This document shows, piece after piece, positions 1-64,000 of a stretch of DNA of 64,000 nucleotides. A program made the translations under genes and the position numbers. Origin of the DNA: Paecilomyces variotii (Eukaryota). Under the pieces are notes generated by a model. That model was not told where the DNA came from and searched no databases. It saw only the letters and a list, made by a program, of their open reading frames with translations. Each line of letters opens with the position of its first letter. Within the stretch, counting starts at the first letter, position 1. The stretch lies in the NCBI GenBank assembly GCA_004022145.1, contig RCNU01000005.1; one strand, given 5' to 3'.

Positions 1-425
1 ATATTTCTCTTGCGACAGTGAGACAATGGAACGTCGCGTTCTCGCTCGGGGCCAGACTTCGAACCGAATCGATGACAATATAGAGGCATTCTGCAAGCGT
101 TACGTCCAATTTGAGACGGAGACTATGCCATGTGTCCATTCTATGAGAGGTATTAGTAGACTGGTCGAGGTAAGCATGTCCAAATATGAATCATTGTTGT
201 GCTTAGATATTATATTTTGAGTTCTGGAGTTACTAAACTGGACCATCAGTTCAACTGTAGTGGTGATTTGGACGAAGTTTATGAGGATGTCAAGAACAAG
301 CTTGAGGTATGTCTCCCATTTCTAAAAACTGTCACCGATATCTGGTTTAACGTGTGATGTAGCAACTCATGAATTGGGATGGGGAAGGGGTTTATGACTT
401 TTACTTGATTGTCGTTGCGTCTTAG
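1..425 (+). CDS. 3' part of an adenylate kinase / UMP-CMP kinase family protein (5' end outside the window); proposed introns ~170-249 and ~308-362
   Basis: Frame from position 2 reads YFSCDSETMERRVLARGQTSNRIDDNIEAFCKRYVQFETETMP, matching the LID region (R..R.DDN...KR) of the ADK/URA6 family. GTAAGC..CAG and GTATGT..TAG introns join FNCSGDLDEVYEDVKNKLE and a last exon ending TAG at 423-425. Confidence 0.7.
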
Positions 426-602
426 ATGATGTCGCGTTGTAGATGAAATGAGAGTCAGATTAGATATGATTTTAAAAAAGCAATAGAAATGAGATATTGA
501 GAATTTCCTCTTCTACGCTTTTCACTCGAGCATGCCCTTCACCACATGCCCATAATATCCACAAGAACAACCCCCAACCGCGAACAAAACACCTATCCAC
601 TC

Positions 603-1364
603 TCAAAACTTAATAGGGAACTTTTCAAAATACGCAGACAACTTCCCCTGGAGCATATACTCCTTCTTCATCCCCTCCAATTCTTCTTCACTTTCTGCCT
701 TATCAGGGAAGAAAAACCAGCGATACATCTCCATGAACTCATCAATATCCCTCTGAGCCTGCACTTCCTGTCCCCTATCCACTAACAGCTCCACCTCTCC
801 AACACAGTGTCCGAAAGAGGTACGATCCAACGCAATCTCGAACCGCCCATCAGCGATAGCTAGCACCCGCTTCGTTTCGAAATCCGCAATGGGCCGTAAA
901 CCAAAATAGACATCAGCCCCTGGCGCAGAAGGGATGTAAGTCTTCACTAGATCATGGATAGCTCGTGGACTGGTGAGTTCCTTGAAAGCTGTGCGGAGAT
1001 AATAGTCTTGTTCTTTCTCAGCAGTTGTTACTGATGGCGACGATTCAGTAGTAGAGGCGGCATTCTGACTTTCTCTCTTTTGGTGTTTCTGATGCGGAAG
1101 GATAAGACGCTGTTTGGCCTCCCATAGTTGATTGCGCTGCCTGATCCATATTCCGTTTCTTTCCAGAATACAACGCGTAGGTCCTCCAGCTTTGGCGTTC
1201 GCGTCACTGGTGGACGCGAGAGGAGCGTCGTAGTAGATATCGTGTATTTTCCGTTCTGCTTTGATTTCAAGCTTCGTGAAAGGAGGATTGCCAGATCCCT
1301 TTGTTAAAGATGCAAAGAGAGCAGGATTGTAGATGAACTTGCGCTCGATTTCGATTTTGGACAT
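603..1364 (-). CDS. CYTH-domain protein, thiamine-triphosphatase-like; frame open upstream to an ATG at 1565
   Basis: N-terminal ExExKF signature (MSKIEIERKF), DIYYD, GIWIRQRN..WEAK and FEIALDRTSFGHCVGEVEL, C-terminal GKLSAY; intronless. Confidence 0.85.
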   Translation of the reverse strand: MSKIEIERKFIYNPALFASLTKGSGNPPFTKLEIKAERKIHDIYYDAPLASTSDANAKAGGPTRCILERNGIWIRQRNQLWEAKQRLILPHQKHQKRESQNAASTTESSPSVTTAEKEQDYYLRTAFKELTSPRAIHDLVKTYIPSAPGADVYFGLRPIADFETKRVLAIADGRFEIALDRTSFGHCVGEVELLVDRGQEVQAQRDIDEFMEMYRWFFFPDKAESEEELEGMKKEYMLQGKLSAYFEKFPIKF

Positions 1365-2084
1365 TTTGCTAAATCTCCCAGATTGGCTGTGATGCAGATG
1401 GCTAGTTCCTTGGAACCTTGACGAGAGTCTTCGAATGCATAGGGCGTAGATAGAGTGACTGGTGATCGAGAGCTTTTCATGAGCAGAGATTGGAAATTTT
1501 CTAAACAAAGAAAAATCGCCTAGGTATCTACGCTTCTGTCGGAAAACCCCGTCGCTGGCTGGCATGCGTTACTTACAACCACGATTCCTAGGACTATAAG
1601 TGGTTTTCATATGAACTGCTGGGAATAGACGCTTTATGGTTTCAAATAATAATCTTATTTACAACTAGAATGTTAGGACCTACGAAATCAATGCCGAAAA
1701 TAACTGCTACTGAGGCTATAAACAGCTGCATTTCCACCCATAACTCTCAGCGGCGAGCTGCTGCCTTAAAATGTTCTGCATAGATATTCTGCACCCGCTA
1801 AGCACTCTTTAGTCACCTCTTGGACTGATCTTTTAACTAACTCGCGCTCGACCTCGGTGAGCTTTAGTCTGTTTCAACTCCAGGATAACACCAAAAATGG
1901 CCTCCCTCACAACCAAATTCAGCTGGTTAATCTTAATCTGACATTCTGGAAATAATTTCTGAGAAGATATGGCGCGTTTCGAAAGTTGATAGTATACCTG
2001 TATGACCGTAACAACAAGCAGGAGATCGATATAGTAAGCATGTGCTGGATCGTCCAAAGCATCTCCCCGAAATATCAAGAGAAA

Positions 2085-5000
2085 TCACTCCTCCCTCTCA
2101 AAAAGCTCCAAAATCCCCTGTTTACCATAAGCCATAGCGACGTCCAAAGCACTCAGCCCCTTTTTATTCTCTCGTCTCGCATCGAGTCCCCTCGCTAGAA
2201 GTTCCTGAAAAAGGAAGACGGCATCCTCCTCACTGCGCTCCTCCTCCTCTCTGCTTGCTATTGCATGAAGCAGCGTATCTCCATTGTTGACCGCAAAGAT
2301 GTCATGCGTGTCAAACATCTCCCGGACATCCTCTTCTGCAGGTGGGACGGTATTGATGACTTCACATTCCTCCTTCACCTCTTGCACATACAGGAAGAGA
2401 GGGGTGTTGCCCTCGTTGTCTCGGGCATTACGATCACAGCCGCTGTCAGTAAAGGTCTTATACAACGCTTTGGACTCCGCAAGATAATCAAAATCATCGT
2501 CACACTGGTAGTTGCTCTCGTAAGACCCCGCCGGGCTGAACTGCATCAGCGACGGAGCGAGGATATGCAGTGCATTTTCACCGTTCGGACCTGTGAACAG
2601 CGGATCTGCCCCAGCTGCGAGGAGAGTCTTCGTCAAGCGCACGGAGTCCATGGTCTGCCGGTATTTCACGGCGTAGTACAACGGGGTGAGTCCTGCATTG
2701 TTCGTCGCTGAGACAAGCGCCCCTTTTTCGATAAGCAACGAGAGGGTCTCACAGAGTCCGGATTCAGCGGCCAGATGTAGTGCGCTTGAGCCCTGGGGAC
2801 TGACTGCGTGGATGTTGGCCCCTGCATTGATGAGTTCGATAGGAGTCGACTCGTGCCTTAGAGAGTTCTTTAATCTCTTTGGCGACGCACACGACACGAG
2901 AAGCGGGGTTAGGCCGGCTGCGTTGGTCCTCTCCAAGTCAATACCGGCCTTGAGAAAGGGCGACACGATGCCGTGGTAGTGGCAGATCTCATGGAAGACG
3001 GTGGTGGTGGTGCTCTCGCCGGGAATTTCAAGGAGGGGATCAGCTCCACGTTGAAGAAGGATGGATATTATCGGGGCCCGCTTATCAAGCTCGTCGTCTT
3101 CGTGGTCGTATTCGTATGAGCTCTTCATAGCAGCGGCAAGAAGCGGCGTTTCGACGTGTGGTCCCTCGGTGTGGGCAAAATATCGGCGCTGCCCCTTTGG
3201 CCGGTGACGGAAGGTGTTCGGATCGGCCCCGGCGTCGAGTATGGCCTCGCATGCTCCGATACTCAGGCTCTCGACGGCGGCATGAATGGCTGGGACGTGG
3301 CCGAGGTTGATCTCAGCGCCATGGCGGAGGAGTCGCTCGATCATGGGCCGTCCCCAGCGGTATTTTAGTGCGCGTTGCAATGCCGTCGATCCATCCTCGG
3401 GAGATTGCGCGTTGATGTTGGCCCCATGGGCGAGGATGGTATCCAATGTGTCTTCTTGCCAGGCGCCGTGGAGGACGGAGTTGTCCGCCGTAAGGGCGCA
3501 CTGCAGGACTGTTCGCCCGTGAGAATCGACGGCTTCGAGGTCAGCCCCGGCCTTGCAGAGGGACTGGAGCGCCGTGATGTGCCACCAACGTTCTCCGGCA
3601 GCGAGCATGTGCACTGCGTTATAGCCTGACGCCATCGCTGTCCAGGTACCATTGTCCAGAGGGGCTTGGAAGTAGGCGTTGACGTTGGCGCCGTGGCTCA
3701 TCAAGAGATCAACCATCTGGATATTCGACTGCTCTCGACAGAGGGCCGCATGGAGGAGTGGCGGGTTGATGGAATTCAGGTCTTTGATATAGCGTGCCAT
3801 CAACTTCATGACTGAGATAAGACCCCAGAAAGCAACGTAGTGGACTGGTGTCAGCCCGTCGGGGCCAGGGACAGCTGGATCTACTCCAGCGTCCAGGAGG
3901 GCCGCTACCAGGGTTTCATTTCGCTGCGAGAGGGCCGCATGGAGCACAGTGTAGGGATTGCAGTTGTCGACATCGAGTTGCTCGACGATTTTGTTAGCAT
4001 CAATCCCCCCAAGGGAACACCAACGGAATGGAACGGACGTGTGCTGACCATCACCACTCTCCGGCGAGGGTTCTAAGATAGCAGCTACATCTCCCCGGTC
4101 CAGGTAGACAGCCAGATCATAGGCTGTCCACCCAGATCTATCACGCAGATTTCGATCAGCTCCCGCAGCGAGCAGCAGGCGGACGGAATCCTGAACCATC
4201 TGTACTTCGTCCTCGACAGCAACAGCAGCCCTCACAGCTTCTGGAGCCTTGTGAACAGGACTATCGCGTCTCAGGTCCATCAATCGCTGGAGGCCATCCC
4301 AAGAACGCCCTCTGCCCCCGCCATACGGGAACCCGGCTTTCCTGCGGGCCTGTCTCGCCGCGGAAACGTCGATTTGGTACTCAGTCGCCGTATGGAGTGG
4401 CGTCAGCCCTTGACAGTCCTGTGCGTTGACAAACGGCCCGGCCTGGAGGAGGTAGAAGACGCATTCGGAGCTGCCAGATGCAGCGGCGTAGTGCAATGGA
4501 GATCGACCATTCTCGTCTTGCTGGTTGATATCCCATCCGTTGTCCGTGTACAGCTTGCAGAGCAGTCCCAGGGCACTGGCCTGTCCAGCACTGGCCGAGA
4601 GATGTAGTACATTAAAGCCGTTGTATATGCGAGCCTGAAGGTCTGCACCGGCCTTCGCGAGCTTCAACACATTGACATCTGCTGCTGCTGCTGCGCAATG
4701 AATCGGCATGAATCCTTGATTATCTCGCGCATGGAGGTCAAGACTTAGTCCTGCCTTCTGAAGCCAGTCGAAGCGGTCCGCAAAGGGCTGACCAGGAAGA
4801 GAAGAAATCTTATGCAGAACCGTCCGTCCTTGGTTGTCAGCTGTGTTGGGATTCGCGCCCAGTTCGAGGAGAGCCTCAAGTCGCACCTGCACGGGCCGGA
4901 AGTAGTCGTCTGTTTTGATGGCGTCGTGGAAGGCCGTGTTTCCTTGGTTGTCGACCGCGCCGATATTTGCCCCGGCTTCTATGAGACGAGACCACACGTC

Positions 5001-8000
5001 CACTGCTATTTTGCGATCCTTCTTTCCGTGGTCTATACTGGACAGCAGTACTTGTCCTAGGATGTGTAAACCTAACTTCATCAACGAGCTGCTCTGTAGG
5101 AAATAGAAAAAGTGAAGCAATAGGGAGCCATACAGGTCTTATTCTCAAAGTCAGTCGCCGTCGCAGACGCCCCATGTCGCAACAAGGCAGTGATAAAATG
5201 CTGCTGGCCATTCTCGCAAGCCGCTAACAAGGCCGTTCGCCCTTTCCGATCGCGCGATTCCAGATCCAGGCCCTTCTCAATGAACAGTGGAATAGCCTGC
5301 ACACGCTCGTACCCGTCGTTCCCAAACCGCAGATTGTATATGCACGTCTGGCCTGCGTTGTTGCGAATCGTGGGATCCACGAACTGCAGCCATTCTCGCA
5401 ACGTCGCCAAACCCGGTACCCACGACTTGCAGATCCAATGCAGTGCTGTATTCCCATCTGCGTCTTGCAGGTTCGGATCAGCGCCACAGTCAGTGAACAA
5501 TTTTACGCCCTCGAACTGTTTTTTTGCTGCGCTGATCAGGGGCGTCACGCCGTCCGTCTTCCGCGCGTGGTTGATATTCGCCCCGGCATCGACCAGGAGG
5601 CGCATTGTCGCGCCAGCTTGATGATAGGAGAGGCTGTCGTGCAGGATTGTATTTCCGTCATTGTCAAGAGCCCGGGCATCGGCGCCATGCCGGAGTAGAA
5701 AGGAAGCAAAGCGCGCGCCGGAGCGACCATGCATGCCCCAGTAGAATAACACCGTCTTGCCCTTGTCGTCTCGCGCTTCAATATCACTTCCTGCTTTGAT
5801 CAGCGACTCCCCTACTCGCTCCCACTCGTCCTCGCTGGTCTGGTACCGCTTGTACCACGACGCATTCCCGTTCGCCCACCCCTGGAGCGCCGTCCAACGA
5901 TCTCGGGGGGCTTCAGAAGAACCAGTCCATCTGCTGCCGTTGCTCCCCGATCCCGAGGAGCGAACACGCACATCAGCTCCATATCTAAGCAGGAGGTCGA
6001 CAGTCGGAGCGGAGTCAGCGCACGCTGCAAGATACAGCGCCGTGTTCCCACTGGCATCTTTCACTTGGATATTGGCTCTGATCTCGGGATATTCTAGGAG
6101 AGCGCGCAGGGTATTCGCCTGGCCATTAACAGCAGCCCAATGCGGCAGAACGCGACAGCGCGTGGCTTCGTCCATGTGCTGGAGCAGCAATGTCGCTGCC
6201 TCGGTATTCCCCCATTGACAAGCGTACTCGATTGGCGTCTTACCGGGTTTGGTGTATCCCGACCTATTGCCAGGGCCCTGCGGATATAACGGATCAGTAT
6301 CAGCGTCGAGTAGTCGCTGCAAGACATCAATGTGGCCGCCTTTCGCGGCGTAGTGGATGGGTGCTAAGCCTTCGATGTCGTAGTCCGTGAAGGTGGCTTG
6401 AGAATCGAGGAGCACACCCAGTGTGTCTGCGTTACCATTCATAGCCGCGAGGGCGGCGGGCGAGTAGCAATTCTCATCGCAAACATTTGGGTCTTCGCCT
6501 TTAGCAATGAGATGTGCTGTATAACGCGAGAGGCCAGCGCGCGCAGCCACGTGGATAGGCTTGAAGTCTTCAGGGACGTGCTCAGCCATAGAAGCGAACC
6601 AGAAGTCCAACCAGGCGTTAAAAGTTTCAGGGTCAGTATCAAACAGACGATCGAGTGCCTGCATGAGCTCTAGATCTTCAACATCGCAGCTCGCCGCATG
6701 GTCGAGGAGATTCTGCACGGCATACTGCAGGAAGGGGAACTGGAGCATCACTTCATGATGTGGTTTCTCAAAGCCATTGCCTCCATACTCTCTCCAGTCA
6801 AACTCCCACGAGGTGAAGCAGCCGGAGAGGAGGTAATTGATGATGGATAGCGTCAGGGAGCGATGGGTGGCAGTTGGTGCGAACGCAGGAAACCATGCAT
6901 TGGAGTTGGATTCGTTTGCACTTGGCCGGTGGCCGTCGAGGAGAAATTCTGTGAAGGAGTGGTGGATTACCTGGACGGTCTCATTCTCGAGGATTTCTAG
7001 CAAGGGGCCACAGGCCGTCCGGGCCATCAATTTCGCGTCTTGGTCGTTCTTGAGACCGGCTCGATCGGGTGTAGAGAGGGCGAGTGCCGCGAGCTCAGTT
7101 ACTCGCAGCGGCCGAGTGGAATGCGTAATCCAGGACAGGAGCCATGACTGGAAGGGCAGACCGGCGCTGGACCGCGTAGCGTACTCATGCAGGAGATTTA
7201 CGTACATGTCCTCGAGGGACTCGGGCAATCGCTGGAGATGCCGGTCTACGGGTGTAGTGGATGGTTGCATGAGCTGGTCAAGCATGAGCCGGGAGTAGAG
7301 GAACAGTCCCTGGGCTTTTTGGCAGATAGTCTCTTTAATTCGCACCCGCTGCTCCTCTGTGAAAGGGCTTTGCTCTTGCTGGACGAGCCGCTGATCGATA
7401 TACGTCGCGATATCACTCTCAACAGCGCGCTTCGTCAGCCGAATGAGTCCTAATGAGGGTCCTCTCAGGGCGTCCACCAGGTGCGAGACAGGCCGGCTGG
7501 TTATAATGAGCTTTATCGATTGGGGGCTCATTTGTGCGAGCTCCAGAAGGAGAGTGAGGAAACCGTTCTGTTCAACAGCGAGCTCATCCAAGGCGTCAAA
7601 GACGACATACGCGCGAGGAAGAGTCGCCAGAGCGAAAAGAAAGGCCCGCCAAAGCTCCTGGAAAGGGGTATACTCGATGCTAGAATTCTGCTTCCGCAAG
7701 TCATTCAGTCGCGCTTGGAGAGGGATAATGTGGTCCAGCAGCTGGTACAAGCAGTCCCGGACGAGATTCTGGGGGTGGCTGTTGGACTTGATAATGCGAC
7801 GGGCGAAGAAGAAGACCACGGGCGCCCTCTCTTCCTCTTTCAATTTCTGGATCAACCGGGCTGCGATGACTGATTTACCACTGCCTGGGATGCCCTGGAT
7901 CCAGAGGCCCCCGGGAGTGGTCTCGGTCGAGTCGTGCCATTTCTGGTACGTCTCAGCCTGAACAAGCCAGTCGCCGGTTCCTGGGGCATGGGCATTCAGA

Positions 8001-8226
8001 TGCTTGCGATACTCACTCCCGTCGGAGTCGAACTCAGTGGGCGACAGCCACGACCGAATGGCAGCGATGTCTTTGGGAGTAACTTCATTCTGTTTGCGTG
8101 CCTCCCCGTCGGGACAGGATGCATATCTCTTGCTCAGGCTGGGTGTTAATTAGCTACTGGGCCCAGCTCGGGAAGGTGATACAACTCATTGAGGTTTTCA
8201 ACAATCACAAAATCCTCGTTATTCAT
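2085..8226 (-). CDS. NACHT (STAND NTPase) plus ankyrin-repeat protein, fungal NLR-like, ~2,010 aa; introns ~8139-8182 (boundary uncertain) and 5072-5133
   Basis: The frame upstream of the 7855 ORF reads IRSWLSPTEFDSDGSEYRKHLNAHAPGTGDWL...LWIQGIPGSGKS (Walker A). Walker B YVVFDALDE, LIITSRP, GLFLYSRLML, VIHHSFTEFL follow, then many ankyrin repeats (GNTALYLAA, GRSPLHYAA, GLTPLH). Intron GTATGG..TTAG joins the 924-aa and 1011-aa ORFs in frame (ENKTCLHILG). Confidence 0.88.
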
Positions 8227-8879
8227 TGTCTGCTGGGTTGGTGGAAGAGAGATGGTGTCCTTTGCGAGAAGATTTGGACCCCACGATGTCTCTCCATCCG
8301 AATTTGTATGTAAGCATGACGATCCATCAGGCTGCAATTGTGCCTAGTGCCTGCACAGCCTTTTCAAGTCTTGTTAAACCACCTCATACAACACTTCATT
8401 TGGGGTTGAACGGTAAAGAATATAGGTAGGTAGGTATCTGTGATCCTGGTCGACCTTGGCTGCTTCCCCGAGAAGATAACCGTATTGGACGGCTTAACCT
8501 AAAGAGGAAAAACTAACTATAGGAGGGAATTCAGAGGTCCAGCCCTGGAGGATTTACAGTATATATATTGGAAACGCTGGGCGAGAAAATGAACGACAAC
8601 ATAAGTAAAGAAAAGTTGGACAAGTATGCCACTAGGATGGTCTAGATGTATTAATTTCCAGATTATTATTGAAATGCCGGATTGATCGAACACGCCGAGA
8701 ATCGGGAACGGGAAGATCCACATGGCGTCATCGTCCATCTTCCATAAATCTATTAGTATTGCTTTCACGAAAGGATAAACTGTCGCGAACAAGTCTATCT
8801 TTTAAGCCAATACACAAGCCTTAGACACGCTCAATTGGAAACGCTATTCCCTCATAACACCACATCCAAGACCACAGCC

Positions 8880-9587
8880 ATGGAGAAAAATCACATCTAT
8901 CAATACTCACTCTTGAACGCCCTCATGGATGGCGTCAGCGAGACCGGAATTTCAGTCTCCCAATTCCAACAGAAAGGCAACCAGGGTCTAGGGACGTTTT
9001 CCCGAATGGACGGTGAACTCCTCTTGCTTGACGGAACAGTCTACAAGCTCCGCGCTGGAGGCGACATCACTGTAGCCCCTCCAGACGAGCAGATTCCCTA
9101 CGGGGTGTGCACGAATTTCGTCCCTGATGACACCAAGCAGGTGGTTTTGGCAGACAAGACATCCATAGAAGAAGAGTTGGAAAAGTTCAAACCTCACACG
9201 ACGAATCTTTTCTTGTCGTACCGCATCAAGGGGCACTTCAAGCATATCAAGGCACGGACCGTGAGGGGCCAAGAGTATAAGGGGCAGCCGCTGTCGGAAT
9301 TGAGGGATAATCAGTTCGTTAGAGATTACGAGAATGTTGATGCGACTGTTATTGGGTTCAGATCCCCTAGGTCATGGCAGGGGTTTGCAGTCGCGGGGCA
9401 ACACCTCCATTTCATCAGTGAGGACCATAAGGCTGGAGGACATGTGTTGGAGTTGAGCAGCGATGGGGAAGTCTCCATGAGCGTGGCTGTTGCGTCGAGT
9501 ATACATATCGATTTGCCCAGATCAGACGATTTTAACGAGGCGAAGTTGACGCTGGATGACGCGGGAATTAAGCGGGTGGAAGGTTGA
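8880..9587 (+). CDS. Alpha-acetolactate decarboxylase (AldC/BudA family)
   Basis: IYQYSLLNALMDG, GLGTFSRMDGELLLLDG, GFRSP, and Zn-binding histidines in AGQHLHF..GGHVLE; intronless; ATG at 8880. Confidence 0.92.
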   Translation: MEKNHIYQYSLLNALMDGVSETGISVSQFQQKGNQGLGTFSRMDGELLLLDGTVYKLRAGGDITVAPPDEQIPYGVCTNFVPDDTKQVVLADKTSIEEELEKFKPHTTNLFLSYRIKGHFKHIKARTVRGQEYKGQPLSELRDNQFVRDYENVDATVIGFRSPRSWQGFAVAGQHLHFISEDHKAGGHVLELSSDGEVSMSVAVASSIHIDLPRSDDFNEAKLTLDDAGIKRVEG

Positions 9588-10022
9588 CTTTGCTGTTTTG
9601 ATTGAATTTCCTTCATGAGTTCACGTACAGCATATACTCATATCATCTGCCATTTGAGCGTACTGGGATATTTGTTCACGATGGCTATAGAACTTTCGTC
9701 AATGTATATAAGACAGATCAAAACTTAATCTCAGTGATCTACGCTTCCATTTATTCCCATTAACGTTTCAGTCGACTCATTAAATGCGTATTTATGTACA
9801 GGCTTTGATGGCCACTGATTCGAGAAAGAGCGCATAGCCATTCTCGTGTATTCTATGGGAACAGCGTCCAGGCGCCAATATCGCAATATTCGGAGACGTC
9901 AATGTCCAAAGTACGCGGACAAAATACCTAGCCACTGTAGCTGGAGGATAACTTCAGTAGGTTAACGCCTTTCGCATTGGCCACTTCTCCCAGTCCCACA
10001 GGTTCGAATTTCAAGTGGATGA

Positions 10023-12066
10023 CTACCACTCTGGAACTTCATCTGGTTTCGGTTGCTGGACTCTCACAACCTTGTCACAGTTGAGCAGACACAAAGGATC
10101 GAACGCTTGTTTCATCTGAGTACGTATTGACAATGTTAGCCATAGGAATTAATCTGAGGAGACAGTGGGAATCACATACTCGACGCATAGCATCAACTGT
10201 AGACTCGCCCAGTTCATGAGCAAGGTAATCCCGCTTGATCATTCCAACACCGTGCTCTCCAGTAACAGTACCCTCCATTTCCACAGCACGCTTGACCATG
10301 CGGTGGACAAGGCCTTCTGCGGTTTTCTTTTCATTTTCATTGAAAAGAAGAAAACCTTTATAGTGCTGTTAGAAAATTCTGGTCTGAAAACCCTCTCGCA
10401 GTGTGGATACACTTACTGTGGAAGTTACCATCTCCAACATGCCCGACGATACCTCCTACAAGGCCGCTTTTCCTTATTTCGTCCTTGGTCTCCTCAATGA
10501 TGTCTGCCAAGCGGCTGATGGGAACAGCAACATCGGTAGTCCAGAAATGATCACCAGGATCCTTTCTCATCTCGAAGACGCTCCAAAGAGCTACTTTCCT
10601 TGCGCTCCACAATGCGTTTATCTCCTCACGGTTGCGAGCAAAGTCAAACGTCTTGCTATTAGCCTTCTTCGCCAGTTTCTGCACGATCGAGACCTGTTCT
10701 TTGACTGAATCTGGGGTGCCTGCGAACTTGAAGAATAACGTGGGAGCCTCGTCCCATGTTCGAGCGCTTCCCTTACCCATATTGATGATCTTCATCAAGA
10801 CATCATCCATAAGCTCTACTGCTGCGATGTTCACCCCTTCCTTGACGATCTCGGAGACGCATCCTGCGGCACTGTGAATAGTCGGGAAGGATGCTACCGC
10901 CACACTCTCATCGCTCGGTTTGACGGCCAATTTCAGAGTTGCTTCGGTTACCAGCCCAAGTGTACCCTCGTTGCCAATGAACGCCCTAGTCAGATCGTAC
11001 CCAGCGCTGGATTTGCGAGGTCTCTGTCTGGTCTTGATAATGGTGCCATCAGCGAGGACAATGGTTAATGAGACGACCCAGTCACGCATTGTACCGTAAT
11101 GATAGGCATTGGTTCCTGAGCAGCCTGTGCCAACCATGCCTCCAATCATGGCACCAGGACCAGGATCTGGAGGAAAAAAGAGTCCGTCCTTTGAAAGCTC
11201 GTCGTTCAGCATTTCCCACTGCACTGCAGGCTGCACGACAACGTCCAGGTCATCTTTGTGGAGTTTCAATATCTGATTCATATTCCCAAAATCGATACAC
11301 ACTCCCCCTCTTGTTGGCGCGAAGTGACCTTCCAGACTGGTACCTCCTGCGTATGCAGTCACCGGTAGTAGTCGTTTGTGGCAAACTTTCATTATGCGGG
11401 AGACTTCCTCCGTCGTCGATGGAGAGACCACAACAGCGGCGACCTCGGTCTTTTTGGGAGTATAGGAGGACCAATCTGAAGTGGCATATGTCTCTACTGC
11501 GTCTTTGTCGCTCATGACGTTGTCCTCTCCTACTATCTCCTTAAATTCTGCAATAGCTGCCTTGATGTTCTCCGGGGAAGTATCATGGTGCGGAGGCTGC
11601 ATATCCTTCAACGGTGTTGTAGAACTTGTCAGGGCTGCTGGTTGTTGCTGCTTTCCGGTCCCTATATAATAACCACCTAGAGACGCGAGCGCGACTGCCG
11701 CGCCAAACGCTTGATAAAGTCAGTATGAACCATGCCAGCCAAATTGCAATGGACAGAGAAGCTATCTAGAAGGGCATACTGGTTGCGATCAGGCCATAAT
11801 TGCTGCCTGCAGACGACTGATGGTGCCCTTGATCAGATGTCTCTTGTGCTGGACGTCCTAATCTTAGGTTAGCTGGATTCGACCCGATTGTCATTGAACG
11901 GAACAAACTCACCAGCTTCCGGTCGACGGAGAGCGCTAGACGATGTAAATTGCCTCGAATGCCGAAGATAGCATCGCTCTTGAACTGAGCTGTTGTTCGC
12001 AAGGGTTCGTCTCGAAAAGAGCCCTTGAAGTGAACGACGTCCTGTCGGTGATGCGGACTTCAACAT
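10023..12066 (-). CDS. dld1: Mitochondrial D-lactate dehydrogenase (cytochrome), FAD-linked DLD1 family; introns 11858-11912, 11710-11779, 10356-10416, 10116-10179
   Basis: GGTSLEGH, FPPDPGPGAMIGGMVGTGCSGTNA, RPRKSSAGYDLT, GHVGDGNFH, GEHGVG. Arg/Ser-rich N-terminal presequence followed by a hydrophobic segment (FGAAVALASLGGYYIG). Four GT-AG introns restore the frame. Confidence 0.93.
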
Positions 12067-12792
12067 GGTTCTCGTTGGATAACTTCCGTAGTCTCTGCCC
12101 TTCCCAGATATGCACAGCTCGACAAGGATTCGAAAGAAACAACAGCTGATCCCCCAGAGACTTTTATTTCCCCGGACGAGCGCTCAGACGCAAGCACGCT
12201 CTGATCTATTACCCCTCGCCTAAATCGCAGAATAGCCGGCGCGGATCTACGTTCAGGAACCGAGACAGCTATATCGCTATCGGCTGGAGCTTGTCCGGGG
12301 CAGACGGTTCCCACTAATGCTTGCGATCGACCAAAATAATTATTAATAGGCGTATGAGCAACAGGCAATACAAATGGATAATACGCGGCAGCTTGAAAAA
12401 GAGCTTCTGTTGTTGAATTTCGGAGAAGTGCCTAGGCTCCCCGTGACGGATACGGGTTGATGTCATGCAACGATTCATGTGGAGAGCAACATCGTCTGGG
12501 AAGTGGAAATGGAGACGCAACGTGCAGCGCTATTATCCTATTCGGCCGGGTTGGAATGTCTCGCTTTGGTATCATCGGATAAGACGGACCCGTCAGATTG
12601 ATCATTGATACTTTCTCGAAGAACTACATATTACTGCATCTCAAACGCGAGAATGAGAAGCACGCACAAACCAACGGCAGTGATCCGACACGATCTCTAT
12701 GAATTTATGGGTTATTATCTCGAGGATGCGTTACGGTACACCGTCTGCTCAACTCACAGATCGCTAGTTCAATGCGCCTTTGATGTTTTGAG

Positions 12793-13081
12793 TTATCTCA
12801 GCAAGCTCAGACCCTCTAGCGAGGTGCCCCGCCTGCGGGTGGGCTTTTCACTGCGACGGCCTGTATAAGCGCATGCACTAAAGAACTGAGCCAATAATAT
12901 GGCATAAAAGCGACCCACTAACTCCTGGACCAATGGCAGGCCGCGTTTTCACCTTCCTATTTGGGTTTAGCGTATCCGCTCAAATATTATTGGCTCAGGT
13001 TATTGAGCTAATTTGCACTAGTTTCTAAATAGTATAGTAGAAGCACTAATCTTTGGCGAGCGTCTGAGCTTGCTGAGATAA
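12793..13081. mobile_element. MITE-like non-autonomous DNA transposon, 289 bp, 24-bp TIRs, 8-bp target-site duplication GTTTTGAG
   Basis: TTATCTCAGCAAGCTCAGAC (12793-12812) is the exact reverse complement of 13062-13081 and extends to 24 bp with one mismatch. GTTTTGAG lies immediately outside both ends (12785-12792 and 13082-13089). Internal 15-bp inverted repeat at 12886-12900 / 12984-12998; no credible coding sequence. Confidence 0.7.
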
Positions 13082-13486
13082 GTTTTGAGCGCCTTTGATG
13101 TTTTGAATATCTCGGCCGAGAGCTCTCGGAGAGAACATCGAGAACGCTCATTCATCTTCTCCAGACCCACCATCTTCTATACCGTATTAGCTAATCGTGA
13201 GTGACGTCGTCAATATGTATAACTGCAACACTACATCATGTCTGGATATGCTTCAATGGCTATTCGGGATTGTCGCGAATTCAATTCGTCGATGAACTCA
13301 CCATGCTTATTGAGAACGCAGCAAAAACCGGAATCTGGCATTCGGTTCGTTCCGAGTGCTTTCGATCTGATTCCCGGTCTATTATTTATGCATAAAGGCT
13401 GGCAGTATCTATAGATATTTATCACTACAGTCTAGCAACTTGTGAACACTCGAACAATACCATAAACTTCCAGACGAAAAATTGCG

Positions 13487-14695
13487 ATGGCCTCCAAGTC
13501 GAACCCATACACCTACGAAGTGGAAGTCTATCAACATGGCCTCAACGACAAGAGACCACCGATCAGCTTCAACCCTCTCGACTGGGAGTCGTTAGCCAAG
13601 GAGCGCCTTTCCGCAGAGAGTTTTGGATACGTCTGGGGATCTGCTGGGACGAGAGAAACGGACGACAATAACCGTGCAGCATTCAAGAAATGGGCCATTG
13701 TCCCTTCGCGATTAGTGAAATCGGACTTTCCGAATCTGAAAACAACCCTCTTTGGTGAAGAGTACGATTATCCAGTCGCCATTGCGCCCGTCGGGGTGTT
13801 GCGCATCTTTCACCGTGATGGCGAAGAAGCTGTCGCATCTGCTGCGGAGGCGGATAACGTCACGTATATTCTGAGCACCGCATCCTCGACCAGTATCGAG
13901 GACGCCGCAAAGGCCAATGGCAACGGGTCGCGTTGGTACCAGCTATATTGGCCGCCCAACGAACAGAACGATATCACTATCAGTCTACTCAACAGAGCCA
14001 AAGCTGCAAACTACAAGGTCCTGGTAGTGACCCTGGACACGTATATCTTGGGCTGGCGACCCTCCGATCTTAGTAATGGATATAATCCTTTTCTAAGAAA
14101 AGACAACATCGGTGTCGAGATAGGTTTCTCTGACCCTGTCTTTCGAAAGAAATTTAAAGAGAAGCATGGAAAGGAAATCGAAGAAGACACGGGGACTGCT
14201 GCATCAGACTGGGCGCATACGATTTTCCCGGGCATGAGCCACGGATGGGAAGACCTTGACTTTCTGCGAAAACACTGGGATGGTCCTATTGTTCTGAAGG
14301 GGATTCAGACCGTTCAGGATGCCAAATTAGCTGTCCAGCATGGCATGCAGGGTATCATTGTCTCGAACCATGGCGGACGCCAACAAGATGGCGGCGTCGG
14401 GTCGTTAGATGTCCTCCCAGAAATTGTGGATGCTGTCGGACAGGATATTGAAGTCCTATTCGATTCAGGAGTACGTTGTGGTGCGGACGTCATCAAGGCG
14501 CTGGCGCTGGGTGCTAAGATGGTTCTCGTGGGACGGCCGTACGTCTACGGACTTGCCATTAGTGGAAAAGAGGGAGTTCGCCATGTGATGCGAAGCATAC
14601 TTGGAGATCTGGATCTCAACTTGCATTTATCTGGGATCAAGTCAGTGTCGCCAGAGCATCTGAACCGCTCAGTATTGAAGCAAATGCGTTGGTAG
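13487..14695 (+). CDS. FMN-dependent alpha-hydroxy-acid oxidoreductase, lactate 2-monooxygenase-like
   Basis: AIAPVGV, WYQLYWP, LVVTLDTYILGWRPSDL, PIVLKGIQ, catalytic SNHGGRQ and DSGVR; intronless 402 aa. Confidence 0.9.
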   Translation: MASKSNPYTYEVEVYQHGLNDKRPPISFNPLDWESLAKERLSAESFGYVWGSAGTRETDDNNRAAFKKWAIVPSRLVKSDFPNLKTTLFGEEYDYPVAIAPVGVLRIFHRDGEEAVASAAEADNVTYILSTASSTSIEDAAKANGNGSRWYQLYWPPNEQNDITISLLNRAKAANYKVLVVTLDTYILGWRPSDLSNGYNPFLRKDNIGVEIGFSDPVFRKKFKEKHGKEIEEDTGTAASDWAHTIFPGMSHGWEDLDFLRKHWDGPIVLKGIQTVQDAKLAVQHGMQGIIVSNHGGRQQDGGVGSLDVLPEIVDAVGQDIEVLFDSGVRCGADVIKALALGAKMVLVGRPYVYGLAISGKEGVRHVMRSILGDLDLNLHLSGIKSVSPEHLNRSVLKQMRW

Positions 14696-14871
14696 CGCGA
14701 TTTTCGCAGTGTCCCGAGATATAAATCTATCTAGGCAGATAATATCATAGACCAGAGAAAATACGACGCTTCAATATACAGATTCTCAAACATAAATGCA
14801 TTTACTGTCTTCATATCCAACAAAGATCAAATCTACCACTTATATATACCCTACTCAAATCAACTCCCATC

Positions 14872-16319
14872 TCACAATCTGGAAATCCCAAACGCATCCT
14901 TCTTCTCAACCCCCAACATCCCCCTCCGAATATCACCAACCTTCCTCGCCCCTGCCAACGTCATCGTGCGAGAAAACTCCCTCTCCAAAATATGCAACAC
15001 CGTCTCCACGCCCCCCTGACCAGAATGGCTCAACCCCCAGAGCGACGGACGGCCAATGAGCGTGAAATCCGCACCCAGCGCAAGGGCCTTAAAGACATCA
15101 CTACCTCTCCGAATACCCCCGTCCAGAATAACAGGAACCCGACCTCGAACCGCGGCCACAACCTCAGGTAACGCTTCAATAGTCGAAGATACCGAATCGA
15201 GCTGACGACCACCATGGTTCGAGACGACGATGGCATCTGCCCCATGCTCGATGGCAAGGAGGGCATCTTCGGCCGTCATGATTCCCTTCAGGATGATCTT
15301 GAGAGACGTCTGAGAGCGGAGCCAGTCCATGGCTTCAGACCAGGTGAGACTGGCGTCGTTCATGGTTGCCGATGAGGTATTATTCTGGGAGAGTTTGTAT
15401 GCGTCTTCTGCAGTGCGGGCGTCCATGAGGAGTCGATTCATAGTTGGTCTGGGGACTTTCGGTTTATCATTCGGATCTTCGAGATTCGCGAGGTGGAGAT
15501 GACTGGGGAGAACAAGAGGTGTTTTCCGCTCATTGATCCTGTTCCCTAGAATGGGGGTGTCGACTGTAAGGACGATGGCTTTGTATCCAGCAGCTGTAGT
15601 CGGCCGTGGGAATGAATTTAGTATAATACTCAAATCCATCCATGCAATGCGATGCATTGCAATGCAATGTTCACAGATATGGGGAAGAACAAACCTTCAG
15701 CCCTTCTCACCAAACTTGCACTCTTCTCCCTATTCACCGAGACATAGATCTGGAACCAGAAATTCTCCGGACGATGCTGCCCACCTGCACTCTCCTCCAC
15801 AGGAGCCTGGATAACATCTTCCAAAGTCGTCGTCGACTGCGTCGACAAAATCATAGTCGTCCCAATCCTCGCCGCTGCGCGAGCCATATCAAGCTCTCCA
15901 TTTCCCCCAATTAACTTCTGCATTGCGGTCGGGGCAATTCCCACGGGGAATGGATATCGATAACCGAATAACACGGTGCTCGTGTCGACAGTAGCTACAT
16001 TTCGAAGAACGCGGGGACGGATGAGTAGTCTAGATAGATATATGTATTCGTCAGAAATGCAATCTTCGTTCCTAAGTACTAATTGCATTTTCATCCCTAC
16101 TGGGATGAGGCAGACAGGCAGACATGCATACTTATCATAAGCCTTATTATTTCTCCTAACGGCGTACCCTTCATCAGATCCAGAGACGTAGAAGTCCCAG
16201 ATTTGCTTGGGGAGCTTTCTCTGTGCTAGACTGAAGAGCTCTGAGATGGTGATTGGATCATCTTTTGTTTTTGATGACTGAGATTCCTGTTCTGAGTGGT
16301 GTTTCTTATCAGTAGTCAT
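14872..16319 (-). CDS. FMN-dependent (S)-2-hydroxy-acid oxidase (glycolate oxidase-like), predicted peroxisomal; introns 16030-16131 and 15594-15694
   Basis: LIRPRVLRNV, GIAPTAMQKL, FWFQIY, LTVDTPILGNR, SNHGGRQLD, DGGIRRGSDVFKALALGA; C-terminal -SRL PTS1 tripeptide. Confidence 0.9.
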
Positions 16320-17817
16320 TGTTAAGCTCTAGTCAAGAAGTAGTACTCCAGCTGGCCCCCCCAGATGCTGTCTGTTAAGTATGCGGGTAGGATAGAGTAA
16401 AGGGCATAAGCAAAACGATGGCTCCCAACTAAAGAAGAATCTCTTGATGTCTCTTTTATCGTCAGCGCATTTGTGCTTCATATAATAATAGCTGCAAGTC
16501 GATATCTATTTCCCTTGCCTTGCTCCGATATGCGCAATAATAGCGGTAAGCAGATCTCCCCGCGTCTTTTCAGTCTCCGCAGAATGGACTCCTCCGCACG
16601 GACTTTAAGCCGAACAAGGGTTTGCGCCTTTTGTCGGTGTTACTCCGGATATGCAGAGCGAGCAGGGAAGTCGAGGAATTTGGTTCTGTGTTATTCGAGC
16701 TGTTTGGAGATCCCTTGTTAATTAGGATAGATGGGGGATGACATCTGGTCGATCGGGTTTTTGCGTCAACAAATGATATCATAAGTTCCATGCTTGCCGC
16801 ACATGGTACCTGAAAAACTAACTTTACCAAGAGTCGAATGATTAATATCTAAGGAGATATGTTCAAACAAAGTAGCTGGTTGATATGTAGAGGATTCCTG
16901 CCCCCTATTGTTTGATTAAATATAGGTATTAACTAGCAAAATACACGTGAAGAACAGAAAACCTCCTAAGAGTACACGACAGGTATTTGGCCCGAAAGAG
17001 GCTCCGCCTCCTTGCCGGTAGTTCGACAATAACGATTGCGGCAAGCCATCAGCTGGGGCACATGTCTTTACATGTTATAGCTCGCAGCGATATGGCCGTT
17101 TTGGTTCAAATGGTAAGGTGAATCTCAATAGACCCAACACAGCGGCAATACGCAGGTAACCGATCTGACACCCAGGAACTCCTTGATGCACGCTCACTTA
17201 TTCCTTGCGCCCGCGATTCAGATGCTCCTCGGTGCTCTGTAGCAGCCGCTGACAGACGTCCATGTCTGTCGCAAGACAGAAGGTATGCGTTGCACCATTA
17301 TGAACCCAGTCGCCGAACTCCTGCAGAGAGGGTAATGCATGCATACAAAGACATACAAGGAAACACGAGTAAAAATGTCACTCGGGAGCAGAGGGTATCG
17401 CCTGAGGGTATGATAAGACGCAAACAAAGGAAACAGTAAAGAGGGCGGAGACAGATGCCACAGGAAATAATGCGATGCATGAAAACGGGAAAGCGCCTGA
17501 AACTCGCATCTCCTGGCCTGGTAAAAGCGGAAAGAAGGGTGAAAAAACAAAACTCCCGATACCGAACTCGAATGATTTATCCCACTCCCATGCTAAGTAG
17601 TAACCGGATACCGAAATCTTCCCGATGCAAAACCCCGCCCATCGATATAAAAGATAAAAACGCCGTTCCTTTTATTTGCACATAGTTTGTTTGGTGTTCG
17701 TAATTTTGATATTTTGGATGATAAGAGTGGCTGTGGTTGCTCGTATCGATATTGTGGAGCAGGTCGCCAAACCTGCAATCGGCTGGCAAAGCGCCAGTCT
17801 GCTCAGCTTTTCAAAGC

Positions 17818-20800
17818 TCAAATGGATGAAGGGTTGAAAGGAGGAATCGACGAGCTCGAGACTGCCGAAATCGTCGGTGTCAATGCTGGCGAGCAATCTC
17901 TACTCCGGCCAGATTCGTCCTCGAGACACATGCTCTTGTCTCGGCCTTTGTCTTCGCGTGTTCTCTCGCTGGATACAGCACGCTTGAAGACAGTCTGGCC
18001 TATCTGACGGAAAATGCCTACTCGCTCGGCCTTCAGCTCGTCGAGATCAAGCCGCGTGACAGGCACGGGGTCTTCCTTGGTAATTCTGCAGAATAAAGTT
18101 GAGAAGAGATACTGGTCACCGCTTCCATCGTACAGAGGCAGGTAACGGTAACCCTGAGAGAGACTGCTCAGTTTGGCCGTGAATGTGGCAAGTTGAATGC
18201 TGTTATTATTGCCAGCGCTTCGCCCGTCAAGTGAGCTCCACACAGTCCATCGTACGAAGACTAGATCCGGATATTTGGTCTCTAGAGACAGCTTGAACTT
18301 GTCGTTGAAGAATGGACTGTATCCGTTGCTTTGTTCAATCCTTGTCCTCCTACGATGAGGAAGACCAATACCAGACATGCCATTACGAGCGGAAGCATTC
18401 ATACCACCTTCGCCAAAAGCCAGACTCTGACCCCTGTCATCGGCACTAAATATCTCGATCTCGATGTAAGGGTTGATGTTCTCGTCAGGTCCCAGACTGC
18501 GGGGCCGCGGAAGTTGCTGGGCAGAGATCACGTCTACTGAGAAACGGACAAGCTTCCTTTCAATCTTAGGTCGTCCGTCGTGCAGCGAAAACGAGTCAAA
18601 ACCAAGATTCGGCGCGCGTAAGCTTTCTGGTTTCAGTACGTATCCAGTCCGATTTGTTCCTGCAGCAAACATCGCCTGATTCATCTGCATTCCCACATCG
18701 TACGTTTGCCAGTTGAGAGCAACCATCTGCACACCGCGCCGCCAGAAGGCATTGGGATCGAAGTTGGAGGACCGGAGACGGAATCCAGAAGGGTAGACAC
18801 GGGTAAGATATTTCCGATTGTGTTTCTCGAGGAGGACTTTGTTTTCAGAGTCACGGCAGATACTCTCGAAGGATCTCTCAGCAAAAGAGTACACATGGTT
18901 GAAGCGCTTGCTGTCGGAGGACGTGAAACTCTGCCACTTGTATCCACGGGTATAGACACCCAGGTCCGAGAGAGGCTTGGTGATTTTACTCTTATGGCGT
19001 CTCCTCTTGTCTCTCTTGCTGGACCCCAGTGCACCATCGCTGTCGTCGGTGGCGCTGCTCATACTGGTAGTAGTGGCTGACCGTCGGCCAGGCATCCAGT
19101 TTGAGGTCGCCCCTTCTCCAGGGCCAATAGTGGGCGGGCTAGAGAGTGGTGGACAGGACGCTAGATTAGGACTCTCCAGGATGGTGGCTTGAGTAAACGG
19201 AGAACTAGAACTGCGCTTACGTCCAGTGGTGCTCGTGGTGCTTGTCGTGCTTTTCGTGTCGGTAAAAATGTCACTCTCATCGGCCTCATCTGAAGTCTTT
19301 ACCTTGATGAGAATTCTGCGCTTTAATTCCTCGGGAGTGGGAAGGATGGGACAGTTCGTGAGCAAAGGTTCCAGTACAAGCTGATCACCAAATGTCTCCT
19401 TCATGATCTTGACCATTGCAAGCTGCTGCTCTGGATTGCAATGCACCTCGAGAGACAGAATAAGTGGAAACTCTGATTTAAGAAAAGCGTAGCGGTTAAT
19501 CACTGCGATGCAATCAGCGAATAGAACACTGCTGGTCATGGTTCTTCCGTGGGAAACGATGGGACGACCGTCTGCGCCGTCCCAGCAGTCAATCTCCACG
19601 CAGCGGCATCCTTGTTGCAACGCAGTGATATAAGCTTCTGTGCTTGACGCACCAGCGACCTGTCTTCCAAGTAGATAGGTATTATGGGAACTCGAGATGA
19701 AATATTCGTTCAGCGGTCGATCAAACGGCGATCGGGGAGCGCGAGAGGCATATATACCGTTCGACGCAGAAGCCAAGAACGATGAGAAAGCATCGAAATT
19801 CATTCGACACATGTAACCTTCCAAAGGTTCAGGCAGACTCTGGGCGCGGGACTTGGATTTCCGGACGAACTTTTCAAACACGGTCACCCAGTATTCTTTG
19901 TCGGTGTCCACATCCTCCCGCTGCATCTCGCGCAGGAAGACCAGGAATTCTTCCAGCGTCAGACCTTCTTTGGGACTGGCTGCCAGCTCTGCGAAGATGT
20001 TTCTGAGATCTTTCCGCTCCTTCAGTCCTGCGAGGAATTCTTTGAACTCGCCAAAGTTCAACTTGCCCTTGGCTCCTACATCGGCTTTCAAGAACTGAGC
20101 ACGGAGCATGTCCCGTGAACAGTTTATATGCAGACTGCGACATACACTTTCGATCGCAGACTGGTCCAAACCTTCCTCTTCTCCCACGGCCAGGCCTTGA
20201 GCTGACAATCTGGACAGTTCTCGCTGCCAGTGGGCCTTCAGGACCGCCTCACTCTGGCCGGATCCAGCCAGACCAGCCATGAGGCCAATTCTGTACCTGG
20301 AGATATGCTCCAACGTGGTCGTCCAAAGTTCGAAAGTGTGATCATCGGGTGCGATGAGGTGCATGGTCTTGACGGGACGGCCTTTGGAGCGCTCTGGATC
20401 AGCGAAGATGATCGTGAACCAGCGGCTCTCCATATCCTGGGGGATCTGGTGTTCTTCGCGGTAATTCCGCGCATCGACCCCGACACGGATCTCTTTAATG
20501 TCGTCAATGTAAAATCTCTTTGCAGGATTGGCCGGATCCCAGAAGACTTTTGCTGAATCAAGCTCGAGGAAGAACCGAACCGACCTTGTCTTCTTCTTGG
20601 TGACTTTGGTGAGGAGCGTACCGCGCTGAAGCGAGGAATCGACCTTGGGCGCAACAGTGCCAACCTCGCGTGCCATAGGCATCCGGTGCTCACTGGTCAT
20701 ACTAGTGGCTTCCGAGCCGCACCAAGGACCCAGGAAATCGATTGCTTCGTTGTCCTCATCTTCATAGCTGGAGTCTAGAGACGTCTCACGGCCACTATTC

Positions 20801-21330
20801 GCACCGGTCTTGCTGTCACTGCGTCTGCGCATGATAACAGGACCCGAGCTGTGATCTCTCTTATCATGGTGAGATGTCGATTGTCTCCTGCGCGTGAGCT
20901 TGTTAGCTGCACCCCGCGAAATCCTTCGCATCAAACCTGGGCCTTTGACATTGCTGGAGATGACGGGGTCGCTCGCGTTGTTCGAGTTGACGTTTCCGGG
21001 CACGGCCATAACGGACTCACCCAGCTCAAGGGGAAGAGGAGATGCAAGCGTACCAGGGAGCAGTCGCCCTCGGAAACCGTCTGCGGCACTCTGGAACGGG
21101 GTGGTAGCTGGGCTGGAAGCATTGGAGGAACTGCGCCCTGCAAAGACAGAGCTGGAGGTGGTTGCGGATGGAGATGCAGAAGTTGACGCCGGGGGTGTGG
21201 TGATATTGAGGGGGAAAGATGTGATGACATGGTGTAGCTGAGGAAGTCGAGCAAGAGAGGCAGGGAATTTGGAACTGGTGTGAGGGTCGCCATTTATGGC
21301 GGAGGGTGAGGAGGAAGCAGTAGAGGCCAT
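17818..21330 (-). CDS. plcA: Phosphoinositide-specific phospholipase C (PH, EF-hand, X, Y and C2 domains)
   Basis: X-box PLNEYFISSSHNTYLLGRQ..GCRCVEIDCWDG..VSHG; Y-box RVYPSGFRLRSSNFDP..QMVALNWQT; C2 SVDVISAQQLP..GYRYLPL; intronless 1170 aa. Confidence 0.96.
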   Translation of the reverse strand: MASTASSSPSAINGDPHTSSKFPASLARLPQLHHVITSFPLNITTPPASTSASPSATTSSSVFAGRSSSNASSPATTPFQSAADGFRGRLLPGTLASPLPLELGESVMAVPGNVNSNNASDPVISSNVKGPGLMRRISRGAANKLTRRRQSTSHHDKRDHSSGPVIMRRRSDSKTGANSGRETSLDSSYEDEDNEAIDFLGPWCGSEATSMTSEHRMPMAREVGTVAPKVDSSLQRGTLLTKVTKKKTRSVRFFLELDSAKVFWDPANPAKRFYIDDIKEIRVGVDARNYREEHQIPQDMESRWFTIIFADPERSKGRPVKTMHLIAPDDHTFELWTTTLEHISRYRIGLMAGLAGSGQSEAVLKAHWQRELSRLSAQGLAVGEEEGLDQSAIESVCRSLHINCSRDMLRAQFLKADVGAKGKLNFGEFKEFLAGLKERKDLRNIFAELAASPKEGLTLEEFLVFLREMQREDVDTDKEYWVTVFEKFVRKSKSRAQSLPEPLEGYMCRMNFDAFSSFLASASNGIYASRAPRSPFDRPLNEYFISSSHNTYLLGRQVAGASSTEAYITALQQGCRCVEIDCWDGADGRPIVSHGRTMTSSVLFADCIAVINRYAFLKSEFPLILSLEVHCNPEQQLAMVKIMKETFGDQLVLEPLLTNCPILPTPEELKRRILIKVKTSDEADESDIFTDTKSTTSTTSTTGRKRSSSSPFTQATILESPNLASCPPLSSPPTIGPGEGATSNWMPGRRSATTTSMSSATDDSDGALGSSKRDKRRRHKSKITKPLSDLGVYTRGYKWQSFTSSDSKRFNHVYSFAERSFESICRDSENKVLLEKHNRKYLTRVYPSGFRLRSSNFDPNAFWRRGVQMVALNWQTYDVGMQMNQAMFAAGTNRTGYVLKPESLRAPNLGFDSFSLHDGRPKIERKLVRFSVDVISAQQLPRPRSLGPDENINPYIEIEIFSADDRGQSLAFGEGGMNASARNGMSGIGLPHRRRTRIEQSNGYSPFFNDKFKLSLETKYPDLVFVRWTVWSSLDGRSAGNNNSIQLATFTAKLSSLSQGYRYLPLYDGSGDQYLFSTLFCRITKEDPVPVTRLDLDELKAERVGIFRQIGQTVFKRAVSSERTREDKGRDKSMCLEDESGRSRDCSPALTPTISAVSSSSIPPFNPSSI

Positions 21331-22704
21331 CTCAACTATCAGCTGGGAAGCACAGCTCCAGAAAAGAAGGCGACTGTAGGCAAGCGAACCGTGCCAGAGT
21401 CGGAGTCACCTGGACCCGCCAAGGGACGAATAAGCGACAGGGCGGTAGCAAGCAAGCTGCTTAGGCAGATAATAGATTGGTTGCGCAGCTATGAATCGAG
21501 CAAAAGGCCCGGGAGAAAACGCGTTTGATATGTAGCGTGGGAGTCACGTCCTAAGCAGGTTTGCTCAGATTATTGATATCTGCATCTTGGCCTGCCTGCA
21601 ATGCAATGCGAAGTAGCCCTGCCGGAGAGCGCTCGCGAGAAGAAGAATTGAAAGACTCCTTGGAGAGCTGATCAAGAAACGGCTGGTGGCTGTGGAGCTT
21701 GCCCACGAGGGCTTTCCTTGCCCGTGAGTGACAGTGCGACCCCCGAGATAGTCCTCTTATGCTTGTCTCCTTGTCCGCCGGACACAATGAGATTTCCGGC
21801 TGCGTTCCCCTGCACAAATTCGCCAGATCGTTTCGATTTCTTTCTTCTGTCCCTCCCACCGTTGACGACTGCGTCCCAATCGCGATTCAATGCCCCTCCC
21901 CAGTGTCGATCTGCCGGAACGAGGGGAAAGCTACCCTCGCACGAAGGGAGGGGATGGTAACAGGCAACCAATTGAGGCTGGAGCCGCAGAGAGGGGCAAT
22001 GCGGTATTTCGCGGCTGCTTGATGCAAGTAACGAGGTCGACGGCCTGCGCACGTACCTAGCCAAAGTCGACCTTGTCGGCAGCTGGCTAGAAAGAGGAAT
22101 TGCGTGAAGGACCAGCCAATTAGTTCACAGTCGGCCTGCCGTACATGCGAGATGGATAGGGCGGCGGGATAAAGTCTCCAGAGCTGATGACAATCTTAAT
22201 CACCAGAACGAAGATTTGACTGCCAACACAGCTATGCACGTGAACCGATGCGGAAAGACATGCAATTGTCGCCTGTGATCGTTGCTTGCGGTGGATTGGA
22301 CCGGGGCGTTTTGCGCGCAGGTGGTAGTGTTCGACGCTCAAGCTGGACGTCCTGCACGATCGTTACGCGTGGGGTGGTCGAAAAGAAAAGTAATTTGGAC
22401 AGTCCGCGGGTTGCTGACGAAGCGAGAAAGGGACCGCAGGCTCATGCGGTACAGTAGTGACGCGAGCAGAGAAGAAGGTACAGACTGAAGCTTGCGCACA
22501 AGTCAACGGGATGTGAGGTCGAGAAGATGATTGTCGAGAGAGAATAATATTGCCAGATAATACAATTTAAGCGGCGAGCTGTCAGGACGGATGGGCGTGC
22601 GGGATGAAGAATTTTGGAAGGTTCGATTGGAACTTCGATCAAGCGGCCCTAGTTCGATGTTTCAATGGTGACTCTTCAAAGCGGGCCTCGTTTGGGGGTG
22701 GAAT

Positions 22705-22730
22705 AATTGGAATTGGAATTGGAATTGGAA
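22705..22730 (+). repeat. (AATTGG)4 hexanucleotide microsatellite
   Basis: aattggaattggaattggaattggaa read directly. Confidence 0.9.
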
Positions 22731-25700
22731 GCCCTGCAGAGCCGGGGTGGGGAATTATTACCGTATCGTTACCGGGATGCGGGTCGGTATCGTGTTCGCA
22801 TACGGTGACCGTATCGATACGTCTGGTATGGTGGCTCAACTTTTCCAGGGGGGCAGAAATAACTACTCCGTAGTTGATGGACAAGAACAAGAAAAAGGGC
22901 ACACGGCTGTGGCGCGATTCGCCCTATCTAGTTAGTTACAGTCTGTAACTTAGATAGTGGTTGCCCTTCTGCGCCTCAGGCCAGAGGAGGGTCCTGAAAT
23001 GAGGAAGGATAAGGATAATAGCGATAATGGTAATATCTTGCACCCCCGGGGTGACGATGACGATGTCGTTTCAACCGGTTCCCGGTCGAGCAAAACAAGA
23101 GGCAGCCAGCAGCTGTCGAAACTCGTGTCTGGGGAAAAAAAAGGGCAGTTGGTCTTATGGCAGTATGTTCGTTATCGTGCGGCGCAGATGAGTAAAAGGC
23201 AACAGAGATGACCACCATAAAGTATGTCGAGGTCCGTGGTGCACTGCGGGCGGGTGCAAGGGAGGACTTAATAAGAACTACTGAATGATTTATTTCCTTA
23301 GGCGGGATGGGCAAGATGGGTATGATGTGGATGCTGCGATGACTGTTCTCCCCTGCGACACTCGAGCTTTTTTGCGCTGTCAAGAAAACGACCAGAGGCG
23401 GACCTATGAGCTACGAGAATCACGATACTACTTCGAGCCAATACTCTTGCTGCAGTCAAGCAGCGCATAGCAACGGCCACCGCACACCTGCCCAAGATTC
23501 CACTGGCAGTGCTAATCAACACTTCTCCCCTCCTGGTCTGCGTGAAGCCCGAGGTTTGGGCTGCAAGAAGAGCGCAGCAGACGGAGACAGGGTCGAAGAA
23601 GGCAGAATGTGCGGATCCCATAACTCTGGTCATTGGTCGATCTTTTCTGGGGAATGTCAGTGTCAATTTCACAGAGACGGGACGTTTCAGAAGGACCATC
23701 ATCATCTCCTGCCGGAGATCTGCTCCTGCGTATCTCGCAGCTGCGTAATTAATTAACTAACTCTATTGTGTGGAGAGGAAACCCTTGGTACCGAATGGCG
23801 GTCGATAAAAGGATCATGCCATGCCTTATCATGTAATGAGATATCCTGGCCAGTAGGTTTGGGTTGGGAATAGATAGTAGTAACTACCTACCATATGGTA
23901 GAGTTGACGGAGCAATGGGTTTTGTTGGATTGCTCTTGGACTTGGAACAATGTGATGAACTCTACTCATCGCCCCTCTTCCGATCGATCTACTTTGCTTT
24001 TCCAGTGAGCAGGTAACAGCGATGACCCACCCTATTGTATTGTCTTCTTATTTCAATACGGAAATAATCTATAGATACTGGCGACAATAATGAATGCCCT
24101 GACGTGCTCCTTTCGCGACCCGCAAGTCGACGTTCAGGGTGCTCGCTAAAAGGTGCTACGATGAACCGACCTCAACACCGTTTGCAGGCGAACCCGGAAG
24201 CCGTACGGAAGGTGACGGGCCCCGTTGATAAAAAGGTGTTCGTTCCCTGCCAGGCTGCCAGGGCTCACACTACTGGCAGGCCAAGAGGACCGTCGAACAA
24301 TTGAGATATGAAATTTAATTTCGGAGGTTTGAATCCACACCACTCAGCCCCAAAGCCCGCCTGAAATCTTTAGAACACCGCTGTTGCCAGCACAAATCAT
24401 GTCTTTTTCTCCATGTAGTCTACGAGCTGCACCTTGGGCACGCAGCACGCTTGTCTACACCGCGACTTTTAACCCTTGATGATGATTGGGGCCCTTCAGC
24501 AGCATTTCCCCGACTATCACGACATCACAGTTGCCTGCTGTAAGGCTGCTTTTCGGCTGTCGCTCGCAACCGTGTTTCATCATGGCCGCTGCAGGGTGAT
24601 GGCACGAGATAGGGCACGGTGATTTGCGCACAAATCATGCCAGCCCACCACATGGTAACTAACCAGTCTGCTTAGCTGTCAGCCAGCGATGAAGCACCAA
24701 CGGTAGATCAGACAGGACCGAGCTCAAAGACACGATCATCATGCTACTACTGTCGCGACACCTTCGAGAAAGGAGTGAAAGGGGAAAGCGACCTATGCGC
24801 TCTCTCAGACCCCGTAGAGAAGTGAAATCAGCGGTGGAGCTTCCAGTCACCTCTTCTGCTCTTCAGGTCCCAATCGTTCGGTGCATCAGCGGGGAGACCG
24901 TTAAGGGTTCGCAGATTGTGGGTGCCCTCGTATCGCGCCTGTATGGACAGTATTGCAACAGGACGATCGCCAAGTCGCAAAGCAGCGATCTGATTCACAC
25001 CAATCATGCCAGCAATTCGCTCCTTTTGTTTGTTGATTAGCTCTCTGCTTCGTACTAATTAATTACATTGGAGCCTTGACAGCAGCGGACAGGGCATCGC
25101 GCCTCGTGATGGTATTATAAGGGGTGATTCACGACAGCCAGTCCCGGAGGACCGTTTCTTTTCCTGCCCTACGAGGGGCTTACCGCTGATGCTGAGACCG
25201 CTGTCCAGTTTAGGATTTCTTGTATTGAAGCTTTTATTGTTTCTGCCGGTCTTATGCTCTTACCGCTTCATGCGACCACTGCAGCCTTGCAGCCTTGCAG
25301 CCAACCGTTCCAATGATTTTCAACAGTCTTGTCGGCTGCGAGATGCGGCACCGCTCCTCCAGACCGTCTTCCAATCCCCTCCATCGGCCCCCGTGCCAGC
25401 TGTTGTTTTGCGGCTCATCCCAGTGTGTCTGTGCGTCTGGGATGCTCTCGATGATGATTATGCCATATTGTCTTGTCCCTCGTGCGACATGACATGTCTG
25501 ATACGATGGCATCGGTCAATGGTCACAACGATGTCTCTGTCACTATAACAGCGTTGCCTCGACAAGATCCAGTTATCTAGGATTCAAATTGATCCTGGTC
25601 CTGGAAAGGTCGACGTTGTTTTTAGCGGTTCTTTGTCGTGGGATAGTCCCTGTGGATATTCGACCCCTCCAAAACGGCTATTTCGAGTTCTCCTCCCTCA

Positions 25701-28085
25701 GTACGTACTGGCACAGTGTATGGCAAACGATCGCTGTCAAGGTCGCGCAGCTATCCACATGAGGGAAGTTGACTAACGTGTAACTTGGGTGTTAGTGACT
25801 CACTGTGCTTCCTAATCAGGGTACTAAGCAACGTCTCATGACACTGGACGAGTGTTTATGCCTGGGGGCACGACGCTCATCTGCGAGATTAGAGAATGAG
25901 CAGTTACCCCTCAGCTTATCGTTAAGTTACAGGACCTCGTGCTCTCTGCGGTCATCTTGACTGGTATCAAGCCGGCGCCATGCGATCTTTTCTAGGCACG
26001 GATGTTAATAGGCCGGCATGGTGGATTGGTTCTTCTGTGACACCCTCGGGCGCAGCCAACGTTGCATATTGCTGCGGAAGACAGATAGTTAGTTACAGTC
26101 TCCTCAGCTGATCTCAGCTCGGGCAACCGGACAGCTGTGCGATACTACTAGCGACATAGACGACCGGATCTTTTTCTATCGCGCAACAGTCAGATATTGG
26201 AGGATGGGGTTAATCTTGCCGCCGATCCATTGTCCTTCCTGCCGCTGCCGCTGCCGCCAAGGGGCGTCCCCGCGGTTTGGGTTTACATTCTAGTATCTAC
26301 AGTATCTACATGTCGGACCTAGTCGCAGACAAGGAGGGGAAGACCAGGATCCTACCTTGACAAGGTTGCTCAAGTCATCATCATTTCACTTGCTAGTTAT
26401 TGATTACTACGCTTCTCAGTGCTAACTACTAACTACTATAGCTATAGTTAGCACCTCTCTCCTTGTTTCCCCCGTCCTTCAGGCAGAGGGTTTCTGTTCG
26501 AGACGTCTGGTTTCCTCATTTAGAGCGGAAACCATTTCTGTGCAGTGTGCACCCAACCTCTGATGAGCTAACCCGCGGTCATCGCTCGATTCTATTACTA
26601 CGTAGTATTGTCGCCGTTCGAAGATCATCAGACAATAGCCTCGATCGTACTCAAAACAGACCAGTTCGTGCATCTCACCCCGCAGATAGGGGTGATCCGG
26701 GTGTGTTTATGCCCATCTCCACGATCTATCGCTCCCCGTGCCCTCCCCCTTTTTGACCGCAGGCATTCCCCGGGTTTATGGCATGCGAGGACATCGCGGG
26801 CCAGCTCACATGACGATATGGTTTCTTGGCTTAGAAGCAACCGGTGGCATTTTCCGATTCTCGCTTCATTGGCGGTGACGGCCTAAATGAACCAATGTCT
26901 CTCCTGGAAGGCCTAACTACTGCTTGAGCCTTGTAGATAACTAAGTAGCTTTTGTTCTCAGTCTGAGAGCCACGCCGTTTTCTCGTGGGGATCGTCGATT
27001 GGCCTGCCTATTTCCGGGATAGCTCAGCGAGTCCGATCCACTCGCCTTTGTCATGACAGGGAAGAAAAGGGCAAAGTGTACTCCGTAGTCTACTCCGTAC
27101 TCCGTACCCTTGAAGGTTGACTTTTGAGTGACCGTGTGTGGATCTCGGATTCTTCCTCCTCTGATGGCTTTTCTTGTTCCTTGGTAACCCCGGCGATGAG
27201 ATCCATACCTGCCATGATCCTTCATTGTTGTCCCAGAGAGAGGAAGTAGTCACTTAATGGGGACGGCTCCTTAACCTAGCAGCAAAGCCCGCCGACCGCG
27301 CAAACAGCGGTCTCCGGGCCCTGCAAGGATGACATCATCACTACCGCTCGATCGGCACGTGACGGGGTGCAGATCGATTGATTGTTCACAAGGAGGGGGA
27401 GTAAAACCAAGCCGGCCCCGTTGCGATCAGTCCCCAAGCGGGTTCGGGGTTTAATCTTGTGTTAGATTGATTAGGAGCATCTAGTGTGCTTCTGGTGCTT
27501 ATCCTGACAACTAGAGTTAGATAGAGTAATAATAATACTCCATACGGAGTAAAGCATTCATTATTATTTATTTTCTCTGGCGTCATGATCTAACTAAAAG
27601 TACTGTACAGTACCACCCACTCCAATGGTCCGCCGTCATGGTACCGTTCCGCGTAACAATACAGCTGTCACAGCGCTAGCGTAACGTACCGTTATAGTGG
27701 CTGGTACGGGCCCTTAACCAAAAGCAGTAATTCCAGGGCTGTCCCTGGACGGAGAGGACAAGGCTACGTACCTCGTATCTCGTACTCGGTCCGGTCGGTT
27801 GGTTCACCATCTCTGCAGGTCAGATCGAATTAATTATCTCCGGCCATTATTGCAAAGACCTCGTAATCGCATCAGAACTGTTCGTGTTCTTTCTCTCTTT
27901 ATTTCTTTATTTCTTTCTTTCCTGTGCAAGTCAGCAAGCTGCCTTCATCTTCATCCCTGAATTGCACCAGTGGCGAAGCTTTTGCAGGCAAGGGCGGTCG
28001 CGACTAGCTTGTTAGCTAGCCGGGCAGCCCGAAAGGCTGCGGAAAGCCCGTTCCCAGCCAGACGGAAACATTGACGCCTCTAGCC

Positions 28086-28153
28086 AGGGGGGGGGTTCGT
28101 CATGGAATGGTATTTTTATTTTTTATTTTTTATTTTATTTTATTTCATTTTAT
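28086..28153 (+). repeat. G homopolymer followed by a (T)nA-rich low-complexity tract
   Basis: Run of G at ~28087-28095; tatttttattttttattttttattttattttatttcatttt from ~28111. Confidence 0.85.
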
Positions 28154-29208
28154 TGATGTGATAAGGGAGGACAGGGCAAAAAGATTAAAAACAAAAAAGT
28201 AACTTACAGGGTCCACATTTCTTTTTCCCGCTCCTATCATTCTGCTCTAGTTACTCTAACTACTCTATGGTACTCTATGATTGTTACTGCTCACATTACT
28301 TATTCGCTGCCCTAACTACTGTCTACGAGTATTAACTAATTCATGAAGGATTATTATTATTGTCATTTAGTCAATACCATAGTGAACTATCCAGCCGATA
28401 TTACCCGCTCAGACACTCTCACTAATCATTGTTTGTTTGATGCGGAGACAACTCCCACGTAACTAATAAATAATACAGTTAATAATAATACTGCGGCGGC
28501 CTTCAGTCCGTACCTGGCTTTGTCAAGAGCGTTGCACCCGCTCCATCCGCACCGTGCCCTTCGATGCGTCTTCCATGACCCGGAGTCGAATCGCCGATGG
28601 CAGAGGGTATCGCCCAGCCGTCACTGGGATCTTCCCACGAAAGCGGGCATCAATGACCTTGCACTTGTCAACGTGCGCAGCCTCCATTGCCTGGAAACTA
28701 CACGCGATGTCATGCATCAGGGAAGCTGCATTAAACTTATCTCGTGACACTCTTTCTCGTCCTGCCGCCTTGAGCGCAGCGAATTATTTACTAAGCCCCT
28801 CCTGAGAGCGAGCTCAGCCCGAGGCTGTTTCCAAGTTGCATTGCATCTCCTCATCGGGCAAGATATCACCAGGCGGTGGAGGAGTGCCTGTTCGGTTGAC
28901 GATTGCAGCAACTAAGTTAGTAAGTTAGATACAAGGTTGGAGAAGAAGAATAATGACCCGCAGACCGCAACGGCAAAAACAGGCTTGGAGGGGGAAAAAC
29001 GTGCTTCTCGAGTCTGCGCGTCGTATTGCCTGTTCTGGTCGTTTCTGTCATTCCTGACTTCCCGACGATGCGGACCGATTATTGATGTTCATTGGGTCGG
29101 ACATTCTTGTTTACTCGTGGAGAATCGTGTTGATTTCCATGTTAGAAATCCATCTTGACCTCGCAAACTATCCCTATTCGGAGGTGGGATAGTTACACTC
29201 GTTTTTCC

Positions 29209-29231
29209 ATTATTATTATTATTATTATTAT
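29209..29231 (+). repeat. (ATT)7 microsatellite
   Basis: attattattattattattattat read directly. Confidence 0.9.
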
Positions 29232-32200
29232 CACCCCATGTGAGGCTGCGGCTTATTCAGGTCTGTGTCACTTTATTTTTCTTTTGTCCTTCATGGCTGT
29301 CAAGGTAGGTGGGGTACATAGGCTATGGTCAAGTTGTCAACCGCCCCTCAAGCTTCTTGGGATGCGGGGCACTCGATCCTGGCTCTGTGTGTGCTGTACT
29401 TCTACGAAGTATCTATCCATGTTCTATCTATCTCAATGCCCAATTTGGTGAACGAGGACTGCACTATGAAAAGTCAACACCGGGGTCCACAATGGATAAT
29501 CTCGTCAGACCAGCTAATATACATACTCCTAATCAGAGAGTATGGTTGCCTTCGTAAATTCCGCTGCTTTGTACACCCAGGACGGAACCTGACGGCAACG
29601 CTTTACTGATGGCTTAACCAATAGTTACTACTTTGTATTACAATGTCTAGCCTGCCCATCCTCACGCCTTTTCCTGTAACACAGACGCTACTCGTCAATG
29701 GGATATAATCCATGGGCTACCCACCACAAGACTCATCATCCTTACGATGTTGTTATTCCTTAGCATGCATCCGCAGCCGACGGCAAATATCCTCGTCTGC
29801 CCTCAGGCATGAAATGAGTCGAGTTGGACGATGGAAGCTTTGACTCTTCCCTCTTCCGGAAACATCATGCCAGATATTATTAATACATCATCATGGCTGA
29901 TATGACACCCCGGGGTGTCTCTTTGCTTCCTCCAGAATTCGCCAGATGCTCTTGTCAATGACAATCGTCCCGGGCTGAACCTGCCTCTTCAAGACTTGAT
30001 ACCCTGGGTATACGTCGAATAATGATGATTCACCAGACGATCAGCCGCGCAAGTGGCGGTTCCGCGATTCCAAGGGTACCTTGTCTGATATTATTACAAA
30101 GTCGTACCGCCTTTCCAGTTTCAGGTTGTCTCGTCACGTATGGACTAGGACAGCAACAATAATGACTGTCTTGTCACCACCAGACCGATCCATTTTGATG
30201 ATGTTTGATTCCGAAACTTGATCGTGCATCATTTGCGTTCCAGCCCTGTCGGTTGATGCTGCTGTCCCTGGTCTGCCTATTGCGACGCTCCACCATACAG
30301 ATGGCGAGAAAATGTCATGCAGCTAACTACTCCTTTAGTGCTATAGCATGTTCGAATTGTCGGGTCTCCAGTAGACGATCCATATCTCTGGAACCTTCGA
30401 GCCTCTAGCCGATTCTCCTTTCAACCATACGGGGAATAGCAGTAATACAATATACTGGCCGGTGATCTAGATCCCGTCTCCCGGCCAACGCCTGAAGGCG
30501 CCCGCTACGAGAAAATTCGATGGTGCCAGAAAGAACCTGTCTTCATTCTACCCATAGACCCTATCACATACCTTTGTTTTCAGGGTTCTGCCTCTGTATC
30601 GGTGATGGCCACAAAACCGGCGGAACGCTGCGTTATGGTAAAGTCGCTGCAATCAGGCGGAGAGACATCCCGATCGCAACCCAAGGAACGTTATCTCATC
30701 CTTCCGTCAAATCAAAGGCAACACTCTCTCCCCTGGAAGTTTCTAGGGAAATCCGATCGGTGATTTCGGACTGTCAGCAACGCTGCAAAATGGCACGAAA
30801 CCTCTTTACCACATCCTGGGCCGCTCACCGGGGAACGCCCCTTGTCCGGGATGCATTTCTTCATGCGAGATGATGATAATTTACAGGGCCATCGACCTAC
30901 AACGGACCTGCTCGTTGTTGTTCCATCGGGAGATCTGCCAGGTTTAAAGGACTGTGCGGGGACTGGTCTAGACCCCTCGGGCTGTTCCGTGACGGATCGA
31001 TCGTTGGCCAACGGTTTCCACAAGCTTAACGCCTCCTGGAGTCCGCTCATCTTTTTTCATCCTGCGCATCCGCTTTGACAGGGGGATTTTGCCTTTCCCA
31101 TCTTGTCGCTGCTTACAGCACGTCAGAGTTGTGCGCTGTGATGGACTTGTCCCTTCTTACTATGGTACTTGCTGTACGGACTCGAGACACGGGGTAGTGA
31201 TAACTCTCATTCATAGCTCTCATCTCTATCAGGACAACTACACAAGATCTCAACTGCAGAACAGTGTCCGAAAACTTAATCGCAGAGATCGACATTCTCG
31301 CATGCAGGAACAGGGCTGCTGTGTCACTTACATCTAGTTACTACTCACTCACTCATAGATTAATCACTTCATCACTACTTAGCAGCAACCCCGCCATTTC
31401 TTTACCTTCAACAGGATAATTATTACCCATGGTAAATGACTCCTTTCCTAACTTATCTACCCCTTCGTTATCCTAATGCGCCTCACATCCATCAAACAAT
31501 CTTAGCGCTTGGACCCGTCGTCCCTCGCCTCGATAACGCATGAAACAAAATTACAACATCTTACCACAATTACTGTACATACATACATACATAACCCCCC
31601 AATCCCACATGGAAAGCCGCTGCATTCAACAGTATGGTAGTTAATTATTCGTTCTCTCCTTATCTACGCCCTCTTGCTACCTACGTACCCGTATCCCTGT
31701 CCGCTACGGCGCGAGCTCGTCGCTGAAACGTCTGCCAAAGCTAAAATGCTATGGGACGCGTATGTGGAGTACGTGTATAGGGTACGTATACATGAGCATG
31801 AAGAGTTCGTTTTTATATTTGATCTTATTTGGATGATTATTGGGTGCCCTATTGCGGCTTGGCGTTTGGTCTGTATAGCGTTATAGGTAACTACGTCCGC
31901 TACAGAATTAAGGGTGCGGTAAAGGATAGTTAGGTGGTTCGCTGTGTACTTGGTTAAATCTTCGATATATATTTATATGTATCGTGCTGTAGGCCATGTG
32001 ATGTGCAGATATCCGATCAATGGGTGTGTGAAATAGGAAGAGAGGATAGAATTCAAATATTTCCCTTCTAGCTTAGCTTATACAGTTCCAAGATTTATTA
32101 GCGGGGGAATAGGTTAGGGACTATGTCTCCTATAGTACCGTGATATAGTTTTATTGCCGGGGGAAGCAAAGCGATTGTACTGTTTACCATGCGTTGGTAT

Positions 32201-32498
32201 AATCTGGGGACGAGATAAAGTTCCATCCATCTTTCTAAAAACGATGACTTTGAATTTATTCAGAAAATAGCGGAAGTCATCACCTATAGATCTCGACTAT
32301 ACAATACACACAATAAAAAAAGGCACCGCAAACATGCTTCTCTCAGATATATAAATACTTCCGGCATCAGTATCAGAGGGAGACAGCACGGGATGATCTC
32401 TATTCCTAACATAACAAGAACCCCAGTTCAGAATCTCCCTTATGATTTCAACGAAGGTATCTATGAAAGAATCAAACCACAAGTACAACAGGACGCAA

Positions 32499-33899
32499 CT
32501 ACGCACTGCTGCTATGATCGCAAGTGCAATCACTCCCCCTAGACGACTTCCCAAAAATCCCCGTCTTCCCCGCATCAATGCTCTTGCTGAGTTTACTCCA
32601 GCTATGTCTATGTCCATTAGCCACAGCCATTGCATGCGCGAGATTGACCGTCCAGCGTCTCCCAGGCTGTCGTCGTCGTCTCCATTTCGCCTCTCCGTTG
32701 ATCGACTTGTGCTTCTCGCTGTCGCTATCGCATTCCAGCCCGAGAACGCGACAAATGACTCTGATCTCTGCGTGATCTCTTGTATTCCGCATCCGATGAC
32801 ACCAGGTTACTTTCACATCGACGTCCGATCCAGCTCCTTCTTGTTTTCCGTAATCAAATTTCCAATCCCGACTAGCTTCAAAGATAAATTCACCACCAAT
32901 CTGCCTCATATCCCCACCTCGAAAAGCGTCTCCTTCACCGAGTCGCTTGACGCCTTGCACGACGCTTTGGAACATCCCTGTAAGTAGAGAGCGATGAATA
33001 TATTCTGGATCGTTCCGGCCGAGGTTCAGGGTGCGTCCCATTCCGAGGGCGCGGTATAATCGTTTGGTAGGGTCCGCGTAGACGGGGAAGGGACAGGATG
33101 TTTCTTCTTTGTACATGGTGATGAGAGATGGGGAGCCGCAGCCGATGATAACTAGTTCGGTTCCGTCTGGGATTGTGGATGGTGAGGGGATGGCGGATGT
33201 GAGGGAGCGGAGGTATTCTTGGCAGTTCTGGATGGGAATTGTAAGTTAATTTGGTTTTTATCCGTGGATGCATGTTTTTGTTGTTGGTGGTTCCAAGTTC
33301 ATATATGAATTGAATGGGATAGAACGGATGGGATGAGATGTCTGATATCAAACTCTGGGTAGGTAGGGGATAAATGTAAAACTCACCCCACAGAAAAAAT
33401 GCCGAACGAAAATAACCATCACTCGTTTCTTTTCCAGAGCATTTGACGGCATATACACATTCCTAAAAGGCATCTCAACCCCATGTGCATCAATAACCGG
33501 TAGAAGAGCCGCTTCTTCTAGCATCATCTTCGACGGTAGCTCACTCGACACTTCGACATCCTCCCCCGGTTCATCTAACAGACGGTCAGAATCCGGAGAA
33601 ATTTCACCCTCATCATGCCCGAATGCTTCACCGAATGGCGTCGGTGGGAGGGATTTATCTGCGATGGAGGCGCAATTCGGTGAAGATATAGAATTGGTAT
33701 CTGTCTTTATGATGGATACGCCGAATGCTGGCTTGGGAATATCCTTGAAGGCAAGGCTTGGTGGAACTATTGATCTTCGGGGTTGAACAGGTTGAACTCG
33801 GACGAATGTTTGCTGAGATGGGTCGGACGCCCATGTCTGCGCGTCTGATTGATGGAATGCCGGGAAGGGTTCTTGGGACATGGTGATAGTGACGGTCAT
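32499..33899 (-). CDS. AhpC/TSA-type thioredoxin-fold protein (peroxiredoxin-like) with a disordered N-terminus; intron 33228-33386
   Basis: Spliced reading VMVIFVRHFFCG|NCQEYLRSL (CxxC), VIIGCGSPSLITMY, FPVYADPTKRLYRALGM, QIGGEFIF, WCHRMRNTRDHAE. Confidence 0.85.
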
Positions 33900-35882
33900 T
33901 TTTGCGGACTAGAGGAAACGACAAAGTTCTGTAAAAGCAGTCCGTCAGTATGGTTATCATGAGGAACTATATCATTCTTAATGTTTGATGGATCAGTCAT
34001 ACATACAAGCTTTCAGAGGTGAATTTGAGCTTTGGGAGCCAAACTTTGGTTCCAGCACAGAATAGGATATGTTCGAAGTTCTAGTGGGAAGCGAAGCACA
34101 GGTCTGTGTTTTCAATACTTCTTTATGTCCTGACAAATCGAGAGATCTAGGAATATACGTTGATATGGAAAAAAGGAAGGGCACACAAGCTGCAATAGCA
34201 ACAAGCGTCCGAAATGAGTGAAAAATCTGGAAGAATAGAACTCAAAAGAGGAGATTGGTCCGGCCAAAACACCCTTCGAAACAATATTGACAAATAACGT
34301 CTAAATGAAATATAAAAAGAAATATATATATAAAAAAAAGTAAATGGTGTGAGGCGCCGCTCCTGCTACAAGACAGAGAGAGCAAGTCGCCTTATACGAG
34401 GACCCATGATCTCTCTTAAAAGTCAATTGCTCGGATCTCTTGACATCGAGCCAAGACACAAACTAATTAAGCAAAACGACATGAAATGCGCTCGTCCTAG
34501 ACCATTGTTGGGGATGCCGCTGACACGTCGCGTCTATCCGGTAACGTGCTCAGGGGGTGTCTCTGGGAATAGTTACGCCAGGGTTGATTTTGAGGCAAAT
34601 ACGACTCCATTTTCGGTAATCAGTCCACAGCAGTATCAACCTAGATGCATTCTCCCAGCAAGATCGAAAGGATAGTTACTCTGTATGGAAACGAGGGCAA
34701 CGCGTTCAATCGTTGTGTGTCGCAGACTCGTTTCAGCATCAAGGCGGCGAACCCCTGAATGACTGTCGGAAGTAAGTATTTGCCGTAGCTCTAGGCCAGG
34801 ACCGACATACAACGATGGGATTCTCGCATTTGGAGGTAATAACAGAATATTCCTATGTTTGTTCGAATAATTTCGTCGAAAATGTAATATCTGTCAGAAA
34901 TATACATTATAAGCGCTGTCTCAAATGCGGAGAGCGCAACCAGGCTTGTTGGCCGGAAGTACAGAGTATGTAAAAGGTTCTATATCCGGAATACTCGCAA
35001 AACGGTAATTAGTTTGTAAGCGGAACTTTCAAAGTTTTCTGACAGATAGATACGGAATACTCCGTGGACTGGATTCTCCCCGCATATGGGACCAGGGAAA
35101 GTCACGATGATCCTTGACAGCAGGTATCCTCATGTGGCAGAAGAATTGGAAAAGGGGTCTCGTCATGTAGTTTGAGACAGGGACCAGCCGGCGACTGAAA
35201 CGGCATTGTCTACCTCCTCCATAAGAAGGCATATTTTACGTTTAAATTTGTGAATTGTGAGTGCACAAGTGAGACGTCCGAACGCATATTGTGGACCTGT
35301 TTTAAGGCGTGATCCCACAGCCAAAAGTTCTCACAGAACTTTTCTTTTAGCCAAAAAGCTGTTCACAATAATAGATTCCCATAAAAGCAAGGAACCCCCA
35401 GTCAGCATCATTTTCTGAACACAGACTAAGCTAGTTTACTGCTGACAATTCTAGAGCGGGTTCCGCGATTCTAGCTGTTGATCGTCATGGGGGATCTGCA
35501 TAATCTGCAGGGTCGATGAAGCTGACGATCATACTGTTTTTCTCCACTATTTGATATGGAAAATAGCAATCGCAATGGTTACTGCGCTAGCAGGAAAACA
35601 GATGTAACTAAAGTGTGTGGTCTTCGTAATGGTCGACAAGCACTAGTATCTCGCTGTATTGGACGGCGCAGGTCAGTCATCCAGTCTAGCCTGTTTTCTA
35701 AGGAGATGAAGAGCCAACGAATGTAATATGGAGTGGACCAGCAATTGACCCTGAAAGTTCGTCGAAAAGTGCCAACCACGTTGGAAGAGCAGTCCCGGAT
35801 TAGCGGCCGCACTGGTCAGAGACTGCGCCGGATGCAAACCAATGGCCCAAGGATGTCCTGGATGTCAAAGTCTGCTCATACT

Positions 35883-37997
35883 TCACAGGTTCCAACCATC
35901 AATATCAGACACAGAATTGAATACCGCACAATTTGGAAAGCAGGAGTCTAGGTCCCAGAGAGTCCCATCTCCAAAAGCTATATTGAAGGTACCTTCGCCG
36001 GTATTTTCACAGTGTAGGTTAGGAGCGTCTGGATGTGTTAAACCTTCATGCGCGCCCTTGGCTGGTAGAGAACGATGGACATCAAGTGCTTTCTCCCTGA
36101 GCTTGCGAAGTACGTTCCATTTCCGGCCATGGTTTGGCCAGTCTGGAGCCTCAGTTGAGTCAAATGACTTATTCACTACATCCCATGCCCTCTCGGTTCC
36201 AGGGGCTTCTGGCCGAACACAAAGGTGCCACAGGATATAGGTAAGCATATGATACTGCGGGAAACTTGAGAAGAGCCAAAAGAAGTTACTCAAGAGCTCA
36301 TCTGTCTTCATTTCTAGACCAACTACCGCGGTATCGCATGCCAATGAAAGCGTTTGTTCACAAGCAGCTTGAGCCGCAGAGTCGTCCCAGCTGAGGCCTT
36401 TCAGTTTTTGCCGGCGGATGAAGACTTCGACTTTTCCAATCTGCACACGGGCTAATAGTATCGCCGATCTCTGTATAGGGATGTTTGGGTCGCAGTACTG
36501 CAGATATTTGCTTTCTATGCTTGTTTTCACCTCATCCAGAATCTGTTCCAGGCTGGTCGCTCTGTCACTGTTATTGAGCCCCACTGCAGACAGTCTAGAG
36601 ATCTGCCCAATGGCTTTGTTCATCTCAGCTGTTACGAGAAACTTCGTCATCTCCGTCCACTTTGCTTTTGATACTGGTGCAGTTTCCATGTCTGGATATA
36701 AGTCACTATCATCCACGTTGGCTGGGAGTTTCGTATCAGAGAAGCTGTCAAGCCCTCCGGTCAAGATCCCATGGTCTTCTGCAACTCGAGCGTCAGTACT
36801 GATGATCTGCCACCATAGCCGACGGCGCATTTCACATTCAAACGGAGATAGCTTGAAATGCTCTCCATCGCGATGAAGGCCGATTGATTGTGCTGCCCTG
36901 ATTAGAAGCCCGTTCAGAGTCCAGCCAGAGCGACCACCACTAATGTTTCGGCGACACGTCTGATAATAGTATCAATGAGCTATATCCTAAAATGGCGGGT
37001 ATTGCAAATATGTATTTACCTGGTATATAGACATCGCTTGTAGAGATCTTATCGTAGGTAAATCCAGGAATGATGCCATGTGCAGGGATACTTCCAGACC
37101 CCTCTGGTATGTTTGGAGCGCTGATTGTCGATCATGGCCGACAATGATGTGTGTCTCAGGGGAACCTAGGCTCGTCACAGCTGCAAAGTAGATAGAGAAT
37201 AAAAGTGCAGTTACGTCTGGAGGGGCATGTTTGATATCATTTATGGCAGCAAAGATGACTGGTTCTAGCGTTGGGATGTGAAGAACCTTTATGAGAGGGT
37301 CGACATTATTCCGGTAAGACTGCCATAACAGCATTGCTTGCCGACGAGAGGGTAAGAAAGACGAGACATCATGTGCCGACTGCAGTGGGTTTGAAATCAA
37401 GCCATCGAATCCCATTATGGTCGATCTGCTCTCGGGAGTAGTACCACTAGGTGTGTCGATGGCCGACTGGAGTTCGCTTTCCTGTGAGACATGATTCAGT
37501 CTGTGGTGTTCCCGAAATGTGTGTTTCCCTTGATCATGTCTACTAACTTTTTCCAAGACACTTGAAAATAACATCTCATTTATATACCGAGTGGAAGCAC
37601 CGTCTTTCAGTAAAAGCCCCTCCTGGGGACTCGCTTTTGGGGATGCATCCAGCCTAGGCCTGGAGGAAGGTCCGGACACAGATTTTGACCCAGAGATGAT
37701 ATCATGGTCGTAGTCTGTACTCTGAGAACTTTGCTTGGGGATTTTGGCTATCAGTCGTTCTAGTCTCTCTAACCGAGGCGTCAAGTTGGGGTCTGCAGTG
37801 GCATGCCTCCGTGAGCGACGCTTTGTTCGCTCTGGACCCGGATAATGACATGAAAGCTTAGCTCGGAGGCATGCAGAGCATGGAACCGTCTTACTGCATC
37901 GAACCTTTCGTTCGTGGCATCGGATACATGATCGTTCCACGTTGTACCGTCTCACAAGCGGCGATCCATGCTCGGGCTGCTGTGTCTGGTGCTCCAT
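35883..37997 (-). CDS. Zn(II)2Cys6 fungal transcription factor with Fungal_trans domain; introns 37482-37547 and 36960-37019
   Basis: CIRCHERKVRCSKTVPCSACLRAKLSC binuclear cluster; NVDPLIKVLHIP, AQSIGLHRDG..EMRRRLWWQI, LPANVDDSDL. Confidence 0.92.
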
Positions 37998-38431
37998 AGG
38001 CGATTCCCCAAAACAGGCACTGCATTTGTTCAAGATAAAATCGAAATGTAAAGGTTACTCGCGCCCTAGTTTCACAAGATTGAGATAAAGGGGTCATTCG
38101 CCTCAAACAGAGAGAAAATTGGTTGTGGCCATCTCGATTGAAGGTCGTTCGCTCGGTCGTTCGGCCTTTCGGCCTTTCGCCCGCCCTGCCAGACACGTGC
38201 TGTCCTGAAGGAGTCGCCAGTCCCAAACTGCATCATGTTTTACTCGTGAAGCGCTACAGATATTTAGATACATCAAAATAGACATCGCTATCACCATGAA
38301 GGCAAATGGCCAAATGTGGTGGAATTTGCAGCATTGAAAGTGACAAACGTAGAAGGCTTGTGAGAATCAAAGGTGAAATATATATTACCAACGAGGTCAA
38401 GATGCAAGTCCTTCTAACGCCAACTAGGTAC

Positions 38432-39546
38432 TTATTGATATCCCCAAGGATTTTTCGGTATTTGAGGCTCCGTCGGTCTCATCTGAAATTCCAACATATC
38501 ATCTAACGAAACCCATCCATTCCTTCTCGTAACAATCGCCAGGTTCAACACATCTTTCCACTCGCGCCACCACGTCTCTTCTGTCTGCACGGCACATGAA
38601 CGGCCTGTGTCTTCAGCATCGATGCCCGGTGGAAGCGTCGCGTATGGCCAAACCGCACGCGCAACTTCATAACGTTTCTTCTCGAGAATCGGGGAGAAAA
38701 GCGTGGCAATGAAGCCCTCCCCCCGAGGTTGGACCGTGATCTTAGAGTACCGGACTGGGAAGGTCACAAGAACATGGTTGGTGTAGCCTGTCGCAGCAAC
38801 GAGACTGCGGATTTGGCCTTCTATATAACTGGTATCCCAGTTTGTAATATGACGTTCCAGTGTGAATCTGTTCCGACATGTCAGTATATGTCTCCACACA
38901 TGAGCTTAGTATGTGAAGATACAAATGTATCCCATATTTTTTAAGAGAAGGGAAGGGGAGCAGATCCATACGTTTTCAGCGATGATTTCTCTGCACAGAA
39001 CCTCTTTGCCCAATCCTCGATCCCATTCTTCGTATTTGGTGTTGTCGTCTGCGTATTCTTCCCACGGAAAGCCAATTGGCCATCCTCCACCAATTTCAGA
39101 TAGTTCCACCCTGTCGACGACCTCGTGGGTAGGAAGTACCTTAACATGTTAATCCTGACATCGAAATCAGGCTGGCTTGTCCCTGGAGGAATGCCCACGA
39201 TGCGAATGTATGGTAATGGAGGTAGAGCTGCCTGTTCTCTTATGAACTGCGCCAGGGCCGTCGCATCTGAACAAAGAGGCCGATAGTTCGTGGTTATTGT
39301 GCCATCTTTGGATACAGTACACTCGGGGATTTGGTATTTCGAGTAATCAAGATTGGGAAGCGACGGAATATTGCTCAGGCAGCGGATTGATCGCTGCTGG
39401 TTGCCACTGGGACTGGGCCGCGCGGCTACAGGACTGGAGTACGGGGGTGGCTCCTGATGAGCAATACTGTTATTGTCTTCGAGAGTTTCGTGCTGGTGAG
39501 TTTGCGATACAGAAGTATCGATTGCTTTTGATATTCTCTTAGCCAT
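38432..39546 (-). CDS. Fungal hypothetical protein with an N-terminal PPPY motif; intron 38868-38971
   Basis: Two long ORFs joined in frame by GTATGG..ACAG (SSLKT|FTLERHITNWD); first ATG at 39546; protein-like composition; no domain recognised. Confidence 0.7.
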
Positions 39547-40863
39547 GGATCCTGGATAGCCCGACGGAGTAATCACAGTGCGCGGTAAGCTGTTTTCGTC
39601 CAAGCTGGAAAGGCAGAACGTCGGAGTGTGACAGGGTAGTCTATCATCAATATTTCTATACTTCTTGATGCTGCTCTCAGCCAATGCGGGGTTAGATTGT
39701 ATGTCTGCCTAGATAGCTGATAAATTTGCTGAGACATCCAATTTTTAATAGTCCATTGACGGGCGGTGCTCAGCCAACGATGCAACCCAAGCTTCTTCCT
39801 AGCGTCCAAGCCACACTGAGCGCGTATACCGCGCATGAGGATTATTGTAACGTATGAAGGAGGATTCTTCAGGCCAATGATCGGGGTGACACAGCCACAC
39901 AGAGCCCTAGCTAACTAACTAATTGCATGAGGGCAATGATCTAATCAATCAGTTCCCGACGGAAAGGTTACTGGAGAGCTTTGCCAAAGTCTAGGAACGA
40001 GGATATCGTTTTGGATCTGTCTTTCGAACTGCTAGTAACGAACGGAAGGGTGTTTATATTTGAAAGCACGCAACTAAAGTTGACCAGGGGACAGTCGATA
40101 AGCTCTACCCACGTATACGCTGAACAACTGTCTCAGCATCTACAGACTTCGTACCTCCCTGTCACATCCAGAAATACAACTGGCTCACGATCACGAAAAC
40201 CCTCAAGCCATCTGAAATACATAATGATCAGTGTCGACACCACAACGTGCCATGCCTGATGAGAGAAAGAAGCAATGTGCAAGCACAGAACACAGTCAGT
40301 TGGGAAAGGAAATGCCTGCACGGTAATAAAAATTCGCAGATTGCGTCCTCCGGACATGTCTCGCTTGCCCCAACTTCGACTTGTTTTTGATCTAGCGGCG
40401 GTCATTTAGCTTCAGGCTGTTCCGCTTCCCCCAATAGACGGACTGTTGCTGATCGCGTTCAAATGGTATTGAGTGTCGTCGAGAAGCGACCAAGTGCTTT
40501 GTGGCTCGTCCACCTGGTTAAAGGAATTTGAGTCTTCTAAGTGATATCGTTTCCATAACTCTTTCAACAGCATAAGCCTTGCCACATATCTGATAGCCAC
40601 TGCTGCTCAAAGGAGTTTGCTATGGCATGTTTAGGCACTTCCCTTTTCCTTCAGCCGAAATTACTGACTTACACTCCCACTATTGAAGAGTTGCAAGCAG
40701 TCTTGCGCACCAGTGCGGAGCTATCACTGAGATCCTGACTCGAGGACGTCAAATGACTCGACCGGCCAGAACAGATCCCCGAAAATGCAGCTGAGTGGTT
40801 GATGATCACCTCAAGCAGTTTCACCATGCTATTGATAGAAACAGAGAAGAGAAGTCGTCAACC

Positions 40864-43800
40864 TCAATCATAGTTTCCCCCGACCTGACTGGCGAAAGCC
40901 GTCGACACACTGCGGGCATCATCGTCGTCATGAATGTGGCCTGGGACGCCACGAGTAACGCGAATGCTGGCGGTACTGCCGCCGAAAATGCTTCCATTAT
41001 CGTTGACCCCCGTCTTGTAAGGCTCGCGCCCTCCAGATTCGACGTAGCGCTTCAGTCTATCGGACTGGCTTAAACTAGTCTGCTTGTTCATGTCGTTGAT
41101 ACTGAGACCGGCAAGGCTGACACCTCCTTGCTTCCCATCAATGATACTTCCAGTCACGTCCGACTCCGTGGCAGCGACAGATTCTCCTGCGATACTTGGC
41201 GCACCTTTAACCCTGGCACCGTTGGGGCGCCGAGCTCCAGGAAGTGATGGCCACGCCTCAGCGAAGTTCTGGAACATGGGAGGATAACCCGAAGGCAGAC
41301 CGACGCCACCAAGCGCGGAGGAGTGAACAGAAGAGACATCATCAGGGATGTAACCGACCACAGATCCAGAATCGTGATACTCATTACGGTGACCATTCCT
41401 TCCATTGATCATTCCACTGGCCATGCTGGAAGCGTGGTTATATGCCATTTGGAAACGCTGCGGGCCCCTGTATGCCTGCTTAGGGCGACTGAATTGGACA
41501 AGGGACTCCTGAAGGTTGGACAAAGGTCCCTCAACAAGACAGTGTCGTTCCTTGAAGTGGAGCAGTAGGTAGTTCCACAAGGGATGCTTGGACAAAACTT
41601 TGGGATTTCCTAGGATGACAAGACCATACTTGGCTCTTGTCAAAGCGACGTTGAGACGACGCGGGTCACTGAGGAAACCGATGCCCTGGTGGTCGTTGGA
41701 ACGAACACAAGAAAGGACAATGAAATCTTTCTCTCGTCCCTGAAAAGCGTCCACGGATGCTACTTCGATCTCCTTGTAATGTTCCTTCTTGAATGTTCCC
41801 GTCGCTTGCATAGAACTGACAACATAGCTTCGCTGGCCTTCGTAAGGTGTAATGATGCCGATATCCTTTGGCTGCACGCCTGCCTTGAAAAATCGGGTAA
41901 CGATCTTCTCAACATTCGCGGCCTCCGTACGGTTGAGATAAGAAGTTCCGGACGCAGAGATCTCCTCATTTCCAAGGTTGGACCAGAACATCATCGGATT
42001 ATCGACGACAGGCCAAGGGAAGTCGACATCGCGGCGGAGACGCTGGGCCATAGAGACGCCGTTCTGGAGAGAGCCTTCATAGAACATGTTTGACGGAAAT
42101 TCAGACAGACAAGGATGCATACGGTACTGCACGTTCAAGCGGATCGGGGAGCAGCCCAGAATGACAAGGCGCTCGAACAGCGATTGATTGAGTCCAGCCT
42201 TGGCAGCCTTCTTGTTCATAATCACAGGGCCCAGCTGCTGATGGTCTCCAACGAGGACAACTTGCTTGCAGCCTAAAACAAGCGGAATCATACACTCAGG
42301 CTCTGCAGACTGAGTCGACTCATCAATCAGGACCGTCCTGAATTTGAATTTAGCAAGACGCGGGTCACCTGCACCAACGCAGGTACAGCAGATGACGTCT
42401 GCGTTTGTGAGGATTTCTCGTTCAGCAGCGCGCGTAAGCTGCTTGAATTTCTTCTCATCTTGACTGGACAGCTCTCCTAACTCCGCCTTCAGCTGGTTAA
42501 GTTTCACGAGTTCAATGTTGCTGTCATTCATCCGGACTTGCTCGTGTAGCGAGAGGAATCCAACTGGAGACTCTACATCCTCACGAGATTTCGCAGTCAC
42601 ACGTACGGTCTTAAGGCCAGTCCTATGGATACGCTCACAGAGCTGGTCGACAGCAACGTTCGAAGGAGCGCAGACAAGGACCTGGCCACCGTTTATCTTT
42701 GCGAGATGATAAATGATCGTAGCCGACGTGACCGTCTTTCCTGTTCCAGGTGGACCCTGAATAAGACTCAGGGGTTTCTGCAGAACGCTCTTAACCGCAT
42801 TGATCTGACTACCGTTGAGCTCTGGAAGGCCAGGAACGCTGAATTTCTTAGGCATCTGCGTCTTCATTGGAGCGGCCGCGACCTCATGTCCAAGCAGGCG
42901 ATGGAAGATATAACCGGAAACACTCATCTCGTCGACTGCGAACGTCTTCATAGCTAGTTGCATTCGGTCGAAAGATGTCGCCTTCCACACATAGTCCGCG
43001 GTGAAGTTGTGGGTACATTCGGTAGGCACTGACTTGTGATCCCCTTTAGAACGCAACTCAATGGTGACTTCATCCGACTGATTGTTGGGTATTTTGATAA
43101 CATATCCGACTCCCTCCCACTTGGGACGTAGATCGCCAGTGTACTTGAGTCGCATCTCGTCACCAACAGCCAACTTAACGTCGCCAAGCTCAAGCTTTGG
43201 AAGAACAAAGCTAGCAAGATGCTTGTTGTTGAGTCCAAGATCCCATCGGACAACCAAACCGTCTTGTGACTGCGATTCCTTCAGCTTGCGATCATAGTCC
43301 GCCTCGATCTTGACAAGAGGACCAAAGACATTCTGATATTGAAAAGCGTCATCATAGCGTAGTAACACTGGTGCTGGCTCATCATCCACACCAGTTTGTT
43401 TTTCAAGGTCTGCCACCGTAGCAGAAGAATTATCCTTCCACATTTCTTCCAACTTCGCGATCATCTGGGGACTCAGGTGTCGAGCTCGTAGTTGCTCCTG
43501 ATCAGAAGGGGCAGCAACAAGCCACGGAAGAAACGAGCGATCCTCGATAAGGGGTTGCCAGCGTGAGGTATCCCAGTTCATATCTTTCGACGAAGGCATT
43601 GCAGCGCACGGCTGTCGGCACAATAGGACGACGACTGTATCCGACTTGGCCGGAATGAAACCCAAGAGAAAGACATTCTTCGTCCCGCAGTTGTAGCATT
43701 CGAGGATAGTGTCACCAAGAGATGAATCAGGGTGCAGTTGCACCTCCTTGTGGCGTGCGCGCACTAGGTGGTTAACGATATGCGATGAAGAGGTGTTTCC

Positions 43801-44213
43801 ACGCGCGCTGCAGAACCATTTACTGCAAGAAAGGCACTTGACGACGCTGCTTGAGTTGTGTATTCCGCAATACCTAGATAATCGGTGTCAGCGAATCTGT
43901 TGCCACCAGCTGTCTGAACTAAGAATGTCAAAACTTACGCGCAAGCGTGAGGAGGAAGCTCCTTCTCTTCTTCAGCCTTGGCCTTGCTCTTCTTTTCCCC
44001 TCCAGCAGGCACGCTTGCCATGCTTTCCAAGTCGTCATCATCATCATATCCGTCTGATCCATCATCCTCATCATCGTGTCTTCTCCGGCGAGGCGCGCCT
44101 GTCATATTCAGGGTATTCTCGTCATAGTCGATCGTAGACATATCGTCGCCAGCATTAATCGTAGGTCCAGAATCAGAAACGAGATGGTTTCCCATGTGAG
44201 TAAAAGCCTCCAT
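40864..44213 (-). CDS. upf1: Nonsense-mediated decay RNA helicase UPF1/NAM7; intron 43874-43938
   Basis: CH domain [41 protein letters not shown]; Walker [47 protein letters not shown]. Confidence 0.98.
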
Positions 44214-44831
44214 TATTGTAAGGCTCCGCCCCTAGGGGCCAACGAGACTTTAGAACTGAATGGCAGAGTTGTCTGCTGTAGCAATCGCAAAACGTGACGC
44301 AAATGATATACTCCACTGGAGCATTCACGTACGACCAGTGAAACCGAACCAGCAAGAATCGACAATTTCCAGGACGGAAAAGAATGAAAAGCACTAGCAG
44401 TTGCTAGGAATCCGTTTACTTTGAGAAAGACGACGTTTCGTCAAGCAAAAGAACGCCAGTGTGCGGAAGCGGGGATCAGAAATAAGAAGCTAAGCTCGAC
44501 CACAGCTCAATCTGTATCTCGCCCTGCAAACTTCCTGCTGCAGGAGTAGAACAGCTAGCTGACCTCGACCTTTGTCGGAAATCTCCGCCGTCACCACTGA
44601 CAAAAGAGTGTGAAGATATTAAGCAGTTGGGATGTTTCGACGAGAAAGGGTCTCGACGGTCTCCGCAAAGTTAGTGGTGGCTGCATTCTGCCGTTCTGGC
44701 TCCGGAGCGGCGAAAATGCCACAACGGAGACCTCTTGGCGCCAAAGACGCAGTGCTTATCAGAAAAAAAAGTTGCCCGCCTCCGGTCAACCTGTGTATAG
44801 ATTCAGAACAGCGCTCTCAGCTACCGTCAAC

Positions 44832-45791
44832 ATGTTGGTAAGGATAAACTCATCATTTTATACGTTTCTACAAATAAGATAATGGCTAACATGATTTTAG
44901 CGCCGTCAAGCTCGCGAACGCCGCGACTATATCTACCGTAGAGCTTTGCTACTCCGCGATGCCTCCATTGCGGAAAAGAGAGCGCAACTTAAAGCTTCCC
45001 TGGCATCAGGAAAACCGCTAAATTCGTCAATCGCCAATGATAAGAAGCTTCGGGAGGATTTCAAATATGATGAGTCTCTGGATTCTACCAAGGAAAAGGA
45101 TGCAGATCTTCTGGACATAGACGATGAATACGCACTCACCTCCGGCGTCATCGACCCTCGACCTCTAGTCACCACCTCTCGATCGCCTTCAGCACGACTC
45201 AGCACCTTCGCAAAGGAGATCCGCTTGCTTCTTCCGACTTCCATTCGACTCAATCGTGGTAACCTGATTCTACCGGACATGGTCTCCAGTGCCAATGCCG
45301 CAGCCTTGACAGATATGGTCCTCTTGCACGAACATCGTGGTACACCAACAGCCATGACAGTGTCGCATCTCCCTCACGGACCAACTGCCAGTTTTTCACT
45401 TCACAATGTTGTTTTGCGCGCGGACATTCCCAATGCGGCGCGTGGAACAGTGTCGGAGAGTTACCCGCATCTGATCTTTGAAGGGTTCAAGACGAAACTA
45501 GGAAAGCGCGTTGTCCAGATCTTGAAACATCTATTTCCTCCACGAGAAGGTGGTGGCAAGCTTGGAAACAGGGTGGTTACTTTCGTGAACAAAGAGGACA
45601 GCATTGAGGTGCGACACCATGTCTTTGTAAAGACCAGCTATCGTGACGTCGAACTGGCTGAAGTTGGGCCGCGTATGACGATGAGATTATTCGAGATCCG
45701 TGGAGGTACATTGGAGAAGGGCTCAACTGGTGATGTTGAATGGGCTCTCACTCAGTACACGAGGACCAGCCGAAAGAAGGATTATCTATGA
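44832..45791 (+). CDS. imp4: U3 snoRNP / SSU processome Brix-domain protein Imp4; 6-nt first coding exon, intron 44838-44900
   Basis: ML|RRQARERRDYIYRRA, DDEY, TTSRSPSARL, HEHRGTP, HLPHGPTA, EVRHH, sigma70-like ELAEVGPRMTM; intron GTAAGG..GCTAAC..TAG. Confidence 0.96.
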
Positions 45792-46302
45792 ACGAGGGTT
45801 CAAGACGGAGAGCAAGGAAAATGGGACAACATCTTATACCTTTCAGCATCTGGGGGGCAAAAAGTTCGGCGTACATGGTGTTCGGATAAAGTTCAAAAGA
45901 GAGAATATGTACACATTCATCACGGTGGGCGAGTCTATTTTCACTATATCCTTTTCCTGGGGATCGACCTAGGTAGTTTATGATTTAATAAATGGAACCA
46001 GAATCAGGGTCGTGGTTGGCCTTATTGAATGATGACGGCGCATGCAAAAACAATATGAGGCTGCTGTAATATATCGAAAAGCCGACGGTTCGGATCAAGA
46101 GCATTTAGAAAACTCAGATACGAGAGATTAATATAGACTGGCGATTTTTGATTCCCGGTTATGTGATCCGAATCTAAACGAAGCAATAACATTATGATGA
46201 GAACCTTCTGAACTAAGCGGTTTAGACCCCCAGATCCCCTTGTCCAAGTGCGAGCAGGACCCCAATCACCCGATGAACGCCACAATCGTCGATACTGCAA
46301 CC

Positions 46303-47727
46303 TCATTCTTCGCCCGCCTCAGTGATGGACTCCATCTCCTCCTCAGGGCAAGAGCCCTCCTCGTCAACATCGCCCTGGTTGCTATCATCCGAAAGAGCTA
46401 TATTGTCGTACTCTTCCTTTGGGTCTTCAGGGATGTTTACTGGCAAAGCAGGACTTGGTTCTTCCGTTCGATCCTCAGACTGGTCATCCTCCCCCTTTGA
46501 ACACGGCGCACTTGACGCAGCAACAGCGATCTCTGTCTGCATGAGCAAGCTCGCAAGGAGACCCTTAGGCAACTCATGACGGAACCACCCCTCGTCAGGC
46601 GGAAGAACATTTCCTTCATGATCCTTCTTAGCCTCAGGTAGTTTACCATCGAACCTCTCATCCCAACTTTTCCCGGTCTTTATCTTAAAGAACTTTTTGT
46701 ACGCTGTCATAGCTACATCGAAACTGCTTCCTCGCGGAGCCACAAGCTCCGTGCCTGATTTGCCGACACGACTGTATTTGACATAGGTCGCGTATACGTG
46801 TGGTTCTGCATTTGATTCATAAAGCTGGAGCTGTTTAGCATATGGTCTCTCGATGGGGACAATGAGATAATGGTGCTGGGCGAGTATCGGGGCCTCGAAG
46901 ATCATATGAGGATGAAATAAGGACCATGATCATCAATTGAGGTCTTTTGATAACAGAACAAAAAAAAATCGGGAAACCTACTTTGAGTTGATATTTTTCA
47001 TTACGACCAGTCACAGACGTTGGTCGGACAAGCGTCGCACAGTATGTAACACCAGTTTCCTTGTCTGCGCACAAATGATAGCCCGCTGGTGATGTGATAC
47101 CATTACTGTTAGCGTACTAATATTGCATCTGCATGTACAACTATAAACACATACCTCTTGCCATATCATCAATAACTGCACGAGATCCCTTCCGGGTTTT
47201 CTCGAGTGACTTTGCTATAGTTATATCATGGTTAATAGATCGAAACCCCAGCTAGCCAGTAGTATACATACCTGCACTGCCATTACGCCTCTTCGTAGAC
47301 TTTCCCTTCTTATCAGCCTTCGTAGCTTTCTTCTTCGTCTTTCTACCCAGTAACTTCTCCCAGAGATAAGGACCCTCGCGCTTCGGTCTACGGGTCTTGG
47401 ACATCAATGAGTCCTCTAGCCAATCGTACGAGACGATCTTCACATGCTTCATCCGTTTCGCAGCTTGAACTGTTGGGATACGTTAACTTAACAGTCCTGA
47501 ATACATATATATATATGCCTTCGGAAAATGGGAAAAACAGTGATAAACATACCAGGTTCAACGTTCCGCTTAAATGCAGATTCAGTAGTGATTAAATGAG
47601 TAATGTCTGGATTCATCTCTTTCGAATACGTGCCACCGTTTGCACGCAGCCACTGGGGTATCTTCTCGCTGTTTTCTCCGAAGTTGCCTGCACAGCAGGC
47701 GTTGACTTTTTGGAACGACTTTCCCAT
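46303..47727 (-). CDS. BRCT plus WGR-like domain protein with an acidic tail; four introns (47470-47552, 47215-47271, ~47086-47154, ~46825/46831-46982)
   Basis: BRCT: IPQWLRANGGTYS..ITHLIT..VKIVSYDWLEDSL. WGR-like: KYQLKLYESNAEPHVYATYVKYSRVGKSG..YKKFFKIKTGKSWDER. Confidence 0.8.
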
Positions 47728-48233
47728 TTTGGATTTAAGTGAGGTTGCGTGTTTTGTATGTGTGGTTTAGAGTGGTGTTCGGGCGTTTGGGTTGATGTAA
47801 TGGAGTTGATGTTGAGGTAGAGATACGAAGAACTGAAAGGGTAAGTGAGGGTTGAACATCAGAGATATTGCAGTGGAGTAGTGCAGTTATTGAGAAACTG
47901 AGAAAGTCTGAGTATCGGAGGTGAGCAGAGTGAGATGTTCATGCTAGTGAGGATGAGACTGTTTTAAGATCTTGGATTGGGGGAACTTATAGATCCAGGA
48001 GAAGTCTAAGTCCAGGATCGGTTACTTTTAAAGCAGCCCTGAGAGAAGAACACAAAAGGATATGTTGATACTGCGAGGCGAGGAAGAAAGCTTGCAACCT
48101 AAAAGATCTGGGGCTAATTATGTAGATAACTCAGTGGGGTTTCATTCTCATTGTTCCCAATAGGGGGACGACAGATAGAAGTGTCGCCCCATTCAGAAGC
48201 ATAATACACATAATCATGAAATTACATGATCAA

Positions 48234-50534
48234 TCATCGCTGGATACTCTTTGCTGCTTTGACAAAGGCACGGATCTTATCTAGATCTTGGGAGCCTGCC
48301 GTTTCCACCCCGCTGCTAACATCAACGCCAACCACCTTCTTTGCCGATTCGCCTAATTTCTTAACGATTTCAGCAACGTTTTCGGCGTTGAGTCCGCCAG
48401 CTAGGATGACTCGTAGACCATCATCCCCCTCCAAGGTCTTTTGCACACCAGAGAGATCAAGCAACTCTCCCGTTCCCCCGGCGCCAGAATCCAGTAGCGG
48501 AAGCGTATGATAAGCTCTGCGAGATAGCCCAGGTTCACCGAGATCAAATTTCCTGATTACTGGCACAGGTATCAGGTTTGCCCACTCCACGGGCTCAGAC
48601 CCGTGGAGTTGCACAACATCAAGACCCAACTTCTGCTGTTGGGCTAAGATATAAGACAGGGGCTGGTTCGCGAAGACACCCACGAGCAAAGCACGTTTTG
48701 GATGGCGTAGAGAGCTCGATGCATACTCGAAGTAATCAACAGATGCAGTTTGTACTTGTTGTATGGTATTCCCCGAAGGGCGTGGCGTTGACTTCACAAC
48801 CTCCGAGATCTGAACAGCAACCTCGTCGGATACAAGTCTCTTGCGACCATGCACCAAAATGATACCGATCAAATCGGCACCTGCTTCGATCGCCGCGCGA
48901 GCAGCGTCAGGAGACCTTGTACCGCACACCTTTACGAGCGGAGAGAGTTCTGTGGTGCTTGAGAGCTTCTCGGCGCTTCCACCAAGAAGCTCAGAAACAA
49001 AGGCTGCAGTGTCCTTTGCTCGCATGAGAGCCTCACCGACAAGAATGGCTTTCACACCATCTTTCTTGTAAGCCTCCACATCCTTCGGGCCCGAGATCCC
49101 GCTGAGAGCACAAACAATGGTGGCTTCGGGAACTTGATCCATCAATCTGCTCGTAGTGCCCAAATCAACTTCGAAACTGGTCAAATCTCTGTTGTTGACC
49201 CCAATCACCTCCGCTCCAAGGTCTACTGCGATCTTCATTTCCTCCGGCGTGTTGACCTCGACAAGCGGTTCCATACCCAGGCTCCGCGAGTAATGGTACA
49301 ATCTGGTGAGGAGCTCAACACTCAACATCTTGACGATCAGAAGTACGGTATCAGCGCCAGCCAGTCGGGCCTCCAGGATCTGATATTCGTCGAATACGAA
49401 TTCCTTCCGGAGCACCGCAGGTCGGTTCGGGATGCCTTCCAAACTCTGTCGAACAGCACGGAGATCATCAATGCTTCCCTTAAACCATTCAGGCTCTGTG
49501 AGAACAGAGATGACACTAGCGCCCGCCATGGCATATTTCCTCGCTTGAGCTGGGGCGCAGGTAGATGCTGCGATAATGCCTTTGGAAGGGGAGGCTCTCT
49601 TTATTTCAGCCATCAAGGATAAACCGAATGGTGACTGCCGAAGACGGGCCGGGAAAGAGATCTGTGGAGGCGAGATACCAAGGTCATAAGAGGCCTGAAG
49701 ATCCTCAGGGCGCTGAGATGGAATCTCTTTCTGAGCAGCCACAGAGGCCCTACGATGGGCATATATCTTTTCCAGTATAGACGTCTTCTTGTCGGACTTC
49801 GTAGAACCACTGATGGGCGCAGAGCTGGCTGGGACTGGCTGACCAGTCAGGCGTTGGTTCTCTTCCCAGGTGCCTCCACGCATCTTAAGGAAATTTCTAA
49901 ACATTGCTCGGCCATGTTCGGTCAGAATGCTCTCCGGGTGGAACTGCACGCCTTCCACGACGAATTCTTTGTGTCTGATTCCTTGTATGACCCCCTTCTT
50001 GCCAGTCTCGTCGAGCTCAATCCAGGAGGAAACAAGCAAGCAATCCGGAACTGTCGAATGGGTACCGGCAAGGGAGTGGTATCGTGTCACTGCTATGGAG
50101 GGAGGAAGATCCGCGTAGACGCCCTTACCATCGTGCTTGAGAACGGATGTCTTGCCATGGAGAATTTCGCCCGTAACATCGACCTTGCCTCCGAAAGACT
50201 GGATGATACACTGCTGGCCCATGCAGACACCGAACACGGGGATCTTCCCCGCAAAATGTTGTATAGCGGCATTGCTGATCCCAGCATCTTTCTCAGGATG
50301 TCCGGGACCAGGGCTAATCACCAACTGAGTCGGCTTCTTCGCAATCAATTCCTCAAGGGTGATCTGATCATTGCGGAACACTGTGACTTTCGCGCCTTCT
50401 AGGACCAGATACTGATATACATTCCAGGTGAAGGAGTCGTAGTTGTCGATCAAAATGAGGTTGGACGCATTGTCCAGCTCTGCGGCCTTGGTGGGATGGC
50501 GGGGTGAATAGTCGATTAGACCGGAGTCGGGCAT
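48234..50534 (-). CDS. trpC: Trifunctional tryptophan biosynthesis protein (glutamine amidotransferase, IGP synthase, PRA isomerase)
   Basis: [86 protein letters not shown]. Real ATG at 50534 (MPDSGLID); intronless. Confidence 0.98.
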
Positions 50535-50672
50535 GGTCGCGGTGTTCCAATTGTCGCAGTAGAGCTGCAGGCACCGGAGAGGAGGACCGACTGGGTTGGG
50601 GGAAAAGGAAGGCAAGGGACAGTTGGCTATAAATGCCTTCACTTCAGAGGAGAAGCAATAATAATCATAACG

Positions 50673-50679
50673 TGAGTCA
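50673..50679. promoter_or_regulatory. Perfect Gcn4/CpcA recognition element (TGASTCA) 139 bp upstream of the trpC ATG
   Basis: TGAGTCA on + (TGACTCA on -) in the 411-bp trpC/NUP188 divergent spacer; tryptophan biosynthesis genes are known cross-pathway control targets. Confidence 0.7.
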
Positions 50680-50945
50680 GATGGCTTCACTTTCGCCGTC
50701 CGTCTTGATGTTCGGGTAGCTTGCCGAAACGGGCTCTCTTGTCAAAAGAGCCAAACACCAAAATTTCATTGAGTCCGAGTGCGACTAAACCCGGATAGGA
50801 ATTCATTGTTGACCTCCAAGCTCAGGGCTGCAAGATCCAGCTTCAGCTCCAGCTCCAGCTCCCAAGCTCTCCAACTGCCTCCTCGCGCTCGTCGCACACT
50901 CTCTACGGGGTCGATCCCTCGTATAATGATATAGTGGTGCTGCCA

Positions 50946-53900
50946 ATGGCTCCGGCTCCGGAAGCCTACTTTCCGTCCCTAGACAAATGTTTCTCTGGGG
51001 ACGCGCAACTTCTGTACGTCGACGCCTGGAGACTCTAAGAAGGAAGGCTAACAGAATCCAGATCATGGAAAAGGGCTTATCTGCATTTATGCGATTCTGA
51101 AACGGGCTCAGGAAATGCCGTTGGCCTGTATCAGTTTCTGTCGCATCCAGAGAGCATTCGTTGTCTCTCCCAAAGTCTGAATCCCTTTGCTCCCCCCTCC
51201 GCAAAATCCAAAGCCGAATTCGAGTCAAAGACCGCCGCGATCCATGTCAGCACATCGCCACAGGCACCATATGATCTCGCTGAGATCAAAGCGGATGCGC
51301 TATGGTTGAGCCAGAAAGCTAAGATCGATGAGGTCACAGCGCTACGGATTACCATCCTCGAATGGCAGAGTCGACCGGCTACAAGGCTGCTGGCTGGGTT
51401 TTCGGAGGAGGAATCGACAAGCTTACAGGATGCGGCAGGCGTCGATGGTTTCCGTGCGTCGTTGGCTGGTCTGCCCATGGTCCAGATTGTCAAACGGACC
51501 GCTGGCAGGGATGACGGAAGGTCGAGTTTTGCTTCAGAGGAGAGTAGACGCCAGCGATTGCGACTTCTCTACCTCTCAGAAAAGAATCATATATTGAGGG
51601 TTTCTCGGAAATTGTTAGCTTTGTCTCTCCATGGCCGTCGGCCAAACCAACCGATAGCGGCGGCGAAAGAAGGCAGTGCGAAAGACACCGCGAAGGACAC
51701 CAACCTCCGCGAGCTGGGACTCTCAATTTTCAAAGACAAATCAGGGGATACAGATAGGAACCGTTTCCTTGGCGAATGCGTCACTGCTATCCGGTCTCGA
51801 CTTTCTGACTTCGAGGGCGAGGGAGGCTGGTTAGGGGCCGCTGAATCTGACCAAGATTGTGAAGATGCATGGCGGACAATGCTCATTGATGAGATCGTTC
51901 ATATAACGCAGATCCTATTTCTTCAACTTCAGTCGTCCAATACTATTCCAACCGCTGATCTCTTACTATCATGGCTTCGCCTTATGGTAGACTACGAATT
52001 TCTAGAGTCCGTCAGAGTGGTGAGTACTGTCTGCCTTCATGCTTTGTGGTTCAGATCTGTTTCTAACAATTCTATCAGCCATGCGAAGAACCGATCTCTG
52101 TATTACTGCCCCTCCAAGCCTTTGTCTCCTTGACGACCCTCGCTTTCCTCAAGCTTTCAGTCTCAATACCATTCATCATCGACCATGCCCAATCCCAGGC
52201 TGGCCTATCAGGCGAGTCGGCATATTTCCTCTCACGAGAGCACATCTCCGAAATCAATGAGACGTTCCTCAATTCTGCAAGTGCGGGACTGATGACTGCG
52301 AGCCCGGCCGTGTTCGCTTGGGGTTTGATCATGTACACCATGCGAGAAATAGCACTTGCAACAAGGGAACGACGAGAACTCGAACAATTCCACAGTGCAG
52401 TGGATTCATTCCAATCCAATACCCCCGCTGCATCTCCTGGCCGTGGATCAGAGCAATCGTTGTACGAGGACTTATTGGATTGTGCTCGAAGCCCAAGGTA
52501 CGGAGACGAGGCTGTAACAATACTTACAGCAGGTGCAATTGATAGGGGGCGTGTCTTTGATGCGATCATTGCATTAGCCACGAAGGTTAGTTCAGTGTCA
52601 GCTGTAGACGATGGCCTCGTTGATCAGTGGATACGTGAGGCTCTATTGGACCTCGTCCGCGTCAGCACCGAATTTCTTGACTACATGCCGGAGATAGTGG
52701 AGTCTGTCCTGGCTATCCTCACAGGCAGCCCTACGAACCCTCCGTGGATATCTAATAGTGTTCAGAGTCATGTTAGCGAGCCCAGATCTGTCTTCTATGA
52801 GGACCCTGTGCTCATGGACAGGATATTCAGGGTGGCGCAGTCTCGGTTTCCCTATGAAACCGTGCCTTTCTTGAAGCTCTGCCGCGCTCTAACTAGCAAA
52901 GAGTTGGTGGTGAATGATGGTCTACCCGCTATTCTCAGCGAATTGGAGACCATGGACACTTTCACCCAGGTCGTCCCCCAGGATTTCCAAGGTTATGAAA
53001 CAATTCGGGAGGACGAGAATGCGAACTTCGTATCTCTGGTCGAACCACTTCCTATGATCGAACCTGCACAGCGGAAGCAAAGGTTGGTTCACAATCCAGA
53101 AAATGCCTTGATTGTAACCTCGTCGTCTCAAGTACCTACCTCTACGACAGGGCAGGTGGTGTCAGAAGCTGGCCCTCCAGTCATCATGTGGCAACATCAG
53201 TACTCCTGTCTGAGCTTCATTGGCAGCTGGCTTGAGGAGCGGGCGGAGAATGGTGGCTTTCCAGGTCAGTCTGAAGACTCGATCGCGGAAGCCATTGGGC
53301 TACTGGCAGATCTTATATCATCCGCTGGAGCCCGACCCGCGCAAGGTGCTGAGAGTTCGAGCGCAAAGAGAATTTTGGAAATGGCAAGTGATGGTCTCGC
53401 CCGCCAAGGAGATATCATATCTGTGATCCTCGACATCCTCGAACAAGACCTACAAAATATCAGCTTCAAACCAGGTTCTCAGGGACCATTGGAATCCACG
53501 ATTGCATGTCTACAGTTCCTCCGCGCCCTCGTTCCCATTCTGCCTAGCCGGGTGTGGCCGTTCCTGTCACGGAGCAGCTTTCTCGGTTCTGACGGGAAAG
53601 GGGGCGTCATGACTGCCGTCATTTCGGCGGTGGAAGTGACCTCTGGTGAATATCCATTCCTGCTCAATTGTGTCCGTCTTCTAGACGCTATTGTCGAGGA
53701 TTCGGCTTCACGTTCTGCAATTAGAAGAGCATCGCACCGCGGCTCGTCACGATTGAAAGATGCAATGGATTGGAGTGCAGGCGTGCCCGCCCACACGATG
53801 AGCGACGTATTGTTGACTTTTGTCCGGACCATGATCGACGTCTACAATAGCAACGCAAACTGGAGGTTTAATAACCCTGAAGACCGACTGGAAGTCAACA

Positions 53901-56597
53901 CCCTTCTCGCAAACACCTTTGAAAAGATCCTTTACTACGCTTATGGCGCGGGTGATAGCATGAAGCTGGAATCAAAGATTACCAATGTATTTTCTACATC
54001 GGCGCCGTATGTACTTGATGTCCTTCGACCAAGTTCGAAAGAAGAGCTTCCCTTCAACCCCGTTCTCCGAATAATTCTTGACGGCCTCAACACGCCTACG
54101 TCCACTATATATCTCCGTCCATTGACTGTTATAGAGAGGCAGCTGAAGTCGACACTAAAGCTCTCTATCAAGCTGGTACAAGCCGCACAACTCATTGGAT
54201 CGCCTGCCTCTCTGTTAGAGGAACAGCTGTTCAAGGCAGCGCCTGTTCTCGTCAAGCTATATGGCCTCCACGATAGCTATCGTCTCCTAGTAATCTCGCT
54301 TCTCGACCTTCTCGTTTCTAGGGCAGCTTCCGACCCAGACAATGAGCCGCCCTCCTTACTGGGCCATCTTGGGGCTGAGTCGACTTGCCTCTTCCTTGAC
54401 ATGCTAGCGCAGTTTGATCAGCCTCTGAATGACAGTTCCCTATTCATAGCAATATGGCAGCTGCTATCGACGTTTGTCAGTAAGCGCCAGCAGTGGCTTG
54501 CAGTCTACTTGCTTACCGGATCTTCACCTCGGGAGTCACTGAAGCAAAAAGATGGAAAGGGCAAGGCGCCTGCTATGAGAGCGACTCCCTTCTTTCAGAT
54601 AGCACTCGATACCCTGTCAAAGATCGAACAAGTCGATCCGCAAATCGCGTTGTCCATGTTGGAGTTTGTTTCACGATCTCAGGAGCATTGGCCTTGGGCA
54701 ACGCCGGAGCTGAAGAAACATCCTAACTTCTTCAACGGCATCATCCAATATGTCGCGAAATTGAAGCTAGGAAGTCTGCCTCCACATGAGCAGATATTTG
54801 CAACAAGGATTGCCGCCGTGACGGCTGATCTCTGCACTGTTTATCTACACTCTGCAAAGGAGGCTAGAGACATGACATTCTTCAAGACTCTCATCCCATT
54901 AATCACCTGGTTCGCCAACAATGCTGTCGAAGTGTCCGGTTACAATGCCTCGCTACATGCTAACCTCAGGAAGAATTTTGAAATGAAGTACGCCGGCTGT
55001 AAGCTGCTTGATTTCAAGAGAACGTCATTGGAGCCACGCTTACTTGGACGGGACTACTATTATGACATGAACCTAGGTGAAAAGCTTCTTTCGTATGATT
55101 TCGCTTGGATAGGCTCGAGAAACCAAGGTTTTGCTGAAGAGTTCGAACGTGCCAACCTGAACTTGTCACTAGTGGAAGCACAAGTGGTATGTACACCCTT
55201 CCAATATCTGTTGCATATCTAACCTGTCCCAGAGCCTCCTTCATAGTTGGAAATTCTTCGCTATCGAGCATTGCGCGGATTTTTGCCCCGACAAAGAAGT
55301 TCAGAAATCAATGGCATTGGTTGTCAAAAACTGTCTCGTCGCGAATACCGGAAGCATACCACAGGAAGCAGTCTTTGACCGACTGCAGCAGACTCGAGTT
55401 GACTTTGCCCAGGCTTTGCTTCAACGACTTGTTCAAATTCAGTCAAAGGGTGCTGAAGTCTTCGGGTTGCTCAGTGTCGTCTGGGAAGCTATGCGCGCCC
55501 GTGGTGGAACGTATGAGAATGCCCTCGCCAACGATGATACCGAGTATTACCGCTCGCTTCTGAATGTCCTCTTTTTATCCCTCCAGTTCCATCTGGACGG
55601 GCCTTCTCGGACAGAACCTGAAGTTGTCGGCAAGAAACCCAAGTTCTCGTCGGATACGTCAATAGTACTCGAAGTGGTTAAGGTCGTTGTGGCACAAGGA
55701 TTCCGCACTCTAACCACGTACTTGCATGACGATCCACAGAAGTGCCATCCTCGAGATTTCGCTATACTGACGGCAATCCTGCAAACATGTCTGCAAGTGA
55801 AATATGCGGATCGCTTATACGGACAGATCGCATTCCATATCGAAGACAATGATACTGCCCGATATGCCCTCACCTTGTTTTCATGGTCAGATCAAATCGC
55901 CATCGAAGGCGACCCGATCTACGGAGAGCTCAGTATCTTATTCCTACTTGAGCTGTCAACCGTCCCAATGCTAGCTGAACATCTCGCAGTGGAGGCTGTC
56001 CTGATGAAGCTCACTACGTGCCGACTGACCAATGTCCTGCAGCAGTCGAAGGGATGCGGACCCTTTGACCCGATTCCCAGGCTGCACTCTATCTGGAGTG
56101 GCGGCATCCTTCCGCTATGCATCAATCTGCTCTACCATGTGATGCGCGCCGCACCCGAGGTGGCAGCGTTTCTTAACCAATTTGGAGGTCAGCTCAACAG
56201 AGCATCTGAAAGCTTCACAAGCAGCCACGCGGGCGTGTCGACAACTCAGCCAGCGGGTCGAATCTGCTTGAGCATGGCATCCGAGGCGTACTCCCTAGCT
56301 CTGATCTCCTTTATCCTCGAGAGATTCCGCGAGGCTGGGCCTAGCGCCGGGATAGATATCCAGACCATTCAAGAGCTCAAGTGGGACAAGGGACGCGTCA
56401 AGGAGGACATTGAGGAACTGCTAGGACGCAGGCAGACTCTCCGGGCTCGAATCGTCGCCACCAGCGAGAAGGAGCTCGAGCTAGCGAGGCAAAAGCCACT
56501 TAATGCAACAGCATCTGGTGCGGAGGATCGTTTGGAGGAGAAGATCGTCAACGAACTTAGTGCAGCATTGGTGTGTCTTGGTGGCGAAGTCGAATAA
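50946..56597 (+). CDS. nup188: Nucleoporin Nup188/Nup184; introns 51014-51061, 52020-52078, 55187-55232
   Basis: MAPAPEAYFPSLDKCFSGD start; three GT-AG introns join the 275-, 1030- and 428-aa ORFs into an ~1,830-aa helical protein (ADALWLSQKAKIDEVTALRI, ANLNLSLVEAQ, GDPIYGELS) of Nup188 size and character. Confidence 0.85.
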
Positions 56598-57661
56598 TTG
56601 CCATTATCTTCATGTTCTTCACACATACCATCTTGGCGTTCCACTCTCATGAGTTCTTTCTGCAAACGTGTTCTGTTTTAAATTAGGCGGGGAAGGAGAG
56701 GAGTATCTTTTTCGCAATGGAAGTCGTACCTGGTCTCATGTCCAATGCTCTGGATGATAAAAAGAATCTATTTTTTGATAATTCGTGTTTGGAGGTTGTG
56801 TGTTTCTCTAAGCCACGTAGGCACGATCTACAGGTTGAATCTCGCATATGCAGCTTAAGGAGATGAATTTAAACCACTTTAGTGACTAGTGATATTTAAG
56901 TCTTCTCCTGTCATGATGGAGATTCCGCACAACATATAATGATGCAGTGGAGTCCAGCATATGCGATGCACACATAGTCATACAATGAACAAATAAAACA
57001 TATGAGGTAAAAGACTTGTGTCTGTATTTGTATTAAGGGCAATAAACAAGAATATCATTATTTCCAAGCCCAGTTTTAAAGAGGCCAGTTGTATAGGTAG
57101 TTACTACCATTATATATTCCGTAGTTGTAATAATCACAGCAAATCCCGACTTTTCCCCGTCGGGCAAATTCAATCGACCTCAGGTAGGTAGTCATCTGAT
57201 TCTTTCCATTTGTCCATTTGTTCTTTCCTTCTTGCCACCTTTCCATCTTGATGGGCTTAAGAAAAAATCTGATATCTTCGTTTTTCTTTTTTCTCAAGAT
57301 CGTCGATTTCGGCTATTTCATGCATGTGAAGCGAATCTGGCGCTGTTGGAAAGTAGTGCCACGCTGAGTAATTTTTTTGCTTTCGATGAGTATGTGAACT
57401 ACTGCAGAGCTACTGCAGTACGTACAGAACATGTGGCCTGGGTTTGGGGGCGAGTTTTCGCCCGTGCTCAGCATTTGATTGCGGATACTACTGAAGAGCA
57501 CTATGGAAGTAGGTAGAAGGGTAACGTCCTCCATAGTAGTGTGTACTCAGGACTGTTATGTCCACTTGCAGGTCGATTCTCTCCACTTGTCCCCTTGGTG
57601 GGACGCGCGCACACACATTCTCTCTCTGTTTCTTTCTCTCTGATACCAACACAGAGCCGAT

Positions 57662-59030
57662 CTAATCAGCCCTGCCTACCTACTGTGGCGCAGGGACCCG
57701 CCACACGGGGGGCTGGTTAGCGCTCCAGGCGCCGGGGAGTTCGGCAATGGTGCCAAGTCGGAATGATCCCAAGGCCGCAGTATTATTCGCCGGCGACTAG
57801 AACCGACAAAGAAGCGCCATCGCGGAGTCGAAGCACCGCCACGGGCAGTTATTGGTTAGCCGCCCCGAAATCTGCGTATGCTTCCAGATCCCGAGTCGAA
57901 GAGAGACTAAAATGATCAACTAAAATCCGTATCCGCCCTTCGACCATTATTGGTCTTCGAATATGAGTATCCTATTCCGGGCTGAGCTGAGAGTCGTCCA
58001 TGAGGCGAGACCGCCTTGATTGCTCTATGGTACTTATCTGACCCTGTGTCTCGGCGGCTTTAAGTAACAGACCCCACCGGACGGTGTGCTTTGGTCATGG
58101 GAAGGAAGGTTCGCCCATCTTCTGATGCAGTCGAATAGGTAGACACACGCAGAACTAAGTTAGTCAATGTAGGGGCCTGTGTGGCATACCAGTTAGGCTG
58201 TCTGTTCGTGTTTTCATGGCCCTTACAGGCGCTTCTGCGGTGAGCTGCAGGTTGGCCTCATCGGACTACTATACAGAGATCGTTATGCCCGTTGGTTTGG
58301 TTCACATCACCGTTAAAGTTAACTATAACCAGAGAATCCACCTACCAGCAGGATATTTCGTTGGGCTGCAGATAAAATCTTCAATCGATTGGCCAAAGCA
58401 TGTGGCGTTGTTCATCGAGAGCTGAAAAGTCATGTACTGTCCCAGTTCCTCGGTGCCTAGTGCGCAGGATGAAGGCCGTCATCATCTCGCCGCAGCATAA
58501 TCGTTCATGCTGACAAGATCTATGCAGATCTTATGGTGGACCTGGAGCCCCTCTTGAGGCCAACTTGTAGCCGCCTAACTGTCCTGGACATGTTCCTTTT
58601 TCGTCAATATGTTGCGAAAGGCGGAATCCCCACCACATCCTCAGTTGACTTTAAGCTCAGTTTTTGAGATCCAGGATGCTGTATGGGGCCTCGGCTCTTT
58701 TTGTTCCTCCGAGCGCATCTTCATTAGTAGAACTGAAGCGGTCTCCTATCAGGTCCTCATGGAACCGACAGTGGCCTGAAATCACATTTTCGCCCCTCTT
58801 CGACGTATCAGATATATATCGGTTGTCCCCGAAGGGCTTCCGTAGATTCCTCGTTTGAATCTGCCGTTTCCACGTAGATTATTATCGAGATCATGAGACA
58901 ACAGAGTGCTAGTTTCGTCATTGTCTTAACCTAGTCGATGAAGGAGGTGGCTTGGCTGAGAAAGACACATGCCAGCAACTCCAGGTCGGTGTTCTGTTCC
59001 CATTGGATAACCCATCAACGTGACATGGGC
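57662..59030 (+). ncRNA. Candidate long structured RNA or structured 5' leader; family unassigned
   Basis: Many nested inverted repeats, including a 17-bp helix (58244-58260 / 58555-58571), 11 bp (57662-57672 / 57710-57720) and 10 bp (58168-58177 / 58218-58227). All non-Watson-Crick pairs in them are G-U on the + strand. Preceded by a CT-rich tract at 57618-57641; no credible ORF. Confidence 0.4.
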
Positions 59031-59182
59031 TGCTTCGATTGAAATCCGATTATCTTTCTGAGATTGGCCATCATTTTTATCATGCATTGCCTATCCTGCT
59101 GCTCCCTTGTCTGCTTTCATCATACTTTTCGCAGAACTTAGGGCCACGACGTCGAAGACCCCATTATTCAGTTTCTGGTGAC

Positions 59183-59740
59183 ATGAGCAACGAATCGAGG
59201 ACTCGACCTGAATCCACTAGGAAGATAATCAGTGAAGACAGTCAGACTGGTGGTTGCACCGCTACAGCCGAGATATCAACGCCTGCTTCAGTCCCGCTAC
59301 CGTCAGCTAGTGATATACTCCAACCGCTATCTCAGATGTATCAGGAATCAAATATTCCAAGCAGCGGGGAAGTCGCTGCTCTTTCTCGAGGAGCGAGGGA
59401 GGAGCACCGTGCCTGTGCAAAAGAACCAGCTAATGGACTGGGGACTGATGGAGGATCGAGAAGCTCTAAATCAGGCCCAGAGCCCCTGCTGTACACCACA
59501 GATGAGCACGCAGAAGTTGATGGAGCAAAAACTTCGGAGCAGAATGCATCCAGCGTCACAGTCTCTTCAGTCAGTCCGTTGGCAGAATCGGCTGAACAGA
59601 CACCGTCCGCTCAAACCCATGATGCGGATACAGAGCATCGACCATCAATACAGAAACGGAGTGAAATGGTGCAAGTTATGCGTGAGGTCGACTCTGACGG
59701 CGAACGAACATTTATACGACGAATTGTCGAGTACCGCTAG
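59183..59740 (+). CDS. Small hypothetical protein, Ser/Thr/Glu-rich and disordered, with an ordered-looking C-terminal peptide; true start uncertain
   Basis: 233-codon open frame (59039-59740), first ATG at 59183; ends RSEMVQVMREVDSDGERTFIRRIVEYR; possible acceptor TTTTCGCAG at 59134. Confidence 0.5.
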   Translation: MSNESRTRPESTRKIISEDSQTGGCTATAEISTPASVPLPSASDILQPLSQMYQESNIPSSGEVAALSRGAREEHRACAKEPANGLGTDGGSRSSKSGPEPLLYTTDEHAEVDGAKTSEQNASSVTVSSVSPLAESAEQTPSAQTHDADTEHRPSIQKRSEMVQVMREVDSDGERTFIRRIVEYR

Positions 59741-60506
59741 GTCCAGCTAATCTTCGCTGGTGGCGTTTCGAGTTCCACTGTTCTGGCGCTATAACTGGTA
59801 TCTTTGGGATCAGGATTATTTCCTTCTATTTTTAGGTCATGCCAGCTTGATGAAGACCTATTTCATACTCCCCTGTTTGTGTGCAGCCATGCGGACCTCT
59901 TTCTCTCGGTGTTAACCTACCTGGTGGCATTTGTCTTCTGTCTCTATTTTATCTTGATGTCAGCGACAGTTTCAGAAGATCTCTTTGATGGATTTATTGT
60001 TGCAAGCTGTTAGCCGCAAACCTGTTATTGATGCGATGGCGCTCTTGACATGATATGTGTATACACTATTATGGGAGGCGAGGAGCAACATCTTGGATGG
60101 CGCATCATTATGGTGATAGAAATCGTCCATATACAATTAGTCTTCTCACATATATACATTTGTTTAATAAAATAAAGTATCATCTTGGCACCTTGAGAAG
60201 ACAGATGAACTCCCATACTATGGTTAGTTATTGTCGAAGAGGAATCGAACTTGTCGTTTTGCATTTCCTGGGGAAAGAGCACCCTGCTGAGTCATCCACC
60301 AATCAACTTCAGCCTCTCGTGACATCTTCAGTCCCCGCCGCCGCGGAGCTACCCACGTGTCTATCATATCAAACGCAGCTCGAACGTCTACTGCGTTATG
60401 AACAGATTACACGCATAATACTTACCAGCGAGGGCAAACCATTGGGTGTGGATCCCTCAGTGTCTGATTTGGGAAATAAGAAAAAAAAAAGAAACAGAGA
60501 CTCACG

Positions 60507-61650
60507 ATGACACGCACGATATACCGCCCAGTCGCCGCGGAGGAATCAGACCTGGCGGTCCTGAACCTCTCGAGACTGCTGGCGCGTCTGGAGCATAATT
60601 TGCTTTCGCCATCTGCAGACCTCAAGCCGCTGAGACAATCGGAATTTCATCGGGCGAGAGTTGGAGCAGTGAGTTGAACCCCGTTCTTTCAGCTTCCTTG
60701 AGTTGTGTTTATGTGTTGTCAGACAAGACTTTGAAAGCTAATACCTGTATCCCTAGAACCTCGAATATGCTCGCTCACTTCTCGTCCAAATCGAACGTTC
60801 CCTTCCCAAGATCAAGCCTGTCGACCGCCGGCACAGCATACAAACGGATATCACCCGGAAACGACAGACGCTGAAGCTGCTCAAGGACAGATTAGATGCG
60901 ATTAGTGCAGACGCAGAGATCCTCAGGTCAGAGGGTGACGAGGAGGATATCGACACTGGTATTTCATCCGAGGAGGGAGACGAGGACCTACTAGCTACCC
61001 CCGGTGAGAGTGCGGAGGAGGAGAACGAGGTTGAGAACGAGGTTCCCTTAGCGGAAGGGGTATCACGGCGGTACATCGAAGAGGAAGGGTTACGATCACC
61101 GACTGAGGATGAGCCTGTTCCCTCTACTACTACGACAACGGCTCCGCCGACGGCCACAGCAGCAGCAGCAGCAGCGGCGGCGGCGGCGGCAGCGACCACA
61201 GACACAGCCTTACGAAACCGTCACAATCGCCAACCTACCTTATCACTTACAGCTGACGCTGCCACTGCGACAGCAACCGGATCCGCCCTCCCCACCACCT
61301 CCTCCCCTTCCCTCTCCAAGACGCAAGCCACCGAGTCGGCTCTAGATGCGCACGCCCATGAACAAGAAAGCTTGACCGATTCCCTGCTATCCCTTGCGAC
61401 GCAACTCCGAGAATCCTCACAGTCCTTCCAGACGTCACTCGAGGCCGAAAAGTCCGTGCTGTCACGGGCTGTCGAGGGTCTGGACCGGAACATCACCGGC
61501 ATGGACGCCGCGGGTCGTCGCATGGGGCTCCTGCGACGGATGAGCGAGGGTAAAGGCTGGTGGGGACGCGTGCTAATGTACGTGTGGATATTCGGACTAT
61601 GGCTCGTGGCAGTGGGGATTGTATTCCTGGGACCGAAGTTACGATTCTGA
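60507..61650 (+). CDS. use1: ER Qc-SNARE Use1; intron 60669-60756
   Basis: LNLSRLLARLE..RARVGA|NLEYARSLL N-terminus; SNARE coil EQESLTDSLLSLATQLRESS..LEAEKSVL..RRMGLLRR; C-terminal TM WWGRVLMYVWIFGLWLVAVGIVFLGPKLRF. Confidence 0.88.
61159..61194 (+). repeat. (GCA)5(GCG)5GCAGCG trinucleotide tract encoding Ala12 in the Use1 linker
   Basis: Read directly, in frame with USE1 exon 2. Confidence 0.9.
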
Positions 61651-62648
61651 AAGTGTTGATCAGGCGATCTTGTTTGTGGTTGGTATTACTTCGTCCGTCT
61701 TGTATGTGCATGCATCTGAGAGGCGTTATCTTTTTTTTTTCTGTTTGATTTGATATATCAACCGCCTTCCTTTCATAGTCAGTTTTCAAGATACCTACCT
61801 ATGCGGCAAAGATTCTCTTTCTGGCAATACAATACGATCGAATATATTACCATAATATTATTCTTTCTCTTTACAATCCAAGCAACCAAAAGCCGGTCCT
61901 AGAAGGAATCGAATATACTCCACATTCCTGTAAGAAGAGTCTGACTAAACCGAATGACCGACATGGCATGGACACGTGAACAAGCAACAAAGGAAGCCCA
62001 TATAAGAGATTATTTCAAGGCATCCTCTCATTGTCTTTCCCACCATGTCCCTCTTAATAATGTCGCTCATTTGCTTCTGACTGAGAGTAGACCAAGGAGA
62101 AAAAGAAAATGAGTTTGACGTACGGTTACACACATGATTCTGACTGAGCGCGAGGGGGACGGGGATATCCAGCTTGTAAAATGAACAACACATGAAATCA
62201 CAGAGAAAAAAAAGTGATGCAAAGAGAGCTTTGAACAAGACAGAAAGTGAAAATAAAAAAAAAGATGATATGGAGAAGATAAAATAAACTGGGGCTACGG
62301 GGAAAAGGAGCACACACAGGAAATTTTAGACGTGAAACTCTGGCATCCACTGGCATCCCGGGAGCTCATGGTGCAACATAAATCCCTCCGCCATAGTCAT
62401 GTGATGACACCTGGACTGGTGTTGACAGTGCGACAAAAACCGACCAGATCTCATCTCGAGCGCAAATCACGGGAAGTAAATGTCTCAACGCCAGTAATTT
62501 TAAATGAAACAAGGAAATGACAAGTGAGGTATGGTATGAGAAACAGGGTAATAGGAGACGGCGACAGTGATATCAAATTACGAGGCCACATATGTGTGTG
62601 GTCTGATCTGCGACATATCCTCACCGAGCCAAGCTTCTTCGACGGTCA

Positions 62649-63932
62649 TTAGATCAGACCACAGAGTCTGAGATTTTCTTGGATGATGATATCTAGACAA
62701 ATGAGTCAGCACTATAGCTCACATAAAGGGCTCGAGAGCGAGGATATGTATACGTACCATTGACTGCAGCCATGACGAACCGGATCTGGGTCGTATCCGT
62801 GGCGCAGGTGAAGTGAGTATAGATCTGCTTCTGCTCTGCCTGGTTCAGAGAGACGAATCGGTTGAGGATGTAGTCGCAAGCGGCTGCGTAGTCGGCACCA
62901 CCCTCATAGTCTGGGAAGTAGTTCTTCATAGGGCTAATGGGGAGCTTCTCCTTGAAACGGTCGATCTTGTTCAGGAAGAGAATGATCGAGGTCTTGATGA
63001 ACCATCTGGAGTTGCAGATGGAGTCGAATAGGGTGAGCGCCTCCTGCATACGGTTGACCGTCTCATCTTCAAAGAGCAGTTGGTCGTACTCGGAAATGGC
63101 GACCAGGAACAGAATCGTGGTGACGTTCTCGAAGCAGTGGATCCACTTCTTACGTTCGGATCGCTGACCACCAACATCGAACATACGGTAGGTCAGGTCA
63201 CCAATGATGAAAGTAGTCTCGGTGATACCGGTGGTCTTGACACGGGAGCGGAGCACATCCTGGTCATCGGGCATGTAGTCAGGTTGAGCGATCCGGTCAA
63301 TGGAGTCGAAGTAACTACAGGATAGTGGTTAGTTATCAATCCTTCGCAGCGACTGCAGGCGCGCCCGGTTCTTTATCAGGAATCATACTATTTGGCCGAG
63401 TCATTCAGCTGGTACTCGCGAGACCGCTTGAAGCACTCCTGGACGCCAGCGTCCTGCCAGAGGGCTTTGATGGCCGCGCCAACCTCGGGTGGTAGGCTGT
63501 CACCTTCAATCTGAGCGGGCTGCATGAAGATGGTCTGGACGTGGTACTCTGCGCGCTGGTCCTCCAGAGGCAGCTCCAACGACTCCATCGCCTCCAGAAT
63601 TACCCGCATCGACTGGACCGTGTTGCTGAAGATGATCTCTTTGAACGATTCCCGCTCATCCCGTGAGTAACCGCCCTCATGGATTAGCTTCATCTGCTTC
63701 AAGATGGTCGATTTACCCGACTCTCCCGCACCTAGAAATCCTCGTCAGAGACCATTCGACTCTTCTTCTCCCGCTATGTTTTCCCTCTCCGCTTGCGTCG
63801 ACAGGGGCACGTACCGAGCAGCAGCATCTTGATCTCGTTCCTCTGCATCATCTTATCCCGCTTCAGCTGGTTTTCGATCTCCTCATTGCGGGCCTTGCCC
63901 TCCTTATCCTCTGTGCTCATTCCACAACCCAT
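62649..63932 (-). CDS. fadA: Heterotrimeric G-protein alpha subunit, group I (FadA/GpaA); introns 63732-63814, 63315-63388, 62693-62757
   Basis: [68 protein letters not shown]-terminal NLRLCGLI. Confidence 0.98.
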
Positions 63933-64000
63933 CTTGACAGATTCGTTTCAGGTCGTCTCGAACACTCGTAGAAAGATTAGTCTCGCTGGTGGAGAGTTTA

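Follow-up and report, generated by a model that had tools for sequence, protein, structure and literature searches.

Among described systems, the closest to the locus considered here are the large structured non-coding RNAs of fungi (RNase P, MRP and SRP RNA, snRNAs and telomerase RNA), long non-coding RNAs (lncRNAs) and the pseudogenes left by unitary gene loss. The size range of fungal telomerase RNA covers the length of our region, and the lncRNAs of yeast include the CUT, SUT and XUT classes. According to the review PMC11413187, intergenic, sense and antisense regions all give rise to lncRNAs in fungi, and sequence conservation seems to be lacking among them. In a 64-kb window of Paecilomyces variotii DNA (the whole stretch analysed here), an earlier note had placed a structured plus-strand RNA at 57618-59030, between NUP188 and USE1. 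Like the large structured RNAs of fungi, this region (1413 nt, 50% G+C) is non-coding and transcribed; unlike them, it has neither an Rfam match at E ≤ 1 nor a 7-mer of (CCCTAA)n, is unconserved even in the nearest relative, and has a fold energy at the level of shuffled sequence. It resembles the intergenic, antisense and divergent lncRNAs of fungi in that the transcript has no ORF longer than 88 aa and no protein family match, looks like a product of RNA polymerase II in being spliced and, it appears, polyadenylated, and shows no sequence conservation from one species to another. As in natural antisense RNAs, it would run opposite to a coding gene that it overlaps and start at most ~225 nt from the 5' end of its neighbour. 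With a unitary-loss pseudogene, here of an AMP-binding ligase, the region shares the slot that the intact gene occupies in three relatives (L006, L007 and L012) and a length (1.4-2 kb) close to that of the ligase gene, but it shows no residual similarity to it, in protein or in DNA.

The neighbours named in the earlier note were all found. On the left lies the last coding stretch of NUP188 (55173..56597, plus strand; Pfam Nup188_C, E 1e-149), and downstream a Use1 match, the sole Pfam match among nine single ORFs scanned, with a GT..AG intron at 60669..60756 on the plus strand that is skipped in the RNA-derived runs X2, X5 and X8. Between the region and USE1 stands a conserved small ORF of 185 aa (59183..59740, plus strand), known in P. 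variotii strains as a hypothetical protein, with a C-terminal motif that Penicillium shares. Its frame extends 5' without an ATG through 59024..59182, where a hydrophobic segment followed by RRRRP is similar to the membrane segment of small-ORF homologues. The four neighbouring genes are all on the plus strand.

The region itself lacks a credible coding frame. Its longest stop-to-stop frame has 88 aa, the six read-through frames gave no Pfam family, and the longest ATG ORF in the model of the minus-strand transcript has 53 aa. Searched against a protein collection, the 88-aa frame (58159-58422) gave two matches among four candidates, both of them Logan ORFs (57 and 61 aa, 95-96% identical). 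Only one of the two reaches across the 5' arm of the helix of 17 bp described below, and its amino acids there are unchanged, so these matches give no covariation test. A decayed transposon was also considered and rejected, with no Pfam family and no second copy within the 64-kb window. A limited literature search found no paper on this locus.

The helices on which the proposed RNA was built are present. Each of the six that we tested lies exactly where it had been reported, the smaller helices likewise have their motifs in place, and all six non-Watson-Crick positions (6/6) are G-T on the plus strand. Hairpin 1 (57662..57720) consists of an 11-bp outer helix with one G-U pair and an inner helix of 7 bp; hairpin 2 (58148..58239) has helices of 7 and 10 bp; and a 17-bp helix with two G-U pairs (58244..58571) closes a loop of 294 nt. 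When the 1413-nt region was shuffled 300 times with its dinucleotides preserved, 11 of the shuffles held an uninterrupted helix of at least 17 bp, with Watson-Crick and G-U pairs allowed, a rate from which about three are expected in the window; within a span of 600 the window holds three on the plus and three on the minus strand, which fits. The 17-bp helix is thus within chance for a 64-kb window. Helices of at least 9 bp number 78 on the plus and 58 on the minus strand of the region, against a shuffle mean of 67.8 (SD 9.5). These are the helices that 1.4 kb of sequence with 50% G+C yields by chance.

The G-U pairs had been taken as the mark of selection on a plus-strand fold. The observation stands for the six positions; the bias does not. 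In a blind count of near-complementary inverted repeats with at least 9 Watson-Crick pairs and at most two isolated mismatches, whose type was ignored, the 26 helices found contained 9 G-T and 6 A-C mismatches (read on the plus strand) and 25 others (binomial p 0.61). The apparent strand signal arose because the plus strand had been searched with G-U allowed: the region is a documented case in which helices picked out by eye from a single strand yield such a signal, and it is gone under an unbiased count.

Folding energy, which had been named beforehand as a check, led to the same end. The whole region folds no better than shuffled controls on either strand (plus, z -0.40, with 10 of 30 shuffles folding as well; minus, z -0.95, with 4 of 26), and the 14 windows of 200 nt from 57601 to 58901 give z values of -1.13 to +1.02 on the plus and -1.28 to +1.00 on the minus strand. 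A 541-nt core (58140-58680), chosen post hoc around the 17-bp helix from more than 200 possible windows, reached z -2.30 on the plus strand (3/100 shuffles as low), a value lower than in any of 13 control tiles placed at even intervals (-1.10 to +1.92), and z -0.79 on the minus strand (21/100). Among the elements, the 17-bp helix (58244..58571) alone lowers the fold energy. When six of the listed helices and the pair at ~58842-58864 were looked up in the minimum free energy (MFE) structure of the whole region, five were fully formed, another kept 8 of its 11 pairs and two were absent.

In a cmscan of 56500-60500 on both strands with permissive filters, none of 4227 Rfam families matched at E ≤ 1, which covers RNase P, MRP, SRP, snRNA, telomerase RNA, riboswitches and IRESs. 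Neither strand of 57000-60200 contains a 7-, 8- or 9-mer of (CCCTAA)n as a telomerase template, taking the telomere repeat of P. variotii to be TTAGGG. A covariance model built from the single sequence of hairpin 2, a weak test, found only itself in the loci of 10 relatives and the window (183,733 bases), and a scan for promoters and terminators of bacterial type is uninformative in a fungus. Since the claimed fold fails its controls, the region is of little importance as an RNA structure.

RNA-derived contigs from three studies (X2, X5 and X8) cover the region collinearly with the genome. The contigs are strand-blind and carry one depth figure each; because the USE1 intron is skipped in them, they are cDNA. 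The 2222-nt X2 contig (57074..59360), collinear except for a 65-nt skip, joins the region to the start of the small ORF, at a depth of 17.3 against 21.2 on USE1. X2 cover is absent from the flanks at 56853-57073 and 60176-60449 (the bin depths agree exactly with the listed contigs), and genomic DNA is therefore an unlikely source. The X5 contigs (57443-57843, 58033-58252, 58287-58689 and 58776-59414 among them), with depths of 5.7-10, extend from 57443 to 60195. Uncovered are 57844-58032, 58253-58286 and 58690-58775 in X5 and 56802-57886 in X8. The CT-rich tract proposed as the transcription start is indeed found at 57618..57641 on the plus strand; as a start it is not supported, and contigs begin upstream of it, by 544 nt in X2 (57074) and by 175 nt in X5 (57443).

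Two features carry information on the strand. An intron of 126 nt at 59795..59920, skipped in both X2 and X5, reads CT..AC on the plus strand and GTAGGT...CAG on the minus strand. The exon that precedes it in the minus-strand transcript, the first known, lies at 59921..60195; its end and the first USE1 contigs (60420-60450) are separated by 225 nt or less, and this transcript and USE1 thus diverge. At the other end, 13 additional T stand ahead of 58698 in an X8 contig (58698-59064), which points to a probable minus-strand poly(A) site at 58698..58703; AATGAA, which we take to be its poly(A) signal, stands on the minus strand at 58725-58720, 17-22 nt upstream. This reading comes from one contig end in one run, X8, of a slightly different strain (7 of 367 letters differ). 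The minus-strand intron and the T-run indicate that a minus-strand RNA lies over the plus-strand ORF at 59183-59740. A plus-strand mRNA with a long leader may also be present, since AATAAA on the plus strand at 60166-60171 shortly precedes the two contig ends, 60175 and 60195, and the conserved plus-strand ORF is inside the unit. Of the structured plus-strand RNA that had been proposed, then, what holds is that the region is non-coding and found in RNA, while the selected fold is not supported and the evidence on strand points to the minus.

Conservation in relatives, also named beforehand as a check, was examined in 12 metagenome loci with NUP188, 11 from other species and one (L005) from the same species. 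The 11 loci of other species have no alignable homologue of the region: L005 alone aligns past the NUP188 stop codon, and its contig ends at 57537. The interval from NUP188 to USE1 measures 1.95 kb in the nearest relative, a species with 81% identity (L001-L004 and L011), against 3.95 kb in P. variotii, and nhmmer --max of the one interval against the other gave no match at E ≤ 100. Shuffle-level folding, both of the whole region and of the 200-nt windows, and missing conservation in relatives are two of the four outcomes that the earlier note had named as refuting its structured RNA. A search for further relatives by way of the small ORF gave 334 pattern matches in metagenome contigs, of which none was confirmed.

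What relatives do have at this place is a gene. In L006, L007 and L012 an AMP-binding acyl-CoA ligase (PF00501, PF13193) directly follows NUP188, and the order in L007 and L012 is NUP188, ligase, small ORF, USE1, with the ligase on the plus strand. The ligase is intact in relatives more distant than the 81%-identical species; in that species (L001-L004 and L011) relics of it occupy the slot between NUP188 and the small ORF/USE1, two of them collinear in L001 (protein HMM, E 1.5e-8 and 0.014; nhmmer, E 6.5e-11 and 1e-3). The ligase tests that are positive for L001 are negative in the P. variotii region, where the best tblastn hit (E 0.17) is not collinear, hmmsearch --max gives scores of -5.0 and -4.1, no better than 20 shuffles, and nhmmer finds nothing at E ≤ 100. 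The locus thus presents an evolutionary series, from a ligase intact in some Eurotiales, through a relic in one relative, to an unalignable transcribed spacer in P. variotii; a place of this kind can give rise to lineage-specific lncRNAs or to new genes.

Taking into consideration that the region is transcribed, that its fold is not beyond chance and that a minus-strand intron lies in the unit, we regard 57618-59030 as probably a lineage-specific transcribed spacer, the source of a lncRNA or antisense RNA, without a selected RNA fold. A non-coding spacer specific to P. variotii would stand between NUP188 and the small ORF, in the place that the acyl-CoA ligase occupies in related Eurotiales. 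At least its right third (58698-59030) would make up the 3' end of a minus-strand RNA, spliced and polyadenylated, which starts beside the USE1 promoter (~60195), loses the 126-nt intron and crosses the small ORF in antisense. We infer that this is one long minus-strand unit, which itself or in a read-through form would span the whole region; the even cover from 57074 (X2) or 57443 (X5) to 60195 in two culture data sets suggests as much, weakly, as there is one depth figure per contig. A regulatory role is likewise inferred: any function would lie in the act of antisense or divergent transcription, interfering with the small ORF or the USE1 promoter, and not in the helices. The opposite orientation, a plus-strand transcript that has its start close to the CT-rich tract, perhaps at a promoter that the lost ligase left behind, and serves as an upstream lncRNA or as a very long leader of the small ORF, again with no selected fold, seems to us rather unlikely. 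It would accord with the G+C-rich stretch that comes after the tract, with the plus strand of the four neighbouring genes and of the relatives' ligase, with the X2 contig that links 57074 to 59360 across the small-ORF start, and with the AATAAA near the contig ends; but the contigs begin before the tract, a leader reaching from 57642 to the ATG of the small ORF (59183) would hold 28 upstream ATGs that would block scanning, and the only canonical intron in the unit is minus, as is the T-run, its only tail-like end.

The origin of the spacer is a separate matter, and its derivation from the acyl-CoA ligase by complete decay, which is compatible with either transcript model, is possible but doubtful. 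Synteny with the ligase of L006, L007 and L012 and the two collinear relics in the 81%-identical species speak for it, yet tblastn, HMM and nhmmer searches find nothing in P. variotii, and replacement by unrelated DNA fits equally well. With no residual similarity to the ligase, descent of the region from it cannot be demonstrated. That the region encodes a genuine P. variotii-specific structured RNA on the plus strand, with a functional domain closed by the 17-bp helix, appears extremely improbable: the region is transcribed, the 541-nt core has its low energy on the plus and not on the minus strand and the whole-region MFE structure contains five of the checked helices, but against this stand the shuffle-level folding of the whole and of local windows, a helix length within chance, the absence of G-U bias, of an Rfam family and of a homologue in relatives, the strand evidence, and both the 65 nt missing from the domain in X2 RNA and the disruption of hairpin 1 in a close relative in run X4. 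Equally hard to credit is a silent region whose RNA cover is genomic DNA carried over into the libraries. The RNA status of X2 and X5 is only guessed, and X4, labelled RNA, has unspliced contigs of up to 176 kb; still, the USE1 intron is lacking from the contigs of X2, X5 and X8, the minus-strand one from those of X2 and X5, and X2 combines its uncovered flanks with a depth close to that on USE1.

The 65 nt at 58281..58345, within the domain closed by the 17-bp helix, are missing from the strand-blind X2 contig and from the rest of the cover in that run and are mostly present in X5. The ends of the skip, CG..AC, are not canonical; its minus-strand reading begins GTAGGT, the only hint of strand (minus) within 57074-58697. 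Its ends fit neither a canonical intron, whichever the strand, nor an AT-AC intron nor an Ire1-type cut. A fuller scenario strikes us as very improbable. In it, a spliced, polyadenylated antisense lncRNA of ~3 kb, specific to P. variotii, would have arisen on the remains of the lost ligase; with its start in the region of the USE1 promoter, it would regulate in cis the small, conserved gene for a membrane protein, and the 65 nt would be taken out by a real, non-standard RNA processing event under guidance of the local fold. In run X4, the match of a close relative breaks at 57664/57674, inside the 5' arm of hairpin 1, with inverted loose ends whose motif is absent from the 64-kb window at up to one mismatch, and the same relative has an insertion of 12 nt after 57778. 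This break and insertion, together with the 65 nt missing in X2 RNA, are a tolerance of change in the region.

A ~1.4-kb interval between NUP188 and USE1 (57618-59030) is a lineage-specific, transcribed, non-coding spacer. An earlier note had read it as a candidate structured RNA under selection, and the features it described were found again: all six tested helices are present at exactly the positions claimed, the CT-rich tract lies at 57618-57641, Nup188 domains (PF21093, PF21094 and PF18378) are encoded upstream and Use1 (PF09753) downstream, and the small ORF at 59183-59740 (+) is present and encodes 185 aa. The reader's failure to match known RNAs was also reproduced, a search of 4227 Rfam families returning nothing at E≤1. 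The helices are thus real; for selection on the fold we found no evidence, and the interval is very probably not a selected structured RNA.

The 17-bp helix (58244-60 / 58555-71) is one of 40 inverted pairs returned by an independent repeat finder within 57500-59200. When the 1413-nt region was dinucleotide-shuffled 300 times, 11 shuffles had a longest uninterrupted helix of Watson-Crick and G-U pairs of at least 17 bp (loop up to 600), a rate from which about three such helices are expected over both strands of the 64 kb; the window holds three on + and three on −, one perfect 20-mer being counted on both. Helices of at least 9 bp number 78 on + and 58 on − (shuffle mean 67.8, SD 9.5). The whole region on + had a minimum free energy of −465.8 kcal/mol, where 30 shuffles averaged −460.7 ± 12.6 (z −0.40) and 10 of them were as good; the − strand gave z −0.95, with 4 of 26 shuffles as good. 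In fourteen overlapping 200-nt windows, with 40 shuffles each, z stayed between −1.13 and +1.02 on the + strand and between −1.28 and +1.00 on the − strand. A 541-nt core (58140-58680) reached z −2.30 on +, equalled by 3 of 100 shuffles, and −0.79 on −, equalled by 21 of 100; none of 13 control tiles of the same length, spaced evenly, came as low as its + value (range −1.10 to +1.92), and a genuine inverted-repeat element at another place in the window folds more strongly (z −3.94). Since this core was placed around the 17-bp helix once the sequence had been inspected, and over 200 windows were possible, its z is not significant. The region therefore shows no structure beyond chance on all tests but one chosen after the fact.

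The strand-specific G-U pairing stood as a description, all six non-Watson-Crick positions being G-T on the + strand, and fell as a signal of selection. When near-complementary inverted repeats were collected with at least nine Watson-Crick pairs and up to two isolated mismatches, regardless of mismatch type, the mismatches in the 26 helices were G-T (+) in 9 cases, A-C (+) in 6 and of other types in 25 (p 0.61), and other 1413-nt tiles of the window show a similar or larger imbalance. The apparent bias results from a one-strand search in which G-U was allowed.

The interval is not coding: its longest stop-to-stop frame is 88 aa and matches only two short near-identical ORFs called on Logan contigs, and no Pfam family was matched by the six read-through frames of 57000-59200. 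No repeat copy was found inside the window, and the interval contains no telomerase-template-like word.

To follow transcription, four sequencing runs were aligned to 55500-62000, all as contigs and hence strand-blind. X2, X5 and X8, from three studies, skip the USE1 intron at 60669-60756 (GT..AG) and so hold cDNA. A single 2222-nt X2 contig spans 57074-58280 plus 58346-59360, otherwise agreeing fully with the genome, at a depth of 17.3 compared with 21.2 for USE1; DNA carry-over in this run is argued against by the zero cover at 56853-57073 and 60176-60449. Six X5 contigs (depth 5.7-10) cover 57443-60195, and X8 covers mainly 58698-60008. These contigs place the interval in RNA, collinearly with the genome. 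The 65 nt at 58281-58345, inside the domain closed by the 17-bp helix, are absent from all X2 cover and present in X5; the ends of this gap (CG..AC, or GT..CG on the minus strand, starting GTAGGT) are non-canonical on both strands, and either a deletion in the strain or an unusual, non-canonical excision could account for it.

The CT tract, proposed as a transcription start, is not the 5′ end of the contigs, because those of X2 start 544 nt and those of X5 175 nt further upstream. X2 and X5 join 59794 to 59921, and the 126 nt skipped have the ends CT..AC; the minus-strand reading is GTAGGT...CAG, which includes a plausible branch site. An X8 contig starting at 58698 is preceded by 13 extra T, as expected where a minus-strand RNA carries a poly(A) tail. 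On that strand AATGAA, which we take to be the poly(A) signal motif, lies 17-22 nt upstream of this end. Together the joint and the T-run point to a spliced minus-strand RNA that would run antisense across the small ORF, with a probable end at 58698 within the interval. Its start would lie at 60195 or further out, no more than 225 nt away from the first USE1 contigs, and it would hold no ATG ORF longer than 53 aa. The cover of 57074-58697 may come from this unit reading on or from a separate RNA. A + strand mRNA for the small ORF possibly exists, as an AATAAA at 60166 (+) stands just ahead of the contig ends at 60175 and 60195 and the conserved + ORF lies inside the transcribed unit; however, a leader from 57642 would carry 28 upstream ATGs. 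The best-supported picture is a lncRNA unit transcribed from the minus strand, antisense or divergent, and on balance we consider the full transcript model probable. Fungal lncRNAs, as treated in parts of a 2024 review (PMC11413187), come from intergenic and antisense regions, seemingly without sequence conservation, and the interval fits the class as described there.

Hypothetical proteins of Paecilomyces variotii strains match the small-ORF product at 94-98% identity; the figure falls to 80% for one strain, 58% for the No. 5 strain and 35% for a protein from Penicillium. A C-terminal motif and several inner blocks are kept across genera, and the + strand ORF is thus a real gene. Upstream of its ATG the frame is open over 59024-59182, a segment that has no ATG and encodes a hydrophobic stretch followed by RRRRP; homologues in Penicillium and in two metagenome contigs, L007 and L012, have a similar membrane segment and basic patch, and the P. 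variotii start Met aligns with an inner Met of these proteins. The alignment suggests a lost start codon or a non-AUG start. In the X4 and X8 relatives, 12 nt are absent at 59499 and 3 extra nt follow 59586, both changes being in frame and agreeing with length differences among P. variotii proteins.

When the NUP188 C-terminus was used to scan metagenome contigs, 12 loci were recovered. One (L005) is of the same species (99% aa) and stops at window position 57537; five (L001-L004 and L011) belong to one species at 81% aa identity, in which the NUP188-USE1 interval is ~1.95 kb compared with 3.95 kb in P. variotii. Conservation in relatives was not borne out, as blastn, tblastx and nhmmer --max (E≤100) found no similarity between the intervals of these two species, and a covariance model of hairpin 2 (58148-58239), run against 10 relatives' loci and the window, matched only itself. 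In L006, L007 and L012 (66-68% identity) an AMP-binding acyl-CoA ligase gene lies directly 3′ of NUP188, followed in L007 and L012 by the small ORF and USE1. The 81%-identical species carries two collinear relics of this ligase (protein HMM E 1.5e-8 and 0.014; DNA HMM E 6.5e-11 and 1e-3) in its interval (L001 11378-13535, and likewise L002-L004 and L011), where no small ORF is detectable. Because relatives carry the ligase or its relics there, the P. variotii interval occupies the slot of a lost gene; no ligase relic was found in P. variotii, where HMM scores equal those of shuffles, and the interval may be the final remnant of the ligase or DNA of unrelated origin.

Changes within the species complex were seen in X4, a close relative with unspliced, DNA-like contigs and ~1.4% other letters over 57674-62000. 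The inspection took in 40 of the 130 substitutions and 12 of the 44 indels, and among the helices it reached hairpin 1 (57662-57720) alone. The X4 match breaks at 57664 and resumes at 57674, within the 5′ arm of hairpin 1, and the contigs continue at the break for 61-71 unrelated letters whose ends are mutually inverted, as expected of an inserted element with terminal inverted repeats; no copy of this inverted-end motif occurs in the window. X4 further lacks 1 nt at 57707 and gains 12 nt after 57778. Elsewhere in the window, a MITE-like element at 12774-13106, in a gap between divergent long frames, is bounded by perfect 18-nt direct repeats (12774-12791 and 13089-13106). The unit between them spans 289 nt and carries terminal inverted repeats of 24 nt (96%), together with a perfect 15-nt inverted repeat in its interior; a 541-nt stretch around the element has a fold z of −3.94.
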